A stretch of DNA of 57,919 nucleotides from contig CACPAS010000004.1 of assembly GCA_902632055.1 (NCBI GenBank), positions 1 to 57,919 on the forward strand, read 5' to 3'. This document shows positions 1-57,919 of this stretch, piece by piece. This DNA comes from an uncultured OCS116 cluster bacterium (lineage in GTDB: Bacteria; Pseudomonadota; Alphaproteobacteria; Rhizobiales; TMED25). Both the position numbers and the translations under genes were made by a program. The notes below the pieces were generated by a model that did not search any database, had not been told where the DNA came from, and was given only the letters and a program-made list of their open reading frames with translations. The first letter of the stretch is position 1; every line of letters begins with the position of its first letter.

Positions 1-2
1 TT

Positions 3-155
3 TCTGGTAAAAAAGATGTACCCGGTCGACCGCTTGTATACAAAACCACAAAAAAATTTCTTTTAGATTTTAACCTTGGTGATATAAATGATTTACCAAA
101 TCTAAATGAGCTTAAACGTGAGGGGCTGCTCTCGGGATATGAAGATAATTCATGA
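3..155 (+). CDS. scpB: SMC-Scp complex subunit ScpB, 3' end (truncated by window edge)
   Basis: Manual translation gives [37 protein letters not shown]..., matching the ScpB C-terminal GRP-x2-Y-x-TT-x2-FL...DLP motif. Stop TGA at 153-155. Confidence 0.85.
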
Positions 156-171
156 ATGGATAAGATAGGCC

Positions 172-1227
172 ATGAAAAAAATTGTAAACTATTTATGCGA
201 ACCTAGATTGCGTATTAATTCTATATCATGGAAAATTGGTAATAAAAAAATACTTGATGACATCTCATTCAGCTTGTTTCCAGGAGAGGTCCTCTGCTTA
301 TTAGGTGACTCCGGCTGCGGTAAGACATCGCTATTAAGAATTATAAGTGGTCTGGATAAACAGGATAGCGGTGAAATTCACATCAATGAAGAAACTATTT
401 CTTCAATTAATCTGAATATTCCGCCAGAGTCTAGACCTGTTAGTCTAATCTTCCAAGATTACGCATTATTTCCGCATTTGACCGTGTACCAGAATGTAGC
501 ATATGGACTTAAGGATCTAAATAAACGGCAAAAGAAATTTAAAATTAATAAAATCTTATCGGATCTTGGTTTAATTCAATATTCAGAAAAATATCCCCAT
601 GAATTATCGGGTGGAGAACAGCAGAGGGTAGCTCTCGCAAGAGCAACTGCACCAGAGCCAATAATACTTCTAATGGATGAGCCTTTTTCAGGCTTGGACA
701 GGTCACTACGAGAATACATTCGAGAAGAAACGATCTCTGTTCTGAGGAATAGCGAGTCTGCTGTTATCCTAGTTACGCATGATCCCGAAGAAGCTATGCT
801 GATGGGTGATAGAATTGCCTTAATGAAAGATGGTAAAATAATACAGATTGGATCTAATGATGAATTAATTTTTCAACCCGTAAATGATTACACAGTTAGT
901 ACATTTTCCAATGTTAACACCTATAATACTAGAGTTCAGTCTAACAAAGTCAAAACCCCACTTGGGGAATTCGAAGCCTCAGATATAGAGGATGGTAACG
1001 AAGTGAAAGTTCTTATCAGAGATCAAGCTTTTGATCTTACATCACCGTCAAAAAAAAATTGCTACATTGTAAAACAAATTGATTTTACAGGCGAAAAAAC
1101 ACGAATCCAACTAACTCCAAGAGACTCAGGTGATATTATAAAAATAACTGTTTCAGGTGTATCATCGGTAAAAATTAATGATAATATTGGTCTAACTGTA
1201 GATGAACGGTTTGTTCATATTTTTTAA
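172..1227 (+). CDS. ABC transporter ATP-binding protein, FbpC/PotA (Fe3+/polyamine) type
   Basis: Walker A GDSGCGKT, FQDYALFPHL, signature LSGGEQQR, Walker B LLMDEP, TOBE-like C-terminus. Confidence 0.85.
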   Translation: MKKIVNYLCEPRLRINSISWKIGNKKILDDISFSLFPGEVLCLLGDSGCGKTSLLRIISGLDKQDSGEIHINEETISSINLNIPPESRPVSLIFQDYALFPHLTVYQNVAYGLKDLNKRQKKFKINKILSDLGLIQYSEKYPHELSGGEQQRVALARATAPEPIILLMDEPFSGLDRSLREYIREETISVLRNSESAVILVTHDPEEAMLMGDRIALMKDGKIIQIGSNDELIFQPVNDYTVSTFSNVNTYNTRVQSNKVKTPLGEFEASDIEDGNEVKVLIRDQAFDLTSPSKKNCYIVKQIDFTGEKTRIQLTPRDSGDIIKITVSGVSSVKINDNIGLTVDERFVHIF

Positions 1228-1242
1228 AAAGGGAAATTTAAA

Positions 1243-2067
1243 TTGAATTCAGTAAAAATAGGAAATCTAAAAATATCGAATAAGGGTCCTTTGGTTTTTA
1301 TTGCAGGTCCATGTGCTATGGAGTCAAGGGCGCATTCTTTGTCAATGGCACGTAGTTTAAAGGAAATATCAAATGAACTTGATGTTGGTCTTATATTTAA
1401 AAGTTCCTTTGATAAAGCAAATAGAACAAGTATAAAATCAAAAAGAGGCGTTGGCTTGAATGAGTCGTTAGATATATTTGCCGAAATAAGAAAAGAAACA
1501 GGTTTACCAATATTAACTGATGTACACGAACCACAACAATGTAGCATAATCAAAGACTATGTCGATATAATACAAATACCTGCATTTCTAGCGAGGCAAA
1601 CTGATCTAATTTTGGCAGCGGCAAGAACACAAAAACCTATTAATATAAAAAAATCACAATTTATGTCACCTTGGGATATTCAGTATTCGGCAGAAAAAAT
1701 ACTTAATCAATCTAATAAAAATATATGCTTGACTGAAAGAGGGTATTGTTTTGGTTACAATAATCTTGTTGTAGATTTTCGTTCTATTGAAATTATGAAA
1801 AAACTTAATTTCCCAATAATTTTTGACGCTACTCACTCTGTACAATTACCGGGTGGTGGCGAGACAAGTGGTGGTCAAAAAGAATTCATAGATTCGCTAT
1901 CAACTGCAGCAGTTTCAATCGGTATCTCAGCAATTTTTGCCGAAGTTCATGACAAACCTGAGTTGGCCATATCAGACGGAGATAATCAGCTTAATTTGGA
2001 TGAATTCTGCCGGCTTGTGAAAAAATTGAAAGAATTTGATAAATTTAAAAAAAAATTAGAGGGCTAA
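1243..2067 (+). CDS. kdsA: KDO 8-phosphate synthase
   Basis: IAGPC, KSSFDKANRTS, QIPAFLARQTDL and DATHSVQ motifs; next to eno. Confidence 0.95.
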   Translation: MNSVKIGNLKISNKGPLVFIAGPCAMESRAHSLSMARSLKEISNELDVGLIFKSSFDKANRTSIKSKRGVGLNESLDIFAEIRKETGLPILTDVHEPQQCSIIKDYVDIIQIPAFLARQTDLILAAARTQKPINIKKSQFMSPWDIQYSAEKILNQSNKNICLTERGYCFGYNNLVVDFRSIEIMKKLNFPIIFDATHSVQLPGGGETSGGQKEFIDSLSTAAVSIGISAIFAEVHDKPELAISDGDNQLNLDEFCRLVKKLKEFDKFKKKLEG

Positions 2068-2082
2068 AATTTAGGTAATAAT

Positions 2083-3363
2083 ATGACTAAAATTACGAAG
2101 ATTGTGGGTCGTGAAATTCTGGATAGTAGAGGAAACCCAACGGTTGAGGCCGATGTTTATTTAAATAATAGTATAATATCGCGCTATTCCGTTCCATCAG
2201 GAGCATCTACAGGTGTGCATGAGGCTGTTGAATTGAGGGATGGTGGTAATAGATATAACGGTATGGGCGTAACAAAAGCTGTAAATAACATAAACACAGA
2301 GATCAATGACTGTCTAATTGGGCTAAGTCCAACTAATCAGTCTAATATCGATCAAATATTGATTGATTTAGATAATACTAAAAACAAAAGTAGACTTGGT
2401 GCAAACGCAATGCTGGCTGTATCAATTGCAGTTGCAAAAGCGGCTTCGATTGCTGAAAATAAAAAACTTTATGAGTATTTGTCAGGAACCCAAGATTTTA
2501 AATTGCCTGTCCCAATGATGAATATTTTAAATGGTGGAGCTCATGCCGATAACCCAATTAATATACAAGAGTTTATGATAATCCCTGCTAATTTTAACAC
2601 GTTTCATGAGTCTTTAAGAGCTGGGGCTGAGGTGTTTAGATCTTTGAAAGAAAATCTCAAATCAAAATCACTAGGTACATCGGTTGGCGACGAAGGTGGC
2701 TTTGCACCAAATCTTGCCAATACAAAAGATGCTGTCGAAATTATTATCAAGTCTATTTCAGATGCTGGATATAGCATCGAGAAAGATATTTTTCTTGCGT
2801 TAGATGCCGCTTCTAGTGAGTTTTTTAAAAACGATAGGTATCAAATTGAACCAGGTAGGGATCCCGAAACAGTTGAGGGGATGATTAATTTTTACGGTTC
2901 ACTAATTAGAGATTATCCAATTATATCAATAGAAGATGCAATGTCTGAAGATGATTGGGATGGCTGGGAAAAATTAACGAACGCAATAGGAAGCAAGTGC
3001 CAGTTAGTAGGGGATGATTTATTTGTAACCAATGAGCAAAGACTCAAAAGAGGTATAGATGCCGGTATCGCGAATTCAATATTGGTAAAAGTAAACCAAA
3101 TAGGAACTCTATCGGAAACTCTAAAAACAATAGAGATTGCAAAGAGCCACGATTATTCCTGTGTTATATCGCATAGATCCGGGGAAACCGAAGATACTAC
3201 TATTGCTGATTTATCAGTATCAACAAATGCAGGTCAGATAAAAACTGGTTCTTTATCACGTTCTGATCGGACAGCAAAATATAATCAATTACTGAGAATT
3301 GAAGAAGAACTTGGTGGCAGGGGTTATTTTCCGGGCAAGGGTGAATTCAGTAAATATATTTAA
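2083..3363 (+). CDS. eno: Enolase
   Basis: [50 protein letters not shown]. Confidence 0.99.
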
Positions 3364-3397
3364 TTAAATATTAAATTTTATCTAATATAAAAATCGA

Positions 3398-3700
3398 ATG
3401 TTTTTTATTAGATTCAAGAGATATATATCCTATCTTTTTTTGCCATTATTATTAACTCTTTTTCTTGGTTATATTTCATATCATACTTTTATCGGGGACT
3501 CTGGTTTGAACAAGAACTCAGTTCTAAAAGATGAGTTAAGCAATTTACAACTTGAGTTGGTTGAAATAAGGAATAATAGACTTGAAATAGAAAAGCATAT
3601 ATCACTACTAGAAAAAAATATAGACGCAGACATGTTGCAGGAAAAGGCCAAAAAGATTCTATATTACGCACATCCAGATGAAATTATCATTATAAAATGA
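3398..3700 (+). CDS. ftsB: Septum formation initiator (FtsB/DivIC family)
   Basis: One TM helix, G-D-x-G, a coiled coil and a C-terminal D-x-D-x-L-x-E-x-A...L...P-x-E; follows eno. Confidence 0.8.
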   Translation: MFFIRFKRYISYLFLPLLLTLFLGYISYHTFIGDSGLNKNSVLKDELSNLQLELVEIRNNRLEIEKHISLLEKNIDADMLQEKAKKILYYAHPDEIIIIK

Positions 3701-3797
3701 TTTAATTAACAAAATTCGAACGATCATTCTATTTTTCGCCTATTTTATATATTTGCAGTAATTATATATATATAATAATGATGTAAAGTAATTTTTT

Positions 3798-4784
3798 ATG
3801 ACTAATAAAACAAAAAAAACCAATACCATATCAAAATCTGATTCTATAGAAGCATATAAAAAGATGCTTCTTATACGAAGGTTTGAGGAAAAAGCTGGAC
3901 AGTCATATGGTCTAGGGCATATAGGTGGTTTCTGCCACTTGTATATTGGACAAGAGGCTGTTGTAGTTGGACTACAGATGTGTATTGGTGATGGTGATCA
4001 AGTTATTACTACATACAGGGATCATGGACATATGCTTGCTTGCGGCATGAATCCTGATGGAGTAATGGCAGAATTATATGGACGTGCAGATGGCTACTCG
4101 AAAGGAAAAGGGGGGTCAATGCATATGTTTTCTAAAGATTCTAATTTTTATGGCGGGCACGGTATAGTAGGTGCCTCTGTTCCACTAGGAACGGGTTTAG
4201 CATTCTCTAATAAGTATAAAAAAAATAAGGCTGTTACACTTACTTATTTTGGTGATGGAGCAGCAAATCAGGGTCAAGTTTATGAAAGTTTTAATATGGC
4301 TAAATTATGGGAGTTACCCTGTATTTATGTAATTGAAAATAATAGGTACGCAATGGGTACTTCGGTGCAAAGGTCATCCGCGCAGAAAGATCTATCACAA
4401 AGAGGAATAAGTTTTGGTATTGAAGGTGAACAAGTTGATGGAATGGATATAGAGTCTGTAATTGCAGCTGGTAAAAAAGCAGTAACAAAAGTGCGAAATA
4501 ATGGAGGTCCATACATACTTGAAATGCTGACATACAGATATAGAGGGCATTCAATGTCTGATCCAGCGCAATACAGATCACGTGATGAGGTCAAGGAAGT
4601 TAGGGATCAGTCCGACCCCATCGAAAGTCTAAAAAATAAAATTATTCAAAATGACTATCTTACAGAAGAGCAACTTCAAGAATTAAATGCTGACATTAAG
4701 AAAACAGTCGATCAATCAACTCAGTTTGCTACAGAAAGCCCATTGCCTGATGAATCTGAACTTTATATCGACGTTTATCAATAG
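3798..4784 (+). CDS. pdhA: Pyruvate dehydrogenase E1 alpha
   Basis: [21 protein letters not shown] motif GDGAANQGQ...[14 protein letters not shown]. Confidence 0.97.
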
Positions 4785-4789
4785 GTTTA

Positions 4790-6109
4790 GTGATGAAAAC
4801 TGAAATTTATATGCCTGCTATGTCGCCAAGTATGACAGAAGGTACATTGACAAAATGGCTAGTTAAGATTGGTGATCAACTCAAAATTGGGGATCCTATT
4901 GCTGAAATAGAAACTGATAAGGCAACTATGGAAGTTGAAAGTCAAATTGAGGGTGTTATGTCAGAGTTCTTAGTTGAGAATGGGCAGGATCAAATTGCTA
5001 TAAAAACTCCAATTGCAATTATCGAAACAACAAATAGTACAGAAAAGCTCAAAGGTAAGTTATTCACAAACACTATAGATGATCAACCTAAGAAAAAGTC
5101 TACAAAAGGTCCTTACATTGACCAGGATAAAAGATTAGACAAGATTACTGTTCGTGAGGCTATCAGAGATGCCATAGCTGAAGAAATGCGAATAGACAAG
5201 AATGTATTTGTAATGGGTGAAGAGGTGGCCGAATATCAGGGTGCCTATAAGGTAACCCAGGGTTTACTTCAGGAGTTCGGTGCCGCAAGAGTAATAGATA
5301 CCCCAATTACTGAAAATGGCTTCGCAGGACTTGCAATAGGTGCATCTTTTTCTGGACTAAAACCTGTAGTGGAATTCATGACGTTTAATTTTTCACTTCA
5401 GGCAATGGATCATATAATAAATTCTGCAGCAAAAACTCTTTATATGGGTGGTGGTCAATTAAACTGCCCCATAGTGTTTCGCGGTCCGAATGGGGCAGCA
5501 GCTCGTGTTGCAGCGCAACATAGCCAGGATTTGACAGCATGGTTTTCTCATATACCAGGATTAAAAGTTATATCACCATTTACCGCGAGCGATCATAAAG
5601 GATTACTCAAGGCAGCTATCAGAGACCCAAACCCCGTTATTTTTCTTGAAAATGAAATTTTGTATTCAGAGCAAGAATCATTACAGGAGCTTAATGAAGA
5701 AATAATTCCGATTGGTAAAGCTAAAATACTGAGGGAAGGAAATGATATCACTCTAATATCCCATTCAATTTCTTTGAAAATGTGCCTAGAGGTATCAAAA
5801 AAATTAGAAAAAAGAAATATTAGCTGTGAAGTTCTTGATCTTAGAACTATTAGGCCATTAGATATTAACACAATCATAAACTCAATTAAGAAAACGAATA
5901 AATGTGTTGTTGTAGAGCAGGGATGGTCACAATCTGGTGTATCATCAGAGATTATATCTGTTATAATGGAGAACGCATTTGACTGGCTCGATGCTCCTGT
6001 TTTACGCCTTACAGGTAAAGATGTGCCTATGCCATACGCAGAGAATTTAGAAAAATTAGCATTGCCATCAGAATATGAGCTGATCAAGATTATTGAAAGT
6101 TTAGTTTAA
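4790..6109 (+). CDS. pdhB: Pyruvate dehydrogenase E1 beta with N-terminal lipoyl domain
   Basis: Lipoyl motif IETDKATME, then [19 protein letters not shown] and AAQHSQ. Confidence 0.96.
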
Positions 6110-6122
6110 TGAGGAGTTACTA

Positions 6123-7466
6123 ATGTCAATAACAATTTATATGCCAGCATTATCACCGACAATGGAGATGGGAAACATTGTTAAATGGCACAAGGCAGAA
6201 GGTGACCAAATATCATCGGGGGATATAATTGCGGAAATCGAAACCGATAAAGCCGTTATGGAATTCGAGTCTGCTGACGATGGCATTTTAGGTAAAATAC
6301 TTGTTGCCGAAGGTTCTGTTGACGTTAAAGTGAATGAACCAATTGCTATAATACTAGAATCTGAAAACGATACTTTAGATGATAGTGGTACGAATAATAC
6401 TGAAATAAAAACAACGGATGATGTTGAGCAATCCGCTAATGATTTAAGTAACGATACGATTAACGACACAGAATTAAGTAAGGAAATTAATGCGTCAGAA
6501 GATGAGATAGATGATGGTAGTAGGATTTTTATAAGCCCTTTAGCAAAACGAATTGCAGACGATAAAGGAATAAGTCTCGCGAAGGTTCGTGGGACTGGAC
6601 CTAATGGTCGAATACTAAAGAAAGATGTTGAGTCTTACATACCAGAAACAAATGCATCCAAACCTGTAAAATCTCTTCTGGATACAAAAATTGAAGAAGG
6701 TGTAGAGTTGGAGAGCGGGGTAAAGCTTGAAGATGTCAGTACCGCAATAAATCATTCAGTTATTGATACATCTAATAATGAGAAATATATCGAAAAGCCA
6801 ATAGATACAATGCGTTCTGTGATCGCAGAGAGACTCCAGCAGTCAAGTTCAACGATACCCTCATATACATTAAATATCGATGTAAGTATCAGGAGTCTGA
6901 ACGAAATAAGAAAAAGAATGAATGACGATCTGCCGGAGGGCACAAGATTATCCTTCAATCACTTTCTTATAAAGATAACATCAATGGCGATGATAAATAC
7001 ACCTGAGGTGAACTCATCATGGGAAGGTGATAAAATATTTTCTTATAAATCCACGGATATCGGTATGGCTGTTGCAATAGAGAATGGTCTAATTACACCA
7101 ATTATAAGAGATGTTGAAAATAAAGGACTTCTAGCAATTAGCGAAGAGACCAATGATCTTATCACACGGGCCCGTGAAAAAAAGTTAACCCCCGCAGAAT
7201 ATCAAGGGGGAGCTATATCTATTTCAAACCTCGGTTCGTATGGAATAAAAAGTTTCACTTCAATCATTAATCCACCACAAGCCTCAATACTATCAATTGG
7301 TGCACCTCGTAAAGCCCCTGTTATAGTCGATGATGCAGTGAATATTGATGAACTAATTTCAATCACACTTACTGCTGATCATAGATTGATTGATGGGGCC
7401 GTTGGCGCCAAATTTCTTGCGTATATGAAGCAATTAATTGAAAACCCAAATTTGTTGTTATTATAA
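6123..7466 (+). CDS. pdhC: Pyruvate dehydrogenase E2 dihydrolipoamide acetyltransferase
   Basis: Lipoyl ETDKA, E3-binding SPLAKR...GTGPNGRI, catalytic DHRLIDG. Confidence 0.96.
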   Translation: MSITIYMPALSPTMEMGNIVKWHKAEGDQISSGDIIAEIETDKAVMEFESADDGILGKILVAEGSVDVKVNEPIAIILESENDTLDDSGTNNTEIKTTDDVEQSANDLSNDTINDTELSKEINASEDEIDDGSRIFISPLAKRIADDKGISLAKVRGTGPNGRILKKDVESYIPETNASKPVKSLLDTKIEEGVELESGVKLEDVSTAINHSVIDTSNNEKYIEKPIDTMRSVIAERLQQSSSTIPSYTLNIDVSIRSLNEIRKRMNDDLPEGTRLSFNHFLIKITSMAMINTPEVNSSWEGDKIFSYKSTDIGMAVAIENGLITPIIRDVENKGLLAISEETNDLITRAREKKLTPAEYQGGAISISNLGSYGIKSFTSIINPPQASILSIGAPRKAPVIVDDAVNIDELISITLTADHRLIDGAVGAKFLAYMKQLIENPNLLLL

Positions 7467-7488
7467 ATTATTGTATGGAAAAAATTTA

Positions 7489-8886
7489 ATGGAATTAAAA
7501 TACGACGTTACTATTATTGGTTCTGGTCCCGGTGGCTATGTTGCAGCAATTCGTTCTGCACAATTAGGGCATAAGACGGCAATAATTGAAAAAGATAAAC
7601 TAGGTGGTATTTGTCTAAATTGGGGTTGTATACCGACAAAAGCACTTTTAAAATCCTCTGAAGTTTACACTACAATGAAAAAATCTGATTACTATGGAAT
7701 CACTGCAAAAAACGTAAGTTTCGACTTTGATAAAATAATAGATAGATCTCGAGGTGTTGCCGCTTCACTCTCAGATGGAATTGGCTACCTATTAAAAAAA
7801 AATAATATCGATTTAATTATTGGGAGTGGGCAAATTTTAGATAAGAATAATATCAAAGTTGAAACTGAAAAAAAACAAACAATTATCTCGTCAAAAAATA
7901 TTATTATTTCAACTGGCGCACGCCCAAAGGAATTGCCAGGTATAAAATTCAATGAGGATATTTGGTCATACAAACAAGCAATGGTACCAGATAAAATTCC
8001 GAACTCAATACTTGTAATTGGTTCAGGCGCCATTGGAATTGAATTTGCAAACTTTTATAATGCAATCGGGACCACTGTAGATGTTGTAGAACTTGCAGAT
8101 AAAATTCTGCCGAGCGAAGATGCGGAGGTATCTGAATATGCAAAAGCTGAGTTTGAAAAACAAGGTATAAACTTTCACTTGACTTCTCATGTGGATACAA
8201 TAACAAAAAATAAGGGTAAATTGAATATTGAGCTGGTCAATAACGAGAATAGTAAACGAGCTAATCTTAAAGCTGATAAAATTATAATGGCGGTTGGTAT
8301 AACTGGTAATATTGAGAATATTGGGTTGGAAGAAAATGGTATAAATACAATTGATGGTCATATTGAAACAACTGAGTCAATGCAAACAAATATTAGAAAT
8401 ATATATGCTATAGGAGATGTTGCAGGTGCACCATGGTTAGCTCACAAGGCTTCTCACGAAGGTGTCATTGCCGTAGAGCATTTATCAGGAATGGATACTC
8501 ACCCAATTGAAAAAAGTAACATACCAGGTTGCGTATATTCTTCTCCACAAATTGCATCAATCGGATTATCTGAGTACGATGCAAGAAATAAGTATGGAGA
8601 TGTAAAGGTTGGTAAATTTCCTTTAATTGCAAATGGTAAGGCAAAAGCAATTTCAAATGATACTGGATTTGTAAAAGTAATATACGAGAGCGCTACAGGT
8701 GAATTACTTGGCGCCCATATGATTGGAGATAGCGTTACTGAGTTAATTCATGGTTACGCAATTGCAAAAAATATGGAAGGCACAGAAGAAGATATTATAA
8801 ATACGATATTTCCACACCCAACAATTTCAGAGTCATTGCATGAAGCCGTTCTTAGCGCATACGATATTCCAATTCATTATAAGTAA
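7489..8886 (+). CDS. lpdA: Dihydrolipoamide dehydrogenase E3
   Basis: [26 protein letters not shown]. Start moved to ATG 7489 (MELKYDV). Confidence 0.96.
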
Positions 8887-8888
8887 TC

Positions 8889-9830
8889 ATGGTAAATATA
8901 ATAAATAAATTTAGTCAGCCAGATAAATTACGTCACCCACAATTTCGTAATAAATCTGAAAATCCAAGTGGGAAAAAACCACCTTGGATTAAGGTTAGGT
9001 ATAAGAATTCTCTGAACTACCTTGAAACTAATGATATAATAAAAGAAAATAATCTGGTAACCGTTTGCCAAGAAGCTGCCTGTCCCAACATATCAGACTG
9101 TTGGGATAAAAAGCATGCTACCTTTATGATATTGGGTGATACCTGCACACGTGCATGTTCTTTTTGTAATGTAAAAACAGGAAAGCCGGATCCAATTGAT
9201 AAGAATGAGGCCCTATCGGTTGCAAATGCGGTAAAAAAAATGAGTCTTAGGCACGTTGTAATAACATCGGTCGACAGAGATGATTTGGTAGATGGTGGTG
9301 CTAGTCATTTTGTTGATGTTATAAGCAATATAAGAGAAATATCTCCATCTACCACTATAGAGATTTTAACGCCGGATTTTCTGAGAAAAGATGGTGCATT
9401 GGATATTTTAATGGAAGAAAAGCCAGATGTTTTTAATCACAATCTAGAGACGGTTCCGTCCATGTATTTAAATATCCGTCCTGGCGCCAGATATTTTCAC
9501 TCTCTAAATTTATTAAAAGAAGTAAAAAATAGGGATAATTCAATATTTACAAAATCAGGTATAATGGTCGGTCTCGGCGAAAAAAGGGAAGAGGTTTTAC
9601 AGGTTATGGATGATATGATTTCCGCAAATGTTGACTTCATCACAATTGGACAGTATTTACAGCCAACAATTAAACATGCAAAAGTAATGGAGTATGTACA
9701 CCCTGATATCTTTGAGAGCTATGCGTCAATTGCAAAATCAAAAGGTTTTAAGATGGTCTCTGCTAGTCCATTTACACGTTCATCTTTTCATGCAGATGAG
9801 GATTTTATCAAGCTCAAGAATGCAAAATAA
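8889..9830 (+). CDS. lipA: Lipoyl synthase
   Basis: [13 protein letters not shown], radical [12 protein letters not shown]-terminal RSS. Confidence 0.97.
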
Positions 9831-10275
9831 TTTGAAGTCAAAAAAACTTACAAGAAGGATTGAGTACAGTGCTGATGATATGTACAGTTTAGTTGCGGAT
9901 GTTGAAAAATACCCATTTTTTGTACCGGCTTGTAAGTCACTAGAAGTTTTAAAGAAAAGTAAGGATGGAAATCTTGTACGAATAGACGCCGTTATGGAGG
10001 TAGGGTATGGCTTTTTGAATGAATTTTTCACGTCCCATATTACATTGAATGAGGAAAAGTTCACGATTGAAGTTATTAATAACGACGGTCCATTTCGAAG
10101 ACTCAATAACTACTGGCAATTTAATGATACTGAAAGTGGATCAGAAATTATATTTGAGATTGATTTTATTGCAAAAAATTCATTCACAGGAAAGATTATT
10201 AATCTGATGTTTGAAAGAGTATTTAGTAAATATATTTATGCCTTCGAGAACAGGGCAAATGAGCTTTATAACTGA
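9820..10275 (+). CDS. Coq10/RatA START-domain protein
   Basis: [36 protein letters not shown]. Start moved to ATG 9820; usual position after lipA. Confidence 0.88.
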
Positions 10276-10757
10276 TTAACTAAATCATATGCGATCTGGA
10301 ATGCCTCAATGGATGTATTTAGTCTAACGTTATCTCTTCCAATTTCACCAAACTTATATTCTTTGCAAACCATTTTTTTACCAAAAGATACTGCAATATA
10401 GACAAGACCTACCTCTTTTTGTGTGTCATCACTTTTTGGTCCTGCAATGCCAGAAACCGCAATAGATATGTCTATATCCGGGTGCAGGGATATTAAATTT
10501 GATGACATTTGTGAGCATACCTCTCTACTGACGGCACCATACGCCACTAAATCTTTGGAATTAACTTTTAATAGATCAATCTTTGACTGATTTGAATATG
10601 TTACATAACCTAGTTCATATACATCTGAGGAACCAGAAACTGAGGTTATAGTTGATGATATAAGACCGCCTGTACATGATTCAGCTGTGCCTATTTTTAG
10701 CTTTTGATTTTTGCATTTATCTATTAGGTCTATGGCAGATTTTTGTAATTTTTTCAT
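10266..10757 (-). CDS. cinA: CinA/PncC family NMN deamidase
   Basis: TAESCTGGLI, VTYSNQSK, SGIAGP. Confidence 0.92.
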   Translation of the reverse strand: MKKLQKSAIDLIDKCKNQKLKIGTAESCTGGLISSTITSVSGSSDVYELGYVTYSNQSKIDLLKVNSKDLVAYGAVSREVCSQMSSNLISLHPDIDISIAVSGIAGPKSDDTQKEVGLVYIAVSFGKKMVCKEYKFGEIGRDNVRLNTSIEAFQIAYDLVNQL

Positions 10758-11932
10758 TTCTTAACCGATATATTTACGATTGTTTGTACAGCAATTCCTT
10801 CTTTTCTTCCAGCAAAACCTAATTTTTCTGTTGTTGTTGCTTTTAAACCAATCATGCTCGCGTCAATACTCAATAATACTGAAAGTTTTTCTTTTATAGC
10901 TTCTTTTCGCGCGTTAATATTTGGCTCCTCACAAATGACGATAATGTCAACATTCATTATTTTTCCACCAAAATCATTTAATTTTTTTAGGGAGTGATCA
11001 AGGAATATTTTTGAGTCAGCATTCTTCCATTGTTTGTTTTCGGGATTAAAGTGTGAACCAATGTCATCGGATCCGATGGACCCATAAATTGCGTCAGTTA
11101 TAGAATGCAAACCGACATCGGCGTCAGAATGGCCCTCTAATGATTTACTGAAGGGTATATCAATGCCAAATAGCCGAAGTTTATCACCTTCACCGAACTT
11201 ATGCACATCAAAACCAATGCCAATTCTAGAATATTGCGACATATTTACACTTTCTATTCGGAAACGATTATAGTCATCGAATACGGTTATCTTATAGTTT
11301 TTCGGGCTGTCTAGAAAAGCATTTATTCTTAAACCTGATATTTCTGCCACTTGAGCATCATCTGTAATTTGATTAGTGCTAATGTTAAGCATGTCTAAGT
11401 TTTCATAAGCTTCATATATTGACTTAAATCTAAAAAATTGCGGTGTTTGAGATTCAACTAAGTTTGATCTATCTAGCGTTTGAAATTTTTTATTTTCGAA
11501 TTTCTTTATTGTATTTGTAGCCTCTATTATCGGTATTGCACCATCAAATCCCTTTGCAAACTCAACAAGTTTTTTTAATAATTTAATTGCAAAGTTTGGT
11601 CTTGCAGCATCATGAATAAAAACATGGGTCACCTTTGTTGGTTTCAGATATTCTAAGCCTCTCTGAACAGACTTCAGCCTTGTAGTGGAACCAGGAATTG
11701 TTGTGATTTTACCTTTATATTTATCTTTTCTAATTATTTTTTGTACATATTCGGAATGACCAGGGTTGATTGTAACAACTATATTTTCAATAAAATCTAG
11801 TTCTATAAATTTATCTATTGAATACTCAATAATAGTTTTCCCGTTAACATTTAAATACTGTTTTGGAGTGGGGTCATCATTTTGAAACCTAGCGCCATCA
11901 CCGGCAGCACAAATTATTACTGATATTCTCAT
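10754..11932 (-). CDS. ispDF: Bifunctional IspD/IspF
   Basis: AAGDGARF...PKQY, HDAARP and TDD (IspD); GFDVH, GHSDADV and KATTTE (IspF). Confidence 0.95.
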   Translation of the reverse strand: MRISVIICAAGDGARFQNDDPTPKQYLNVNGKTIIEYSIDKFIELDFIENIVVTINPGHSEYVQKIIRKDKYKGKITTIPGSTTRLKSVQRGLEYLKPTKVTHVFIHDAARPNFAIKLLKKLVEFAKGFDGAIPIIEATNTIKKFENKKFQTLDRSNLVESQTPQFFRFKSIYEAYENLDMLNISTNQITDDAQVAEISGLRINAFLDSPKNYKITVFDDYNRFRIESVNMSQYSRIGIGFDVHKFGEGDKLRLFGIDIPFSKSLEGHSDADVGLHSITDAIYGSIGSDDIGSHFNPENKQWKNADSKIFLDHSLKKLNDFGGKIMNVDIIVICEEPNINARKEAIKEKLSVLLSIDASMIGLKATTTEKLGFAGRKEGIAVQTIVNISVKK

Positions 11933-11972
11933 AAGAAATTATTGCAAAATTTAAATAAATTATTTATAAATA

Positions 11973-12017
11973 TGATTAATATTTAGTCATAAGTTTTTTA
12001 TGCCCTTTTTTTAATCA
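11973..12017. promoter_or_regulatory. Two putative NtrC-type binding sites upstream of ntrB
   Basis: 17-bp dyads TGATT-N7-AGTCA (11973-11989) and TGCCC-N7-AATCA (12001-12017) have the TGCAC-N7-GTGCA layout and lie in the ispDF/ntrB divergent spacer. Confidence 0.45.
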
Positions 12018-12045
12018 ATACAACTACATTATTTATAGCATAAAA

Positions 12046-13134
12046 ATGGAAACAATATTAGATAAAATGCAAATAGATTTGGATGGGCTGTTCAGAACAA
12101 TTAAGCATCCACTGGTAATATTGGATAAGGATGATAATATAGTCACATCTAATGACGACGCTGAATTTTTTTTTGGTCTGAGCCGTAACATTCTAAATAA
12201 ATATAAATTTACTGCATTGTATAGCAAAACATCACCGCTTTATTATTTAATCAACCAGTCACGTGAGAAAAAAACAACAATTCGTGAATATTCTCTTATG
12301 TTAAGAAGTCTCATAGATGAGAAAGAACATGAAGTGGACATCCAAGTTTCACCCTTTGAAGATACAGAATACCTGCTTCTGATGTTTATTGAGCGAGGAA
12401 TTGCAAAAAAATTTAATAGGCAATACATGCAAGCTGGATCAGCTAAATCACTTGTTGAAATGTCATCAATCCTTGCGCATGAGATAAAAAACCCTCTATC
12501 TGGGATCAAGGGTGCAGCACAATTACTACTCGATGGAGCAAGTACAGAAAATCAATCACTTATATCAATAATATGCGATGAAACAGACAGAATTAATAAC
12601 TTAATCAATAGTATGCAAATTTTCTCAGATAGTTCGCAGATAAAAAAAGAGAAAATCAATATGCATACTATCTTTAACCATGTGAAGATGATTGCTGAAA
12701 ATGGGTTTGCAAAGGATATCAAGTTTATCGAGAAATTTGATCCATCCCTTCCTGATATACATGGTAATAAAGATCTGCTTATCCAAGTTCTCTTGAACTT
12801 GATTAAGAATAGTAGTGAAGCGATAAAAAACAATACTAACAAAGGTGAAATAATATTAAGCTCATCTTTTCTGTCAAGTATTCGAATTAGCCTACCAACA
12901 TCAAGCAAAAAAATAGAATTACCATTGTGTTTTTCAATTGAAGATAATGGCGGCGGTATAGACACGGATATTTATGAAAATATATTTGATCCTTTTATAA
13001 CAAGTAAAAAAGAAGGTAAGGGACTTGGGCTGTCTATTGCGTCAAAGATAATACAAGATCATGATGGTGTTATCGAATGTGGAACAACAAGTCGTGGTAC
13101 AAAAATGTCAATTCTATTTCCTGTATCTCATTAG
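12046..13134 (+). CDS. ntrB: Nitrogen regulation histidine kinase NtrB
   Basis: PAS domain, H-box LAHEIKNPLSGI, N-box NLIKNS, DNGGG, GKGLGL; upstream of ntrC. Confidence 0.92.
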   Translation: METILDKMQIDLDGLFRTIKHPLVILDKDDNIVTSNDDAEFFFGLSRNILNKYKFTALYSKTSPLYYLINQSREKKTTIREYSLMLRSLIDEKEHEVDIQVSPFEDTEYLLLMFIERGIAKKFNRQYMQAGSAKSLVEMSSILAHEIKNPLSGIKGAAQLLLDGASTENQSLISIICDETDRINNLINSMQIFSDSSQIKKEKINMHTIFNHVKMIAENGFAKDIKFIEKFDPSLPDIHGNKDLLIQVLLNLIKNSSEAIKNNTNKGEIILSSSFLSSIRISLPTSSKKIELPLCFSIEDNGGGIDTDIYENIFDPFITSKKEGKGLGLSIASKIIQDHDGVIECGTTSRGTKMSILFPVSH

Positions 13135-13145
13135 AAAGAATTACA

Positions 13146-14573
13146 ATGAAGAAAATACATATACTGGTTGCTGACGATGATAAAGCCATAAGGCTTGTGC
13201 TTGAAACCGCGCTTAAAAGATCTGGTTTTGACGTTACCTTGACTGAAAATGCTGCTGGCCTATGGAAGTGTGTACAAGAAAATTTTGCAGATGTCATTAT
13301 CACAGATGTTGTCATGCCAGACGCAAATGCGTTCGAATTAATACCAAAAATTAAAAAAATTAATACCGATATACCTATTATTGTTATGAGTGCACAAAAC
13401 ACGCTAATGACTGCCATAAAAGCCAACGAATTAGGGGCATTTGAATACATACCGAAACCATTCAACATAGCTGAGTTATCAAATATAATTAATCGTTCAA
13501 TCAATGAGAACAAAAAAGTAATTGAAGGTGAGAACTTCGACTCGCCGGATGGTTTTCCGTTGATAGGGCGTTCAAAGCCAATGCAAGAAGTCTATCGTGT
13601 TATGGCAAGATTAATGAATTCTGATTTAACTGTACTAATAACTGGAGAATCTGGCACGGGAAAAGAACTTATTGCAAAGGCCTTACACGAATTTGGTAGT
13701 AGAAAAGACTCCACCTTTGTGGCAATAAATATGGCCGCAATACCTAAAGATCTTATCGAGTCCGAATTATTTGGTCATGAGAAGGGCGCATTTACTGGCG
13801 CAATTGAAAAGAAAATTGGTAAGTTTCAGATTGCTGATGGTGGCACCCTTTTCTTGGATGAAATTGGTGATATGCCCATCGATGCGCAAACGCGTTTGCT
13901 AAGAGTTCTTCAAGAAGGGGAGTTTCTGACTGTAGGCGGAACAAGCCCCATAAAAACAAATGTGAGGATTATTGCTGCCACGAATAAATCATTAACCGAC
14001 CAGATAAAATTAGGCGCATTTCGTGAAGACCTATATTACAGAATTAACGTAATCCCAATAATGTTACCCCCTTTGAGAGATCGTAAAGATGACCTGCCAG
14101 CATTGGTTAATCATTTTATGGCTACAAATGTTTTGGATGATAATACGAACAGAATTGAACAAGATGCAATAAATTATATTAAAAATTACGATTGGCCGGG
14201 AAATATTCGAGAATTAGAAAACTTTATTAAAAGATTGATTACGCTATATCCAAATGAGATAATTTCACTTGATATTATAAAAAATGAGTTTTCACAAGCG
14301 GATAATAAAAATTATGATGCATATAGCAAGCAACCCAGATCATTGGAAGATCATGTTAAAAGTTATCTGAGTAAATACTCCATCGAAGACTTCAGTGATG
14401 GCGATGAAGGACTTTATCATAAAGTTCTTGTACAATTTGAAAAGCCAATTATAAATTTTGTCATGGAGTCTACTAAAGGAAATCAAATTAAAGCTTCTAG
14501 AATACTTGGCTTAAATCGTAATACATTGCGTAAGAAATTACGTATATATAATGCGGATCTATCGAAAAATTAG
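13146..14573 (+). CDS. ntrC: Nitrogen regulation response regulator NtrC
   Basis: Receiver domain, GESGTGKE, intact ESELFGHEKGAFTGA, FLDEIGD, WPGNIREL, HTH GNQIKASRILGLNRNTLRKK. Start moved to ATG 13146. Confidence 0.95.
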   Translation: MKKIHILVADDDKAIRLVLETALKRSGFDVTLTENAAGLWKCVQENFADVIITDVVMPDANAFELIPKIKKINTDIPIIVMSAQNTLMTAIKANELGAFEYIPKPFNIAELSNIINRSINENKKVIEGENFDSPDGFPLIGRSKPMQEVYRVMARLMNSDLTVLITGESGTGKELIAKALHEFGSRKDSTFVAINMAAIPKDLIESELFGHEKGAFTGAIEKKIGKFQIADGGTLFLDEIGDMPIDAQTRLLRVLQEGEFLTVGGTSPIKTNVRIIAATNKSLTDQIKLGAFREDLYYRINVIPIMLPPLRDRKDDLPALVNHFMATNVLDDNTNRIEQDAINYIKNYDWPGNIRELENFIKRLITLYPNEIISLDIIKNEFSQADNKNYDAYSKQPRSLEDHVKSYLSKYSIEDFSDGDEGLYHKVLVQFEKPIINFVMESTKGNQIKASRILGLNRNTLRKKLRIYNADLSKN

Positions 14574-14640
14574 AATTCAATTATCATTAAGATAAAATTT
14601 ATCATTAAAAAATATATTATTAGTAATATAATATGAAGTC

Positions 14641-16863
14641 ATGAGTAACATTGATACACTTAAGTTGTTTAATCCATTGAAGGAATTCTTTAATTCCTAT
14701 AAAGAAACTTTATTTAATGTTTTAATACTGTTGCTTGCAATTTTCTTAATATCTTCAACATGGCTTATTCTAACAGGTCAAGTTTTTATTCCGTCGAACA
14801 CCGTAATTTTTCTTTTATTCATCATGAATACAATCTTCATAGTTGCAATGGTTTTACTTATAATTAGTAAATTCTCACAAATATTAATTGCTCGCAAAAG
14901 GAAGATCGCGGGTGCAAGCCTACAAATTAAATTGATTAGTTTATTCGGTATCGTCTCTGCTTTACCTGCTCTAGTTGTGGCAATCCTAGCTACAATTACT
15001 CTAGACAGAGGTCTTGATAAATGGTTCTCAGACAGAACAAAGTCAATGCTTGAAAAATCTAATATAGTTGCAAAAAGCTACTTACGTGAACATTCAAATA
15101 ATCTGAGATCAGAAATTGGTGCAATGAAAATAGATCTCAATAAATCTGTGAATTTATTTGAAAATAATATTAATGCATTTGGAGATTATTTTCTAAAACA
15201 GGCAAAATTAAGGAAATTATCTGGGGCTTACATTGTAAACCGAGATGGAAATATATTAATCAATACAACAACTCCCACATATGAATTAGGCTACACCAAA
15301 CCATCACAATTATCTTATGATCGTGCAGATCAGGGCGATATTATTATATTCAAACCAAATGATTATAATATGGTTAGTGCATTTGTACTTTTGCCAGATT
15401 TCATCGATGCCTATTTATTAATTTACAAAGCGGTCGACCCAATTGTTATTAAACATTTAAAGCAATTAGAACTTACGAGAGATGAATATTCAAACCTCGA
15501 AGAAAGAAGGTTTAATACCCAAGTTACATTTGCATTACAATATGTTGGTTTTTCACTTGTATTTTTAACCGTAGCGATTTGGTTCAGTATTTTTTTTGCA
15601 AACAGGCTTTCAGCGCCAATTGCAAAGCTTATACATGCATCAAAAAAAGTATCTGATGGAGAGCTTGATATTAATATAGAAAGCAAGTCAAGAATTGATA
15701 ATGACATGCACAATCTTGTTAGCACCTTCAATAATATGACGACTGATCTCAAAAATCAACGAGAGAACTTAATTTCAAATAATCAACTTCTAGACGAGAG
15801 ACGTAAATTTACAGAAGCTGTTCTTTCCGGAATTACATCGTGCGTCATAAGCATAGATAGCAACGGTAGTATTCAGATTGCAAACCTTTCCGCATGCTTC
15901 TTCTTTGATAAAGAGCTCAGTGATATTCTTGGTGTTAATATCATCGATATAATGCCTCAATTTTCAGATATTTTAATAAAAGCTTATAAAAGTCGCGATA
16001 ATATAGATGAGTACATTACTGTACTAATAAACGATCAATACAGAAATTTGCATATAAAAATAACAAAAGAGGACAAGTCTAAGAAAAGTTCAATGGTAAT
16101 AGCCTTTGATGACGTCACAGATTTATTTGATGCTCAGAGAACGTCAGTATGGGCGGATGTGGCTCGAAGGATCGCTCATGAAATAAAAAATCCACTCACA
16201 CCAATACAACTATCAGCCGAAAGACTTAAACGTAAATACAAGAGCCAAATCACTGATGATGTTGAAGTATTCGAGGATTGCACCGATACAATTATTAGAC
16301 AAGTCGGAGATTTGGGTAAAATTGTCGACGAATTTTCAGCGTTTGCGAAAGTGCCTACAGCAAATATGAATAGTTATGATATATGCGATACTATTAAACA
16401 GGCGGTTCTTCTGCAAAAGATTACATTTGACTCGATTAACATACGATTAGACATTCCAGAGGGAGAGATTTTCTTTAATTTTGATCGCAGGCTTATCAGT
16501 CAAGCCTTAATAAATATCATCAAGAATTCTTCTGAGTCGATATTTTCGTTACATAAGAATGATAATTCTGGGGTCATAAATATATCCCTGATTGATAATC
16601 CTGATAATGTGGTAATCAATATTTTAGACAATGGAACAGGTTTCCCGAAGAGTGATCAGGAAAAGCTATTAGAACCTTATTACACTACAAGAGAGATGGG
16701 CACAGGTATTGGATTATCAGTTGTAAAAAATATAATTGAAGTTCACAAAGGTGAAATAAACCTAAAAAATGATATATCATTGGAAAAGAAAATTATTGGA
16801 GCAATTGTTGAAATAATTTTACCAAAATCACTTGATAGTAATTCCGAAAAGATTAATGATTGA
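14641..16863 (+). CDS. ntrY: Sensor histidine kinase NtrY
   Basis: TM segments, HAMP, PAS, WADVARRIAHEIKNPLTPIQLSAERL. Confidence 0.93.
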   Translation: MSNIDTLKLFNPLKEFFNSYKETLFNVLILLLAIFLISSTWLILTGQVFIPSNTVIFLLFIMNTIFIVAMVLLIISKFSQILIARKRKIAGASLQIKLISLFGIVSALPALVVAILATITLDRGLDKWFSDRTKSMLEKSNIVAKSYLREHSNNLRSEIGAMKIDLNKSVNLFENNINAFGDYFLKQAKLRKLSGAYIVNRDGNILINTTTPTYELGYTKPSQLSYDRADQGDIIIFKPNDYNMVSAFVLLPDFIDAYLLIYKAVDPIVIKHLKQLELTRDEYSNLEERRFNTQVTFALQYVGFSLVFLTVAIWFSIFFANRLSAPIAKLIHASKKVSDGELDINIESKSRIDNDMHNLVSTFNNMTTDLKNQRENLISNNQLLDERRKFTEAVLSGITSCVISIDSNGSIQIANLSACFFFDKELSDILGVNIIDIMPQFSDILIKAYKSRDNIDEYITVLINDQYRNLHIKITKEDKSKKSSMVIAFDDVTDLFDAQRTSVWADVARRIAHEIKNPLTPIQLSAERLKRKYKSQITDDVEVFEDCTDTIIRQVGDLGKIVDEFSAFAKVPTANMNSYDICDTIKQAVLLQKITFDSINIRLDIPEGEIFFNFDRRLISQALINIIKNSSESIFSLHKNDNSGVINISLIDNPDNVVINILDNGTGFPKSDQEKLLEPYYTTREMGTGIGLSVVKNIIEVHKGEINLKNDISLEKKIIGAIVEIILPKSLDSNSEKIND

Positions 16864-18202
16864 ACATAAAAATATATTAATAATTGATGACGAAATTGAT
16901 ATCTGTAAATTAATATCAGGTGTCCTTGAAGATGAAGGCTACAAAACTTCTGATGCACAAAATAGTGATAGTGCGATCAGTATTATTTCAAAAGATAAAA
17001 TTGATTTAATAATCTTAGACGTATGGCTAGAAGGCAGTAAGCTTGACGGTATAGAGTTATTGCAAGAAATTCATAATACACGACCGGAAATTCCAATTAT
17101 AATTATTTCTGGACATGGTAATATTGATACAGCAGTAACAGCAATAAAAATTGGTGCATATGATTACCTGGAAAAGCCATTTAAAACAGAACGCTTGATG
17201 CATACAATAAAAAGGGCTTCTGAAGCATATAATCTTAGGCAAGAAATTACTAATATTAGAAATAAATCAAATTATGCAACAGATTATATTGGTCAGTCTA
17301 ACACGGTATTGCAGTTAAATCAGACAATAGAAAGGCTTGCAGAAGTAAAAAGCCGTATCTTAATTACTGGCGGTAGCGGTGTAGGTAAAGAACTTATTGC
17401 GAGACTAATACATAATAAGTCACAAAGATCTAATTTCTTATTTACACGATTAAATGCAAGGAATATTAACGCTAATGAATTTCAAGATAAGATATGTGGT
17501 GCTGAAGTGAATAACGATGCTAGCCTTACTAAAGAACTGAATGGAGGGACACTATTTATAAATGAAATATCTGAACTCTCCATTGATTCACAGAAGGTTC
17601 TACTGAATCTTATTAATAATAAATACAACACAGAAAATTTAGACTGCAGGATAGTGGTAAGTACATCAAAAGATTTAAAATCATACGTTTCACTTGGTCT
17701 GTTTCTTGATGACTTATTTAATAGGATTTCAATTGAACAAGTACATATTCCAAGCTTAATTGATAGAAAAGAGGATATACCGCCGTTAGTTAGGTATTTT
17801 ATTGAAGATTATACTAGGACAACAGAGATTTCTCATAATATAATCATAACAGACGATGCGCTTGCTTTATTGCAATCCTATTCGTGGCCAGGAAACATTA
17901 AAGAGTTAAGGAATTGCATAGAGGGAATTATTTTACAGCTCAACTCAGAGAATGATAATACGATAAATGCAAGCAATATACCCATTGAAATTAGAGACAA
18001 CAATCCCAATATATCAGATAACAATGAGGTTTTAATTTCGTACAATATGAAAGATGCAAGGGATCTTTTTGAAAGAAATTATATTGTTACTCAACTTGCA
18101 AGATTTAATGGCAATATATCAAAAACAGCTGAATTTATTGGTATGGAAAGAACAGCACTTCACCGGAAATTAAAATATCTTGGCATTGATAAAAGAGCCT
18201 AG
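16856..18202 (+). CDS. ntrX: Response regulator NtrX
   Basis: LDVWLEGSKLDG receiver, ISGHG, AAA+ without GAFTGA, C-terminal GNISKTAEFIGMERTALHRKL. Start moved to ATG 16856. Confidence 0.92.
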   Translation: MIEHKNILIIDDEIDICKLISGVLEDEGYKTSDAQNSDSAISIISKDKIDLIILDVWLEGSKLDGIELLQEIHNTRPEIPIIIISGHGNIDTAVTAIKIGAYDYLEKPFKTERLMHTIKRASEAYNLRQEITNIRNKSNYATDYIGQSNTVLQLNQTIERLAEVKSRILITGGSGVGKELIARLIHNKSQRSNFLFTRLNARNINANEFQDKICGAEVNNDASLTKELNGGTLFINEISELSIDSQKVLLNLINNKYNTENLDCRIVVSTSKDLKSYVSLGLFLDDLFNRISIEQVHIPSLIDRKEDIPPLVRYFIEDYTRTTEISHNIIITDDALALLQSYSWPGNIKELRNCIEGIILQLNSENDNTINASNIPIEIRDNNPNISDNNEVLISYNMKDARDLFERNYIVTQLARFNGNISKTAEFIGMERTALHRKLKYLGIDKRA

Positions 18203-18215
18203 GAAGGGATATTAG

Positions 18216-19592
18216 ATGAATATTATTATATGTGGAGCAGGGCAAGTAGGATACGGAATCGCAGAGCAGCTCTCTATGCAGAAAAATGATGTTACTGTTA
18301 TTGATAATTCTCAGAAACTCATTGAGAATATGAATAAGACACTAGATGTTCGAACCATTCGAGGTAATGCTTCATACCCTGAGGTTTTAGATGAGGCAGG
18401 CGCGAATGATGCAGACGTTATTATTGCCGTAACACAGTATGACGAGATTAATATGGTAATTTGTACAATTTCACATCTGATTTTTAATATACCTACTAAA
18501 ATTGGTAGAATACGCTCAAATAATTTCCTAAACCCAAATTATGAAAACCTATTCACAAGTGAAAATATACCAATTGATGTAATTATTTCACCCGAAAGAG
18601 AAATTGCGGACTCAATATTAAAAAATTTGGCTCTACCAGGGGCATTTGAAATCATCGAATTTGGTGAAAAGAAAATTTCCTTTTTAGGTGTCAACATAAA
18701 TGAAAATTGTAAAGCTGTTGATATACCTCTGCGGGAGTTAACAGAAAAATATCCTGATTTGATATGCACTATTGTTGGAATTAATCGTGATGAAAAAATA
18801 ATAATTCCCACACAAAAAACCAGTCTAAAGCATAATGATAAAATATATCTTGTTTGCGACTCAGATCATATTAGTAAGGTGCTATCAGTCTTAGGTCACA
18901 CTGAGCCTGAGGCACATAACATAATTATTGCTGGTGCTGGTAATGTTGGCACGTTTCTTGCAAAGGCACTGGAGTCTAATGCTTCAAATATTAATATTAA
19001 ACTGATTGAATTGAGCCAAGAAATAGCAGAAAAAGCTGCGAAAGAGCTAAAAAAATCAATTGTATTGAATGGTAACTCAATAGATAAAAATTTACTGGAG
19101 CAAGCAGGTATAAACAAATCAGACGCATTTGTAGCGATAACAAATAATGATAATATAAATTTAATATCATCAGTTATTGCTAAAGAAATGGGTGCAAAAC
19201 AAGCACTTTCTCTTCTGCAGGATAATAATTATAATGATCTTCAATCAAGACTTAATATTGATGCTTTAATTAATCCCCGAGCGACTACAATATCAAGTAT
19301 ATTACGATACCTTAGGAAGGGAAGAATTAGAGACGCTCACTCACTTTACAATGGAAGCGTTGAGGTTTTGGAGGCTGAAATCGTAGATGCTTCACCACTA
19401 ATTGGGAAGCAAATTAAAGAAGCTGACATACCAGATGATTTAAGATTTGGAGCAATATTAAGGAAAGATAATGTGATTAGGCCAGATGGAGATACGGTGC
19501 TTGAAGTGAATGACCGCATTGTCCTATTTTCATTATCAGAGAGCATCCATGCAGTCGAGCAGCTCTTTAGAACAAGTCAAGATTACTATTGA
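18216..19592 (+). CDS. trkA: Trk K+ uptake NAD-binding subunit
   Basis: Two RCK Rossmann motifs (IICGAGQVG, IIAGAGNVG), IISPE. Confidence 0.95.
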   Translation: MNIIICGAGQVGYGIAEQLSMQKNDVTVIDNSQKLIENMNKTLDVRTIRGNASYPEVLDEAGANDADVIIAVTQYDEINMVICTISHLIFNIPTKIGRIRSNNFLNPNYENLFTSENIPIDVIISPEREIADSILKNLALPGAFEIIEFGEKKISFLGVNINENCKAVDIPLRELTEKYPDLICTIVGINRDEKIIIPTQKTSLKHNDKIYLVCDSDHISKVLSVLGHTEPEAHNIIIAGAGNVGTFLAKALESNASNINIKLIELSQEIAEKAAKELKKSIVLNGNSIDKNLLEQAGINKSDAFVAITNNDNINLISSVIAKEMGAKQALSLLQDNNYNDLQSRLNIDALINPRATTISSILRYLRKGRIRDAHSLYNGSVEVLEAEIVDASPLIGKQIKEADIPDDLRFGAILRKDNVIRPDGDTVLEVNDRIVLFSLSESIHAVEQLFRTSQDYY

Positions 19593-19607
19593 ACCAAGAC
19601 TACTAAC

Positions 19608-20888
19608 TTGATAAATAAAACATATAAATCAATAGTTTATCACCCAGAACTAAGAATAAGATTTAAGAAAAAAAGTACAATTGACTCAATTGATTGTTTG
19701 AATGAGGCTATTCTACTCTCAAATTCACTTGGAATAGATGTCAAATTCTCAAAAATTATAAAGATTGAGAAACCAAATAATTCCACATTATTTAATAATG
19801 GTCAGCTTGAATCAATAGAGAATAAGATTAAGGAATTGGGCGTTGATATAGTGATTGTAGATGGAAAACTATCTCCAATACAGCAAAGAAATCTAGAAAG
19901 GAAGTTTACTGTAAAGGTTATTGACAGAACACGCTTGATATTAGATATCTTTGAGAAGAGGGCAGCAACGCGAGAAGGAGCTCTTCAAGTTGAATTAGCG
20001 CAATTGGAGTACCAAAAAACAAGGCTAGTTAAATCATGGACACATTTAGAGAGACAAAGAGGCTCACTAAGCTTCATTGGTGGCCCTGGAGAATCACAAC
20101 TTGAGATAGACCGAAGACTTATCGATAATCAAATAATTAAGATTAAGAGTAAATTGAAGGACTTTAAAAATACAAGAAAACTGCACCGTAATCAACGTGA
20201 TAAAAAGCCCTATTTTATAATTGCGCTTGTTGGTTATACAAATGCAGGGAAATCGACGTTATTTAATAAATTGACTGGTGAGAAGGTATTATCAAAAAAC
20301 ATGTTGTTTGCAACTCTGGATACAAAGATGAAAAGATTAAATACACGTAATCTTAAAAATATTATAGTTTCAGATACTGTTGGCTTTATCTCTGAACTAC
20401 CTACAGAGTTGATAATGTCGTTTAGATCCACCTTAGAAGAAATAAATTACGCAGATTTGCTAATTAATGTGAGGGATGTGTCTTCAAGATATTCAGAGGT
20501 GCAAAACATAGATGTACTGAGTACTATTGATGAGATTGGTAGAGAGATTAATAGTAATAACTACCTTGAAATATTGAATAAAGTAGATCTGATTGAAAAA
20601 GATCATTTAGAATTAATAAGAAAAAATAAATCAGAAAACCAAGTGATAGTATCCGCGAACACAGGGCAGGGCATAGATGAATTATATGCGGCAATTGAGA
20701 AAAGATTAAATAATAATTATGAAATTCATAGGATAAAATTAAATTATGAAAAATCAGCTATGGAGTCATGGTTGTATGAAAATGCTGTTATTCTAAATAA
20801 AAAATATTGCGATACACACATTAATCTTAAATTTAAAATTTCACATATAAACTATACTCGTTTTATATCGCTTTTAAATTCAGAATAA
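19608..20888 (+). CDS. hflX: GTPase HflX
   Basis: QVELAQLEY, GPGESQLE, GYTNAGKST, FATLD, DTVGF, NKVD. Confidence 0.96.
   Translation: MINKTYKSIVYHPELRIRFKKKSTIDSIDCLNEAILLSNSLGIDVKFSKIIKIEKPNNSTLFNNGQLESIENKIKELGVDIVIVDGKLSPIQQRNLERKFTVKVIDRTRLILDIFEKRAATREGALQVELAQLEYQKTRLVKSWTHLERQRGSLSFIGGPGESQLEIDRRLIDNQIIKIKSKLKDFKNTRKLHRNQRDKKPYFIIALVGYTNAGKSTLFNKLTGEKVLSKNMLFATLDTKMKRLNTRNLKNIIVSDTVGFISELPTELIMSFRSTLEEINYADLLINVRDVSSRYSEVQNIDVLSTIDEIGREINSNNYLEILNKVDLIEKDHLELIRKNKSENQVIVSANTGQGIDELYAAIEKRLNNNYEIHRIKLNYEKSAMESWLYENAVILNKKYCDTHINLKFKISHINYTRFISLLNSE
20664..20671 (+). other. KOPS motif (GGGNAGGG) pointing toward the dif-like site
   Basis: GGGCAGGG about 220 bp left of the site. Reverse-oriented CCCTNCCC occurs on the right side at 35991-35998 and 52655-52662. 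Confidence 0.4.
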
Positions 20889-20893
20889 GAACT

Positions 20894-20921
20894 TTTTCGC
20901 ATAATATATATTATGGAATGT
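20894..20921. other. Chromosomal dif site (XerC arm - 6 bp - XerD arm)
   Basis: TTTTCGCATAA-TATATA-TTATGGAATGT has the 11-6-11 layout with CGCATAA/TTATG cores (E. coli dif: GGTGCGCATAA-TGTATA-TTATGTTAAAT). It is intergenic, at the switch from plus- to minus-strand genes. Confidence 0.8.
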
Positions 20922-20961
20922 AAAATATAATTATTATAAATCAATTATTTATATTAAGTAT

Positions 20962-21756
20962 TTAAATTACCATACCATCATAGGCTGGTATAATATTACG
21001 AGGCAAATAGTCACGAAGCTGTTTATAATCCAAATCTATGTGCATATTTGTAAGTATTGCAGTCTCTACACCTAAGTCTGCCACTAATTGTAATACTTTG
21101 TCCACGTGGAAATGTGTTGGATGCGGACTCCACCGCAAAGCATCTACTATCCATATTTTACAATTTTTTATATATTCAACTGACTCACTTGGTAATTCAC
21201 TGATATCGGATGAATACACGACACTATCTATTTTATATCCAAAAGAGCTTATATTTCCATGCACCTGATTTATAGGCGTAATACCAATAATACCACCTTC
21301 ACCTTTAATATTATACATTTTGCCGTGCTCAATTAAGTTAAGGTTTAGGATTGGCGGGTACCCGCTCCCACTTTTATTTTCAAAGCAATAGCCAAATTTT
21401 TGCTTGAGATTTTCAGATGTTGTAGCAGAAGCGAAGACATCAATCCTTTTTTTATCCCTTAGTGCATACATTCTAAGATCATCAATACCATGAGTATGAT
21501 CAGCATGTTCATGCGTGTAAAAAACAGCGTCAATTTTCTTTATGTTTGCACGATTTACTTGATTTCTAAAGTCAGGTCCGGTATCAACAATTACAGAGGT
21601 AATTTCATTTTCATCAATTTTTTCGATTAAAATTGAGCATCTGCTTCTATTATTCTCACTTAATTTTGGATCACACGCGCCCCATTCATTTCCAACTCTT
21701 GGTACACCAGTAGATGAGCCACATCCAAGTATAGTTATCTTCGTATTAGTTGTCAT
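20962..21756 (-). CDS. MBL-fold metallohydrolase (PhnP-like)
   Basis: LGCGSSTGVP, DTGPD, THEHADHTHGIDD; usual partner of tatD. Confidence 0.92.
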   Translation of the reverse strand: MTTNTKITILGCGSSTGVPRVGNEWGACDPKLSENNRSRCSILIEKIDENEITSVIVDTGPDFRNQVNRANIKKIDAVFYTHEHADHTHGIDDLRMYALRDKKRIDVFASATTSENLKQKFGYCFENKSGSGYPPILNLNLIEHGKMYNIKGEGGIIGITPINQVHGNISSFGYKIDSVVYSSDISELPSESVEYIKNCKIWIVDALRWSPHPTHFHVDKVLQLVADLGVETAILTNMHIDLDYKQLRDYLPRNIIPAYDGMVI

Positions 21757-22565
21757 GCTCTAATCTTATCAAAAAATTTTAGACTATTCTCGGTTGTAAT
21801 ATCAATAACGTCAGCTATTGGTAATTGCTTAACCTCGGATATTTTATCGACTATTTTTGTGATATATGATGGCTCATTTCTTTTTCCACGGTGAGGCATT
21901 GGGGCTAGAAAAGGTGAGTCTGTCTCAACAAATATCCTATCATTTGGGATTTTTTTCAGAATATCTCTAACTGTACCAGCGTTTTTAAATGTAATTATAC
22001 CTGTAAATGATATACTTAAGCCTAAATCTATGGCCACCATTGCAAGCCTTTCTGATGAGCTAAAGCAATGAAGTACACCCCTTAGTTTATTTTTTTTGGC
22101 TTCATCTGTAAGAATTCTTTCCATGTCCTCATCTGAATTTCTATTGTGAATTATAAATGGGAGCCCGCTGATATTTGAACACTCGATTTGCTTTCTAAAC
22201 ATGGTCTCTTGCTCTTTTTTATTATCACGTTTTAGCCTAGAGTAATCCAAGCCACACTCACCTACTGCAACGACCTTACTATGATTACATGCGGATAAAA
22301 GATCAGATAATGTATAATTGTCATATTCATCATCTGTATATAGAGGATGAGTACCTACACTACAATAAACATTATTAAAACGTGATACTAACCTCTCAAT
22401 TTTATGAAACTGTGTAAATTTTGTAGATATCGTTATTAGGTATCTTACATTTACATTCATTGCATTCTTAACGACGATATCGATATCTGAACTGTAGTCA
22501 TCAAAATCGAGATGACAGTGCGTATCAATGAGAAAATCATATTTTTTATTCATCGCTGATTTCAA
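21753..22565 (-). CDS. tatD: TatD family hydrolase
   Basis: IDTHCHL, GTHP, GECGLDY, LHCF, ETDSPFLAP, RGKRNEP. Confidence 0.93.
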   Translation of the reverse strand: MKSAMNKKYDFLIDTHCHLDFDDYSSDIDIVVKNAMNVNVRYLITISTKFTQFHKIERLVSRFNNVYCSVGTHPLYTDDEYDNYTLSDLLSACNHSKVVAVGECGLDYSRLKRDNKKEQETMFRKQIECSNISGLPFIIHNRNSDEDMERILTDEAKKNKLRGVLHCFSSSERLAMVAIDLGLSISFTGIITFKNAGTVRDILKKIPNDRIFVETDSPFLAPMPHRGKRNEPSYITKIVDKISEVKQLPIADVIDITTENSLKFFDKIRA

Positions 22566-24090
22566 CTTTTGGAAATACTGGGGTGACTTCCCCTAATCTA
22601 TTACCGCTAATATCTATATTTGTGTCTATGATATCCTTGAAGTTGCGCTCTAAGTCATCAACATTTAGTAAATTTAAAATTTTTTCTGATGAAGTTGGTA
22701 TAACTGGAAGTAACATTATTGCTATTTTTCTAATATTATTAAGAGTTACGAATAGCACAGTCTGCATTCTTTCATTATTATCTTTCCTTAACTCCCAAGG
22801 CTTCTGATCTGAAAAATATTTATTTAAGTTTGAGATTTGCTCCCATATTTCAGATAAAATTTTATTAAGTTCTAATGTTTCTAGTAAAATTTTTATTCTA
22901 TCAACCAGTCTATCTACGTTAGAGTTTATCATAATATCATCTTTATTAAGCTTGGACATAATAGATGGAATAATACCATCACAATTCTTAATTACCATAG
23001 AGCAAGACCTTTGTATTAGGTTCCCCAAATCATTAGCTAGATCTGCATTTATTCTTTTTGATATACTATCATCATCATAATTACCATCATTTCCCATCGA
23101 TACTTCTCTTAGGAAAAAATATCTTAATTGGTCAATACCATATTTCGCAATTAACTCACTTGGGCTTATAACATTGCCCAATGATTTTGACATTTTGATA
23201 CCTCTATTAAATAGAAAACCGTGTGCAAATATTGTTACGGGTAGTTCTATTTTTGCTGATAATAGGAAGGCTGGCCAATACACAGCATGAAACCTTAAAA
23301 TATCTTTCCCGATTATATGATAATTTGCTGGCCAATAATTTTTATACGTCTCATTTGGAAAATTAATGCCGGTTAAATAATTTGTTAGTGCGTCTACCCA
23401 GACATACATAACGTGCCCATTATCATTTGGTACTCTAACCCCCCAATCAAAAGTCGTACGCGAGATTGATAAATCTTTTAAGCCTGATTCTACAAATTTT
23501 ATGACTTCATTTTTTCTGCTCTCTGGTAGAATAAATTTTGGATTATTTTTATAATGATCTAACAATCTATCTTGATATTTTGATAATCTGAAGAAGTAGC
23601 TCTCCTCTTCTACCCAAGTGACTTCTGTTCCTTGAGGAGACAAAAATTGACCATTCTTCTTAGTTAACTCTTTTTCCTCATAGTAAGCCTCATCTCTTAT
23701 GGAATACCAGCCTGCATATTTATCTTTGTAAATATCATCATTTTGCAGCATCCTGTTCCATATTTCTATACACGCATTTTTGTGTCTGTTTTCAGTGGTC
23801 CTTATGAAATCATTGTGTGAAGAACAGACTTCGCTGAGCATTTCCATAAATAATGGTGCATTCTTATCAGCAAGTTGCTTGGCTGTTAAATTATTTTTTT
23901 TTGCTGTTTGAAGCATTTTAATACCATGTTCATCTGTTCCCGTAAGGAACATTACATTCTTTCCAAATATTTTATGATATCTTGCTACAGTATCTGTGAT
24001 TATTGCCTCATAGGCATGACCGATGTGTGGTTCACCATTCGGATATGAAATAGCAGTTGTTAAATAAAAAGTATTCTTTTCCTTACCCAT
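22546..24090 (-). CDS. metG: Methionyl-tRNA synthetase (short form)
   Basis: YPNGEPHIGH, GTDEHG, GKDI, KMSKS. Confidence 0.97.
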   Translation of the reverse strand: MGKEKNTFYLTTAISYPNGEPHIGHAYEAIITDTVARYHKIFGKNVMFLTGTDEHGIKMLQTAKKNNLTAKQLADKNAPLFMEMLSEVCSSHNDFIRTTENRHKNACIEIWNRMLQNDDIYKDKYAGWYSIRDEAYYEEKELTKKNGQFLSPQGTEVTWVEEESYFFRLSKYQDRLLDHYKNNPKFILPESRKNEVIKFVESGLKDLSISRTTFDWGVRVPNDNGHVMYVWVDALTNYLTGINFPNETYKNYWPANYHIIGKDILRFHAVYWPAFLLSAKIELPVTIFAHGFLFNRGIKMSKSLGNVISPSELIAKYGIDQLRYFFLREVSMGNDGNYDDDSISKRINADLANDLGNLIQRSCSMVIKNCDGIIPSIMSKLNKDDIMINSNVDRLVDRIKILLETLELNKILSEIWEQISNLNKYFSDQKPWELRKDNNERMQTVLFVTLNNIRKIAIMLLPVIPTSSEKILNLLNVDDLERNFKDIIDTNIDISGNRLGEVTPVFPKVEISDE

Positions 24091-25087
24091 CTATTTTCCT
24101 ATCAGCTAAATAGCGTATTTCCTTATGAATAGTTAAGAGAAGTTCTTCTTTTTTTAGGTTTAAGATACTTAAATTATTATACCTATCTGAATATTTATCC
24201 CAGTAACTTAGTAACTCGTATACCATATAATCTTCTTTTAAATCAGCTAACAAACTAATAGCATTTTTCTTTAACCAAATCATAAAAAGTTCAAATAAAA
24301 TATTAAATGAGTTCATATTCTCTTTTTTCGAGTAATAATTGATAATTCTTAAGATATTTTTTTGATTTCTATCTTTTGATTTTGTCATAAGACTATTAAA
24401 ATCCTCAATAATTTCTTCAAAATTATTATTCATGAGATAAAAAATCTTTCCAGGCGATATACTCATCCCGTAAACATCAATGATCTTTTCGAGATTAGCC
24501 TCCACAAACAAACTATCTGTCACCTGTTTTGTGTCTGATATAGATAAATTTTTGAAATTAAACTTCAAGCATCTTGATAGGATTGTGTCAGGTAATAAAC
24601 TAATATTGTGTGTGATTAATATAAATAATGTATTATTTGGAGGTTCCTCCAGTATCTTTAATAGCGCATTTTGTGCTGACCTATTTAAATCGTTGATTGT
24701 ATCGATAATTATCACTCTGTGACCGCCGTTTAATAACTTACCTTTTAGGCTATCTTTAAGTTTTCTTATATCTTCAATCTTGATTTCAAGTGAACCTCCA
24801 CTCTCATTGGTATTCGATATATAATATAAATTCGGATACGAGTGTTTTGAGATCAGGTTGAACGTATTATCATTCATTTGCTCATAATCCGCGAAAGGAG
24901 TATCAATATTGGAGAATATATAGTTTGAGTATCTAAATGCAAGTGTACATTTTCCAATACCAAAAGGTCCACTAAATAGCAACACATTATTGATTGAGTT
25001 ACTATTTTTTAACCGAGCAAGTTGACTAATAATTGCCTGATGGCCAATGAATAATTTATTCTGCCATGGCTCATTAATTTTATTCAT
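24083..25087 (-). CDS. holB: DNA polymerase III delta' subunit
   Basis: LFSGPFGIGK, NALLKILEEPP, TILSRC; between tmk and metG. Confidence 0.88.
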   Translation of the reverse strand: MNKINEPWQNKLFIGHQAIISQLARLKNSNSINNVLLFSGPFGIGKCTLAFRYSNYIFSNIDTPFADYEQMNDNTFNLISKHSYPNLYYISNTNESGGSLEIKIEDIRKLKDSLKGKLLNGGHRVIIIDTINDLNRSAQNALLKILEEPPNNTLFILITHNISLLPDTILSRCLKFNFKNLSISDTKQVTDSLFVEANLEKIIDVYGMSISPGKIFYLMNNNFEEIIEDFNSLMTKSKDRNQKNILRIINYYSKKENMNSFNILFELFMIWLKKNAISLLADLKEDYMVYELLSYWDKYSDRYNNLSILNLKKEELLLTIHKEIRYLADRKIDG

Positions 25088-25712
25088 TTATTTTATTAAG
25101 GGTTATTTCAAGAATCTTTTTTGATATCTGCTTAATGTCATCTGTTCCATTCATAACAACACATCGATGTGGGTTATCTCTCGCTATATTCATATATCCA
25201 TCTCTAATCTTTTTATGATACATGATATCTTTTTCTTCGAATCTTGTCTCTTTATTATTCTCTTTGAGCGCTCTCTCAATTCCTTGGGTTGGGTTTATAT
25301 CGAACACAAAAGTAAGATCGGGATAAATCTTGTCAATTGATATGTTATTCACTTCTTTAACAATATTTAAATCTAATCTTCCTGCATAGCCTTGATATGC
25401 AAGCGTGGAGTCTATAAACCTATCACAGATAACAATTTTATTATCATTAAGGCATTGTTTAATTACCTTTTGCACGTGATCGGCTCTAGCTGCAGCAAAG
25501 AGAAATAATTCACTAACATTATCAATTTTATTTGACTCTCCCTGAACTAGTATTTCACGTATTATTTCAGCAAGTTGAGTGCCCCCAGGTTCTCGGGTTT
25601 TTATCGCATCAAACCCTTTTTCTAACAAGGTATTATACAGTATCTCAGATTGCGTTGTTTTACCGCTTCCCTCACCACCTTCAAATGTTATTAATAGGCC
25701 ATTCTTTGTCAT
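25080..25712 (-). CDS. tmk: Thymidylate kinase
   Basis: FEGGEGSGKTTQ, TREPGG, CDRFIDSTLAYQG. Confidence 0.97.
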   Translation of the reverse strand: MTKNGLLITFEGGEGSGKTTQSEILYNTLLEKGFDAIKTREPGGTQLAEIIREILVQGESNKIDNVSELFLFAAARADHVQKVIKQCLNDNKIVICDRFIDSTLAYQGYAGRLDLNIVKEVNNISIDKIYPDLTFVFDINPTQGIERALKENNKETRFEEKDIMYHKKIRDGYMNIARDNPHRCVVMNGTDDIKQISKKILEITLNKINE

Positions 25713-25716
25713 TTTA

Positions 25717-26316
25717 CTATAGATCCGTTAATGCAGATGATGTGGCTCTCCAAATTTTACGTAGAAAACCAGGTTTTGTATTATTAAAGTTATTTCCGAT
25801 ATTACCGTCAAGTGGCGCTTCCTCAATGTACTGAACCCTAACTTTTGCGGTGCCCTTATTCAGCATTTCCAATTCTTCGGCTGCTCGCTTCGATAAATCT
25901 ATTATTCTGTTATCAATATATGGCCCCCTATCATTTAATCTGACCACTATTGATTTGTTATTTTCGAGATTGGTAACTCGTAAATAAGATGGTAACGGTA
26001 ATGTTTTGTGTGCTGCAGAAAGCGCATTCATATCATAATACTCGCCATTTGCAGTAAGTCTACCATGAAAATAATCTCCGTACCATGAAGCTATACCGAC
26101 TTGATCATAATTATTATCAACCTCTGGATAGTACCACTTACCATTAATTTCATACGGTTCACCAATTTTATAATGCCCTCCACCTTGCGGTACATGATCA
26201 TATTTTCCGTATACTTGAGGATTATTTTCAACTTTAAACCAAGAACTGCATGAGCTTAATATAATAATCAGTGCAAAAGATATGATTATGATATTTTTGT
26301 AAGTAAATTTTCGCAT
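25717..26316 (-). CDS. rlpA: RlpA-family lytic transglycosylase lipoprotein (no SPOR domain)
   Basis: Lipobox LSSC, GIASWYG, AAHKTLPLPS, NDRGPY, RIIDLS. Confidence 0.9.
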   Translation of the reverse strand: MRKFTYKNIIIISFALIIILSSCSSWFKVENNPQVYGKYDHVPQGGGHYKIGEPYEINGKWYYPEVDNNYDQVGIASWYGDYFHGRLTANGEYYDMNALSAAHKTLPLPSYLRVTNLENNKSIVVRLNDRGPYIDNRIIDLSKRAAEELEMLNKGTAKVRVQYIEEAPLDGNIGNNFNNTKPGFLRKIWRATSSALTDL

Positions 26317-26494
26317 TTAATAATTATAAAATAAAAAGTATAAAAATAAATAAACAAAGTGTGTTTCTAAAACTTATATATAATTAATCGAATACTTGCG
26401 ATCTATTTCCATTGTATGGGATAGCATCTAGTGCATTTGAATGCAGTTTTTTGGTGTTATATCCAAGAATAGCAAAAAATTTATCTTACAAAAG

Positions 26495-28246
26495 TTATTT
26501 AAGTATTGGTGAATTTATTAAATCTTGGAAATATTTATTTTCATTTTTAAGATATTCGTATTTTCCTGTACCAACCACATTCCCATCTTTAAGGACGATT
26601 ATATTATCCGCGTCTTTTATTGTTTCTAGTTTATGTGCAATGATTAGAACGGTTTTATCCTTAAAATATCTATCTAATGTTTTATTTATCTCAATCTCAT
26701 TGATGGAATCTAAAGAATTTGTTGCCTCATCTAAAAGTAACAAAGGCGCATCCTTGTAAATTGCCCTTGCAATAGCAAGCCTCTGTAATTCTCCACCTGA
26801 GAGGGATATCCCATCAATACCAATTTTTGTATTGTATTTATCTGATAGTTTATCAACGAAATTATTAATATTGAGATCATCCATCAATTTATTAAAATCA
26901 ATGGTTTCTGAATTTTCATTATGCTGTAAATTTATATTGTTTTTCAGTGTATCATTAAAAATAAATGTATTTTGTGAAACAAATGATATGCATGACCTCA
27001 ATGATTTAATTTGAATATCTTCAATATCTGTATTGCCAAACTTAATGTTTCCAGATTTGGCCTCATTCAATCTAATTAATAATTTAAATATTGTAGATTT
27101 ACCAGCACCGCTCTCGCCAATTATATAATTTCTAGTTCCCTCTTTAATTGTAAAAGTTATCTTATTTAATACATCCCGTTGATCTGATTTATATCTAAAG
27201 GAAACATTTTCAAACGTTAGTAAATTATATTCTGTTGGGAAATTAACTGCATCAGGCTTATCTTCTAGCACATCACAATCACCATATAATTCATAGACCC
27301 TATCAACAGCCGCGAGTCCCTCTTGATAAACAGAATTCAATGTACTTATTTTTCTTATAGGATCTGAAATCATTAATAGAGCGGTTATGAATGCAGTTAA
27401 TTGACCCAAAGTGCTATTACCCTCTAATATCTGATAGCCCGCAAAGGTCAGTAGGAGGCCAATAAAGATACCAGCCAAAATTTCAATTATAGGATTCATA
27501 ATCGCACGATACTTTGTTAATCTAAATAAATTTAATATTCGTGTTTTAATTTCTTTATTGGTGTATTGAATTTCTCGGTTTTCTAATTGAAAAGATTTTA
27601 TTGTCTGAATATTTTGAAAGCTTTGATTTAAAAGATTAGTAAATTGTCCAATTTGTAACTGTGCACCCCTTGAGATGCTATTAACTTTTTTACCTATCTT
27701 ATAGATTGGAATTGCAACGAATGGCAGTAGGAAACATATTACGATCGCAAGCTTCCAATCAAGATATATCATAGTAATTAATAAAACAATTGCGGTTAGC
27801 CCATCTTTTACGAGACTATCCATTAGCCTTTCTAATGCCTGTAGTATTAACGTTGTATCATTTGATAACCTTGATATCAAATTACCAGCACCATTATCTT
27901 CAATAATTTCTATATTTGATCGGATAATCATTGCATAAAGTTTTTTTTGAAGATCCCCAATGATATTTAGTGCAGTCTTATTTACTAATAATATTTGCAA
28001 GTAATTTGATAGACCTCTTATTAGTGCAATTATCGGAACAATGATCATAACTATAAATAGGTATTTTCCATTTCCATCTTCTATTAATTGAAAACTCCAA
28101 TTAATTGTCAAAGGATAGAGGCTTGAGCTTATTGCAACTACAGCGATTAGTAGGATAGATAACATAATCCTAAATCTGTAAACCTTGATATACTCATTCC
28201 AGAATCTTCTAGATGAATTCTGTTCTTTCATATTTGATGCGTTCAT
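26495..28246 (-). CDS. ABC exporter, fused TMD and ATPase (MsbA-like)
   Basis: Multi-helix N-terminal TMD, GESGAGKST, LSGGELQRL, LLLDEAT, IAH. Confidence 0.85.
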   Translation of the reverse strand: MNASNMKEQNSSRRFWNEYIKVYRFRIMLSILLIAVVAISSSLYPLTINWSFQLIEDGNGKYLFIVMIIVPIIALIRGLSNYLQILLVNKTALNIIGDLQKKLYAMIIRSNIEIIEDNGAGNLISRLSNDTTLILQALERLMDSLVKDGLTAIVLLITMIYLDWKLAIVICFLLPFVAIPIYKIGKKVNSISRGAQLQIGQFTNLLNQSFQNIQTIKSFQLENREIQYTNKEIKTRILNLFRLTKYRAIMNPIIEILAGIFIGLLLTFAGYQILEGNSTLGQLTAFITALLMISDPIRKISTLNSVYQEGLAAVDRVYELYGDCDVLEDKPDAVNFPTEYNLLTFENVSFRYKSDQRDVLNKITFTIKEGTRNYIIGESGAGKSTIFKLLIRLNEAKSGNIKFGNTDIEDIQIKSLRSCISFVSQNTFIFNDTLKNNINLQHNENSETIDFNKLMDDLNINNFVDKLSDKYNTKIGIDGISLSGGELQRLAIARAIYKDAPLLLLDEATNSLDSINEIEINKTLDRYFKDKTVLIIAHKLETIKDADNIIVLKDGNVVGTGKYEYLKNENKYFQDLINSPILK

Positions 28247-28267
28247 TAGGTTGATATAATAAGGATT

Positions 28268-29236
28268 TTATCCCCAATCAAGAAATCTCGGTAACTTTCC
28301 CTTATTTTTTAGAGTACCCACAATTCCATTCGGAAAATATAATAATGTTATAACAAGAAGTAATCCAGTAAATAATAAATTTAATTCAGTGGCGCCCAGG
28401 TACGATAGTATTAACTCATTAAAAGCGATAAATATAATCGTCCCAACAATCGGTCCCGTGACTGTGCCCATACCACCTAGTATTACCATCAAAACTACAT
28501 TTGCAGCGATGAGTATTATTAAAAAAATATTTGGTCTGACATATGTTAAGTAGTCTGCCCATATTGCTCCCGCACATCCTATAAAGAATGTAGATAACAC
28601 AAATGCAGTAACTTTTATATATTTAACATTTATCCCTGCAACAGCACTTCTTATTTCATCATGAGATATAGCCCTCAGCGCAAGTCCAAATTTTGAATGC
28701 CTGACATACCAATTCATATAGATTGTTATAATAGCGAGTAAAAGAAATCCATAATAATGTGGGAATTTCGAAAATTCAACTGATAAGGAATTGTATGGAA
28801 GCGTTATTCCGCTAGCGCCACCAACTAATTCCCATCTGTCAAATATGATCCTTAAAATCATTATTAAGGCTATGGATGATATTATAAATGATGGACCTTT
28901 CACACGAAGGGTAATTAAACCAACAAAAAAACCAAAAATACCAGCACCTATCCCCGCGAGCAATATCAAATAAAATGGTGAAACACCCCACATAATTGAA
29001 TAATATCCGGCAATATAAGCACCGATACACAAGAAGGCGTTATGACCAACAGAAATAAAACCTCCATACCCGCCAATTATATTCCAACTACTTGTCATTA
29101 CCATATAATAGAAAGCATATAGAAATAAATGAATTACATAATTCTGATCGCCAAACACTGAGGGGAAAAACTGAATTAGTGGAAAAACTAAAAGTATTAC
29201 AAGAGTTGCTAATGGTATAATCTTTCTTGATTGCAT
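28268..29236 (-). CDS. Branched-chain amino acid-type ABC permease (LivM-like)
   Basis: SWNIIGGYGG, SKFGLALRAI, ILGGMGT. Start moved to ATG 29236 (MQSRKII). Confidence 0.88.
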   Translation of the reverse strand: MQSRKIIPLATLVILLVFPLIQFFPSVFGDQNYVIHLFLYAFYYMVMTSSWNIIGGYGGFISVGHNAFLCIGAYIAGYYSIMWGVSPFYLILLAGIGAGIFGFFVGLITLRVKGPSFIISSIALIMILRIIFDRWELVGGASGITLPYNSLSVEFSKFPHYYGFLLLAIITIYMNWYVRHSKFGLALRAISHDEIRSAVAGINVKYIKVTAFVLSTFFIGCAGAIWADYLTYVRPNIFLIILIAANVVLMVILGGMGTVTGPIVGTIIFIAFNELILSYLGATELNLLFTGLLLVITLLYFPNGIVGTLKNKGKLPRFLDWG

Positions 29237-29241
29237 TTTGG

Positions 29242-30111
29242 TTACTCCAAATATTTCCCAAACATACCGTGTGGCTTTACTAACAGCATCACAAATAGTG
29301 CTACGAAGAAAACCATAGTAGACCATGCAGGTGCAATTAATGCTCCAACTAATGATGCCATAACAGATAAAATCGCAGCGGATATCACAACACCCAAGAT
29401 GCTGCCCATCCCCCCGAGTACAACTAAAGACATTAGAATGGCTATCCATTCCCAATGTTTTGCTGGAAAAAATGAAAAGACAAAACTTACTAAGGAACCT
29501 GCGGCTCCTGCCAATGCACATCCAAGGATAAATGAGAAAATGCATACGAACTTAACATCAATACCTACCAATTCAGCATTAACGCGGCTTAGTGATGTTG
29601 CACGTATTGCAATACCCAATTTGCTAAATTTTAGGAATAAACCCAGTGCAACAATTAGAGCAATACTTATTAGTCCTGAATATAATTGTGCTGTTGGTAA
29701 AAAAATATCACCAATAAATATTGCGTCAGTTGCATAAGGAGGTGATGTAATTCTTTGTGTATTTTTAAACAGGTAGGATAAGGTACCATCCAAAACCATA
29801 GCAGTTCCGAAGGTAAGTAAAACTGTCATCTCAGAATAAGTTTGTGATCCTGCATCCTTTTCAAATACCAGTTTGTAGGTTATGGCCCCTAAAATTGCTG
29901 TTGTAGCGGCACATAATGGTATTGCAAAAATTGGATCCATACCAAATATTACAAATAAATAATATGCTGCAAAGGCACCAACTAATATAAATATTGGATG
30001 TGCAAGGTTCACTATCCTCATAACCCCAAATATTAAAGTCAAACCCGTAGCCATCAGAGCGTAGACGAAACCTAAACAGAGACCTAGAATTATTGTTTGA
30101 ATAATAAACAT
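29242..30111 (-). CDS. Branched-chain amino acid-type ABC permease (LivH-like)
   Basis: YALMATGLTLIFGVMRIVNLAH, GIAIRAT, VVLGGMGS, KPHG. Confidence 0.9.
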   Translation of the reverse strand: MFIIQTIILGLCLGFVYALMATGLTLIFGVMRIVNLAHPIFILVGAFAAYYLFVIFGMDPIFAIPLCAATTAILGAITYKLVFEKDAGSQTYSEMTVLLTFGTAMVLDGTLSYLFKNTQRITSPPYATDAIFIGDIFLPTAQLYSGLISIALIVALGLFLKFSKLGIAIRATSLSRVNAELVGIDVKFVCIFSFILGCALAGAAGSLVSFVFSFFPAKHWEWIAILMSLVVLGGMGSILGVVISAAILSVMASLVGALIAPAWSTMVFFVALFVMLLVKPHGMFGKYLE

Positions 30112-30854
30112 TATTTCTTCTTCCTCTTACCTAAATATAACTCTTGTATTCTATCGTCACTTAGTACTTCGTTTGCAGGTTTTTCAAATACAATCTCACC
30201 AAGATCCATTACAGTACCAAAATTTGATGATGCCAACCCCCTTCTAGCATTTTGTTCAACAAGTAAGATGGAGACACCCTTTGATGCAATATTTTCTATA
30301 TGCTTGAATGCCTGTTCAACAATTGCTGGTGCAAGCCCAAGCGATGGTTCATCTATTAATATAACTCTTGGTTTCAAAATAATTGCCCTTGCGAAGATTA
30401 ATTGCTGTTGTTCTCCGCCCGACATGGTACCTGCATATTGTGTTAATCTTTCCTTTAAACGGGGAAATGTGTCCAAAGCTTCTTCGATCCTAACCCTCAA
30501 ATCCTGCTTATCTTTAATAGTATAGCCTGCCATTGCGAGATTCTCAGATACTGTTAACGTATTAAAAAGTGACCTATCTTGAGGTATAAAACACAGGCCT
30601 GTCTTCATTATCTCATATGTTGCCATACCAGAAAGCTCTAACTCCCCTTTTTCAGACTTGAATGATACTGTTCCATTTCTTGGTGTAATAATTCCAGCAA
30701 TAGCCTTGAGAACTGTTGATTTACCTGCTCCATTTGGGCCGATAATACATTTAATATCGCCTTTATGAAGCTGCAGGTGAATATTTTTGATAATATCAGG
30801 ACCATAGCCATAGCCCGCGACAATATTCTCTAGTTTAAGCACACATTCTGACAT
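30111..30854 (-). CDS. ABC ATPase (LivF-like)
   Basis: GPNGAGKST, AGTMSGGEQQ, DEPSLGLAP, LVEQN, ELYLG. Confidence 0.92.
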   Translation of the reverse strand: MSECVLKLENIVAGYGYGPDIIKNIHLQLHKGDIKCIIGPNGAGKSTVLKAIAGIITPRNGTVSFKSEKGELELSGMATYEIMKTGLCFIPQDRSLFNTLTVSENLAMAGYTIKDKQDLRVRIEEALDTFPRLKERLTQYAGTMSGGEQQQLIFARAIILKPRVILIDEPSLGLAPAIVEQAFKHIENIASKGVSILLVEQNARRGLASSNFGTVMDLGEIVFEKPANEVLSDDRIQELYLGKRKKK

Positions 30855-30860
30855 AAAAAT

Positions 30861-31586
30861 TTATCCTGTTAAGTATACCTCTAAAACCTGCTTATCATTT
30901 TGAACTTCATTGGGTGTTCCACTTGCTATAATTGATCCTGCAGCCATGACCACAACTTTGTCGCTAATGCCCATAACTAAATCCATATTATGTTCAACAA
31001 GTAGAATTGTTTTACCCTGTTTTTTTAGCACCAAGATTCGGTCAAGTATTGTTTCCAACAGTCTCGGGTTTACCCCCGCTGCAGGTTCATCAAGTAAAAT
31101 GACACTTGGATCAGACATCAGTACTGAGCCCAGATCCAATAATTTTTTTTGACCATATGATAGCTCCTTCATAGGTAAATCTCGAATATGTGTAATATTC
31201 AGGAACTCCATAATTTGTTCAGCACGAACTCTATCCTCTTTGGTAACTCCAGCTTTGAGCAAATGAAAATCAAAACCTGCAGCTGTGTGGAGTGATAAAT
31301 TTTCTGTTACGGATAATTCATCCAATACCCTAGTTAGTTGGAACGATCTACCTACACCCAATCTAGCAATTTTATGGGCTGGCATTATATCTATCCTTGT
31401 ATCGCGAAGGTATATTTCACCCTCATCAATTGGATATACGCGTGAAATACAATTGAATAATGTGCTTTTACCAGCTCCATTTGGCCCAATTAATGAACAT
31501 ATTGTAGAGCTGGAAACATCAAATGAAGAGTCGTCAACAGCAACGATTCCACCAAAGCGTTTTGTTACATGTTTGATTGATATCAT
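30861..31586 (-). CDS. ABC ATPase (LivG-like)
   Basis: KRFGG, GPNGAGKST, LSYGQKK, DEPAAG, VEHNM, VYL. Confidence 0.92.
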   Translation of the reverse strand: MISIKHVTKRFGGIVAVDDSSFDVSSSTICSLIGPNGAGKSTLFNCISRVYPIDEGEIYLRDTRIDIMPAHKIARLGVGRSFQLTRVLDELSVTENLSLHTAAGFDFHLLKAGVTKEDRVRAEQIMEFLNITHIRDLPMKELSYGQKKLLDLGSVLMSDPSVILLDEPAAGVNPRLLETILDRILVLKKQGKTILLVEHNMDLVMGISDKVVVMAAGSIIASGTPNEVQNDKQVLEVYLTG

Positions 31587-31596
31587 TTATTTTCCA

Positions 31597-31631
31597 TAAA
31601 AAATATGCGACCAAAGTAAATTGGCCGCATA
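31597..31631 (-). terminator. Intrinsic terminator-like hairpin after the Liv substrate-binding gene
   Basis: Minus strand reads ATGCGGCCAA-6-TTGGTCGCAT (one G.U pair) followed by ATTTTTT. Confidence 0.65.
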
Positions 31632-31643
31632 CATTTTAGATGA

Positions 31644-32930
31644 TTACCATTTTGGTTTAGGATCAACTATTTCAGCGGTATCAAATTCATTTGTTGGATA
31701 TACAAATTCCAAATTACCACCGTCCTGCCATTGAACCATGAGGAATGACTTTCCTAAAGGAAGCCCCCTGTTATCCCAAGCAAAATTACCGAGTACTGTT
31801 TTTACTGGGTCCTCAGGAGTTCTTGCGTGTAACCAATCCATTATAGTTTGATCATCAACTGAACCAGTTGCGCGTACAGCTTGGTCTATACCTTGGCATA
31901 GAGCAAAAGTAATTGCAACATCCTCATCTGGTTTATTTCCAGTTGTGATGTGATACTCGGCAGCGAAATCAGCATTATTCATTTGCATACCTGCAAGTGA
32001 GCCTTTAAATGGAGCTTTTGGATGATAAGCTGACATTATAATCACACCATTTGCATCATCCCCAAGACCTTCATAGAACTCTTTTTGGGTTCCTTGAGAT
32101 AGAAGAATATGCTTAGGGTTGTGCCTAACAGTCTTTAGTGCTCTCGTGAACTGCGTTGCCTCTTCAGGTGATGCCATAAGACCGATCACTAAGTCAGCAT
32201 CAGAATTCTTTATTGAGTTTGCTAAAACAAGCCAATCTGAAAAACCTTCCTCTGGCCACTGCTCGTGATATACAAGTTCGATACCAGCTGATCTAATATA
32301 TCCTGGTGATAAATCTTCAACTAATTCACCACTACCCGGCATAACAACTTTTTCACCAAGCAGACCTGTTGCGATGGAGTTTGCAAAAAAGTCATCAGCA
32401 TGAACAACCGCAGCCTTGGTCGGCTTATCTTCAACCAGATCATTAATTAATCCAACCATATTCGTTCCAACATACTCAGCTGCACTGGCCTGGAAGTAAA
32501 ATAAATTCTTGTGGCCTTGTGAGAAAATTCTCAACGCACCACCTGATGGAATTGGATGAATCGCATTATATTTAGCTAAGATCGGTGATATTGGAAACGT
32601 TAATTTACTTGAAAAAGTTCCAAAGGTTAGATCCACCTTATCTACGTTAATAAATCTTTCATATTGTGCGATAGCAGTCTCAGTATCTGATCTGTTATCA
32701 CTGACAACAAGTTCGACTTCTTGATCTAACCAGCCACCATGTCTATTAATGATATCAACGCACATCTCATAACCCTCTAAATGCTTCGATCCAGGAACAG
32801 CAAAGTTTCCTGTAAGTGGCATTGAGGCGCCAATTTTGATGGTTGCATTAGACTCGTTGATTGGTAGTATAGTTAAAGCGAGAAATGTAGCCAAACCAAG
32901 AAGGTTTAGCCCAAAAATTTTCTTTGTCAT
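31644..32930 (-). CDS. Liv-type (periplasmic binding protein I) substrate-binding protein
   Basis: Signal peptide, IKIGASMPLTG, INRHGG, D-N-R-S-D, TVLG, QWQ; first gene of the Liv cluster. Confidence 0.88.
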   Translation of the reverse strand: MTKKIFGLNLLGLATFLALTILPINESNATIKIGASMPLTGNFAVPGSKHLEGYEMCVDIINRHGGWLDQEVELVVSDNRSDTETAIAQYERFINVDKVDLTFGTFSSKLTFPISPILAKYNAIHPIPSGGALRIFSQGHKNLFYFQASAAEYVGTNMVGLINDLVEDKPTKAAVVHADDFFANSIATGLLGEKVVMPGSGELVEDLSPGYIRSAGIELVYHEQWPEEGFSDWLVLANSIKNSDADLVIGLMASPEEATQFTRALKTVRHNPKHILLSQGTQKEFYEGLGDDANGVIIMSAYHPKAPFKGSLAGMQMNNADFAAEYHITTGNKPDEDVAITFALCQGIDQAVRATGSVDDQTIMDWLHARTPEDPVKTVLGNFAWDNRGLPLGKSFLMVQWQDGGNLEFVYPTNEFDTAEIVDPKPKW

Positions 32931-33006
32931 GTTTACCTCCCTATTAAATAAACGTTAAGACAATATTAATAATTATAGAGGTATTTAGGATTTTTACAAA
33001 TATATT

Positions 33007-34284
33007 CTATTGACCAGTATATTCGAGGATATGCAAACCCAGTCCCCACCTATCAGACATATAGATGAGTCCAGTTTCACGATCTACAAATACATCATTA
33101 CTTTGAGGGCAACAGCGCTCCTTGTTACCAGCTGGAATGTAATAGCCAACTTCCTTTGGTGAGAATGGATTGCTCCAATCAATAATTCGTAATCCTGCAT
33201 TAAACCAAGCTATATATATCAGATCATCCTTTTCCATATCTAGCCAGATATTATGAGCGCCATGCCTTGACCCAGTTTTACTCCATTTGGTATCTATGGG
33301 TCGCATATCTAATGGGTCAGTTTCGAATGGCATATATGTACTAACGGGCAGAGGTATATCTCTATTTCTTAGATCGTAAAATGTAACAAACGCTGGCGGA
33401 TGTTCACAATTAACTGTGACGGTTTCTTGAGTTACAATACCAAATTCAGACCCCTTGGGTACTAGAAAACTATGATAACAACCAGCCCAACCATGTGTTT
33501 CATGTGGATTATGTCTCCATTTAAACTTTGGTTGGCTTGGGTCTGTGCAATCAAATAATACAATACCTCCATCCCACCAGCCAGCCGTAACATAATTCCC
33601 CCATGGGTTACCTTCATGACACCACGCTTCATTCTGAACAATAGAATTATCCCAAGTGTAATTCTCACCTTTCTTTTGACCCTCAACCCATCCTTGTCCA
33701 ATAAACTCAGGATTTGCTGGATCTTTCATATCATGAATTAAAAGAATTTTTTTATCAAACCCGTCTCGGTAACCAGAACTATACATTAACTTCCGGTCTC
33801 TATCATAAATTGGCCTATGAATCCCCATTCCGTCTGTTTCAATATATCTAAGAAATTTTGGGTTAATTGGATCAGATATATCAAATACTTTCATCCCACC
33901 CTTTAATTCTGGATACTTTTCTCTTAAATTGGGTCTGAGTTCTGAATTTGTTATCATGATATCGTCGTTAATCTTTAGGACTTTGTGCGTTCGTGCACCT
34001 GGTGAGTCTGAAATTTGATTTAAAATTATTGGTTTGGATGGATCGCTTACATCGAGTATTGTAAGTCCGTCGTGCCCATTGACACCTGATGCTGCTACAT
34101 AGCATATACCTTTTGAAACTTGGATTTGAAATGCATCACCCCAACCATTCAGATTTGAATGACCGACTAATTTTACATTGTGTGATTGCTCTTTCCAAGG
34201 ATCATTAAGTTTATGTTCAGCACTGATATATTGCGCTGGACCGCCGCCGGTTACTGGATCAGTTTTGTAGTATGGTCGAGACAT
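33007..34284 (-). CDS. LVIVD-repeat beta-propeller protein, His-rich, function unknown
   Basis: Repeated blades LTILDVSDP, MKVFDISDP, LLIHDMKDP, IVLFDCTDP, LRIIDWSNP; no signal peptide. Confidence 0.75.
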   Translation of the reverse strand: MSRPYYKTDPVTGGGPAQYISAEHKLNDPWKEQSHNVKLVGHSNLNGWGDAFQIQVSKGICYVAASGVNGHDGLTILDVSDPSKPIILNQISDSPGARTHKVLKINDDIMITNSELRPNLREKYPELKGGMKVFDISDPINPKFLRYIETDGMGIHRPIYDRDRKLMYSSGYRDGFDKKILLIHDMKDPANPEFIGQGWVEGQKKGENYTWDNSIVQNEAWCHEGNPWGNYVTAGWWDGGIVLFDCTDPSQPKFKWRHNPHETHGWAGCYHSFLVPKGSEFGIVTQETVTVNCEHPPAFVTFYDLRNRDIPLPVSTYMPFETDPLDMRPIDTKWSKTGSRHGAHNIWLDMEKDDLIYIAWFNAGLRIIDWSNPFSPKEVGYYIPAGNKERCCPQSNDVFVDRETGLIYMSDRWGLGLHILEYTGQ

Positions 34285-34295
34285 AACTTTTTATC

Positions 34296-34805
34296 CTATA
34301 TCCATATTCGTGATTTTGGAAATGGTACATAGAATAACCAGCCCGAGCTGAAAACAACATACGCAATTAAGCACGTAATTAGGGCTATTCCAAGAGACTT
34401 CATTATTGAGTTCAAATTCTTTTCTGGTCTAAAATATAATATTCCCGTCCATAATAGTAATAGACTTGCAGGCCAGAAACCGAAAGCGAATAGACACACA
34501 AGATAAAGGAATAATATTATGGTATAAACTAATACATTAATAATTGATGGAACCTCTTTTTTGCTAATCTTTAAGTCAGTATCAATTTTTTTTGTTATAA
34601 TTTTACGTATTGATTTTATTAGAAATACACTGGCTATAATGAATAGGATATAAGATGAGGCCAGAGGAAAAACCCAATCGATATATAGATAATCATCCCA
34701 TATATTATCAGGAACACCCCTAATAGACAGTATAGCGATTGCAAATAATAATATGGTAATTGCGACATCACTGTCTTGCATATATTTTAATAATTTACGT
34801 TGCAT
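34296..34805 (-). CDS. Tripartite tricarboxylate transporter small subunit (TctB-like)
   Basis: 4-5 TM helices, FP motif, GF and C-terminal VPFP; overlaps tctA. Confidence 0.75.
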   Translation of the reverse strand: MQRKLLKYMQDSDVAITILLFAIAILSIRGVPDNIWDDYLYIDWVFPLASSYILFIIASVFLIKSIRKIITKKIDTDLKISKKEVPSIINVLVYTIILFLYLVCLFAFGFWPASLLLLWTGILYFRPEKNLNSIMKSLGIALITCLIAYVVFSSGWLFYVPFPKSRIWI

Positions 34806-36288
34806 CTATTTTTTTCCTCGATCTGTATCTTGATATTGCAACAGCTGAAACTGATATTATCGATAGACTTATAAGAATAATGCTGACTGATCCACTGAAG
34901 AATACTCGTTGTACTCCAACCGCATGAGATATATACAGCGCCTGCACTAGAGATGGTTCAATTATTGGTCCAAGAATAAAACCTAATCCAATTGGACCGG
35001 GATGAAAGCCAAGTGGCCTAATAAGAAAGACAAAAAGACCAATAACCAGCATTAAATAAACATCAAAGACATTATTTCGAATTGCATAGGCGCCAATTAT
35101 AGCCAAAAACATTATAAGTGGGGCTAGAAGTCTAAGTGGTATCTTTATTATCCTCACTAAAATTGGAGTTGCTAGCATGCCAATAAAAAACACCACGATG
35201 CCCGCTATCAATAATGACCATCCAAAGGAATAAACCAGTGTGGCATTTGTTCCAAATAGTTCCGGTCCTGGGTTTAAACCACGTAACATTAGAGCACCTG
35301 CAATAACTGCTGCCGGAGCTGATCCGGGTACTCCAAGTGTTACAAGTGGTATCATTGCAGCTGGAGCTGCAGCATTATTTGCAATCTCGGATGCAGTAAC
35401 ACCCCTTACATCTCCTTTACCATATTGGCTTTTATCTCTACTCCATCTTAGAGCCTCATTATATGAGACAATAGCGGCAATCGGACTTCCTGCACCTGGC
35501 AATATTCCAATAAATGCACCAATGACACCTGATCTTAGAAAATGTATTGGAGCAGATATTACTTTTATTATTGTTTTTAGAATTACGCCTTTTTCTGGCT
35601 TATATTCAGCCACATACTCTTCTTTTCGGAGGTTTAAAATCATACTTAATACTTGAGGCACCGCAAAGACTCCGATTAGAGCCGCAACTAAAGACACGCC
35701 ACCTCTTAATTCTGGAATATTTAATGTAAATCTATTTACTTCGGCTGCATGACTTATACCAATACAACTAATAATTATACCAATAGCTGCGCCTGCAAGA
35801 CCTTTTAGTATTGATTTGCCGGCAAGACTACCAATTATAGTTAATGCAAATACACCGAGCCAAAAAAATTGCGGTGGGCCAAACTTCAACGCAACTGATA
35901 CCATAGGCCAAGCGAGTAATAAATAACAAGCGGCACCAAATATTGTACCGAGCGCGGAACTAAAGCACGCGGCCACAATTGCCTCTTGTCCCCTACCCTG
36001 TTTTACCATGGGATGACCGTCAAAACCTGTTGCCATTGCTGCGGGAGTTCCCGGTGTATTGACAAGACATGCAGGAATGGCATCAGAAAACATCGCGCAT
36101 ACATATAATCCACCCAACATTGCAATACCCTCACCTGTTGGCAGACCAAATGTGAATGGAACAAGTAGTGCTGTTCCCATAGTTGCGGTTAAACCTGGTA
36201 AGGTTCCAACAACAAGACCCAACAAAACGCCAATTGTCATATACATCAAATAAGTTGGGCTAATAGCCATAAAAAAGGCTTCAAACAT
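34795..36288 (-). CDS. Tripartite tricarboxylate transporter large subunit (TctA)
   Basis: GTLPGL, NTPGTP, DGHPM, GILPGAG, EIANNA, LGVPGS, GFILG. Confidence 0.92.
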   Translation of the reverse strand: MFEAFFMAISPTYLMYMTIGVLLGLVVGTLPGLTATMGTALLVPFTFGLPTGEGIAMLGGLYVCAMFSDAIPACLVNTPGTPAAMATGFDGHPMVKQGRGQEAIVAACFSSALGTIFGAACYLLLAWPMVSVALKFGPPQFFWLGVFALTIIGSLAGKSILKGLAGAAIGIIISCIGISHAAEVNRFTLNIPELRGGVSLVAALIGVFAVPQVLSMILNLRKEEYVAEYKPEKGVILKTIIKVISAPIHFLRSGVIGAFIGILPGAGSPIAAIVSYNEALRWSRDKSQYGKGDVRGVTASEIANNAAAPAAMIPLVTLGVPGSAPAAVIAGALMLRGLNPGPELFGTNATLVYSFGWSLLIAGIVVFFIGMLATPILVRIIKIPLRLLAPLIMFLAIIGAYAIRNNVFDVYLMLVIGLFVFLIRPLGFHPGPIGLGFILGPIIEPSLVQALYISHAVGVQRVFFSGSVSIILISLSIISVSAVAISRYRSRKKIDAT

Positions 36289-36306
36289 TTCGTAATCCTG
36301 AGTTAG

Positions 36307-36367
36307 TCAATATTCATGGAAGTATATTGATACCCAGAAATCTCATAGCTCAGATTTGAGCTATGAG
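36307..36367. terminator. Tandem hairpins between tctC and tctA (terminator or mRNA stabiliser)
   Basis: Perfect 11-bp stem CTCATAGCTCA-GATT-TGAGCTATGAG (36342-36367) plus TCAATAT-10-ATATTGA (36307-36330). Confidence 0.55.
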
Positions 36368-36389
36368 TAATTCTAGGTTGCGTTTTATG

Positions 36390-37313
36390 CTAATCTGCGT
36401 ATTTTGCGATCTCAGCATCCATAAACGCATTAACATCAGCAACTGACATATCATGCGTTACATAACCGCCCTTAGTAAGAGCATCTTGCACAGCAGGATC
36501 AGAAGCAGCTGATCTTAATGCAGCATTTAGTGTTGCAACGATATCCGATGGAGTTCCTGGAGGTGCCATTAGGCCCCAAGTAATAACATAATTCCAATCT
36601 GGTTCGTTAGGTACACCTGGAAGAGTTGGTACTTCATTTGGGCCAGCAACTAAAATAGCATCAACAATTCCTTTATGCTTTGTCGCATGGTTTGCACCAG
36701 TAGCGGCACCGTCAACGTGTGAACCTGCAAGCATCGGTATCATTTTACCGACACCACCGCCAACTGGAACATATGTTGTTTCTATACCAAGAACAGACTC
36801 TAACTGGTTCCATCGTGATAGCCCACTACCACCTGTTCCGGCAACAGTTAACATACCAGGATTTTCATTTGCAGCAGCAATAAAGTCTTCGATAGTTTTA
36901 TATTTGCTATCTTTTGGAACCATAAGTGTTCCTGCTGATGACTCAGTCATACCTATATATTCAAAGTCTCCAGGTTTATAACCAACACCTTCACCTTTTG
37001 AGCTGATTATAACATTTGGAACAACAGTATTGGAGAATGTGCAACCATCGGGTGCAGATCTATGTAACTCACTAAATCCTACTGCGCCACCACCGCCAGT
37101 CTTGTATACAATGTTTACGCCAACACCCAGAGCTTCTTCTAAGCCAGGTACAAGTCTTCTGGCCATTTGGTCAGAACCACCACCTGGTGAGTAAGGAACA
37201 ATGAATGTAGCTTCTTTACAAGGATAGTCAGCTTGAGCTGTTCCGCCAGTTAATAGCATTGCAGCACCAAATACTGATGCAGTAATGCCTTTTAGTAAAT
37301 AAGAAAATTTCAT
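36390..37313 (-). CDS. TTT substrate-binding protein (TctC/Bug)
   Basis: Signal peptide, YP...IVPYSPGGGSD, GGGG, PDG, final PPGTP; RBS AAAGGGAGG. Confidence 0.9.
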   Translation of the reverse strand: MKFSYLLKGITASVFGAAMLLTGGTAQADYPCKEATFIVPYSPGGGSDQMARRLVPGLEEALGVGVNIVYKTGGGGAVGFSELHRSAPDGCTFSNTVVPNVIISSKGEGVGYKPGDFEYIGMTESSAGTLMVPKDSKYKTIEDFIAAANENPGMLTVAGTGGSGLSRWNQLESVLGIETTYVPVGGGVGKMIPMLAGSHVDGAATGANHATKHKGIVDAILVAGPNEVPTLPGVPNEPDWNYVITWGLMAPPGTPSDIVATLNAALRSAASDPAVQDALTKGGYVTHDMSVADVNAFMDAEIAKYAD

Positions 37314-37496
37314 TTCGAAACCTCCCTTTCTGTTAAGTTAATTTCATAAAGTAAATTTGAGGTATTTAATACATAAACACATCCCTAATTTATCCCTAAG
37401 TATCAAATTTATTTTATTTTAAATTGTTTGCAAGAGAAAAATTGTTATGTTGTAACAAAATTTATATTAATGACTATTTTAAATTTTTCTTTAAAC

Positions 37497-38195
37497 ATGA
37501 ATGTAAACATCAATATTTCAAGTGATTTTATCAATGGGGCAAAAGCAAATACTCCAATTGGTCTCAGTGTATTTGCCTATGGCGCTGTCTTAGGAATGAT
37601 ATGCGCACAAAAAGGTGTTGAGATTTATCAATTGACACTCATGAATGTTTTTATATTTGCGGGTACATCACAATTCATTATCGTTGATATGTGGAATAAT
37701 ATTTCAGAGATATTCACAATTGTTGCTGCAGCATTATTATTAAATCTGAGATACTTTCTCATAGGCGCATCTCTTAATCGACTGTTTAAAAAAAGTTCAA
37801 TGAAGGATAAATTTATATATATGCATCTAGTTGCTGATGAAAATTGGGCAGTCACAATAGAGAGAAGTAAGCATGAAAACATAACACCACTCTTCTTATT
37901 CGGTGGAGGAATATGTTTATTTACTATTTGGTCTACCGGCACATACCTAGGGTATATATTTGGTGGGTTCATAAATGACCCGTCCAAATATGCACTAGAT
38001 TTTGCCTTCATTGCAATCTTTACAGCCTTATGTTTTAATTTGTATCAGGATAAAAGAAATCTTATTCCGTGGCTATTTGCAGCCTTAATTGCCTATATTA
38101 GTGAGTATTTTTTTGGTGGTAACTTATATATTGTATTAGGTGCAATTGCTGGCTCTCTGGTTGGCGTGGTTTTAGAGGCAAAAAAATATGAATAA
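37497..38195 (+). CDS. AzlC family branched-chain amino acid exporter
   Basis: FIFAGTSQF, NLRY, DENW, ALDFAF. Start uncertain; ATG 37497 preferred. Confidence 0.88.
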   Translation: MNVNINISSDFINGAKANTPIGLSVFAYGAVLGMICAQKGVEIYQLTLMNVFIFAGTSQFIIVDMWNNISEIFTIVAAALLLNLRYFLIGASLNRLFKKSSMKDKFIYMHLVADENWAVTIERSKHENITPLFLFGGGICLFTIWSTGTYLGYIFGGFINDPSKYALDFAFIAIFTALCFNLYQDKRNLIPWLFAALIAYISEYFFGGNLYIVLGAIAGSLVGVVLEAKKYE

Positions 38196-38493
38196 TTATG
38201 AGTTATATGCCCTAATAATCATCTTATTCGTATCGATTGGTACTTATGGATTAAGATTATCTGGATTATTATTGTCAGATAAAATATCTAATGATGGTAA
38301 AATACGAATATTTTTAGATTATTTACCACCTACTTTATTGTTATCATTTGTAACTCCAGTTGTCTTAAGAGAAGGATTAGCTGGTATACTCGCAATTTTT
38401 TTAATTGCAATATGCATGCATAAAACAAAAAACATTTTTCTTTCAATGATAGTTGGTGTTGTGACTGTTGCAATAAGTAGAAATTTATTCTAA
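38188..38493 (+). CDS. AzlD family membrane protein
   Basis: TY-x-L-R and L-x-Y-L-P motifs; overlaps azlC. Confidence 0.8.
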   Translation: MNNYELYALIIILFVSIGTYGLRLSGLLLSDKISNDGKIRIFLDYLPPTLLLSFVTPVVLREGLAGILAIFLIAICMHKTKNIFLSMIVGVVTVAISRNLF

Positions 38494-38506
38494 CTGAACA
38501 AGGTGA

Positions 38507-39100
38507 TTATTTTCTGCCTTCGTTTTTTAATGCCTCTTCCGTAGCACTATCATAGTAGTCACTGAATTCCTTTTTAGATTTACCGACGTGTTCCGCGAAC
38601 ATTTCTCGAGTTGAATAATTTTTAACCAATTTATCAGGGTTCCAAATATCTGAACGCGCAACTGCTTTTGCACAATGTAGGTATATTTCGTTAACTCTTA
38701 TGATTAGTGCAGTTTTCGGCTTTTCTCCGTTCACAGCCATTTTTTCTAATAAATTTACATCTCTAGATATTTCAGCTACACCCCTAATTCTAAGGACTTC
38801 ATTAATACCTGGTATTAGAAACATAACCGCAACTTTCGGGTTATCCAGAATATTTATGTATGAGTCGAGACGATTATTACCCGATCTATCTGGTATCGCA
38901 ATTGTATTATCATCCAAGACATCGACAAATCCAGGGAAATCGCCTTTGGGAGAAACATCACCGTCTGTACCCAGAATTATAAAGGGTGATTTGCTGATAA
39001 ACTCCCTACAATGATGATCAATTTTATATTGAACCTTTGCTATAGACGTCGGCCTTGGTTCTCTGTATAGGTTTCTTAAATCCTCATAGTTTATAGACAT
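38507..39100 (-). CDS. Pyridoxamine 5'-phosphate oxidase-like FMN-binding protein (MSMEG_1061 type)
   Basis: DVSPKGD-x-PGFV, PDRSGNNRLDS, FLIPG...LRIRG, YLHCAKA. Start moved to ATG 39100. Confidence 0.85.
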   Translation of the reverse strand: MSINYEDLRNLYREPRPTSIAKVQYKIDHHCREFISKSPFIILGTDGDVSPKGDFPGFVDVLDDNTIAIPDRSGNNRLDSYINILDNPKVAVMFLIPGINEVLRIRGVAEISRDVNLLEKMAVNGEKPKTALIIRVNEIYLHCAKAVARSDIWNPDKLVKNYSTREMFAEHVGKSKKEFSDYYDSATEEALKNEGRK

Positions 39101-39110
39101 TATTTTACCT

Positions 39111-39728
39111 TTATAACGATTGGATCTCACGTTTATATAATGCATCTATTTGATCACCATAAGATGATATCTCATTGTTGATGTCATATTCAATTATTTT
39201 ATCAATTTTTTCAGCTTCAATTATAATAATATTATTGTATTCCCCTTCAACGGTTACATACCTTCTAAGAGGTAATTCGCCTCCGTTATGTATATCAGCA
39301 ATGAAATTAGAATGATATTTTTGGATATCAACATCAGAGATATTTTGTCTTGAGATCCTAATATAATCTAAAAAACCATTATGATCTTTTTCTATCAATG
39401 GTGGTATAAGTGTGAGAATGTATCTAGATGGGTTCTGAAACCTCTCATGAAACTTCATGTCTAATTGCGATCTATTTTCTCGTAACTTTTGATAAGGCTT
39501 ATCATACAGGTAGACAATATTATCAACTTCATAAAGTGTAAGAAATTTTTGCCCATCTCCACTTACTTTTTCAAAGCATGCGCAACTATTAAAGCCTATT
39601 TTTAATCTAGCCGGAAACATTTCATTTAGAAGCCATGGATGAAATTCTTTTTGATCTTTGCAATCTAGATCACAAAATATGGCAAGCAGCCCTGATCCAT
39701 TTAATGGTTTATTTGTGCATTTTATCAT
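39111..39728 (-). CDS. Hypothetical protein, DUF4286/EthD-like dimeric alpha-beta barrel
   Basis: Pattern D...EF-x2-W-x3-E-x2-P-x-R-x3-GF...F-x2-LYE resembles that family; start uncertain. Confidence 0.5.
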   Translation of the reverse strand: MIKCTNKPLNGSGLLAIFCDLDCKDQKEFHPWLLNEMFPARLKIGFNSCACFEKVSGDGQKFLTLYEVDNIVYLYDKPYQKLRENRSQLDMKFHERFQNPSRYILTLIPPLIEKDHNGFLDYIRISRQNISDVDIQKYHSNFIADIHNGGELPLRRYVTVEGEYNNIIIIEAEKIDKIIEYDINNEISSYGDQIDALYKREIQSL

Positions 39729-39844
39729 CTTAATAAATCTCAAATAAAATAAGAACATTTATTCGTTGCAAGATCAAATCAATAACCTAATATTATAATA
39801 TATTTTAACAATGTGAAGACTTAGTATTTTTTAGGGAGATACAA

Positions 39845-41068
39845 ATGAGAACCTTGAGAACTAATAGAGATAATCAACAATGGATGCTTGATTTGGCTTT
39901 GAACATGCGAGGACGTGTACAGAATTTTGAGAGAGACGACTGGGAAACACCAAAACGTGCTCATAACTATAGAATGCTACCAAAGATGTGGAAACAAAAA
40001 GCTGAACACGATGAATCTCTAGCAAAGCAAGCCCTTAAACAAGGTTTTAAGATGACAGCATTAGAGCATTTTGAACATGCTGTAGAGTCATACAGGATGG
40101 CACAACATCCAATTTATTTTGATGATAACCCAATCAAAATAAGTCTGACTAATAAGCTAAAAGAAATGGTTGATAGACGCAGTGAGCTCTCTCCTTACCC
40201 TATTGAACGAGTTGAAGTTCCATTTGATGATGGGAAGACAATCTCCTGCCTTTTGCATTTATTGCCAGATCGAAGAAAGGCACCATGTATAATTTATGTG
40301 CCTGGGATGGACCAAACTAAGGAATACTTCCCAAAAGTGATGAATAATCTCGCCATAAACAGAGGTATGCATGTCTTATCTATGGATGGACCTGGTCAAG
40401 GTAACTCAAATATTCAGAAAATTAGAGCGGTTGGTGATAACTATGAGCGAGCGGGAGCTGCAGTTATGACGTACCTTCAAAGTCGAAAAGAGATAGATAA
40501 TAATAGAATTGGAATATATGGAGTTAGCATGGGTAGTTATTGGTCCTTAAGGCTTGCGAGTTATGACCACAGAGCTGCGGCAATTGCAAGTGGTGTTGCC
40601 TGTTTCAATCCAAACAATACTATTTTTTCTGAGTCATCACCAAGATTTAAACAAATGTTCATGTACATGGCAGGTATTGAAAATGAAGAGGAATTTGACG
40701 ATATGTCTTCGAACATGACTGTAAAAGGATATTCTGAGAAAATAAAATGCCCTACATTACTTGTGACAGGTGAATTTGATCCATTATGTCCACTTGAAGA
40801 TGCCATTGAAGTCTTTGAAGATCTTACATGCAAAAAAGAAATGTGGGTCATTGAAGATCAATTCCATCCACTTTGGAATATACCAAACTTGGGTAAGCTA
40901 GATTGTCATCATTACACAGTCGATTGGCTCCAAAGGGTTCTTTTTTCGAAAAATTACAATGAAGGCGTATCAGATGGCAGAATAGCTTATGTTCGAAATA
41001 ATAGTGATGGTCCATTTGGTGACTGTGAGTGGCAACCTCCTGTGGGACCTAACCAATCTTACTTTTAA
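39845..41068 (+). CDS. Alpha/beta hydrolase, FrsA / dihydroxypseudooxynicotine hydrolase-like
   Basis: PIERVEVPF, PGMD-x2-KE, DGPGQG, nucleophile GVSMG, GEFDPL, late His; RBS AGGGAG. Confidence 0.8.
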   Translation: MRTLRTNRDNQQWMLDLALNMRGRVQNFERDDWETPKRAHNYRMLPKMWKQKAEHDESLAKQALKQGFKMTALEHFEHAVESYRMAQHPIYFDDNPIKISLTNKLKEMVDRRSELSPYPIERVEVPFDDGKTISCLLHLLPDRRKAPCIIYVPGMDQTKEYFPKVMNNLAINRGMHVLSMDGPGQGNSNIQKIRAVGDNYERAGAAVMTYLQSRKEIDNNRIGIYGVSMGSYWSLRLASYDHRAAAIASGVACFNPNNTIFSESSPRFKQMFMYMAGIENEEEFDDMSSNMTVKGYSEKIKCPTLLVTGEFDPLCPLEDAIEVFEDLTCKKEMWVIEDQFHPLWNIPNLGKLDCHHYTVDWLQRVLFSKNYNEGVSDGRIAYVRNNSDGPFGDCEWQPPVGPNQSYF

Positions 41069-41085
41069 AAAATAGGGAGAAACAA

Positions 41086-41736
41086 ATGTCGAGGGTTAAA
41101 TTAATTCAACAAACAGATCTAAGTGAAGAAAATAAAGAGTTTTTTGATATAGTGCCAAATTTATTGGGTAGAGTGCCCAACTTCTATAAAACTCTAAGCC
41201 ATTCACCATACTTGGCGATGGCCTTGCTACCGATTAACTCCGCTGCTCAAAGAGAGTGGTTTGGGACCGATATTTCGGGGAGAATTAAAGAGCTTATTGT
41301 TATAAAAACAAGTCATACAAATGCATGTAAGTACTGCTACGCACATAATACGGCATTAGGTCAAGCTGCGGGTATTGAACAAGAGCATATCATGGCTTTG
41401 TCTTTGAATGACTTTAGTAACCCCGAACTTTTTACAAAAGAGGAGGTTTTAGCAATTAAATGGGCAGAGTCAGTAACAAATAACACGGCAAATTCAAATG
41501 ATAGGTTGTTTGCAGACCTAAAAGAAGTTTTTACAGAAAAGCAGATTGTGGAAATGACAATATTGGCAGCTATGTTTAATATGCTCAATAGGATTAATGA
41601 CTCTTTAGATGTTGACCTTGAAGAGCAAGGTGAAATAAATAAGATAAAGAAATCTTTACATTTAAAAACAGATGCTTATGGAGATTACTTAGAGTGGTTT
41701 GCTAATTTTTGGAAGAAGAATATAAGTTCAAAATGA
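41086..41736 (+). CDS. AhpD/carboxymuconolactone decarboxylase family protein
   Basis: PN...SHSP, KEL-x5-S-x2-N-x-CKYC-x2-H, E-x2-E...N-x2-NR; RBS AGGGAG. Confidence 0.85.
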   Translation: MSRVKLIQQTDLSEENKEFFDIVPNLLGRVPNFYKTLSHSPYLAMALLPINSAAQREWFGTDISGRIKELIVIKTSHTNACKYCYAHNTALGQAAGIEQEHIMALSLNDFSNPELFTKEEVLAIKWAESVTNNTANSNDRLFADLKEVFTEKQIVEMTILAAMFNMLNRINDSLDVDLEEQGEINKIKKSLHLKTDAYGDYLEWFANFWKKNISSK

Positions 41737-41748
41737 TTATGTTATTAG

Positions 41749-42588
41749 TTAATCCCAAAGCGGTCTCCTGATTTCTGGATCAACGACTCGTAGATTATTA
41801 TGTCTAAGGCTTGATATTTTCTCCATATCATCATCTGATAAATTAAAGTCAAATAAACTGATGTTCTCCTCTATCTCATTATAACTAAGAGCCCTTGGGA
41901 CAACTGATATTCTTGTTTGTTGAAGCAACCATTTCAGAGCGACCTGAGCGGATGATTTATTATATTTTAGTGCTATAGTTTGAATTATTGGATCATTTAA
42001 AATTATACCGCGTGCCAGTGGCACGTGGCAAGTAACCAAAATCCCATATTTATCACATGCATGCAGAACTTTATCTTGATTTATATAGGCGTGATACTCA
42101 ATCTGATTACAATAAAGCTCCTCCTCACTGCAATGCACAGCCTCTTGTATCAATGATGTTGTAAAATTAGAAATACCAATATTTCTGGCCAAGCCCTCTT
42201 TTTTTGCATTATTTAACGCACCAACCGTGTCTTTTATGGGAATTGTTCTTGATGGCCAATGTATAAGAAGAAGATCAACATAATTTAAATTTAAAGCCAT
42301 CAAGCTTTTTTCTAGAGATTTCATAAAATCTACAGGGGCAGCATTATCTTCTGTAACCTTAGTTGTAATCCATAATTTATCTCTGGGCACATTGGACATT
42401 TTAATTGCATCCCCAACCCAGTTTTCAGAACCATATTTTCTAGCAGTATCAATGTGGCGGTAACCAATGTCTAGCGCATACTTTATCAACTCTATAGCTT
42501 TTTCTGGTTCTGGATAAGACATTGTTCCAAGGCCTACACAAGGCATATTTCCAGAATTGCGCGTTAAGTATGGGATTTCATTAATCAT
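41749..42588 (-). CDS. Aldo/keto reductase (DkgB-like)
   Basis: GLGT, GYRHIDTA-x2-Y, TTK, YVDLLLIHWP, IGISNF, NQIEYH. Start moved to ATG 42588. Confidence 0.92.
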   Translation of the reverse strand: MINEIPYLTRNSGNMPCVGLGTMSYPEPEKAIELIKYALDIGYRHIDTARKYGSENWVGDAIKMSNVPRDKLWITTKVTEDNAAPVDFMKSLEKSLMALNLNYVDLLLIHWPSRTIPIKDTVGALNNAKKEGLARNIGISNFTTSLIQEAVHCSEEELYCNQIEYHAYINQDKVLHACDKYGILVTCHVPLARGIILNDPIIQTIALKYNKSSAQVALKWLLQQTRISVVPRALSYNEIEENISLFDFNLSDDDMEKISSLRHNNLRVVDPEIRRPLWD

Positions 42589-42667
42589 AAATAACCTAAT
42601 TATAAAAATTACCACAAAAAGCAATAAAAAAATTGAATTAACAATATTCTAGGTTAAGTTATTTTAT

Positions 42668-43564
42668 ATGAGATTAAAATTACAAATTATTACTCTTGTG
42701 TTTATTCTTCTTTACGCATCTAATGCCCAAGCGTACTTTGCGAAGATAACTTCAAACATTATTTATGCTGAAAAAATAAATCAGAATGGAGAGCTTGAAC
42801 AACTTAAATTAGATCTATACCAACCAAAAACTGATGCAAAAAATAAAATTATTTATCTTATGCACGGTGGTGGATTTCTTCATGGTGAAAAAGAAGATTT
42901 TATTAAATATTCTAACTATCTGGTTAAACAGGGTTTTACAGTGTGTAATCTAAATTACAGACTTATACCTGATGAATATCATGAGCAGCTCAATTACGAT
43001 ATTTACGCAACATCATTAGTATTTGCTATGGATGATTTGGATAGTGCAATTCGTTATATTCATGACTCTAACAATTATAATATTGATAATCATGAAATTA
43101 TTGTTGGCGGTTTTTCAGCAGGCGCATTAACCTCACTTCATTATGCATATATAAATTCAGTTGATGATTTGTTTTTGCTTTCAGAGAGCGATATATTCAC
43201 AAATCTTTCCAAGGAGAAACAATCATTCATGTCAAAATTTACAGAAAAAAAATATGAAATCAGTAAGGTAATCAATATTGCAGGATCATTACTATCACCG
43301 TATCTAATTCATGAAGGTGAACCCTCTATCATCAGTGTTCATTCAGTTGGGGATGAGGTAGTTCCTTATGAGTCGGGTGACACAGATGGTACAGGTATAA
43401 TTAGCTATGGGTCAAAAGTTATACATAAAACAGCAAGCAATTTATCAATTATGAATAAATTGATAACTATAAGTGACGATGATCATGGCTCATTTGGTAA
43501 CGGCATAGAAAGTGAGAATTGTCATAATTGCCGTACAATTATCGATGAATTCTTATCACAATAA
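42668..43564 (+). CDS. Secreted alpha/beta hydrolase (esterase)
   Basis: Signal peptide (AQA), LDLYQP, HGGGF, GFSAG, D-x2-VP, late H. Confidence 0.85.
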   Translation: MRLKLQIITLVFILLYASNAQAYFAKITSNIIYAEKINQNGELEQLKLDLYQPKTDAKNKIIYLMHGGGFLHGEKEDFIKYSNYLVKQGFTVCNLNYRLIPDEYHEQLNYDIYATSLVFAMDDLDSAIRYIHDSNNYNIDNHEIIVGGFSAGALTSLHYAYINSVDDLFLLSESDIFTNLSKEKQSFMSKFTEKKYEISKVINIAGSLLSPYLIHEGEPSIISVHSVGDEVVPYESGDTDGTGIISYGSKVIHKTASNLSIMNKLITISDDDHGSFGNGIESENCHNCRTIIDEFLSQ

Positions 43565-43579
43565 GACCACAATAAATAA

Positions 43580-44011
43580 TTATCTTATTTTAAAGATAGC
43601 GTCAGCTTCAACAAGTGATCCTAACGGCAAACTTTTAATGCCAATTGTTGTTCTTGTGTGATTTTGAGCTGGCTGCAAAAAATCATTTATCATATCTGAA
43701 CCAATATTTGAGATAAGAGCGTGCTCAAAGAATCCATCAGGTGGCACAAGATATGCTGTTAGTTTAACGCATGACTCAATCCTATTTCTATTACCATTCA
43801 CCGCAGACATGACATGCGATAAAATATTCAGTGTAATGATTTCCATTTGTAGCTGCGCAATTTCTATAAAACTATTATTTCCAGCTTCAGTGACAAGCTG
43901 GCCATCTCTAATTGGTAATTGACCTGAAACATAAACAAGATCACCATCAATGTGGAATGGTGCATAATTACCATTGGCAGGTACAGGTTCAGGGAGATTA
44001 AATTTATCCAT
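43580..44011 (-). CDS. RidA/YjgF family protein
   Basis: NY-x-P, YVSGQLP, HTR-x2-IG-x3-LP, VE-x-D. Confidence 0.85.
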   Translation of the reverse strand: MDKFNLPEPVPANGNYAPFHIDGDLVYVSGQLPIRDGQLVTEAGNNSFIEIAQLQMEIITLNILSHVMSAVNGNRNRIESCVKLTAYLVPPDGFFEHALISNIGSDMINDFLQPAQNHTRTTIGIKSLPLGSLVEADAIFKIR

Positions 44012-44021
44012 ATTTGTATGC

Positions 44022-45467
44022 CTATAGAATTGTTTTATGTGTAATAAATTTTGTATTCATATACCCTTCAATACCCTCTTGCCCACCTTCTGAACCATAG
44101 CCAGAGTCTTTGACCCCACCAAATGGTGTTTCAATAAGGGCAATTCCGTGGTGATTGATTGATACCATACCACTTTCGATTTGCGATCCAAGTTTTTCAG
44201 CTGTCTCTGCAGAAGATGTGTATGCATAAGACGCAAGACCGTAGTCAAGACGATTGGCCTCTTCTATTGCACTGTCAAAGTCACTGAATGGCGTCATAGG
44301 TGCAACTGGCCCAAATGGTTCTTCATTCATCATTCGCGCATCCAAAGGGACATCCGTGAGAACTGTAGGTTCAAAAAAATAACCTTCATTACCTATTCTA
44401 CTACCTCCAGTTTTTATCTTAGCACCTTTACTTACTGCATCACTTACAAACCCCTCAATTGCTTCTACTCTTCGATCATGGGCAAGCGGACCCATTGTTG
44501 TGGCTGGATCCAAACCATTACCAATTTTTATTTTTTTAGACATATCAGTAAAACGATCTACAAACTCATCATATAGGTTTTCATGAATTAAAAATCTTGT
44601 TGGTGATACACATACTTGTCCTGCGTTGCGGTATTTATTCTCAACAAGAACATTTAATGCAACATCTAAATTCGCATCCTCACAAACTATAGCAGGAGCG
44701 TGACCACCTAACTCCATGGTTACTTTCTTCATGTGGGCACCAGCAATTGATGCTAATTGCTTGCCAACAGCAGTCGAGCCAGTAAAGGTTGCTTTTTTGA
44801 TTATTGGATTGGAAATTAAATACTCTGAAATTTCAGAAGGTGTTCCATAGACAAGATTTACAACACCATCAGGAATACCGGCATCAGCAAAACACTTTAC
44901 AAGTGCAGCCGTACTTGCAGGTGTTTCTTCCGCACCTTTCAATATTATAGAACAACCAGCGGCTAGAGCAGATGATATTTTTCGTACACCTTGGTTTATG
45001 GGAAAATTCCATGGTGTAAATCCTGCAACAGGTCCAACAGGTTCTTTTGTCACAATTTGATGCACTCCCTCTGCTCGTGCTGGTATGACCCTACCATAGG
45101 CTCTTCGACCTTCTTCAGCAAACCAATCAATAATATCTACTGCTAATGCAATTTCTGACTTTGATTGTTGCAATGGCTTACCTTGTTCCTGTGTTAAAAC
45201 CGGTGCAATTTCGTTAACTCTCTCTTTTAGAAGGCTTGCCACATTTCGCATCATCTTATATCTACTAAATGGAGAAGTTTTTCTCCAAACTTCAAATCCA
45301 GATTGCGCCGCTTCAAGTGCTAAGTCAAGATCAGCAGTTCTGGCGTGAGCCACTTTACCTATTGGCTGTCCCGTCGCCGGGTTTATAACATCAATAGTTT
45401 CACCACCAACAGCTGTAACCCAATTCCCTGCAATGTGTAGATTTGTATTTGGATAATTTTCAGTCAT
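44022..45467 (-). CDS. NAD(P)-dependent semialdehyde dehydrogenase (SSADH / alpha-ketoglutaric semialdehyde dehydrogenase type I-like)
   Basis: TPWNFP, FTGST, ELGGHAP, NAGQVC, EEPFGP, PFGGVKDSG. From memory, the N-terminus resembles Azospirillum AraE. Confidence 0.88.
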   Translation of the reverse strand: MTENYPNTNLHIAGNWVTAVGGETIDVINPATGQPIGKVAHARTADLDLALEAAQSGFEVWRKTSPFSRYKMMRNVASLLKERVNEIAPVLTQEQGKPLQQSKSEIALAVDIIDWFAEEGRRAYGRVIPARAEGVHQIVTKEPVGPVAGFTPWNFPINQGVRKISSALAAGCSIILKGAEETPASTAALVKCFADAGIPDGVVNLVYGTPSEISEYLISNPIIKKATFTGSTAVGKQLASIAGAHMKKVTMELGGHAPAIVCEDANLDVALNVLVENKYRNAGQVCVSPTRFLIHENLYDEFVDRFTDMSKKIKIGNGLDPATTMGPLAHDRRVEAIEGFVSDAVSKGAKIKTGGSRIGNEGYFFEPTVLTDVPLDARMMNEEPFGPVAPMTPFSDFDSAIEEANRLDYGLASYAYTSSAETAEKLGSQIESGMVSINHHGIALIETPFGGVKDSGYGSEGGQEGIEGYMNTKFITHKTIL

Positions 45468-45636
45468 TTCATATTCCTTTTATTGGCATAGTACATTTAT
45501 AATATAGATACTTGGTTAGCTTTAGCAAGTCTATAAATGTTCAAATTTCATATCATTTATGAAAAAATACGTTAATCATTATTTTAACAGTTAGGTTTAT
45601 AATATTAATTTATGTTATTATTACATGTTGCATATT

Positions 45637-46257
45637 ATGCCGAGTAAAACCAAAAAAATTATGATAATATTTGGCCATCATGATACAGAGCAATCCTTCA
45701 ATTCAGCTATAAGGGATACATTTATTGAAGAGGCCTCAAGGATCGGTCATACAATTGATCTTGTGAATCTCTTCGAAGAGAAGGAACAGCTCCCATTCTA
45801 TACGACTAAGATTAACCCACCACCAAAAATAGTTCTCGAATATAGAAGACGACTTGAAAATTGTGATATTATGTTTCTAATTGGCTCTTGTCATAACCTT
45901 AGATTAAATTCAATCCTAGAAAACTGGGTAGATTGGGTCCTGCATCCAAAGTGGTTTTTTAGTTATAGGACTATGTTCCCTGGGAGTAAGTATTTTAAGA
46001 ATTATGGATATCCAGTTCCTGGAGCTCTGAAGGGTAAAACTGGGATTGTATCAATCACATATGGTGGTCCAATGATAACATATTTTAATTTCTCGATTTT
46101 TGACAACATACCCTACAGACGTATAAAGAAGTCTGTATTTAAACTTGGCGGATTAAGAACGAAATACCTCAGATTTTATTCAATCTTACCTAATTTAAGT
46201 ACAGAAAAGTTTGAGAAACACATGTCACGAGTTAGAAATTTGGCAAGATCCCTCTAA
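45637..46257 (+). CDS. Flavodoxin-fold NAD(P)H oxidoreductase (MdaB/KefF-like)
   Basis: I-x2-GH...SFN, W-x-DWV, LKGK, TYGG; start uncertain (45625 or 45637). Confidence 0.7.
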   Translation: MPSKTKKIMIIFGHHDTEQSFNSAIRDTFIEEASRIGHTIDLVNLFEEKEQLPFYTTKINPPPKIVLEYRRRLENCDIMFLIGSCHNLRLNSILENWVDWVLHPKWFFSYRTMFPGSKYFKNYGYPVPGALKGKTGIVSITYGGPMITYFNFSIFDNIPYRRIKKSVFKLGGLRTKYLRFYSILPNLSTEKFEKHMSRVRNLARSL

Positions 46258-46258
46258 T

Positions 46259-46699
46259 ATGAAATATGATCACGCATTAAAATTAAGGAGAGAGAAAATT
46301 ATTAAAAAAATTACAGAATTCGCAATATCTCACTGGCTATTAAGAATTCCTCTGGTAATTGTATTTATTCAACAAGGATTAGCAAAATTTCCAGCAAATA
46401 TAGATGATGCACAAGTATATGAATTACCGTACCTAGTCTGGTGGTTTGTTGTCCAAGGAGAGCTTGGTTCAGGCTTAGGATTACTCGTGGGGGGCTTGTT
46501 TCTTTTTTTTAACGAAAAGTTTTCTTGGTTAGGTGATCTAATCACAAGGTTTAGTGGATTTACAATTGGTTCGATCATGACTGGTGTTATCTGGATTGGG
46601 CAACCAGACTCTCTCACTGATGTGCTTCTTTACGATAACTTCCACGTTATATTATGGTTTGGTGGTTTATATTTTGCAATGCGAGGTAACAGGATATAA
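46259..46699 (+). CDS. DoxX family membrane protein
   Basis: WLLR...F-x3-G-x2-K, E-x3-G, about 4 TM helices; start uncertain (see finding). Confidence 0.65.
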   Translation: MKYDHALKLRREKIIKKITEFAISHWLLRIPLVIVFIQQGLAKFPANIDDAQVYELPYLVWWFVVQGELGSGLGLLVGGLFLFFNEKFSWLGDLITRFSGFTIGSIMTGVIWIGQPDSLTDVLLYDNFHVILWFGGLYFAMRGNRI

Positions 46700-46714
46700 A
46701 TCAACTCCAAATTA

Positions 46715-47368
46715 CTATATTTTGCGGGACTCAAACTCATTTATCTTCCTAAGCTGCTCGTGTCTGTAAATGCCATGTAATTTATAAACAAAAATGCCGA
46801 GCACGATAACATATAAGATGAGTATGAGAAAATTAACACCAGCGATGTAGTTGTAGCAGCCGTGAACTATTATTGGAATTGAGAGAGAGTAAATAATATA
46901 TTTCTCCCCGCCTCTAAACACATATAATCCAAAATAAAATCCCATTATTATCCCACACCCCGCGTGTAATGGAATAGCGGTAAATGCCCTTATGAGCGCT
47001 AAAGTACTTGCCTGCATCCCAAAATACTCAGCACTATAGACATAATTAAAATTCTCTAAAGTAGCAAAACCAAGTGATATTAATGTACCGTAAACAATAG
47101 CGTCCATGGGCTCATTAAAATCAATCTTATTTCTAAGGAATAGATATAAGGCAGTGAATTTAAGAGATTCCTCGGTAAGGCCCGCAAGGTATGTCATATC
47201 AGTCTCCCCAATGAGTATAGTATTAATGATGCCGGCCGGGATGCATAAAAATACACCAAGGAGAAATGTACGCCTTATCATATTCATTGGTTCTGGGAAC
47301 CTATCAGATTTGATGATGTAATAAAGAATAAGAAAAGGAGGTAATATCGTAAGAGTAATGAGTATCAT
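46715..47368 (-). CDS. PrsW family intramembrane protease
   Basis: D-x2-PEP, GLTEESLK, D-x2-VYG...GFATLEN, H-x3-G, HG-x-YN. Confidence 0.88.
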   Translation of the reverse strand: MILITLTILPPFLILYYIIKSDRFPEPMNMIRRTFLLGVFLCIPAGIINTILIGETDMTYLAGLTEESLKFTALYLFLRNKIDFNEPMDAIVYGTLISLGFATLENFNYVYSAEYFGMQASTLALIRAFTAIPLHAGCGIIMGFYFGLYVFRGGEKYIIYSLSIPIIVHGCYNYIAGVNFLILILYVIVLGIFVYKLHGIYRHEQLRKINEFESRKI

Positions 47369-47375
47369 AATTAAG

Positions 47376-47573
47376 TTATTTCATTAGATTAATGATTATC
47401 GTTAAGACGATACTTATTATAATACAGGTTACAACAGGAAAGTAGAATGAAGAATTACCGAATTTGAAAAATAAATCACCAGGCAATCTGCCAAATCCTA
47501 TCTTTTTTAAAAAAGGATAAACTAGCGCAGCAGCAATAAAAATAAGACCTATTATTAATAAAATCTTCTGCAT
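47376..47573 (-). CDS. DUF2905 family small membrane protein
   Basis: GRLPGD...FYFP-x2-TC-x3-S signature. Confidence 0.85.
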   Translation of the reverse strand: MQKILLIIGLIFIAAALVYPFLKKIGFGRLPGDLFFKFGNSSFYFPVVTCIIISIVLTIIINLMK

Positions 47574-47592
47574 TTTTTACAGTGAATTGATG

Positions 47593-47727
47593 CTAATCAT
47601 CTTCTGTTTCTAATATTTTTTGGTGTCGATCAACAGTTTGCTCTAATACATATAGTTTATTCCATAACCATAAGTTCATAAGTATTAATCCAAAAATAAT
47701 TACGGTGCCAAAATTGCTAAATTCCAT
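47593..47727 (-). CDS. 44-aa single-TM small protein (not in ORF track)
   Basis: MEFSNFGTVIIFGLILMNLWLWNKLYVLEQTVDRHQKILETEDD*, with RBS AGGAGGG just upstream; fills the gap between co-directional genes. Confidence 0.7.
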   Translation of the reverse strand: MEFSNFGTVIIFGLILMNLWLWNKLYVLEQTVDRHQKILETEDD

Positions 47728-47741
47728 AATACCCTCCTAAG

Positions 47742-47957
47742 CTATTTTTGAAATTTACTATGAATATAAAGAGCAACTTTTTTCCAATACCTCAATGAAA
47801 AAAAAGTGAATACAAAAGCGAGCCAAAAAACAGAATCCATTAGTTGGTTAAGTCCTTCTTCTGCAGAAAAATCTACTGTGAAATACATTACAATAAGGCC
47901 AACTAAAACAGAAATAATAATATGTACAATAGTTGACTCAGTTTTTACATTATCCAT
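47742..47957 (-). CDS. Small two-TM hypothetical protein
   Basis: 71 aa, two hydrophobic helices, ATG start, co-directional with neighbours. Confidence 0.6.
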   Translation of the reverse strand: MDNVKTESTIVHIIISVLVGLIVMYFTVDFSAEEGLNQLMDSVFWLAFVFTFFSLRYWKKVALYIHSKFQK

Positions 47958-48064
47958 ATGACATATATAATAACTTATTATAAATTTACATTATAATTAT
48001 CATGCTATACGATTATTTTGTTTTGAAAATTAACAATAGCTAAATAGTTAACCAAGATCCACTC

Positions 48065-48583
48065 ATGAAGTATAAATATACAAACACTATAATTACAATC
48101 ATATTCTCCGTTATTCTAGCAAATATATATGTCGTAAAGCCAGCTAGTGCCACAAACATTGTATTAGATGGATATATACTACAAATGGATAAATCACAGG
48201 GATTTAATGACATTCTAATAGGTGCAAATTGGGATGTAATTGTAGAAAACTGTGAAATTATAGAACCGATTGAAGATATCGATAATTTTATGGATTGGTT
48301 TCCCTGCTATGGTGATGATGACCATTGGTATCAAATTGTGATGATTAACGGTCAGATCTCTGCGGTTGGATTAGAGCTAGGTATTCTTGATGGTAAAAAA
48401 CTTCAAACTTTAAAAGACAGTATAGTCACTATTCACGGCGATAATAATATCTATCCTTATGAAGAAAATACATTCATTCTTAAAAATGGAAATATTGTGA
48501 TAAATGGCCTCGAAGATGGATATTATCTATTATATTACCTTGATGATGCAAGTGCCGAAGAAATAATGAAAGAGATAAAATAA
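48065..48583 (+). CDS. Exported hypothetical protein
   Basis: Signal peptide ending ASA, acidic mature region; no family recognised. Confidence 0.65.
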   Translation: MKYKYTNTIITIIFSVILANIYVVKPASATNIVLDGYILQMDKSQGFNDILIGANWDVIVENCEIIEPIEDIDNFMDWFPCYGDDDHWYQIVMINGQISAVGLELGILDGKKLQTLKDSIVTIHGDNNIYPYEENTFILKNGNIVINGLEDGYYLLYYLDDASAEEIMKEIK

Positions 48584-48598
48584 ATTTCTTTTAAAGCG

Positions 48599-48973
48599 CT
48601 AATATAAACTACAATCAAAGGTATACATAAATACTTCAAGGGCAGCGCTAAAAGCAGATTTATTATACTTATAAGACTCTGTGTTATATACCGCAGGTCC
48701 AGTAAAGATATCTGATAATTGTGTTCTTGTTGTTCCATCCGGAATACAACTTGGATCGAGCTCATAAATGACATCCGCATAACCCTGCATCAGGCCATTA
48801 CAAAAATTTATCCAATCCATATCTGCACGTGTACAAACATCAATGGCATCATATGTGCTGATATATGTTGCCGACTTTGTGTTATCAGCGAAAAGATGAA
48901 AAAAAATCATCACAATTAAGAATATTGAGGTTTTTACAATTAGATTTATGCGTCGCATATTCTTAGTATTCAT
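48599..48973 (-). CDS. Rap1a/Tai-like periplasmic protein
   Basis: Signal peptide, C-x10-C-x-G-x3-G-x2-D...C-x-P-x3-T-x2-Q...A-x3-AL...F-x-C pattern. Confidence 0.7.
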   Translation of the reverse strand: MNTKNMRRINLIVKTSIFLIVMIFFHLFADNTKSATYISTYDAIDVCTRADMDWINFCNGLMQGYADVIYELDPSCIPDGTTRTQLSDIFTGPAVYNTESYKYNKSAFSAALEVFMYTFDCSLY

Positions 48974-49583
48974 TCATCAAGCATTTGCCCTGGGCGCGTT
49001 GAAAATCAGTACTTGATATGTAGGAACGGTACGAGCTGTCATATGTAAGCTTTTCAGAATCAGAATAGAGAGATATTTTAGTTGGCGGAAATCCAACATC
49101 AACATAACAAAATTTATGGTAAGGCTTATCATATTCATTTTTTTTAAATACATTTCCAGTGTGTACCGTCTGCTCAATATTTTTTGTATCAATAAAGGTT
49201 TGACTGCTAAAGATATAATAATCTTTTTTTACCTGGTCCTTTGATCCTGTTGTCACGTTATTAGTATCATTAAAATCTCTATTACTTTCGATCTCTTTAA
49301 ACGGCACTTTGGGGCTATTTTCCATGATCACCCTCTCTTCAACAATAACTTTTTCGATAACCTTTTCGCTCTTATAAATATGGTACGCATAAGCTGCTAA
49401 AAGTAGGAATACACCCAAGCAAACTATAAAAATTGATAAGCTCATGAGCCCCATTCTGATATATGCAGCCCTTATTTTACTACGAAAACTCTGAGCAAAT
49501 TTTTTTTCATCGTCAATAAATTGATTTACTGCAGAGAAATCATTAATCTCATAGCTATCTCTTGTATCTGTTGTTTCAACCAT
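48963..49583 (-). CDS. Single-pass membrane hypothetical protein
   Basis: One TM, then EKVIEKVIVEERV and a soluble domain with two Cys; overlaps both neighbours. Confidence 0.7.
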   Translation of the reverse strand: MVETTDTRDSYEINDFSAVNQFIDDEKKFAQSFRSKIRAAYIRMGLMSLSIFIVCLGVFLLLAAYAYHIYKSEKVIEKVIVEERVIMENSPKVPFKEIESNRDFNDTNNVTTGSKDQVKKDYYIFSSQTFIDTKNIEQTVHTGNVFKKNEYDKPYHKFCYVDVGFPPTKISLYSDSEKLTYDSSYRSYISSTDFQRAQGKCLMNEY

Positions 49584-51411
49584 TTTTCTTAGGGTCTTTC
49601 ACAACTTTTTTTATAAATCCATCTTCATGCAAGATATCTCTTATCGTGGGAACAGGAACATGGACAATCTCTTTTTTAATGATTTCTTTCGGAACTTCTT
49701 TTATTACAACTTTCTCTTCTGTTACAATTTTTGGAACTTCTACAATTTTTTCAACCTCTTTTTCAACAAACTTTGTACGTGGCTTAGAGGCATATCTGAG
49801 TGTTTTAATAAATAGTGATCTTATAGGTTTACGCCTCCTGCGATCCCTACTGTCTGCTGTGCGCAGAATTTCTGAACCTACAGCCACAGCTGAGCCAGCT
49901 ATCGCAACGATCCCTGCAATCATACCAAACCAAATATTTTCAGTAGTCTTTCGGCATTCTGGAGTTACATCACCGGCAGTTTCAGCACCGTCGCATACGT
50001 CTAGGAAACTAAAATGGGTTGCTAATAAGTAGACTAGTTTCGTACTTGTTTTGGTTTCTTTCTCAGCTTTAAGGTCATTAATGGCCTCTTTAATATTGTT
50101 TATATCTAGTTTCTTATCTTCTATTTGAAGTTGTTTATCTTCAAATTCTGCTAATTTATTATCATAAGAATTTTTTGCGAATTCTCTCTCTGACTGATTT
50201 TTAGCTTGTATTTCTTTTATATCTTCATCAATTTGAGAAATTCTAATATCAAGCTCTTCTGAAGATTGTCTCTTTATTTGTGAAATATCATCTTTCTTTT
50301 GTGCAATAAGCTGAGATATCTGCGTAATATCATCCGCAAATTTTTGTTCTGTTTGAATAATTTTTTCGTCTCTTTCACTCTCTACGAGTTCAATTTCATC
50401 CTTGGTTGCATTTCTGATTGGTTCTTTTTGCGCCTCATATTCCTCTATTTTTTCATTTGCGTCAGCTATTTCTCTTCTATTAACCCTTTTATCACCCTGG
50501 AATGCCTTTGCATTACCCAAGATCTCCTGGTTAAAATCCCTTCTCTCTCTTTCAAGGGCAATATTATTATCAATAGTTTCAATATCCTTATCTGCCCTTT
50601 CGTTAATTGTAGCAATCTTTATAGCTGCGTTTTCACTAATTTTATTAATTTCAGTTGTTTCATCACTTTTTAATTCAGCTAATCTTAATTCTAGATCTTT
50701 GAGTTCGCCTCTTTCTATTTCAGATGATCTTGTTTTTTGTATTTCAATTTCATCTTTGCGAATTTTTAATTGTGAGAGCTGTATGTCTTCATTATCGTTA
50801 ATATTTTTAATTTCAAGTTGGTAAGTGCTATCGATACTCACTTTTGTTAATGATTCAAGGTCGACAAGTTTTGCCTTGGCAAGCTCAAGTTCATCATTCT
50901 TAATACCTATATTTGTATCGAGAATTTGAATATTTGTATCACGAAGCGATGATATTTTGATTTGGCCGATTGTCATTGATATAAAAGCAACAAGCATCAA
51001 AATCGCCACAATCATAGATCCGCTAATTTTCCATAGCGTACTATTACCTCTATAGATAGAGATAATTAGCGGCACTCTTGCGAGCTCCACCAGCGCTATA
51101 ATCGAATAAATAAGTATTATGAAATTATTTTGTAGAGTCGATAATTCTAGCTCTGATTGGCTCATAGCAATATCAGCTAAACCGGTCCGACCCTCTTTCA
51201 TAAGTAATATACCAAGATATACACCTAGGGTTGCAACTGCAATTTCGATAAGTATTGCAATAATCAGTAGAACCTTTGATGCTTTCTGGTTATCGTAGGT
51301 AAATAGCCTATAAATAAAACTAAATATTGTCCCAAAAAATAGACGCAAGTAATGGATTATATATTTTGCAGGCTTAAACTGACTATTTTTATCTTTTTCT
51401 ATTTCTGACAT
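49576..51411 (-). CDS. Multi-TM, long coiled-coil protein with C-terminal V/E/K/P repeats
   Basis: About 3-4 N-terminal TMs, roughly 290 aa of E/K/I-rich heptads, another TM, then VEKEVEKIVEVPK...KEVPKEIIKKEIVHVPVP. Confidence 0.8.
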   Translation of the reverse strand: MSEIEKDKNSQFKPAKYIIHYLRLFFGTIFSFIYRLFTYDNQKASKVLLIIAILIEIAVATLGVYLGILLMKEGRTGLADIAMSQSELELSTLQNNFIILIYSIIALVELARVPLIISIYRGNSTLWKISGSMIVAILMLVAFISMTIGQIKISSLRDTNIQILDTNIGIKNDELELAKAKLVDLESLTKVSIDSTYQLEIKNINDNEDIQLSQLKIRKDEIEIQKTRSSEIERGELKDLELRLAELKSDETTEINKISENAAIKIATINERADKDIETIDNNIALERERRDFNQEILGNAKAFQGDKRVNRREIADANEKIEEYEAQKEPIRNATKDEIELVESERDEKIIQTEQKFADDITQISQLIAQKKDDISQIKRQSSEELDIRISQIDEDIKEIQAKNQSEREFAKNSYDNKLAEFEDKQLQIEDKKLDINNIKEAINDLKAEKETKTSTKLVYLLATHFSFLDVCDGAETAGDVTPECRKTTENIWFGMIAGIVAIAGSAVAVGSEILRTADSRDRRRRKPIRSLFIKTLRYASKPRTKFVEKEVEKIVEVPKIVTEEKVVIKEVPKEIIKKEIVHVPVPTIRDILHEDGFIKKVVKDPKKNG

Positions 51412-51469
51412 AACAATCCTTAATCAGCAAAATTCTATCACCAAATGCACATTTTGTTAAATAAATTGA

Positions 51470-51559
51470 TTTTGTTCTATCATGCTATGGATTTTTAAGA
51501 AATAATACAGGATCGTTTTGCTCGATAATTTGCCCTTCATCCATGAATATAATTCCATC
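51470..51559 (-). pseudogene. Remnant of a polar amino-acid ABC ATPase (AapP/BztD/GlnQ-type) C-terminus
   Basis: Minus strand translates DGIIFMDEGQIIEQNDPVLFLKNP*HDRTK against the recalled family tail DRVIFMDxGQIxEQNxPxxFFxNPQHERTK. In-frame TAG at 51485-51487; rest of the gene absent. Confidence 0.75.
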
Positions 51560-51616
51560 AGTGGTATTGAAAATATTCTAATGAATATTTTATTTAGTTA
51601 AAAAAGGTTTTGATAA

Positions 51617-52426
51617 TTAGTTTTCAAAGGATGCTCTTTGTCGTGCATAGGCACAATTCTTGCAGCTTGGATGCCCTGATGGTATGAAATTACTATTCAT
51701 ACAATCGACCATGTCAGATAATTTCTCGTCAACCCATGTTATATTCCACTCATATGGTATTAAATACTCCTCGAACTTCATTACGCCATTAAAATTATCA
51801 GCCAATCTATTTCCATTACAAACAACAAAGTAGCCTTCTAGATGAACCTCAAAACCCATCTCCTTTAACAGATATACATAGAAGTCCATTTGGATTTTAT
51901 AGTTTTGTTTGTAAACATCGCTGAGGTAGGTTATTGGAGTTACTTTCTTAGTTGAAGATTGTGATTTGTAGTCCACCACAACTAATTTATTTGTGTCAGT
52001 GTTTATCCAGATATCATCAACCCCACCAAAGAGAATAATATTTGATTTACCATATCGTGCTTTCAATCCATGATGCATTGAATCTCGCCATTTATCGATA
52101 TCCGGATGATCAAATGGAATAAAATGCTCAAGGTTATTTTCGGTGAATAGCCGATGTGGGATCTGCTTTTCACGACATTCATCAAATTCTCTTTTATACA
52201 ATATATCAGTAGCTTCATTAAGTGCCCAGCCAGGAGTACCAGGCGACTCTAGCCCAACAACTCTATCGAGGTAAAAGCACCTTGGACACGTTAAATAGTC
52301 AGAGAACTTACTTCTACTAATTTTAAAATCCTCGTTTTGATTTGGACTATAAATAGATGAATTTCTTGATCGTTTTCCTGTGGCCTCTACAAGCTCGAAC
52401 TTGCTATTACGTTTTAAATCAAGCAA
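51617..52426 (-). CDS. Solo Cas4-like PD-(D/E)XK nuclease
   Basis: S-x-S...CPRC, GGVDD, VVDYKS, Q-x3-Y, C-terminal CKNC; TTG start. Confidence 0.8.
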   Translation of the reverse strand: MLDLKRNSKFELVEATGKRSRNSSIYSPNQNEDFKISRSKFSDYLTCPRCFYLDRVVGLESPGTPGWALNEATDILYKREFDECREKQIPHRLFTENNLEHFIPFDHPDIDKWRDSMHHGLKARYGKSNIILFGGVDDIWINTDTNKLVVVDYKSQSSTKKVTPITYLSDVYKQNYKIQMDFYVYLLKEMGFEVHLEGYFVVCNGNRLADNFNGVMKFEEYLIPYEWNITWVDEKLSDMVDCMNSNFIPSGHPSCKNCAYARQRASFEN

Positions 52427-52541
52427 ATCTAATCTCCAAGGATTTGAAAAAAATTATCCTACAAGTTTATCAATTTATTATTTATTTATCAATAATATGA
52501 AACTACTTAATCTCATGTTATATTTCAAGATTAATTACTAT

Positions 52542-52570
52542 TAGACAATTATTGGATAACTATATATAAA
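52542..52570 (+). promoter_or_regulatory. Sigma70-type promoter of tRNA-Ser(TGA)
   Basis: TAGACA-N17-TATAAA ending 10 nt before the tRNA. Confidence 0.55.
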
Positions 52571-52580
52571 TAAATTTGCC

Positions 52581-52670
52581 GGAGGGGTGGCTGAGTGGTT
52601 GAAAGCACCGGTCTTGAAAACCGGCAACGGGGCAACTCGTTCGGGGGTTCGAATCCCTCCCCCTCCGCCA
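52581..52670 (+). tRNA. tRNA-Ser (anticodon TGA)
   Basis: 90 nt; acceptor GGAGGGG/CCCCTCC, anticodon arm CCGGT-CTTGAAA-ACCGG, long variable arm, GGTTCGAATCC, discriminator G, encoded CCA. Confidence 0.97.
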
Positions 52671-52717
52671 TTCAAGACTTGAGACTGCCTGCCCCACAAA
52701 ATCTTTAACCCAAATAA

Positions 52718-52747
52718 TTGACATTACTTATAATTTTCAAATATTAT
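52718..52747 (+). promoter_or_regulatory. Sigma70-type promoter upstream of AIPR
   Basis: TTGACA-N18-TATTAT, 34 nt before the ATG. Confidence 0.5.
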
Positions 52748-52781
52748 TAATAATAATACTTCTATTGTTTGGATTTTTGTT

Positions 52782-54527
52782 ATGAGTATAAACCAGTTTA
52801 AAAACGTTTTGAAAAATTACATTGAAAAATGGTGTGATAAAAACGGTCAGGACTTTAGTAACTCAAAATCGCGTGGAAATGCCTTTGAAGATTTCATATT
52901 TGAACTATTAGTCAAAAGATATGATATTGAAGATGCATCAGAGGACGAAAACATATTCAGGACAAATGAAAAGGGTATAGATATTATAATACCACCCAGT
53001 GATAATTCTCCATATTTTATTGTATGCCAATGTGAACACGGTGGTTTTGGGACTAAGACGAAAGATACAATAGATAAAGATAAAATGACAGGTTTCTTCA
53101 ATAGATTTGGGGATATTACTTTACCCGACTGGATTGAAAATAGAGAGGAATTGCAGTTAGATTATCGTAATAAGTTAATAGATCTTCGAATACATATTGA
53201 TCGTCATTTACCTGTTAAATGGTTATATGCATCGAATAAACGTATAGGAAATTCGTCCTCAGAACTAGATGATATCATTAGGAAATATAACTATAAAACA
53301 TTATACCCATCAGTTGAGTTTGAAATACTCGACATAGATGAACTTACTGCCCTCTTCATGGAAACTGAAAAAATTCAAATGGAATACCCTGACAAGGTTG
53401 AATTTAATCACGGAGCAAATAAAGGTATTTATGATAATTCAGGTCACAAATTTTTTGTGGGGCTCATTAAAGCAAATGTGATAGTTGATTGGTACAAAAC
53501 CCACAAGGAGTCACTATTTGAACAAAATATCCGAACACTGCTAACAAAAAATAGAATTAATACGGATATGGCATTGACAATTACAAATGCTCCAGGTGAT
53601 TTTCGGCATTTCAATAATGGAGTTTCTGCAATTTGTGAAAAGCTGGAATATGATGAGGAATTAAGGAGAGTTTCTGCAAAAAAATTCAACATAATTAATG
53701 GAGCACAAACTGTAGGAACACTTTTTGAGCAGAGGAACTCAGGAAAAATAGAGGAAGTTGAGGTTCTATTGAGAATTACTGCAGTTAAATATTCAGACAA
53801 ACTTAGTAATGATATAACAAAATACAATAATACCCAAAATGCTGTTTCATCTGCTGACTTTAAATCTAATGACGAAATCCAAATATGGCTCGAAAAAAAA
53901 TTTAATGACTACGATTATCCTAAATATTTTCGCAAGATTGTCTACAGAAGAAAAAGACCTTATGCCAGAGGTAGTAAAAGTGAATATGCCTTGAGTATCT
54001 TAGAATTTGCAAAAATAAGAAGAGTTATTCTGCAATCATCAGCCACGCAAAATTCTAATCCAAATTTGGTATGGAAAAGTAAAGAAGATGGTGGGTGCTA
54101 TGAAGAAATTTTCCCAAATTCGGGGATACTCGATAATAAAGAATTTGAAAAATTTAATTTTATGTTCAACGTTTACAAAGAAATTGAAAGAAAAATAAAT
54201 GAAGAAAGAGAAAATAATAAAGAAAGAACATCTTTAAAAAGAATGGTCGCTCTTGGCCTTGAGGCTTTTAATAAATTTTGGATAGATAATAAAGAAGATT
54301 TTGATAATTATGCTGAAATCGAGAAAGGGAATGCTGACGCAAAAAAAGTTCTAAAAATCTTCTGGGCGCATTTTTATAGAGCCTTAGGAAAAATCTACGA
54401 TAATGAAATAATTGATGGGTCCACAACAGCCTATGCATTCGTTAGAAGTGATAACCTAACGAAAAGGGTGGTTAGTAGTACAAATGAGTCATACCAGCTT
54501 CAAAAAGAATTAAACGAAATTCAATAA
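52782..54527 (+). CDS. AIPR family protein (abortive infection phage resistance)
   Basis: LFEQNIR, IN...TI...P-x2-F-x2-FNNG, IINGAQT, I-x3-NN-x-QN-x-V-x3-D; restriction-endonuclease-like N-terminus (GID). Confidence 0.85.
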   Translation: MSINQFKNVLKNYIEKWCDKNGQDFSNSKSRGNAFEDFIFELLVKRYDIEDASEDENIFRTNEKGIDIIIPPSDNSPYFIVCQCEHGGFGTKTKDTIDKDKMTGFFNRFGDITLPDWIENREELQLDYRNKLIDLRIHIDRHLPVKWLYASNKRIGNSSSELDDIIRKYNYKTLYPSVEFEILDIDELTALFMETEKIQMEYPDKVEFNHGANKGIYDNSGHKFFVGLIKANVIVDWYKTHKESLFEQNIRTLLTKNRINTDMALTITNAPGDFRHFNNGVSAICEKLEYDEELRRVSAKKFNIINGAQTVGTLFEQRNSGKIEEVEVLLRITAVKYSDKLSNDITKYNNTQNAVSSADFKSNDEIQIWLEKKFNDYDYPKYFRKIVYRRKRPYARGSKSEYALSILEFAKIRRVILQSSATQNSNPNLVWKSKEDGGCYEEIFPNSGILDNKEFEKFNFMFNVYKEIERKINEERENNKERTSLKRMVALGLEAFNKFWIDNKEDFDNYAEIEKGNADAKKVLKIFWAHFYRALGKIYDNEIIDGSTTAYAFVRSDNLTKRVVSSTNESYQLQKELNEIQ

Positions 54528-54746
54528 AGAGGCAAACAAGTTTTTACTATATTATCTGCGGGACCATGATAATTTAATTTAAATTGTCATCCTACATTTC
54601 GCATAATAACCTGGGAACGAGTTAATCATGTCTTTCTTTGCTTTACCTATTGCGTATACTTACATCACGCAATTAAGCGGTTCCTGTGATAAATATCCAA
54701 ATTATTGATATATCATAAATTAAGTTAGGGTTATAATAAAAGAGAT

Positions 54747-55430
54747 ATGGATCTTATTAAATACAATACCCTTGTAATGAACGAAGGTGGAATTAACTTG
54801 CAACGCGGCATGAACTTTGGAATTAGAGGTTCCTATTCGATAGTGTTAATGTCAGTTGAAAAAAATGCGCCATATGCTGATGAAGTATTTGATGACGGGA
54901 TAATAAAATATGAAGGTCATGACGCTGAACGTGTACCAAAAGAACAAAAGAAATTGATAGATCAGCCACTTGCCTATAGCTCCGGCACCCCTACTCAAAA
55001 CGGTAAGTTTTACGATGCAGTAATGCAATTCAAAAAAGGTGAAAGAGAAGCCGGAAAAATAAAAGTATATCGAAAAATAAGAGCGGGTATATGGGTTGAT
55101 ATGGGCTTTTATGATTTAATCGATGGCTATTTACAAAATGATGGAAATAGAAATGTATTTAAATTCATTTTAAAACCAATCAGTAATGTATTTGAACCAG
55201 ATGCTGCCGATAATATAGAAATTGATCACAACAGACTTATCCCAGGATGGGTAATGCAAGAAGTGTATATAAGAGATAAAGGCCAATGCCAACAATGTGG
55301 CGCAAAAGATAATTTACATTTTGATCATATCATACCATATTCAAAACATGGTTCATCAAAAGACCCTAAGAATATTCAATTACTTTGTGCGCGACATAAC
55401 CTAAAAAAAAGCAATAAATTAGTCTATTGA
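54747..55430 (+). CDS. HNH endonuclease with N-terminal SRA/PUA-like domain (putative modification-dependent nuclease)
   Basis: C-terminal RD-x3-CQQCG...DHIIP...N-x2-LLC-x2-HN-x2-K. N-terminal SIVL...Y-x-D...YEG...DQ...N...KVYR follows the SRA/YDG motif order. The HNH call is firm; the SRA call is tentative. Confidence 0.75.
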   Translation: MDLIKYNTLVMNEGGINLQRGMNFGIRGSYSIVLMSVEKNAPYADEVFDDGIIKYEGHDAERVPKEQKKLIDQPLAYSSGTPTQNGKFYDAVMQFKKGEREAGKIKVYRKIRAGIWVDMGFYDLIDGYLQNDGNRNVFKFILKPISNVFEPDAADNIEIDHNRLIPGWVMQEVYIRDKGQCQQCGAKDNLHFDHIIPYSKHGSSKDPKNIQLLCARHNLKKSNKLVY

Positions 55431-55442
55431 ATGAGTTTAATA

Positions 55443-55532
55443 GGAGGGATGGCTGAGTGGTTGAAAGCACCGGTTTCGAAAGCCGGCAACGGGGTAACTC
55501 GTTCGGGGGTTCAAATCCCTCTCCCTCCGCCA
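55443..55532 (+). tRNA. tRNA-Ser (anticodon CGA), near-duplicate of 52581-52670
   Basis: 90 nt; acceptor GGAGGGA/TCCCTCC, anticodon arm CCGGT-TTCGAAA-GCCGG, GGTTCAAATCC, encoded CCA; 83/90 identical to the TGA copy. Confidence 0.9.
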
Positions 55533-55538
55533 AGCTTT

Positions 55539-57917
55539 TTAGAAATCCCACTCAAAGTCTAAATAGAATTTATTTGAGTAATCAAGGTCTACTCCCCCGC
55601 TCTCAAATTCATATCCAAGACCAAAACTATACACATCCATAGACTCGCTAGACTCTTTAAACAGATCGATGCCAATTCCTACTTTCCAAAAATCTTCAAC
55701 CTCTGTTTCTTCATCGATTGTATATGTTACAGGATCCGTTTCAGATGGATATTCAAGTTCAATTTCAGACTCACTACCAAATGCTAATCCATATTCAAAT
55801 TTAACCCACGGTAAATAATTATTATCATTATGACTATAGACCAAACTGATGTCTGCACCCACCGATACATTTGCCCTATGTGATGTTTGCTCGCTGATAT
55901 TCAACGAGGTATCGCCTCCGGTTTCTGTATAGCTGTCAAATTCGGTCACACTAAATTCACCTTTTGCATAAGGAGATACAATTTTTTGTTCATCTTCGGT
56001 GCTATTACCTCGTACCGTTAATGATCCAAACACCTGATTAGCAGTCCTTTCACCAGAGAGTACCTCCCCTATATCTGTTCTTGTCGTGTCAAAATTAAGG
56101 TTACCAACACCTAGAACATACTCAATCGTTGCTTCATCTATTAACGGTATATCTTGATAGCCATATTGTTTAGAACCGTAAAGTGATAAAGCGTAATTAT
56201 CCGATTTCACTTTGGACTCATCAGATCCAACTTTCATATCATCTGTTCCGTATGACAGTGAAATTCCAAATATTGAGTCGTAATTTGTATTATGTCTATC
56301 AATACCAAGATATACAGCTTCTGACTGAATATCATGAGGGTTGAGCCCATCGACGTTCGCAAGAGTGATTTCACCTGTGACCCAAGCGGCCCAGTCATTA
56401 TCAATATTTAACTTTGATTTGAGCATATTTGTATATTTTTGCTTAATATCGATAATTTCATTTTTATATTCACGCGTAAGTTCTGTTGGTATAACTGCAA
56501 TTTCTTCATTCATAAATGCGTCAAATTTTTCTAGGCACTCCTCTCTCACAAACTTACTAAGACTTTCATTGCAGTCGTCTTCACCACTTACCGAAACCAG
56601 TTCATCGACTGCTTTTTCTGATAATCCAGAGAGCCATTCAGTGGCATCACTAGTGGTTTCAATATTCTGATCATTATTTACAAGCTCATCTAGGAACTTA
56701 TTATTGAATTTTATTTTTAAGTCGTATTGATTTTTGTCAACATGCGACATGCGGTTTAGCCAATTTAACCTGTGCCCTACAGCATCCATATTCTTGAATG
56801 CCCAATTGGAAGAAATTGTTGACATAGCGTCGAGTATTTCAACAACATCGTCTTTTTCTGTTGGGTCTGTTAGCCTTGTTCTTGTTTCAAAATTAAGTAC
56901 GGTATTCGATGTCACACCTGCAAAAGAGTTACCACTTTCATCATCAAACGCAGTTGCCTGAATTAGTATATAATACTCAGTTTCATAATCCAGATTATCG
57001 GTTAGATCAATAATTATCGTTGAAGTTCCGGTTCCTGTCACTTGTGCACTTGTGACATCAATTGTTTCTACGATGCTATTATCATCTGATTTATATATGA
57101 TAATATTTCCACTCTCTACATCGACATCTTCACTAAAAGTTATTTCAATATTTTCATCAATATCTACATTCGTTGCATTGTCAGTCGGTATAGTTGCGGT
57201 AATTGTTGGATTTGTTGTGTCATCGTTATCATTAATATAATAGGTATGTACGATGTCTGAACCCAAAGTCGTTTCAGTAGGATTTGATAAGGTGATAATA
57301 ACAGTTTCATCTCCTTCATCCAGATTATCATCAACAATACCAGCGATTGTTATTGTTCCTGTTGTATTGCCGGCGGTTATCGTTAATGTACCATTAGCAA
57401 GGGTATAGTCGGTACCACCACCTGTTGCGGTTCCAGTCACTGTGTAATCTACTGTTATGTTTGAATTATGGGCAGACGTTAAACCTACCGTGATAGCTGC
57501 TGATGATGTAGACTCAAGTCCACTAGAGCTTGTGGCATTGAAATTTATAATAGGTAACTCATTATCAGTAATTGTGTAGGTGTGTGTGTCATCTGATCCA
57601 AGTGTTGCGTTAGTTGGGTTGGATAGCGTAACAATTACGGTTTCGTCGGACTCATCTAATGTATCATCAACAATACTTGCGATTGTGATCGTTCCAGATG
57701 TGTTGCCCGCTGCAATTGTAAGCGTTCCATTAGCAAGGGTGTAATCTGTTCCGCTGCCGGTTGCTGTACCGGTCACCGTAAAGTCAACTGTAACGTCTTG
57801 TGCGGAAGCCGCAGATAGATCAACCGTGAGAGCCTTAGAGCTTACTGACTCTGCACCATTTGAGCTTGTTGAATTGAAGTCGATAGTTGGCGCGGAGTCA
57901 TTGTCAGTAATGGTATA
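55539..57917 (-). CDS. Autotransporter adhesin with Calx-beta repeats and an Ig-like domain (5' part outside window)
   Basis: Frame stays open to the window edge (YTITDNDSAPTIDFN...). Calx-beta D-Y-x5-TL...DD-x2-DE-x-DET-x3-TL, Ig-like PTDNAT...ITFSE, beta-barrel ending YLDFEWDF. Confidence 0.85.
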   Translation of the reverse strand, partial: YTITDNDSAPTIDFNSTSSNGAESVSSKALTVDLSAASAQDVTVDFTVTGTATGSGTDYTLANGTLTIAAGNTSGTITIASIVDDTLDESDETVIVTLSNPTNATLGSDDTHTYTITDNELPIINFNATSSSGLESTSSAAITVGLTSAHNSNITVDYTVTGTATGGGTDYTLANGTLTITAGNTTGTITIAGIVDDNLDEGDETVIITLSNPTETTLGSDIVHTYYINDNDDTTNPTITATIPTDNATNVDIDENIEITFSEDVDVESGNIIIYKSDDNSIVETIDVTSAQVTGTGTSTIIIDLTDNLDYETEYYILIQATAFDDESGNSFAGVTSNTVLNFETRTRLTDPTEKDDVVEILDAMSTISSNWAFKNMDAVGHRLNWLNRMSHVDKNQYDLKIKFNNKFLDELVNNDQNIETTSDATEWLSGLSEKAVDELVSVSGEDDCNESLSKFVREECLEKFDAFMNEEIAVIPTELTREYKNEIIDIKQKYTNMLKSKLNIDNDWAAWVTGEITLANVDGLNPHDIQSEAVYLGIDRHNTNYDSIFGISLSYGTDDMKVGSDESKVKSDNYALSLYGSKQYGYQDIPLIDEATIEYVLGVGNLNFDTTRTDIGEVLSGERTANQVFGSLTVRGNSTEDEQKIVSPYAKGEFSVTEFDSYTETGGDTSLNISEQTSHRANVSVGADISLVYSHNDNNYLPWVKFEYGLAFGSESEIELEYPSETDPVTYTIDEETEVEDFWKVGIGIDLFKESSESMDVYSFGLGYEFESGGVDLDYSNKFYLDFEWDF

Positions 57918-57919
57918 CG
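57223..57919 (-). repeat. Tandem Calx-beta coding repeats, 336-bp period
   Basis: CCATTAGCAAGGGT recurs at 57391 and 57727; peptide GTDYTLANGTLTI occurs twice. Confidence 0.8.

Follow-up and report, generated by a model that had tools for sequence, protein, structure and literature searches.

The second of two tRNA-Ser genes in the window (the whole 57,919-nt stretch analysed here, a contig of a metagenome-assembled genome) is best explained as a duplicate of the first whose anticodon has been switched from UGA to CGA, with the cargo between the twin genes being turned over without an integrase. We regard this overall explanation as probable, and it calls for no new kind of system. Each twin is a single-copy gene in this genome and an ordinary decoder of serine codons, one for UCA and the other for UCG, with tRNA-Ser(UGA) being the essential reader of UCA/UCN codons.

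According to ARAGORN, the window contains exactly two tRNA genes, both for serine and both on the forward strand. The tRNA-Ser(UGA) gene lies at 52581..52670 and the tRNA-Ser(CGA) gene at 55443..55532, and their Rfam scores of 63.0 and 59.1 bits are far higher than the gathering score of 29 bits of the Rfam tRNA model. Both have the cloverleaf, the long variable arm, and the serine anticodon of a class II tRNA-Ser. A position-by-position comparison shows identity at 83 of 90 positions (a repeat search recovers the same 90-nt pair at 92%), with differences, read from UGA to CGA, at positions 7 (G to A), 33 (C to T), 35 (T to C), 40 (A to G), 53 (C to T), 71 (G to A), and 80 (C to T). Positions 7 and 80 pair in the acceptor stem, so the change from G-C to A-T is compensatory. 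The change at position 40 turns an anticodon-stem pair into U.G, while positions 53 and 71 are located in the variable-arm loop and the T loop, respectively. The Rfam model check flags no non-canonical pairs in either twin. The original prediction of two 90-nt tRNA-Ser copies with exactly these seven differences and a preserved fold is therefore borne out by ARAGORN, the Rfam scores, and the positions of the changes. The prediction also asked whether this Ser-CGA gene is the only one in the genome, and at the scale of the assembly it is; ARAGORN finds one gene each for the serine anticodons GGA, UGA, CGA, and GCU, the sole CGA being that at 55443..55532. The assembly (G000, 77% complete) has a size of 1.03 Mb, a GC content of 36%, and a permuted tmRNA, which marks it as an AT-rich alphaproteobacterium, and the genomes of the genus span about 0.9–1.6 Mb.

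Comparisons among relatives place the origin of the CGA gene within the genus. In the six genus genomes in which both genes were compared, UGA and CGA are identical at 82–85 of 90 positions (83/91 in G005), as opposed to only 63–70 of 90 in eight outgroup genomes of the same order. The UGA gene itself is 100% identical in eight genus genomes (this one and G001, G002, G005, G006, G008, G013, and G014), and the CGA gene found here is identical to that of G006. The tRNA phylogeny, which had been suggested as a check, was calculated with IQ-TREE from 57 Ser tRNAs. It joins the eight CGA genes of the genus into one group (support 99/93), sister to the eight identical UGA genes of the genus (98/90) and nested among the UGA genes of the family, while the remaining nine CGA genes are split between two further positions in the tree. 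An old-type CGA gene, whose D arm, anticodon stem, and variable arm are unlike those of UGA, is present in G016, G017, and G018, representing three sister genera. BLAST-type searches did not find it in G000, G001, G005, G012, G013, or G009, a set in which some genomes are incomplete and two are single contigs.

The intermediate stages can be followed across species. The only UGA gene of G009 is more divergent; it is preceded by the same upstream block and followed by about 100 nt of the 3' end of the autotransporter gene, an arrangement that fits the state before the duplication. Searches of G009 (95% complete) and G015 (97% complete) returned no CGA gene. All eight genus CGA genes carry C32U and U34C (standard numbering), whatever adjoins them. 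The acceptor pair 7-80 is G-C in the UGA gene and in the CGA genes of G013 and G005, G.U in the CGA genes of G003 and G010, and A-U in those of G000, G001, G006, and G008. In G014, the second tRNA copy has decayed.

From the tree, the synteny, and these sequences we infer the following order of events. In an ancestor shared by some members of the genus, the original tRNA-Ser(CGA) would have been lost and the tRNA-Ser(UGA) gene was probably duplicated. The copy adjoining the autotransporter gene would then have gained U34C together with C32U and become a new CGA isoacceptor. This copy presumably diverged further, including the acceptor-stem series G-C to G.U to A-U, while UGA remained unchanged in the eight genomes carrying that form. 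An empty spacer between the twins is seen in no genome compared, and a tandem duplication in place therefore lacks a direct sighting. The upstream flanks of the UGA and CGA genes share only short, weak similarity of 14–30 nt (G013 and G010 against the UGA gene of G000). Since the block upstream of CGA is not clearly akin to that of UGA, the promoter was either outside the duplicated unit or has diverged later. The earlier proposal of a duplicate that evolved into a new isoacceptor is thus supported by the identity counts and the tree, with the qualification that the event goes back to a forebear of only some genus members and has no connection to the cassette. The related claim that losing the cassette would cost the cell a tRNA is weak. 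The CGA gene looks dispensable, as it has decayed in G014, was not found in G009 or G015, and reads UCG, the rarest serine codon in the genome (7.6%).

Two published cases resemble this history. In Pseudomonas fluorescens SBW25, cells survive the deletion of serCGA, a loss that duplication of serTGA compensates; a T34C mutation restoring serCGA is put forward in that study as a later step (Ayan et al. 2020, PMC7661048). As described there, the same two tRNA species are involved and tRNA-Ser(UGA) can cover UCG; that case is a laboratory experiment in which the anticodon switch was not observed, whereas here the switch has occurred in nature. The twin pair can be read as a natural, multi-species record of the route proposed from laboratory evolution (serCGA loss, serTGA duplication, and anticodon switch), with a single UGA, a near-ancestral CGA, a G.U intermediate, a compensated form, and a decayed copy all visible across species. 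The duplications in the laboratory study reportedly measure 45–290 kb, while the copies here are single 90-nt genes whose spacer has turned into a variable region. Duplication followed by anticodon mutation has also been described as a route of bacterial tRNA gain (Wald and Margalit 2014, PMC4041420). The cases given in that work likewise consist of very similar paralogues that differ in the first anticodon base and carry the same amino acid, and what is gained is an auxiliary tRNA with C34. The five cases listed there concern Gly, Gln, and Arg, and Ser UGA/CGA is not among them. Here, in addition, an older gene with the same anticodon has been replaced, and both intermediates and a decayed copy are found across species.

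The DNA between the twins is highly variable. The spacer measures 2772 bp in the window and 1.1 to 11.5 kb across the genus. It spans 1132 bp with an epimerase gene in G006 (G014 has the same cargo), 1445 bp with an uncharacterised 415-aa ORF in G001, 6205 bp with T5orf172, a helicase, and a type IIG restriction-modification enzyme (E 1e-285) in G008, and 11.5 kb of metabolic genes in G013. The linked layout therefore recurs in these five other genus genomes, one of them with the decayed second copy, and the six genomes including G000 hold five different cargoes. The comparison of cargo across relatives, as originally recommended, thus revealed different acquired genes between the twins; the pair is tied neither to this genome nor to defence. 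The order UGA, cargo, CGA, autotransporter is common to G001, G006, and G008, and the single-contig genome G013 carries UGA, cargo, and CGA. In the complete genome of G005, the twins are unlinked and 309 kb apart, with CGA inverted and located between leuA-like and ABC-F genes. An equally similar Ser-CGA unlinked to defence genes, an outcome that the original prediction had itself named as refuting, therefore exists and counts against its backup-tRNA reading.

The flanks set the limits of this variation. On the right, the conserved Calx-beta/Big_5 autotransporter gene (55539..57917, reverse strand, open at the window end; Pfam and blastn) lies in a segment with 84–90% blastn identity to G001, G006, and G008 that starts at the tRNA 5' end (55443; 55439 in G008). 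On the left, a variable segment of about 7 kb (45482..52561; blastn and Pfam) reaches from a conserved aldehyde dehydrogenase gene to the block upstream of UGA, and blastn homology to G005, G002, and G014 breaks off after 45481 and returns only with the tRNA. This variable DNA includes a gene for a PD-(D/E)XK Cas4-like nuclease (51617..52426, reverse strand; Pfam PDDEXK_1 E 1e-10, PADLOC Cas4 models E 3e-8), and blastn finds no homology to G001 or G006 in that region. A 90-nt relic at 51470..51559, identified by blastn (87% to L031 and 79% to L033) and ORF maps, corresponds to the last part (3' end) of a gene for 248 aa; in G006 and G001 this gene precedes UGA by 4.7 kb. The relic marks a replacement on the left side too. 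In blastn comparisons, the homology of relatives ends 0–4 nt from the 5' end of CGA and about 2 nt from the 3' end of UGA, and break points crowd against the 5' end of a tRNA in at least 7 differing non-native contexts, and sit at the tRNA borders in at least 8 upstream contexts. Break points at the tRNA 5' ends are poorly explained by ordinary recombination in the flanking genes.

Gene content thus differs between conserved flanks among related genomes, as is characteristic of a hot spot, and the DNA between and around the twins probably represents a gene-turnover hot spot that works without an integrase and whose cargo differs by genome. The earlier statement that no integrase lies near the twins is confirmed. 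No recombinase or transposase was found by Pfam among the ORFs scanned at 43.5–57.9 kb, and no tyrosine recombinase is encoded in the window; the sole PF00589 match of the 1.03-Mb assembly is on contig C2. A repeat search of the window found no partial tRNA repeats. In integrase-mediated tRNA islands, the far repeat is a tRNA 3' fragment of about 15–50 nt. The present locus shares with such islands the position of foreign genes directly behind a tRNA gene, but it was rejected as a tRNA-targeting island since it has neither an integrase nor a partial repeat, and what stands at its far end is a complete tRNA gene whose anticodon (CGA) is a different one. Hot spots without integrases and transposases account for 27% of transfer hot spots, and the core genes flanking hot spots recombine more (Oliveira et al. 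2017, PMC5635113). The hot spots described in that study resemble this locus in the turnover between conserved flanks, the enrichment of defence genes, the presence of a tRNA, and the lack of an integrase; the driver proposed there is homologous recombination in the flanks. By comparison, the borders here are near-identical, direct tRNA genes, and the break points are at the tRNA ends rather than in the flanking protein genes. The suggestion that the twins serve as homology arms agrees with both the cargo variation and the position of the break points at the tRNA borders, and as a mechanism it is still a proposal. A near-identical tRNA pair can frame an integrase-free turnover hot spot that collects defence genes in small marine genomes, and the pair could be a useful anchor for mining metagenomes for variable cargo.

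The break points can also be read as the mark of integration. According to this unlikely explanation, the twins arose when a circular element carrying a full-length tRNA-Ser entered by a single crossover, through RecA or a since-lost integrase, leaving full-length copies on both sides, and the twins would still be attachment sites for integrase-free cassette swapping. Besides the break points at the tRNA borders and the missing empty spacer, this could account for the PIF1-helicase insert of G008, which lies between direct repeats of about 85 bp consisting of the leader and tRNA positions 1–39, the signature of single-crossover insertion at this tRNA, and for the metagenome locus L078, where a CGA-type 5' half is joined to a UGA-type 3' half. 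However, neither a circular form, a junction read, nor an integrase has been seen, mobile-element hallmarks are absent from most cargo genes, and in most copies the CGA-specific positions remain linked. Crossovers within the tRNA bodies should give many chimeras, while UGA is identical in eight genomes. Three joints in contigs assembled from public runs have short sides (23–29 nt) or foreign variable arms and are taken to come from the tRNAs of other organisms. The related idea that the twins are an integrase-free cassette site, with the 90-nt, 92% identical direct repeats used by host recombination, is just as doubtful. If true, the cargo would loop out as a circle with one tRNA copy and foreign circles would enter by a single crossover, which would explain the tRNA-border break points, the leader-plus-half-tRNA repeat of G008, and the half-CGA, half-UGA environmental tRNA. 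As the survivor must keep UGA, the differing anticodons would then put some deletion products at a disadvantage and bias which cargo losses are viable.

Duplication with an anticodon switch was also weighed against three explanations to which we give still less credence. The contig might be an assembly chimera joined at the conserved tRNAs, with the AIPR-HNH segment derived from another strain or species of the population, since UGA is identical in eight species and CGA is identical to that of G006, so that both can act as assembly repeats. In four public runs searched over 51400–56400, only short pieces were recovered and no independent contig bridges a tRNA-cargo junction; contigs of runs X1 and X2 carry other DNA upstream of 55443. 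A chimera is nonetheless improbable, given the same layout in G001, G006, and G008, the order UGA, cargo, CGA in the single contig of G013, a cargo GC content of 32.1% against 34.5% for the window, and cargo pieces with 0 differences in four runs from three studies. Gene conversion from the neighbouring UGA gene could instead have made an original CGA orthologue UGA-like (concerted evolution), as the twins are near each other and in direct orientation in five genomes, and the chimera-like L078 tRNA shows that exchange is possible. We consider this very unlikely, because the old-type CGA is so different that conversion would need to overwrite almost all of it and would then amount to a duplication; moreover, the distant, inverted CGA of G005 is equally UGA-like, and G009 has one tRNA at the site and no CGA found there. 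The least credible reading is that CGA is a backup tRNA, co-expressed with defence genes, whose altered anticodon loop survives or counters tRNA-cleaving nucleases. Three of the seven differences are in the anticodon stem-loop and CGA comes immediately after the HNH gene in the same orientation, but the U32, C34 loop is found in 8/8 genus CGA genes and 16/16 metagenome loci with unrelated neighbours or unlinked, and this constancy speaks against the nuclease-resistant tRNA of the original prediction. The cargo proteins resemble AIPR/AbiU and SRA-HNH DNA nucleases and no known anticodon nuclease, and the CGA gene has decayed in one lineage.

With the CGA gene taken as a switched duplicate, its expression in the present context is a separate question. 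The HNH ORF ends at 55430, and the claim that the second tRNA copy starts 12 nt past its stop is therefore correct. The further claim that this leaves no room for a promoter stands for the intergenic gap, where the 70-nt block that precedes CGA in G001, G003, G005, and G010 is missing; a consensus scan does find weak promoter-like sites inside the HNH ORF. The cargo acquisition may have removed that block. The UGA gene is preceded by a block at 52531..52580 (forward strand), conserved by blastn with G001, G006, G013, and G009 and representing a putative promoter and leader, with homology beginning at 52562 (G001 and G006), 52533 (G013), and 52531 (G009). Immediately before the two tRNAs the scan detected no promoter site, not even in G001, and the role of the conserved blocks as promoters is therefore putative. 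The best sigma-70-like site of the region, a consensus match at 11 of 12 positions (52718..52747, forward strand), sits 35 nt before the AIPR start codon; overall, 22 such sites were found against 15.1 expected in shuffled sequences, which is near chance. No terminators were found in a scan of the region. With its upstream block lost, the CGA gene is most likely transcribed by read-through from the AIPR and HNH genes or from a promoter within the HNH gene, and the tRNA would then be released by RNase P and 3' processing.

The cargo itself consists of two genes. The first (52782..54527, forward strand) encodes an AbiU-like AIPR-family protein of 581 aa (Pfam AIPR E 1.2e-32, 114.3 bits against a cut-off of 25), and the PADLOC AbiU match (E 3.2e-31) covers residues 141–563 and most of the profile. 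Identity as MzaE was rejected, with an NCBIfam match of 45 bits against a cut-off of 1050. From these family matches, the gene is a candidate abortive-infection or phage-resistance gene. It was found in none of the 18 other family genomes, and in a scan of genome contigs none of 42 pattern matches was confirmed as an AIPR relative. The second gene (54747..55430, forward strand) encodes a TagI-like SRA-HNH nuclease of 227 aa, assigned by Pfam, a structure model, and Foldseek, and a full-length relative was likewise found in none of the 18. AIPR and HNH as a two-gene system was rejected, as none of 80 HNH loci has an AIPR relative within 4 kb. A link of the HNH gene to tRNA-Ser was also rejected; any tRNA lies within 4 kb in 9 of the 80 loci, and directly downstream in none. 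The two genes are therefore best described as unrelated, probably horizontally acquired, single-gene defence candidates.

The predicted nuclease combines an N-terminal SRA fold with a C-terminal HNH motif in one chain. The HNH motif is matched by Pfam at residues 181–224 (E 1.3e-9), while sequence-only searches of the PDB with the protein and its profile matched only the HNH motifs of IscB, and the SRA domain required the structure model (pLDDT 78). SAD_SRA was matched by Pfam in 2 of 20 homologues (best E 2.3e-5). The top Foldseek match of the model is TagI (PDB 6ghs, E 1.1e-8), followed by ScoMcrA and then by the SRA domains of SUVH5 and UHRF1, with a target-normalised TM-score of 0.65–0.67 for SUVH5. 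On the strength of this model, the protein is a candidate modification-dependent (type IV) restriction enzyme. Its sequence identity to TagI and ScoMcrA (6ghs and 5zmm) is only 15–18%, and it does not have the sulfur-binding domain of ScoMcrA. The match to TagI extends over both the SRA-like and the HNH domains, in a chain of 227 aa as compared with 285 aa in TagI.

Two tRNA genes were found by ARAGORN in the 57.9-kb window, tRNA-Ser(UGA) at 52581–52670 and tRNA-Ser(CGA) at 55443–55532, both on the plus strand. They score 63.0 and 59.1 bits, respectively, with the Rfam tRNA model (threshold 29), and no non-canonical pairs were flagged. The seven differences listed in the original prediction (positions 7, 33, 35, 40, 53, 71, and 80; 83/90 identity) are exact, and the change from G-C to A-T at positions 7 and 80 is indeed compensatory since these positions pair in the acceptor stem. 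The window is contig C4 of assembly G000, a metagenome-assembled genome (1.03 Mb, 42 contigs, 36% GC, rated 77% complete) in which both tRNAs are assembly repeats and the tRNA–cargo junctions are provisional. Its Ser tRNA set consists of GGA, UGA, CGA, and GCU with one gene each, which answers the question of whether this is the only Ser-CGA gene in the assembly. As a result, the twins are the sole UCA and UCG readers of G000 rather than spares. UCG is used least of the Ser codons, at 7.6% of those in ORFs of at least 250 aa. The same assembly also carries a permuted (two-piece) tmRNA on contig C7 (38922–39239, minus strand; tag peptide ANDNYAPVAVAA), which we take to be a mark of an alphaproteobacterium.

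The UGA gene was used as the query against 40 relatives, and their Ser tRNAs were then extracted. In the six genomes of the genus from which both were recovered, the UGA and CGA genes of a genome agree at 82–85 of 90 positions (83/91 for G005); the figure is 63–70 of 90 for eight outgroup genomes belonging to the same order. In the tRNA phylogeny proposed with the original prediction, now built as a maximum-likelihood tree of 57 Ser tRNAs and 90 columns, the eight CGA genes of the genus form a single group (support 99/93). Its sister is the set of eight identical UGA genes of the genus (98/90), and the group is nested within the UGA genes of the family; the remaining nine CGA genes are placed at two other positions. 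With an outgroup CGA gene as the query, the old-type CGA is present in G016, G017, and G018, from three sister genera, which rules out that the sister genera are without CGA. The same query did not find it in G000, G001, G005, G012, or G013, two of these five being single contigs, nor in G009; these absences, like the others reported here, come from similarity searches over genomes of which some are incomplete. Judged from its tRNA, G009 is probably an early-diverging member of the genus. Its lone UGA gene is more divergent but is preceded by the same upstream block, and ~100 nt of an autotransporter 3′ end lies directly behind this gene. The simplest history suggested by these comparisons would be that the old CGA gene was lost, that the UGA gene adjoining the autotransporter gene was duplicated, and that the downstream copy then acquired the U34 to C switch. 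This route is already known. Duplication with anticodon mutation has been reported for Gly, Gln, and Arg tRNAs (Wald and Margalit 2014, PMC4041420), and a serCGA deletion has been found to be compensated by serTGA duplication, with a later T34C switch proposed by the authors (Ayan et al. 2020, PMC7661048).

The essential UGA gene shows no differences among eight genomes; the CGA genes vary among themselves. C32U is found in all eight CGA copies of the genus, and the later changes can be followed from species to species. The acceptor pair 7–80 is G-C in G013 and G005, G·U in G003 and G010, and A-U in G000, G001, G006, and G008. In G014, the second copy is a pseudogene that is no longer called by ARAGORN. 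This decayed copy (locus L039, G014:C13, ~163–241, minus strand) matches positions 1–61 at 75%, has lost part of the T arm, and lies behind the same epimerase gene as in G006, at the place of the G006 CGA. The sister-genus genome G018 (L042 and L043) carries, besides the old-type CGA, two tRNA-Ser(UGA) genes that differ from each other and lie on separate contigs. This doubling may stem from mixed strains or from an independent duplication; the reported contamination is 3%.

The original prediction had proposed the evolution of a new isoacceptor from a duplicate. This origin is borne out, as an event at the level of the genus that is unrelated to the cassette. The related argument, that a tRNA would be lost along with the cassette, is weak because CGA appears dispensable in relatives. 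The proposal of a nuclease-resistant backup tRNA is not supported: CGA genes of equal similarity exist without linkage to defence genes, an observation that the original prediction itself had named as refuting it.

The twins are in the same orientation in G006, G014, G001, G000, G008, and G013, and a comparison of cargo across these genomes, also suggested earlier, finds differing contents, with an epimerase common to G006 and G014. The spacer is 1132 bp in G006 (an NAD-dependent epimerase), ~1.1 kb in G014 (the same epimerase followed by the decayed copy), and 1445 bp in G001, where it holds a 415-aa ORF without a family on the opposite strand. In the window it is 2772 bp and contains the AIPR/AbiU-like gene and the SRA-HNH nuclease gene. 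In G008 it reaches 6205 bp, with a T5orf172 protein, a DEAD-type helicase, and an MmeI-type IIG restriction-modification enzyme (PADLOC E 1e-285), and in G013 it would be 11.5 kb if the single contig is a circle, with metabolic genes, an epimerase, and a SIR2 gene. In G005, a complete genome, the two genes are inverted and 309 kb apart, with leuA-like and ABC-F genes on either side of CGA. A 40-nt fragment (L037, G005:C1, 8357–8396; 88% match to tRNA-Ser positions 22–61) lies 1.65 kb upstream of this CGA, beyond the ABC-F gene, and may be the remains of an earlier partner tRNA. From a comparison of loci L034–L038, L077, and L079, UGA and CGA seem to have exchanged neighborhoods during the history of the genus. 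A SIR2/LysE/AbrB-like transporter block is found downstream of UGA in G002 and G005, and downstream of CGA in G013, eight metagenome loci (class A), and L079.

The break points of homology lie close to the tRNA ends. On the right, homology restarts at the CGA 5′ end (55443 against G001 and G006, 55439 against G008) and runs through the autotransporter gene at 84–90% identity. On the left, it is limited to the UGA gene with 19–50 nt upstream and ~2 nt downstream. The left side of UGA has been replaced as well. A transporter operon that G001 and G006 carry is reduced here to a 90-nt relic at 51470–51559, and in its place a gene for a Cas4-like PD-(D/E)XK nuclease is found (51617–52426). This variable left segment also encodes a 611-aa protein (49576–51411, minus strand) that has membrane segments at its N-terminus and a long, charged stretch of repeats, and for which no family match was found in Pfam, NCBIfam, or PADLOC, and a 124-aa neighbor (48599–48973, minus strand) just under the Pfam threshold for Rap1a immunity (26.7 vs 27.7 bits). 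A CGA-specific pattern scan of metagenome contigs returned 16 loci; when these are taken together with the genomes, the 5′ end of CGA is joined to at least eight distinct sequences and the 3′ end to at least six. In all 16, the upstream flank, which spans at most 2 kb, is free of a UGA gene.

The predicted lack of an integrase agrees with the search for a tyrosine recombinase, none of which was found in the window; the Pfam scan of the ORFs at 43.5–57.9 kb gave neither a recombinase nor a transposase, and partial tRNA repeats were not found. Horizontal-transfer hot spots without mobile-element genes have been described by Oliveira et al. (2017, PMC5635113), who proposed recombination at conserved flanks, and the twin gap matches such hot spots. 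Ordinary flank recombination does not explain well how near the break points sit to the tRNA ends. The alternative that the twins themselves serve as homology arms for cargo exchange is considered unlikely. In its favor are an insert in G008 that lies between ~85-bp repeats made of the leader and tRNA positions 1–39, and an environmental tRNA, L078, whose 5′ half is of CGA type and whose 3′ half is of UGA type. The G008 insert (L032, G008:C13; 4295–4377 and 6885–7018; flanking repeats direct) is 2.5 kb long and has a single gene, for a 711-aa PIF1-like helicase (PADLOC candidate families PDC-S68 and PDC-M16A). The tRNA part of its repeat is from tRNA-Ser(UGA). The break falls inside the anticodon loop, and it is the 5′ half that has been displaced, not the usual 3′ half. 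The L078 tRNA-Ser(CGA), at 1978–2067 of a metagenome contig, has two predicted acceptor-stem mismatches (7–80 and 2–85); either it arose by recombination between the twins or it is a copy in decay.

A block of ~70 nt precedes CGA in G001, G003, G005, G010, and five metagenome loci. It is missing in the window, where an intact HNH gene instead ends 12 nt short of CGA, the distance originally claimed and seen in the ORF map. Tight abutment on the same strand also occurs with the epimerase of G006 (23 nt) and SIR2 of G013 (11 nt), while cargo on the opposite strand leaves ~160 nt before CGA in G001 and G008. The CGA tRNA would thus be derived from the transcript of the upstream gene. Terminator-like sites were not found in the scanned region; its best promoter-like site is at 52718–52747, ahead of the AIPR gene, and two weak ones are at 55286–55341, inside the HNH gene.

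The AIPR/AbiU-like ORF (52782–54527) has an AIPR domain (E 1.2e-32) and matches PADLOC AbiU over most of its length (E 3.2e-31); its assignment as MzaE was rejected (45 bits vs a cut-off of 1050). The SRA-HNH gene (54747–55430) encodes 227 aa, equal in length to its relatives, with a C-terminal HNH motif. Its structure model (20 homologues, pLDDT 78) best matches TagI, a modification-dependent enzyme, over both domains (Foldseek E 1.1e-8), followed by ScoMcrA and then the SRA domains of SUVH5 and UHRF1. The HNH family has 4592 relatives at E ≤0.001 across many bacterial and archaeal phyla. A conserved AIPR–HNH pair is ruled out by the finding that none of 80 HNH loci has an AIPR relative within 4 kb. 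By homology, the label of a defence cassette is fair for these two independent single-gene candidates. Neither gene was found in 18 other genomes of the family, and the GC content of the cargo is 32.1% vs 34.5% for the window. In four unrelated genomes (loci L097, L148, L151, and L155), an SRA-HNH gene lies 51–702 nt downstream of a tRNA (Lys, Gln, Gln, and Val, respectively), which is compatible with travel in tRNA-associated islands. A Prochlorococcus locus (L099) has a tRNA-Ser(CGA) gene upstream of its SRA-HNH gene, at a distance of 2.8 kb.
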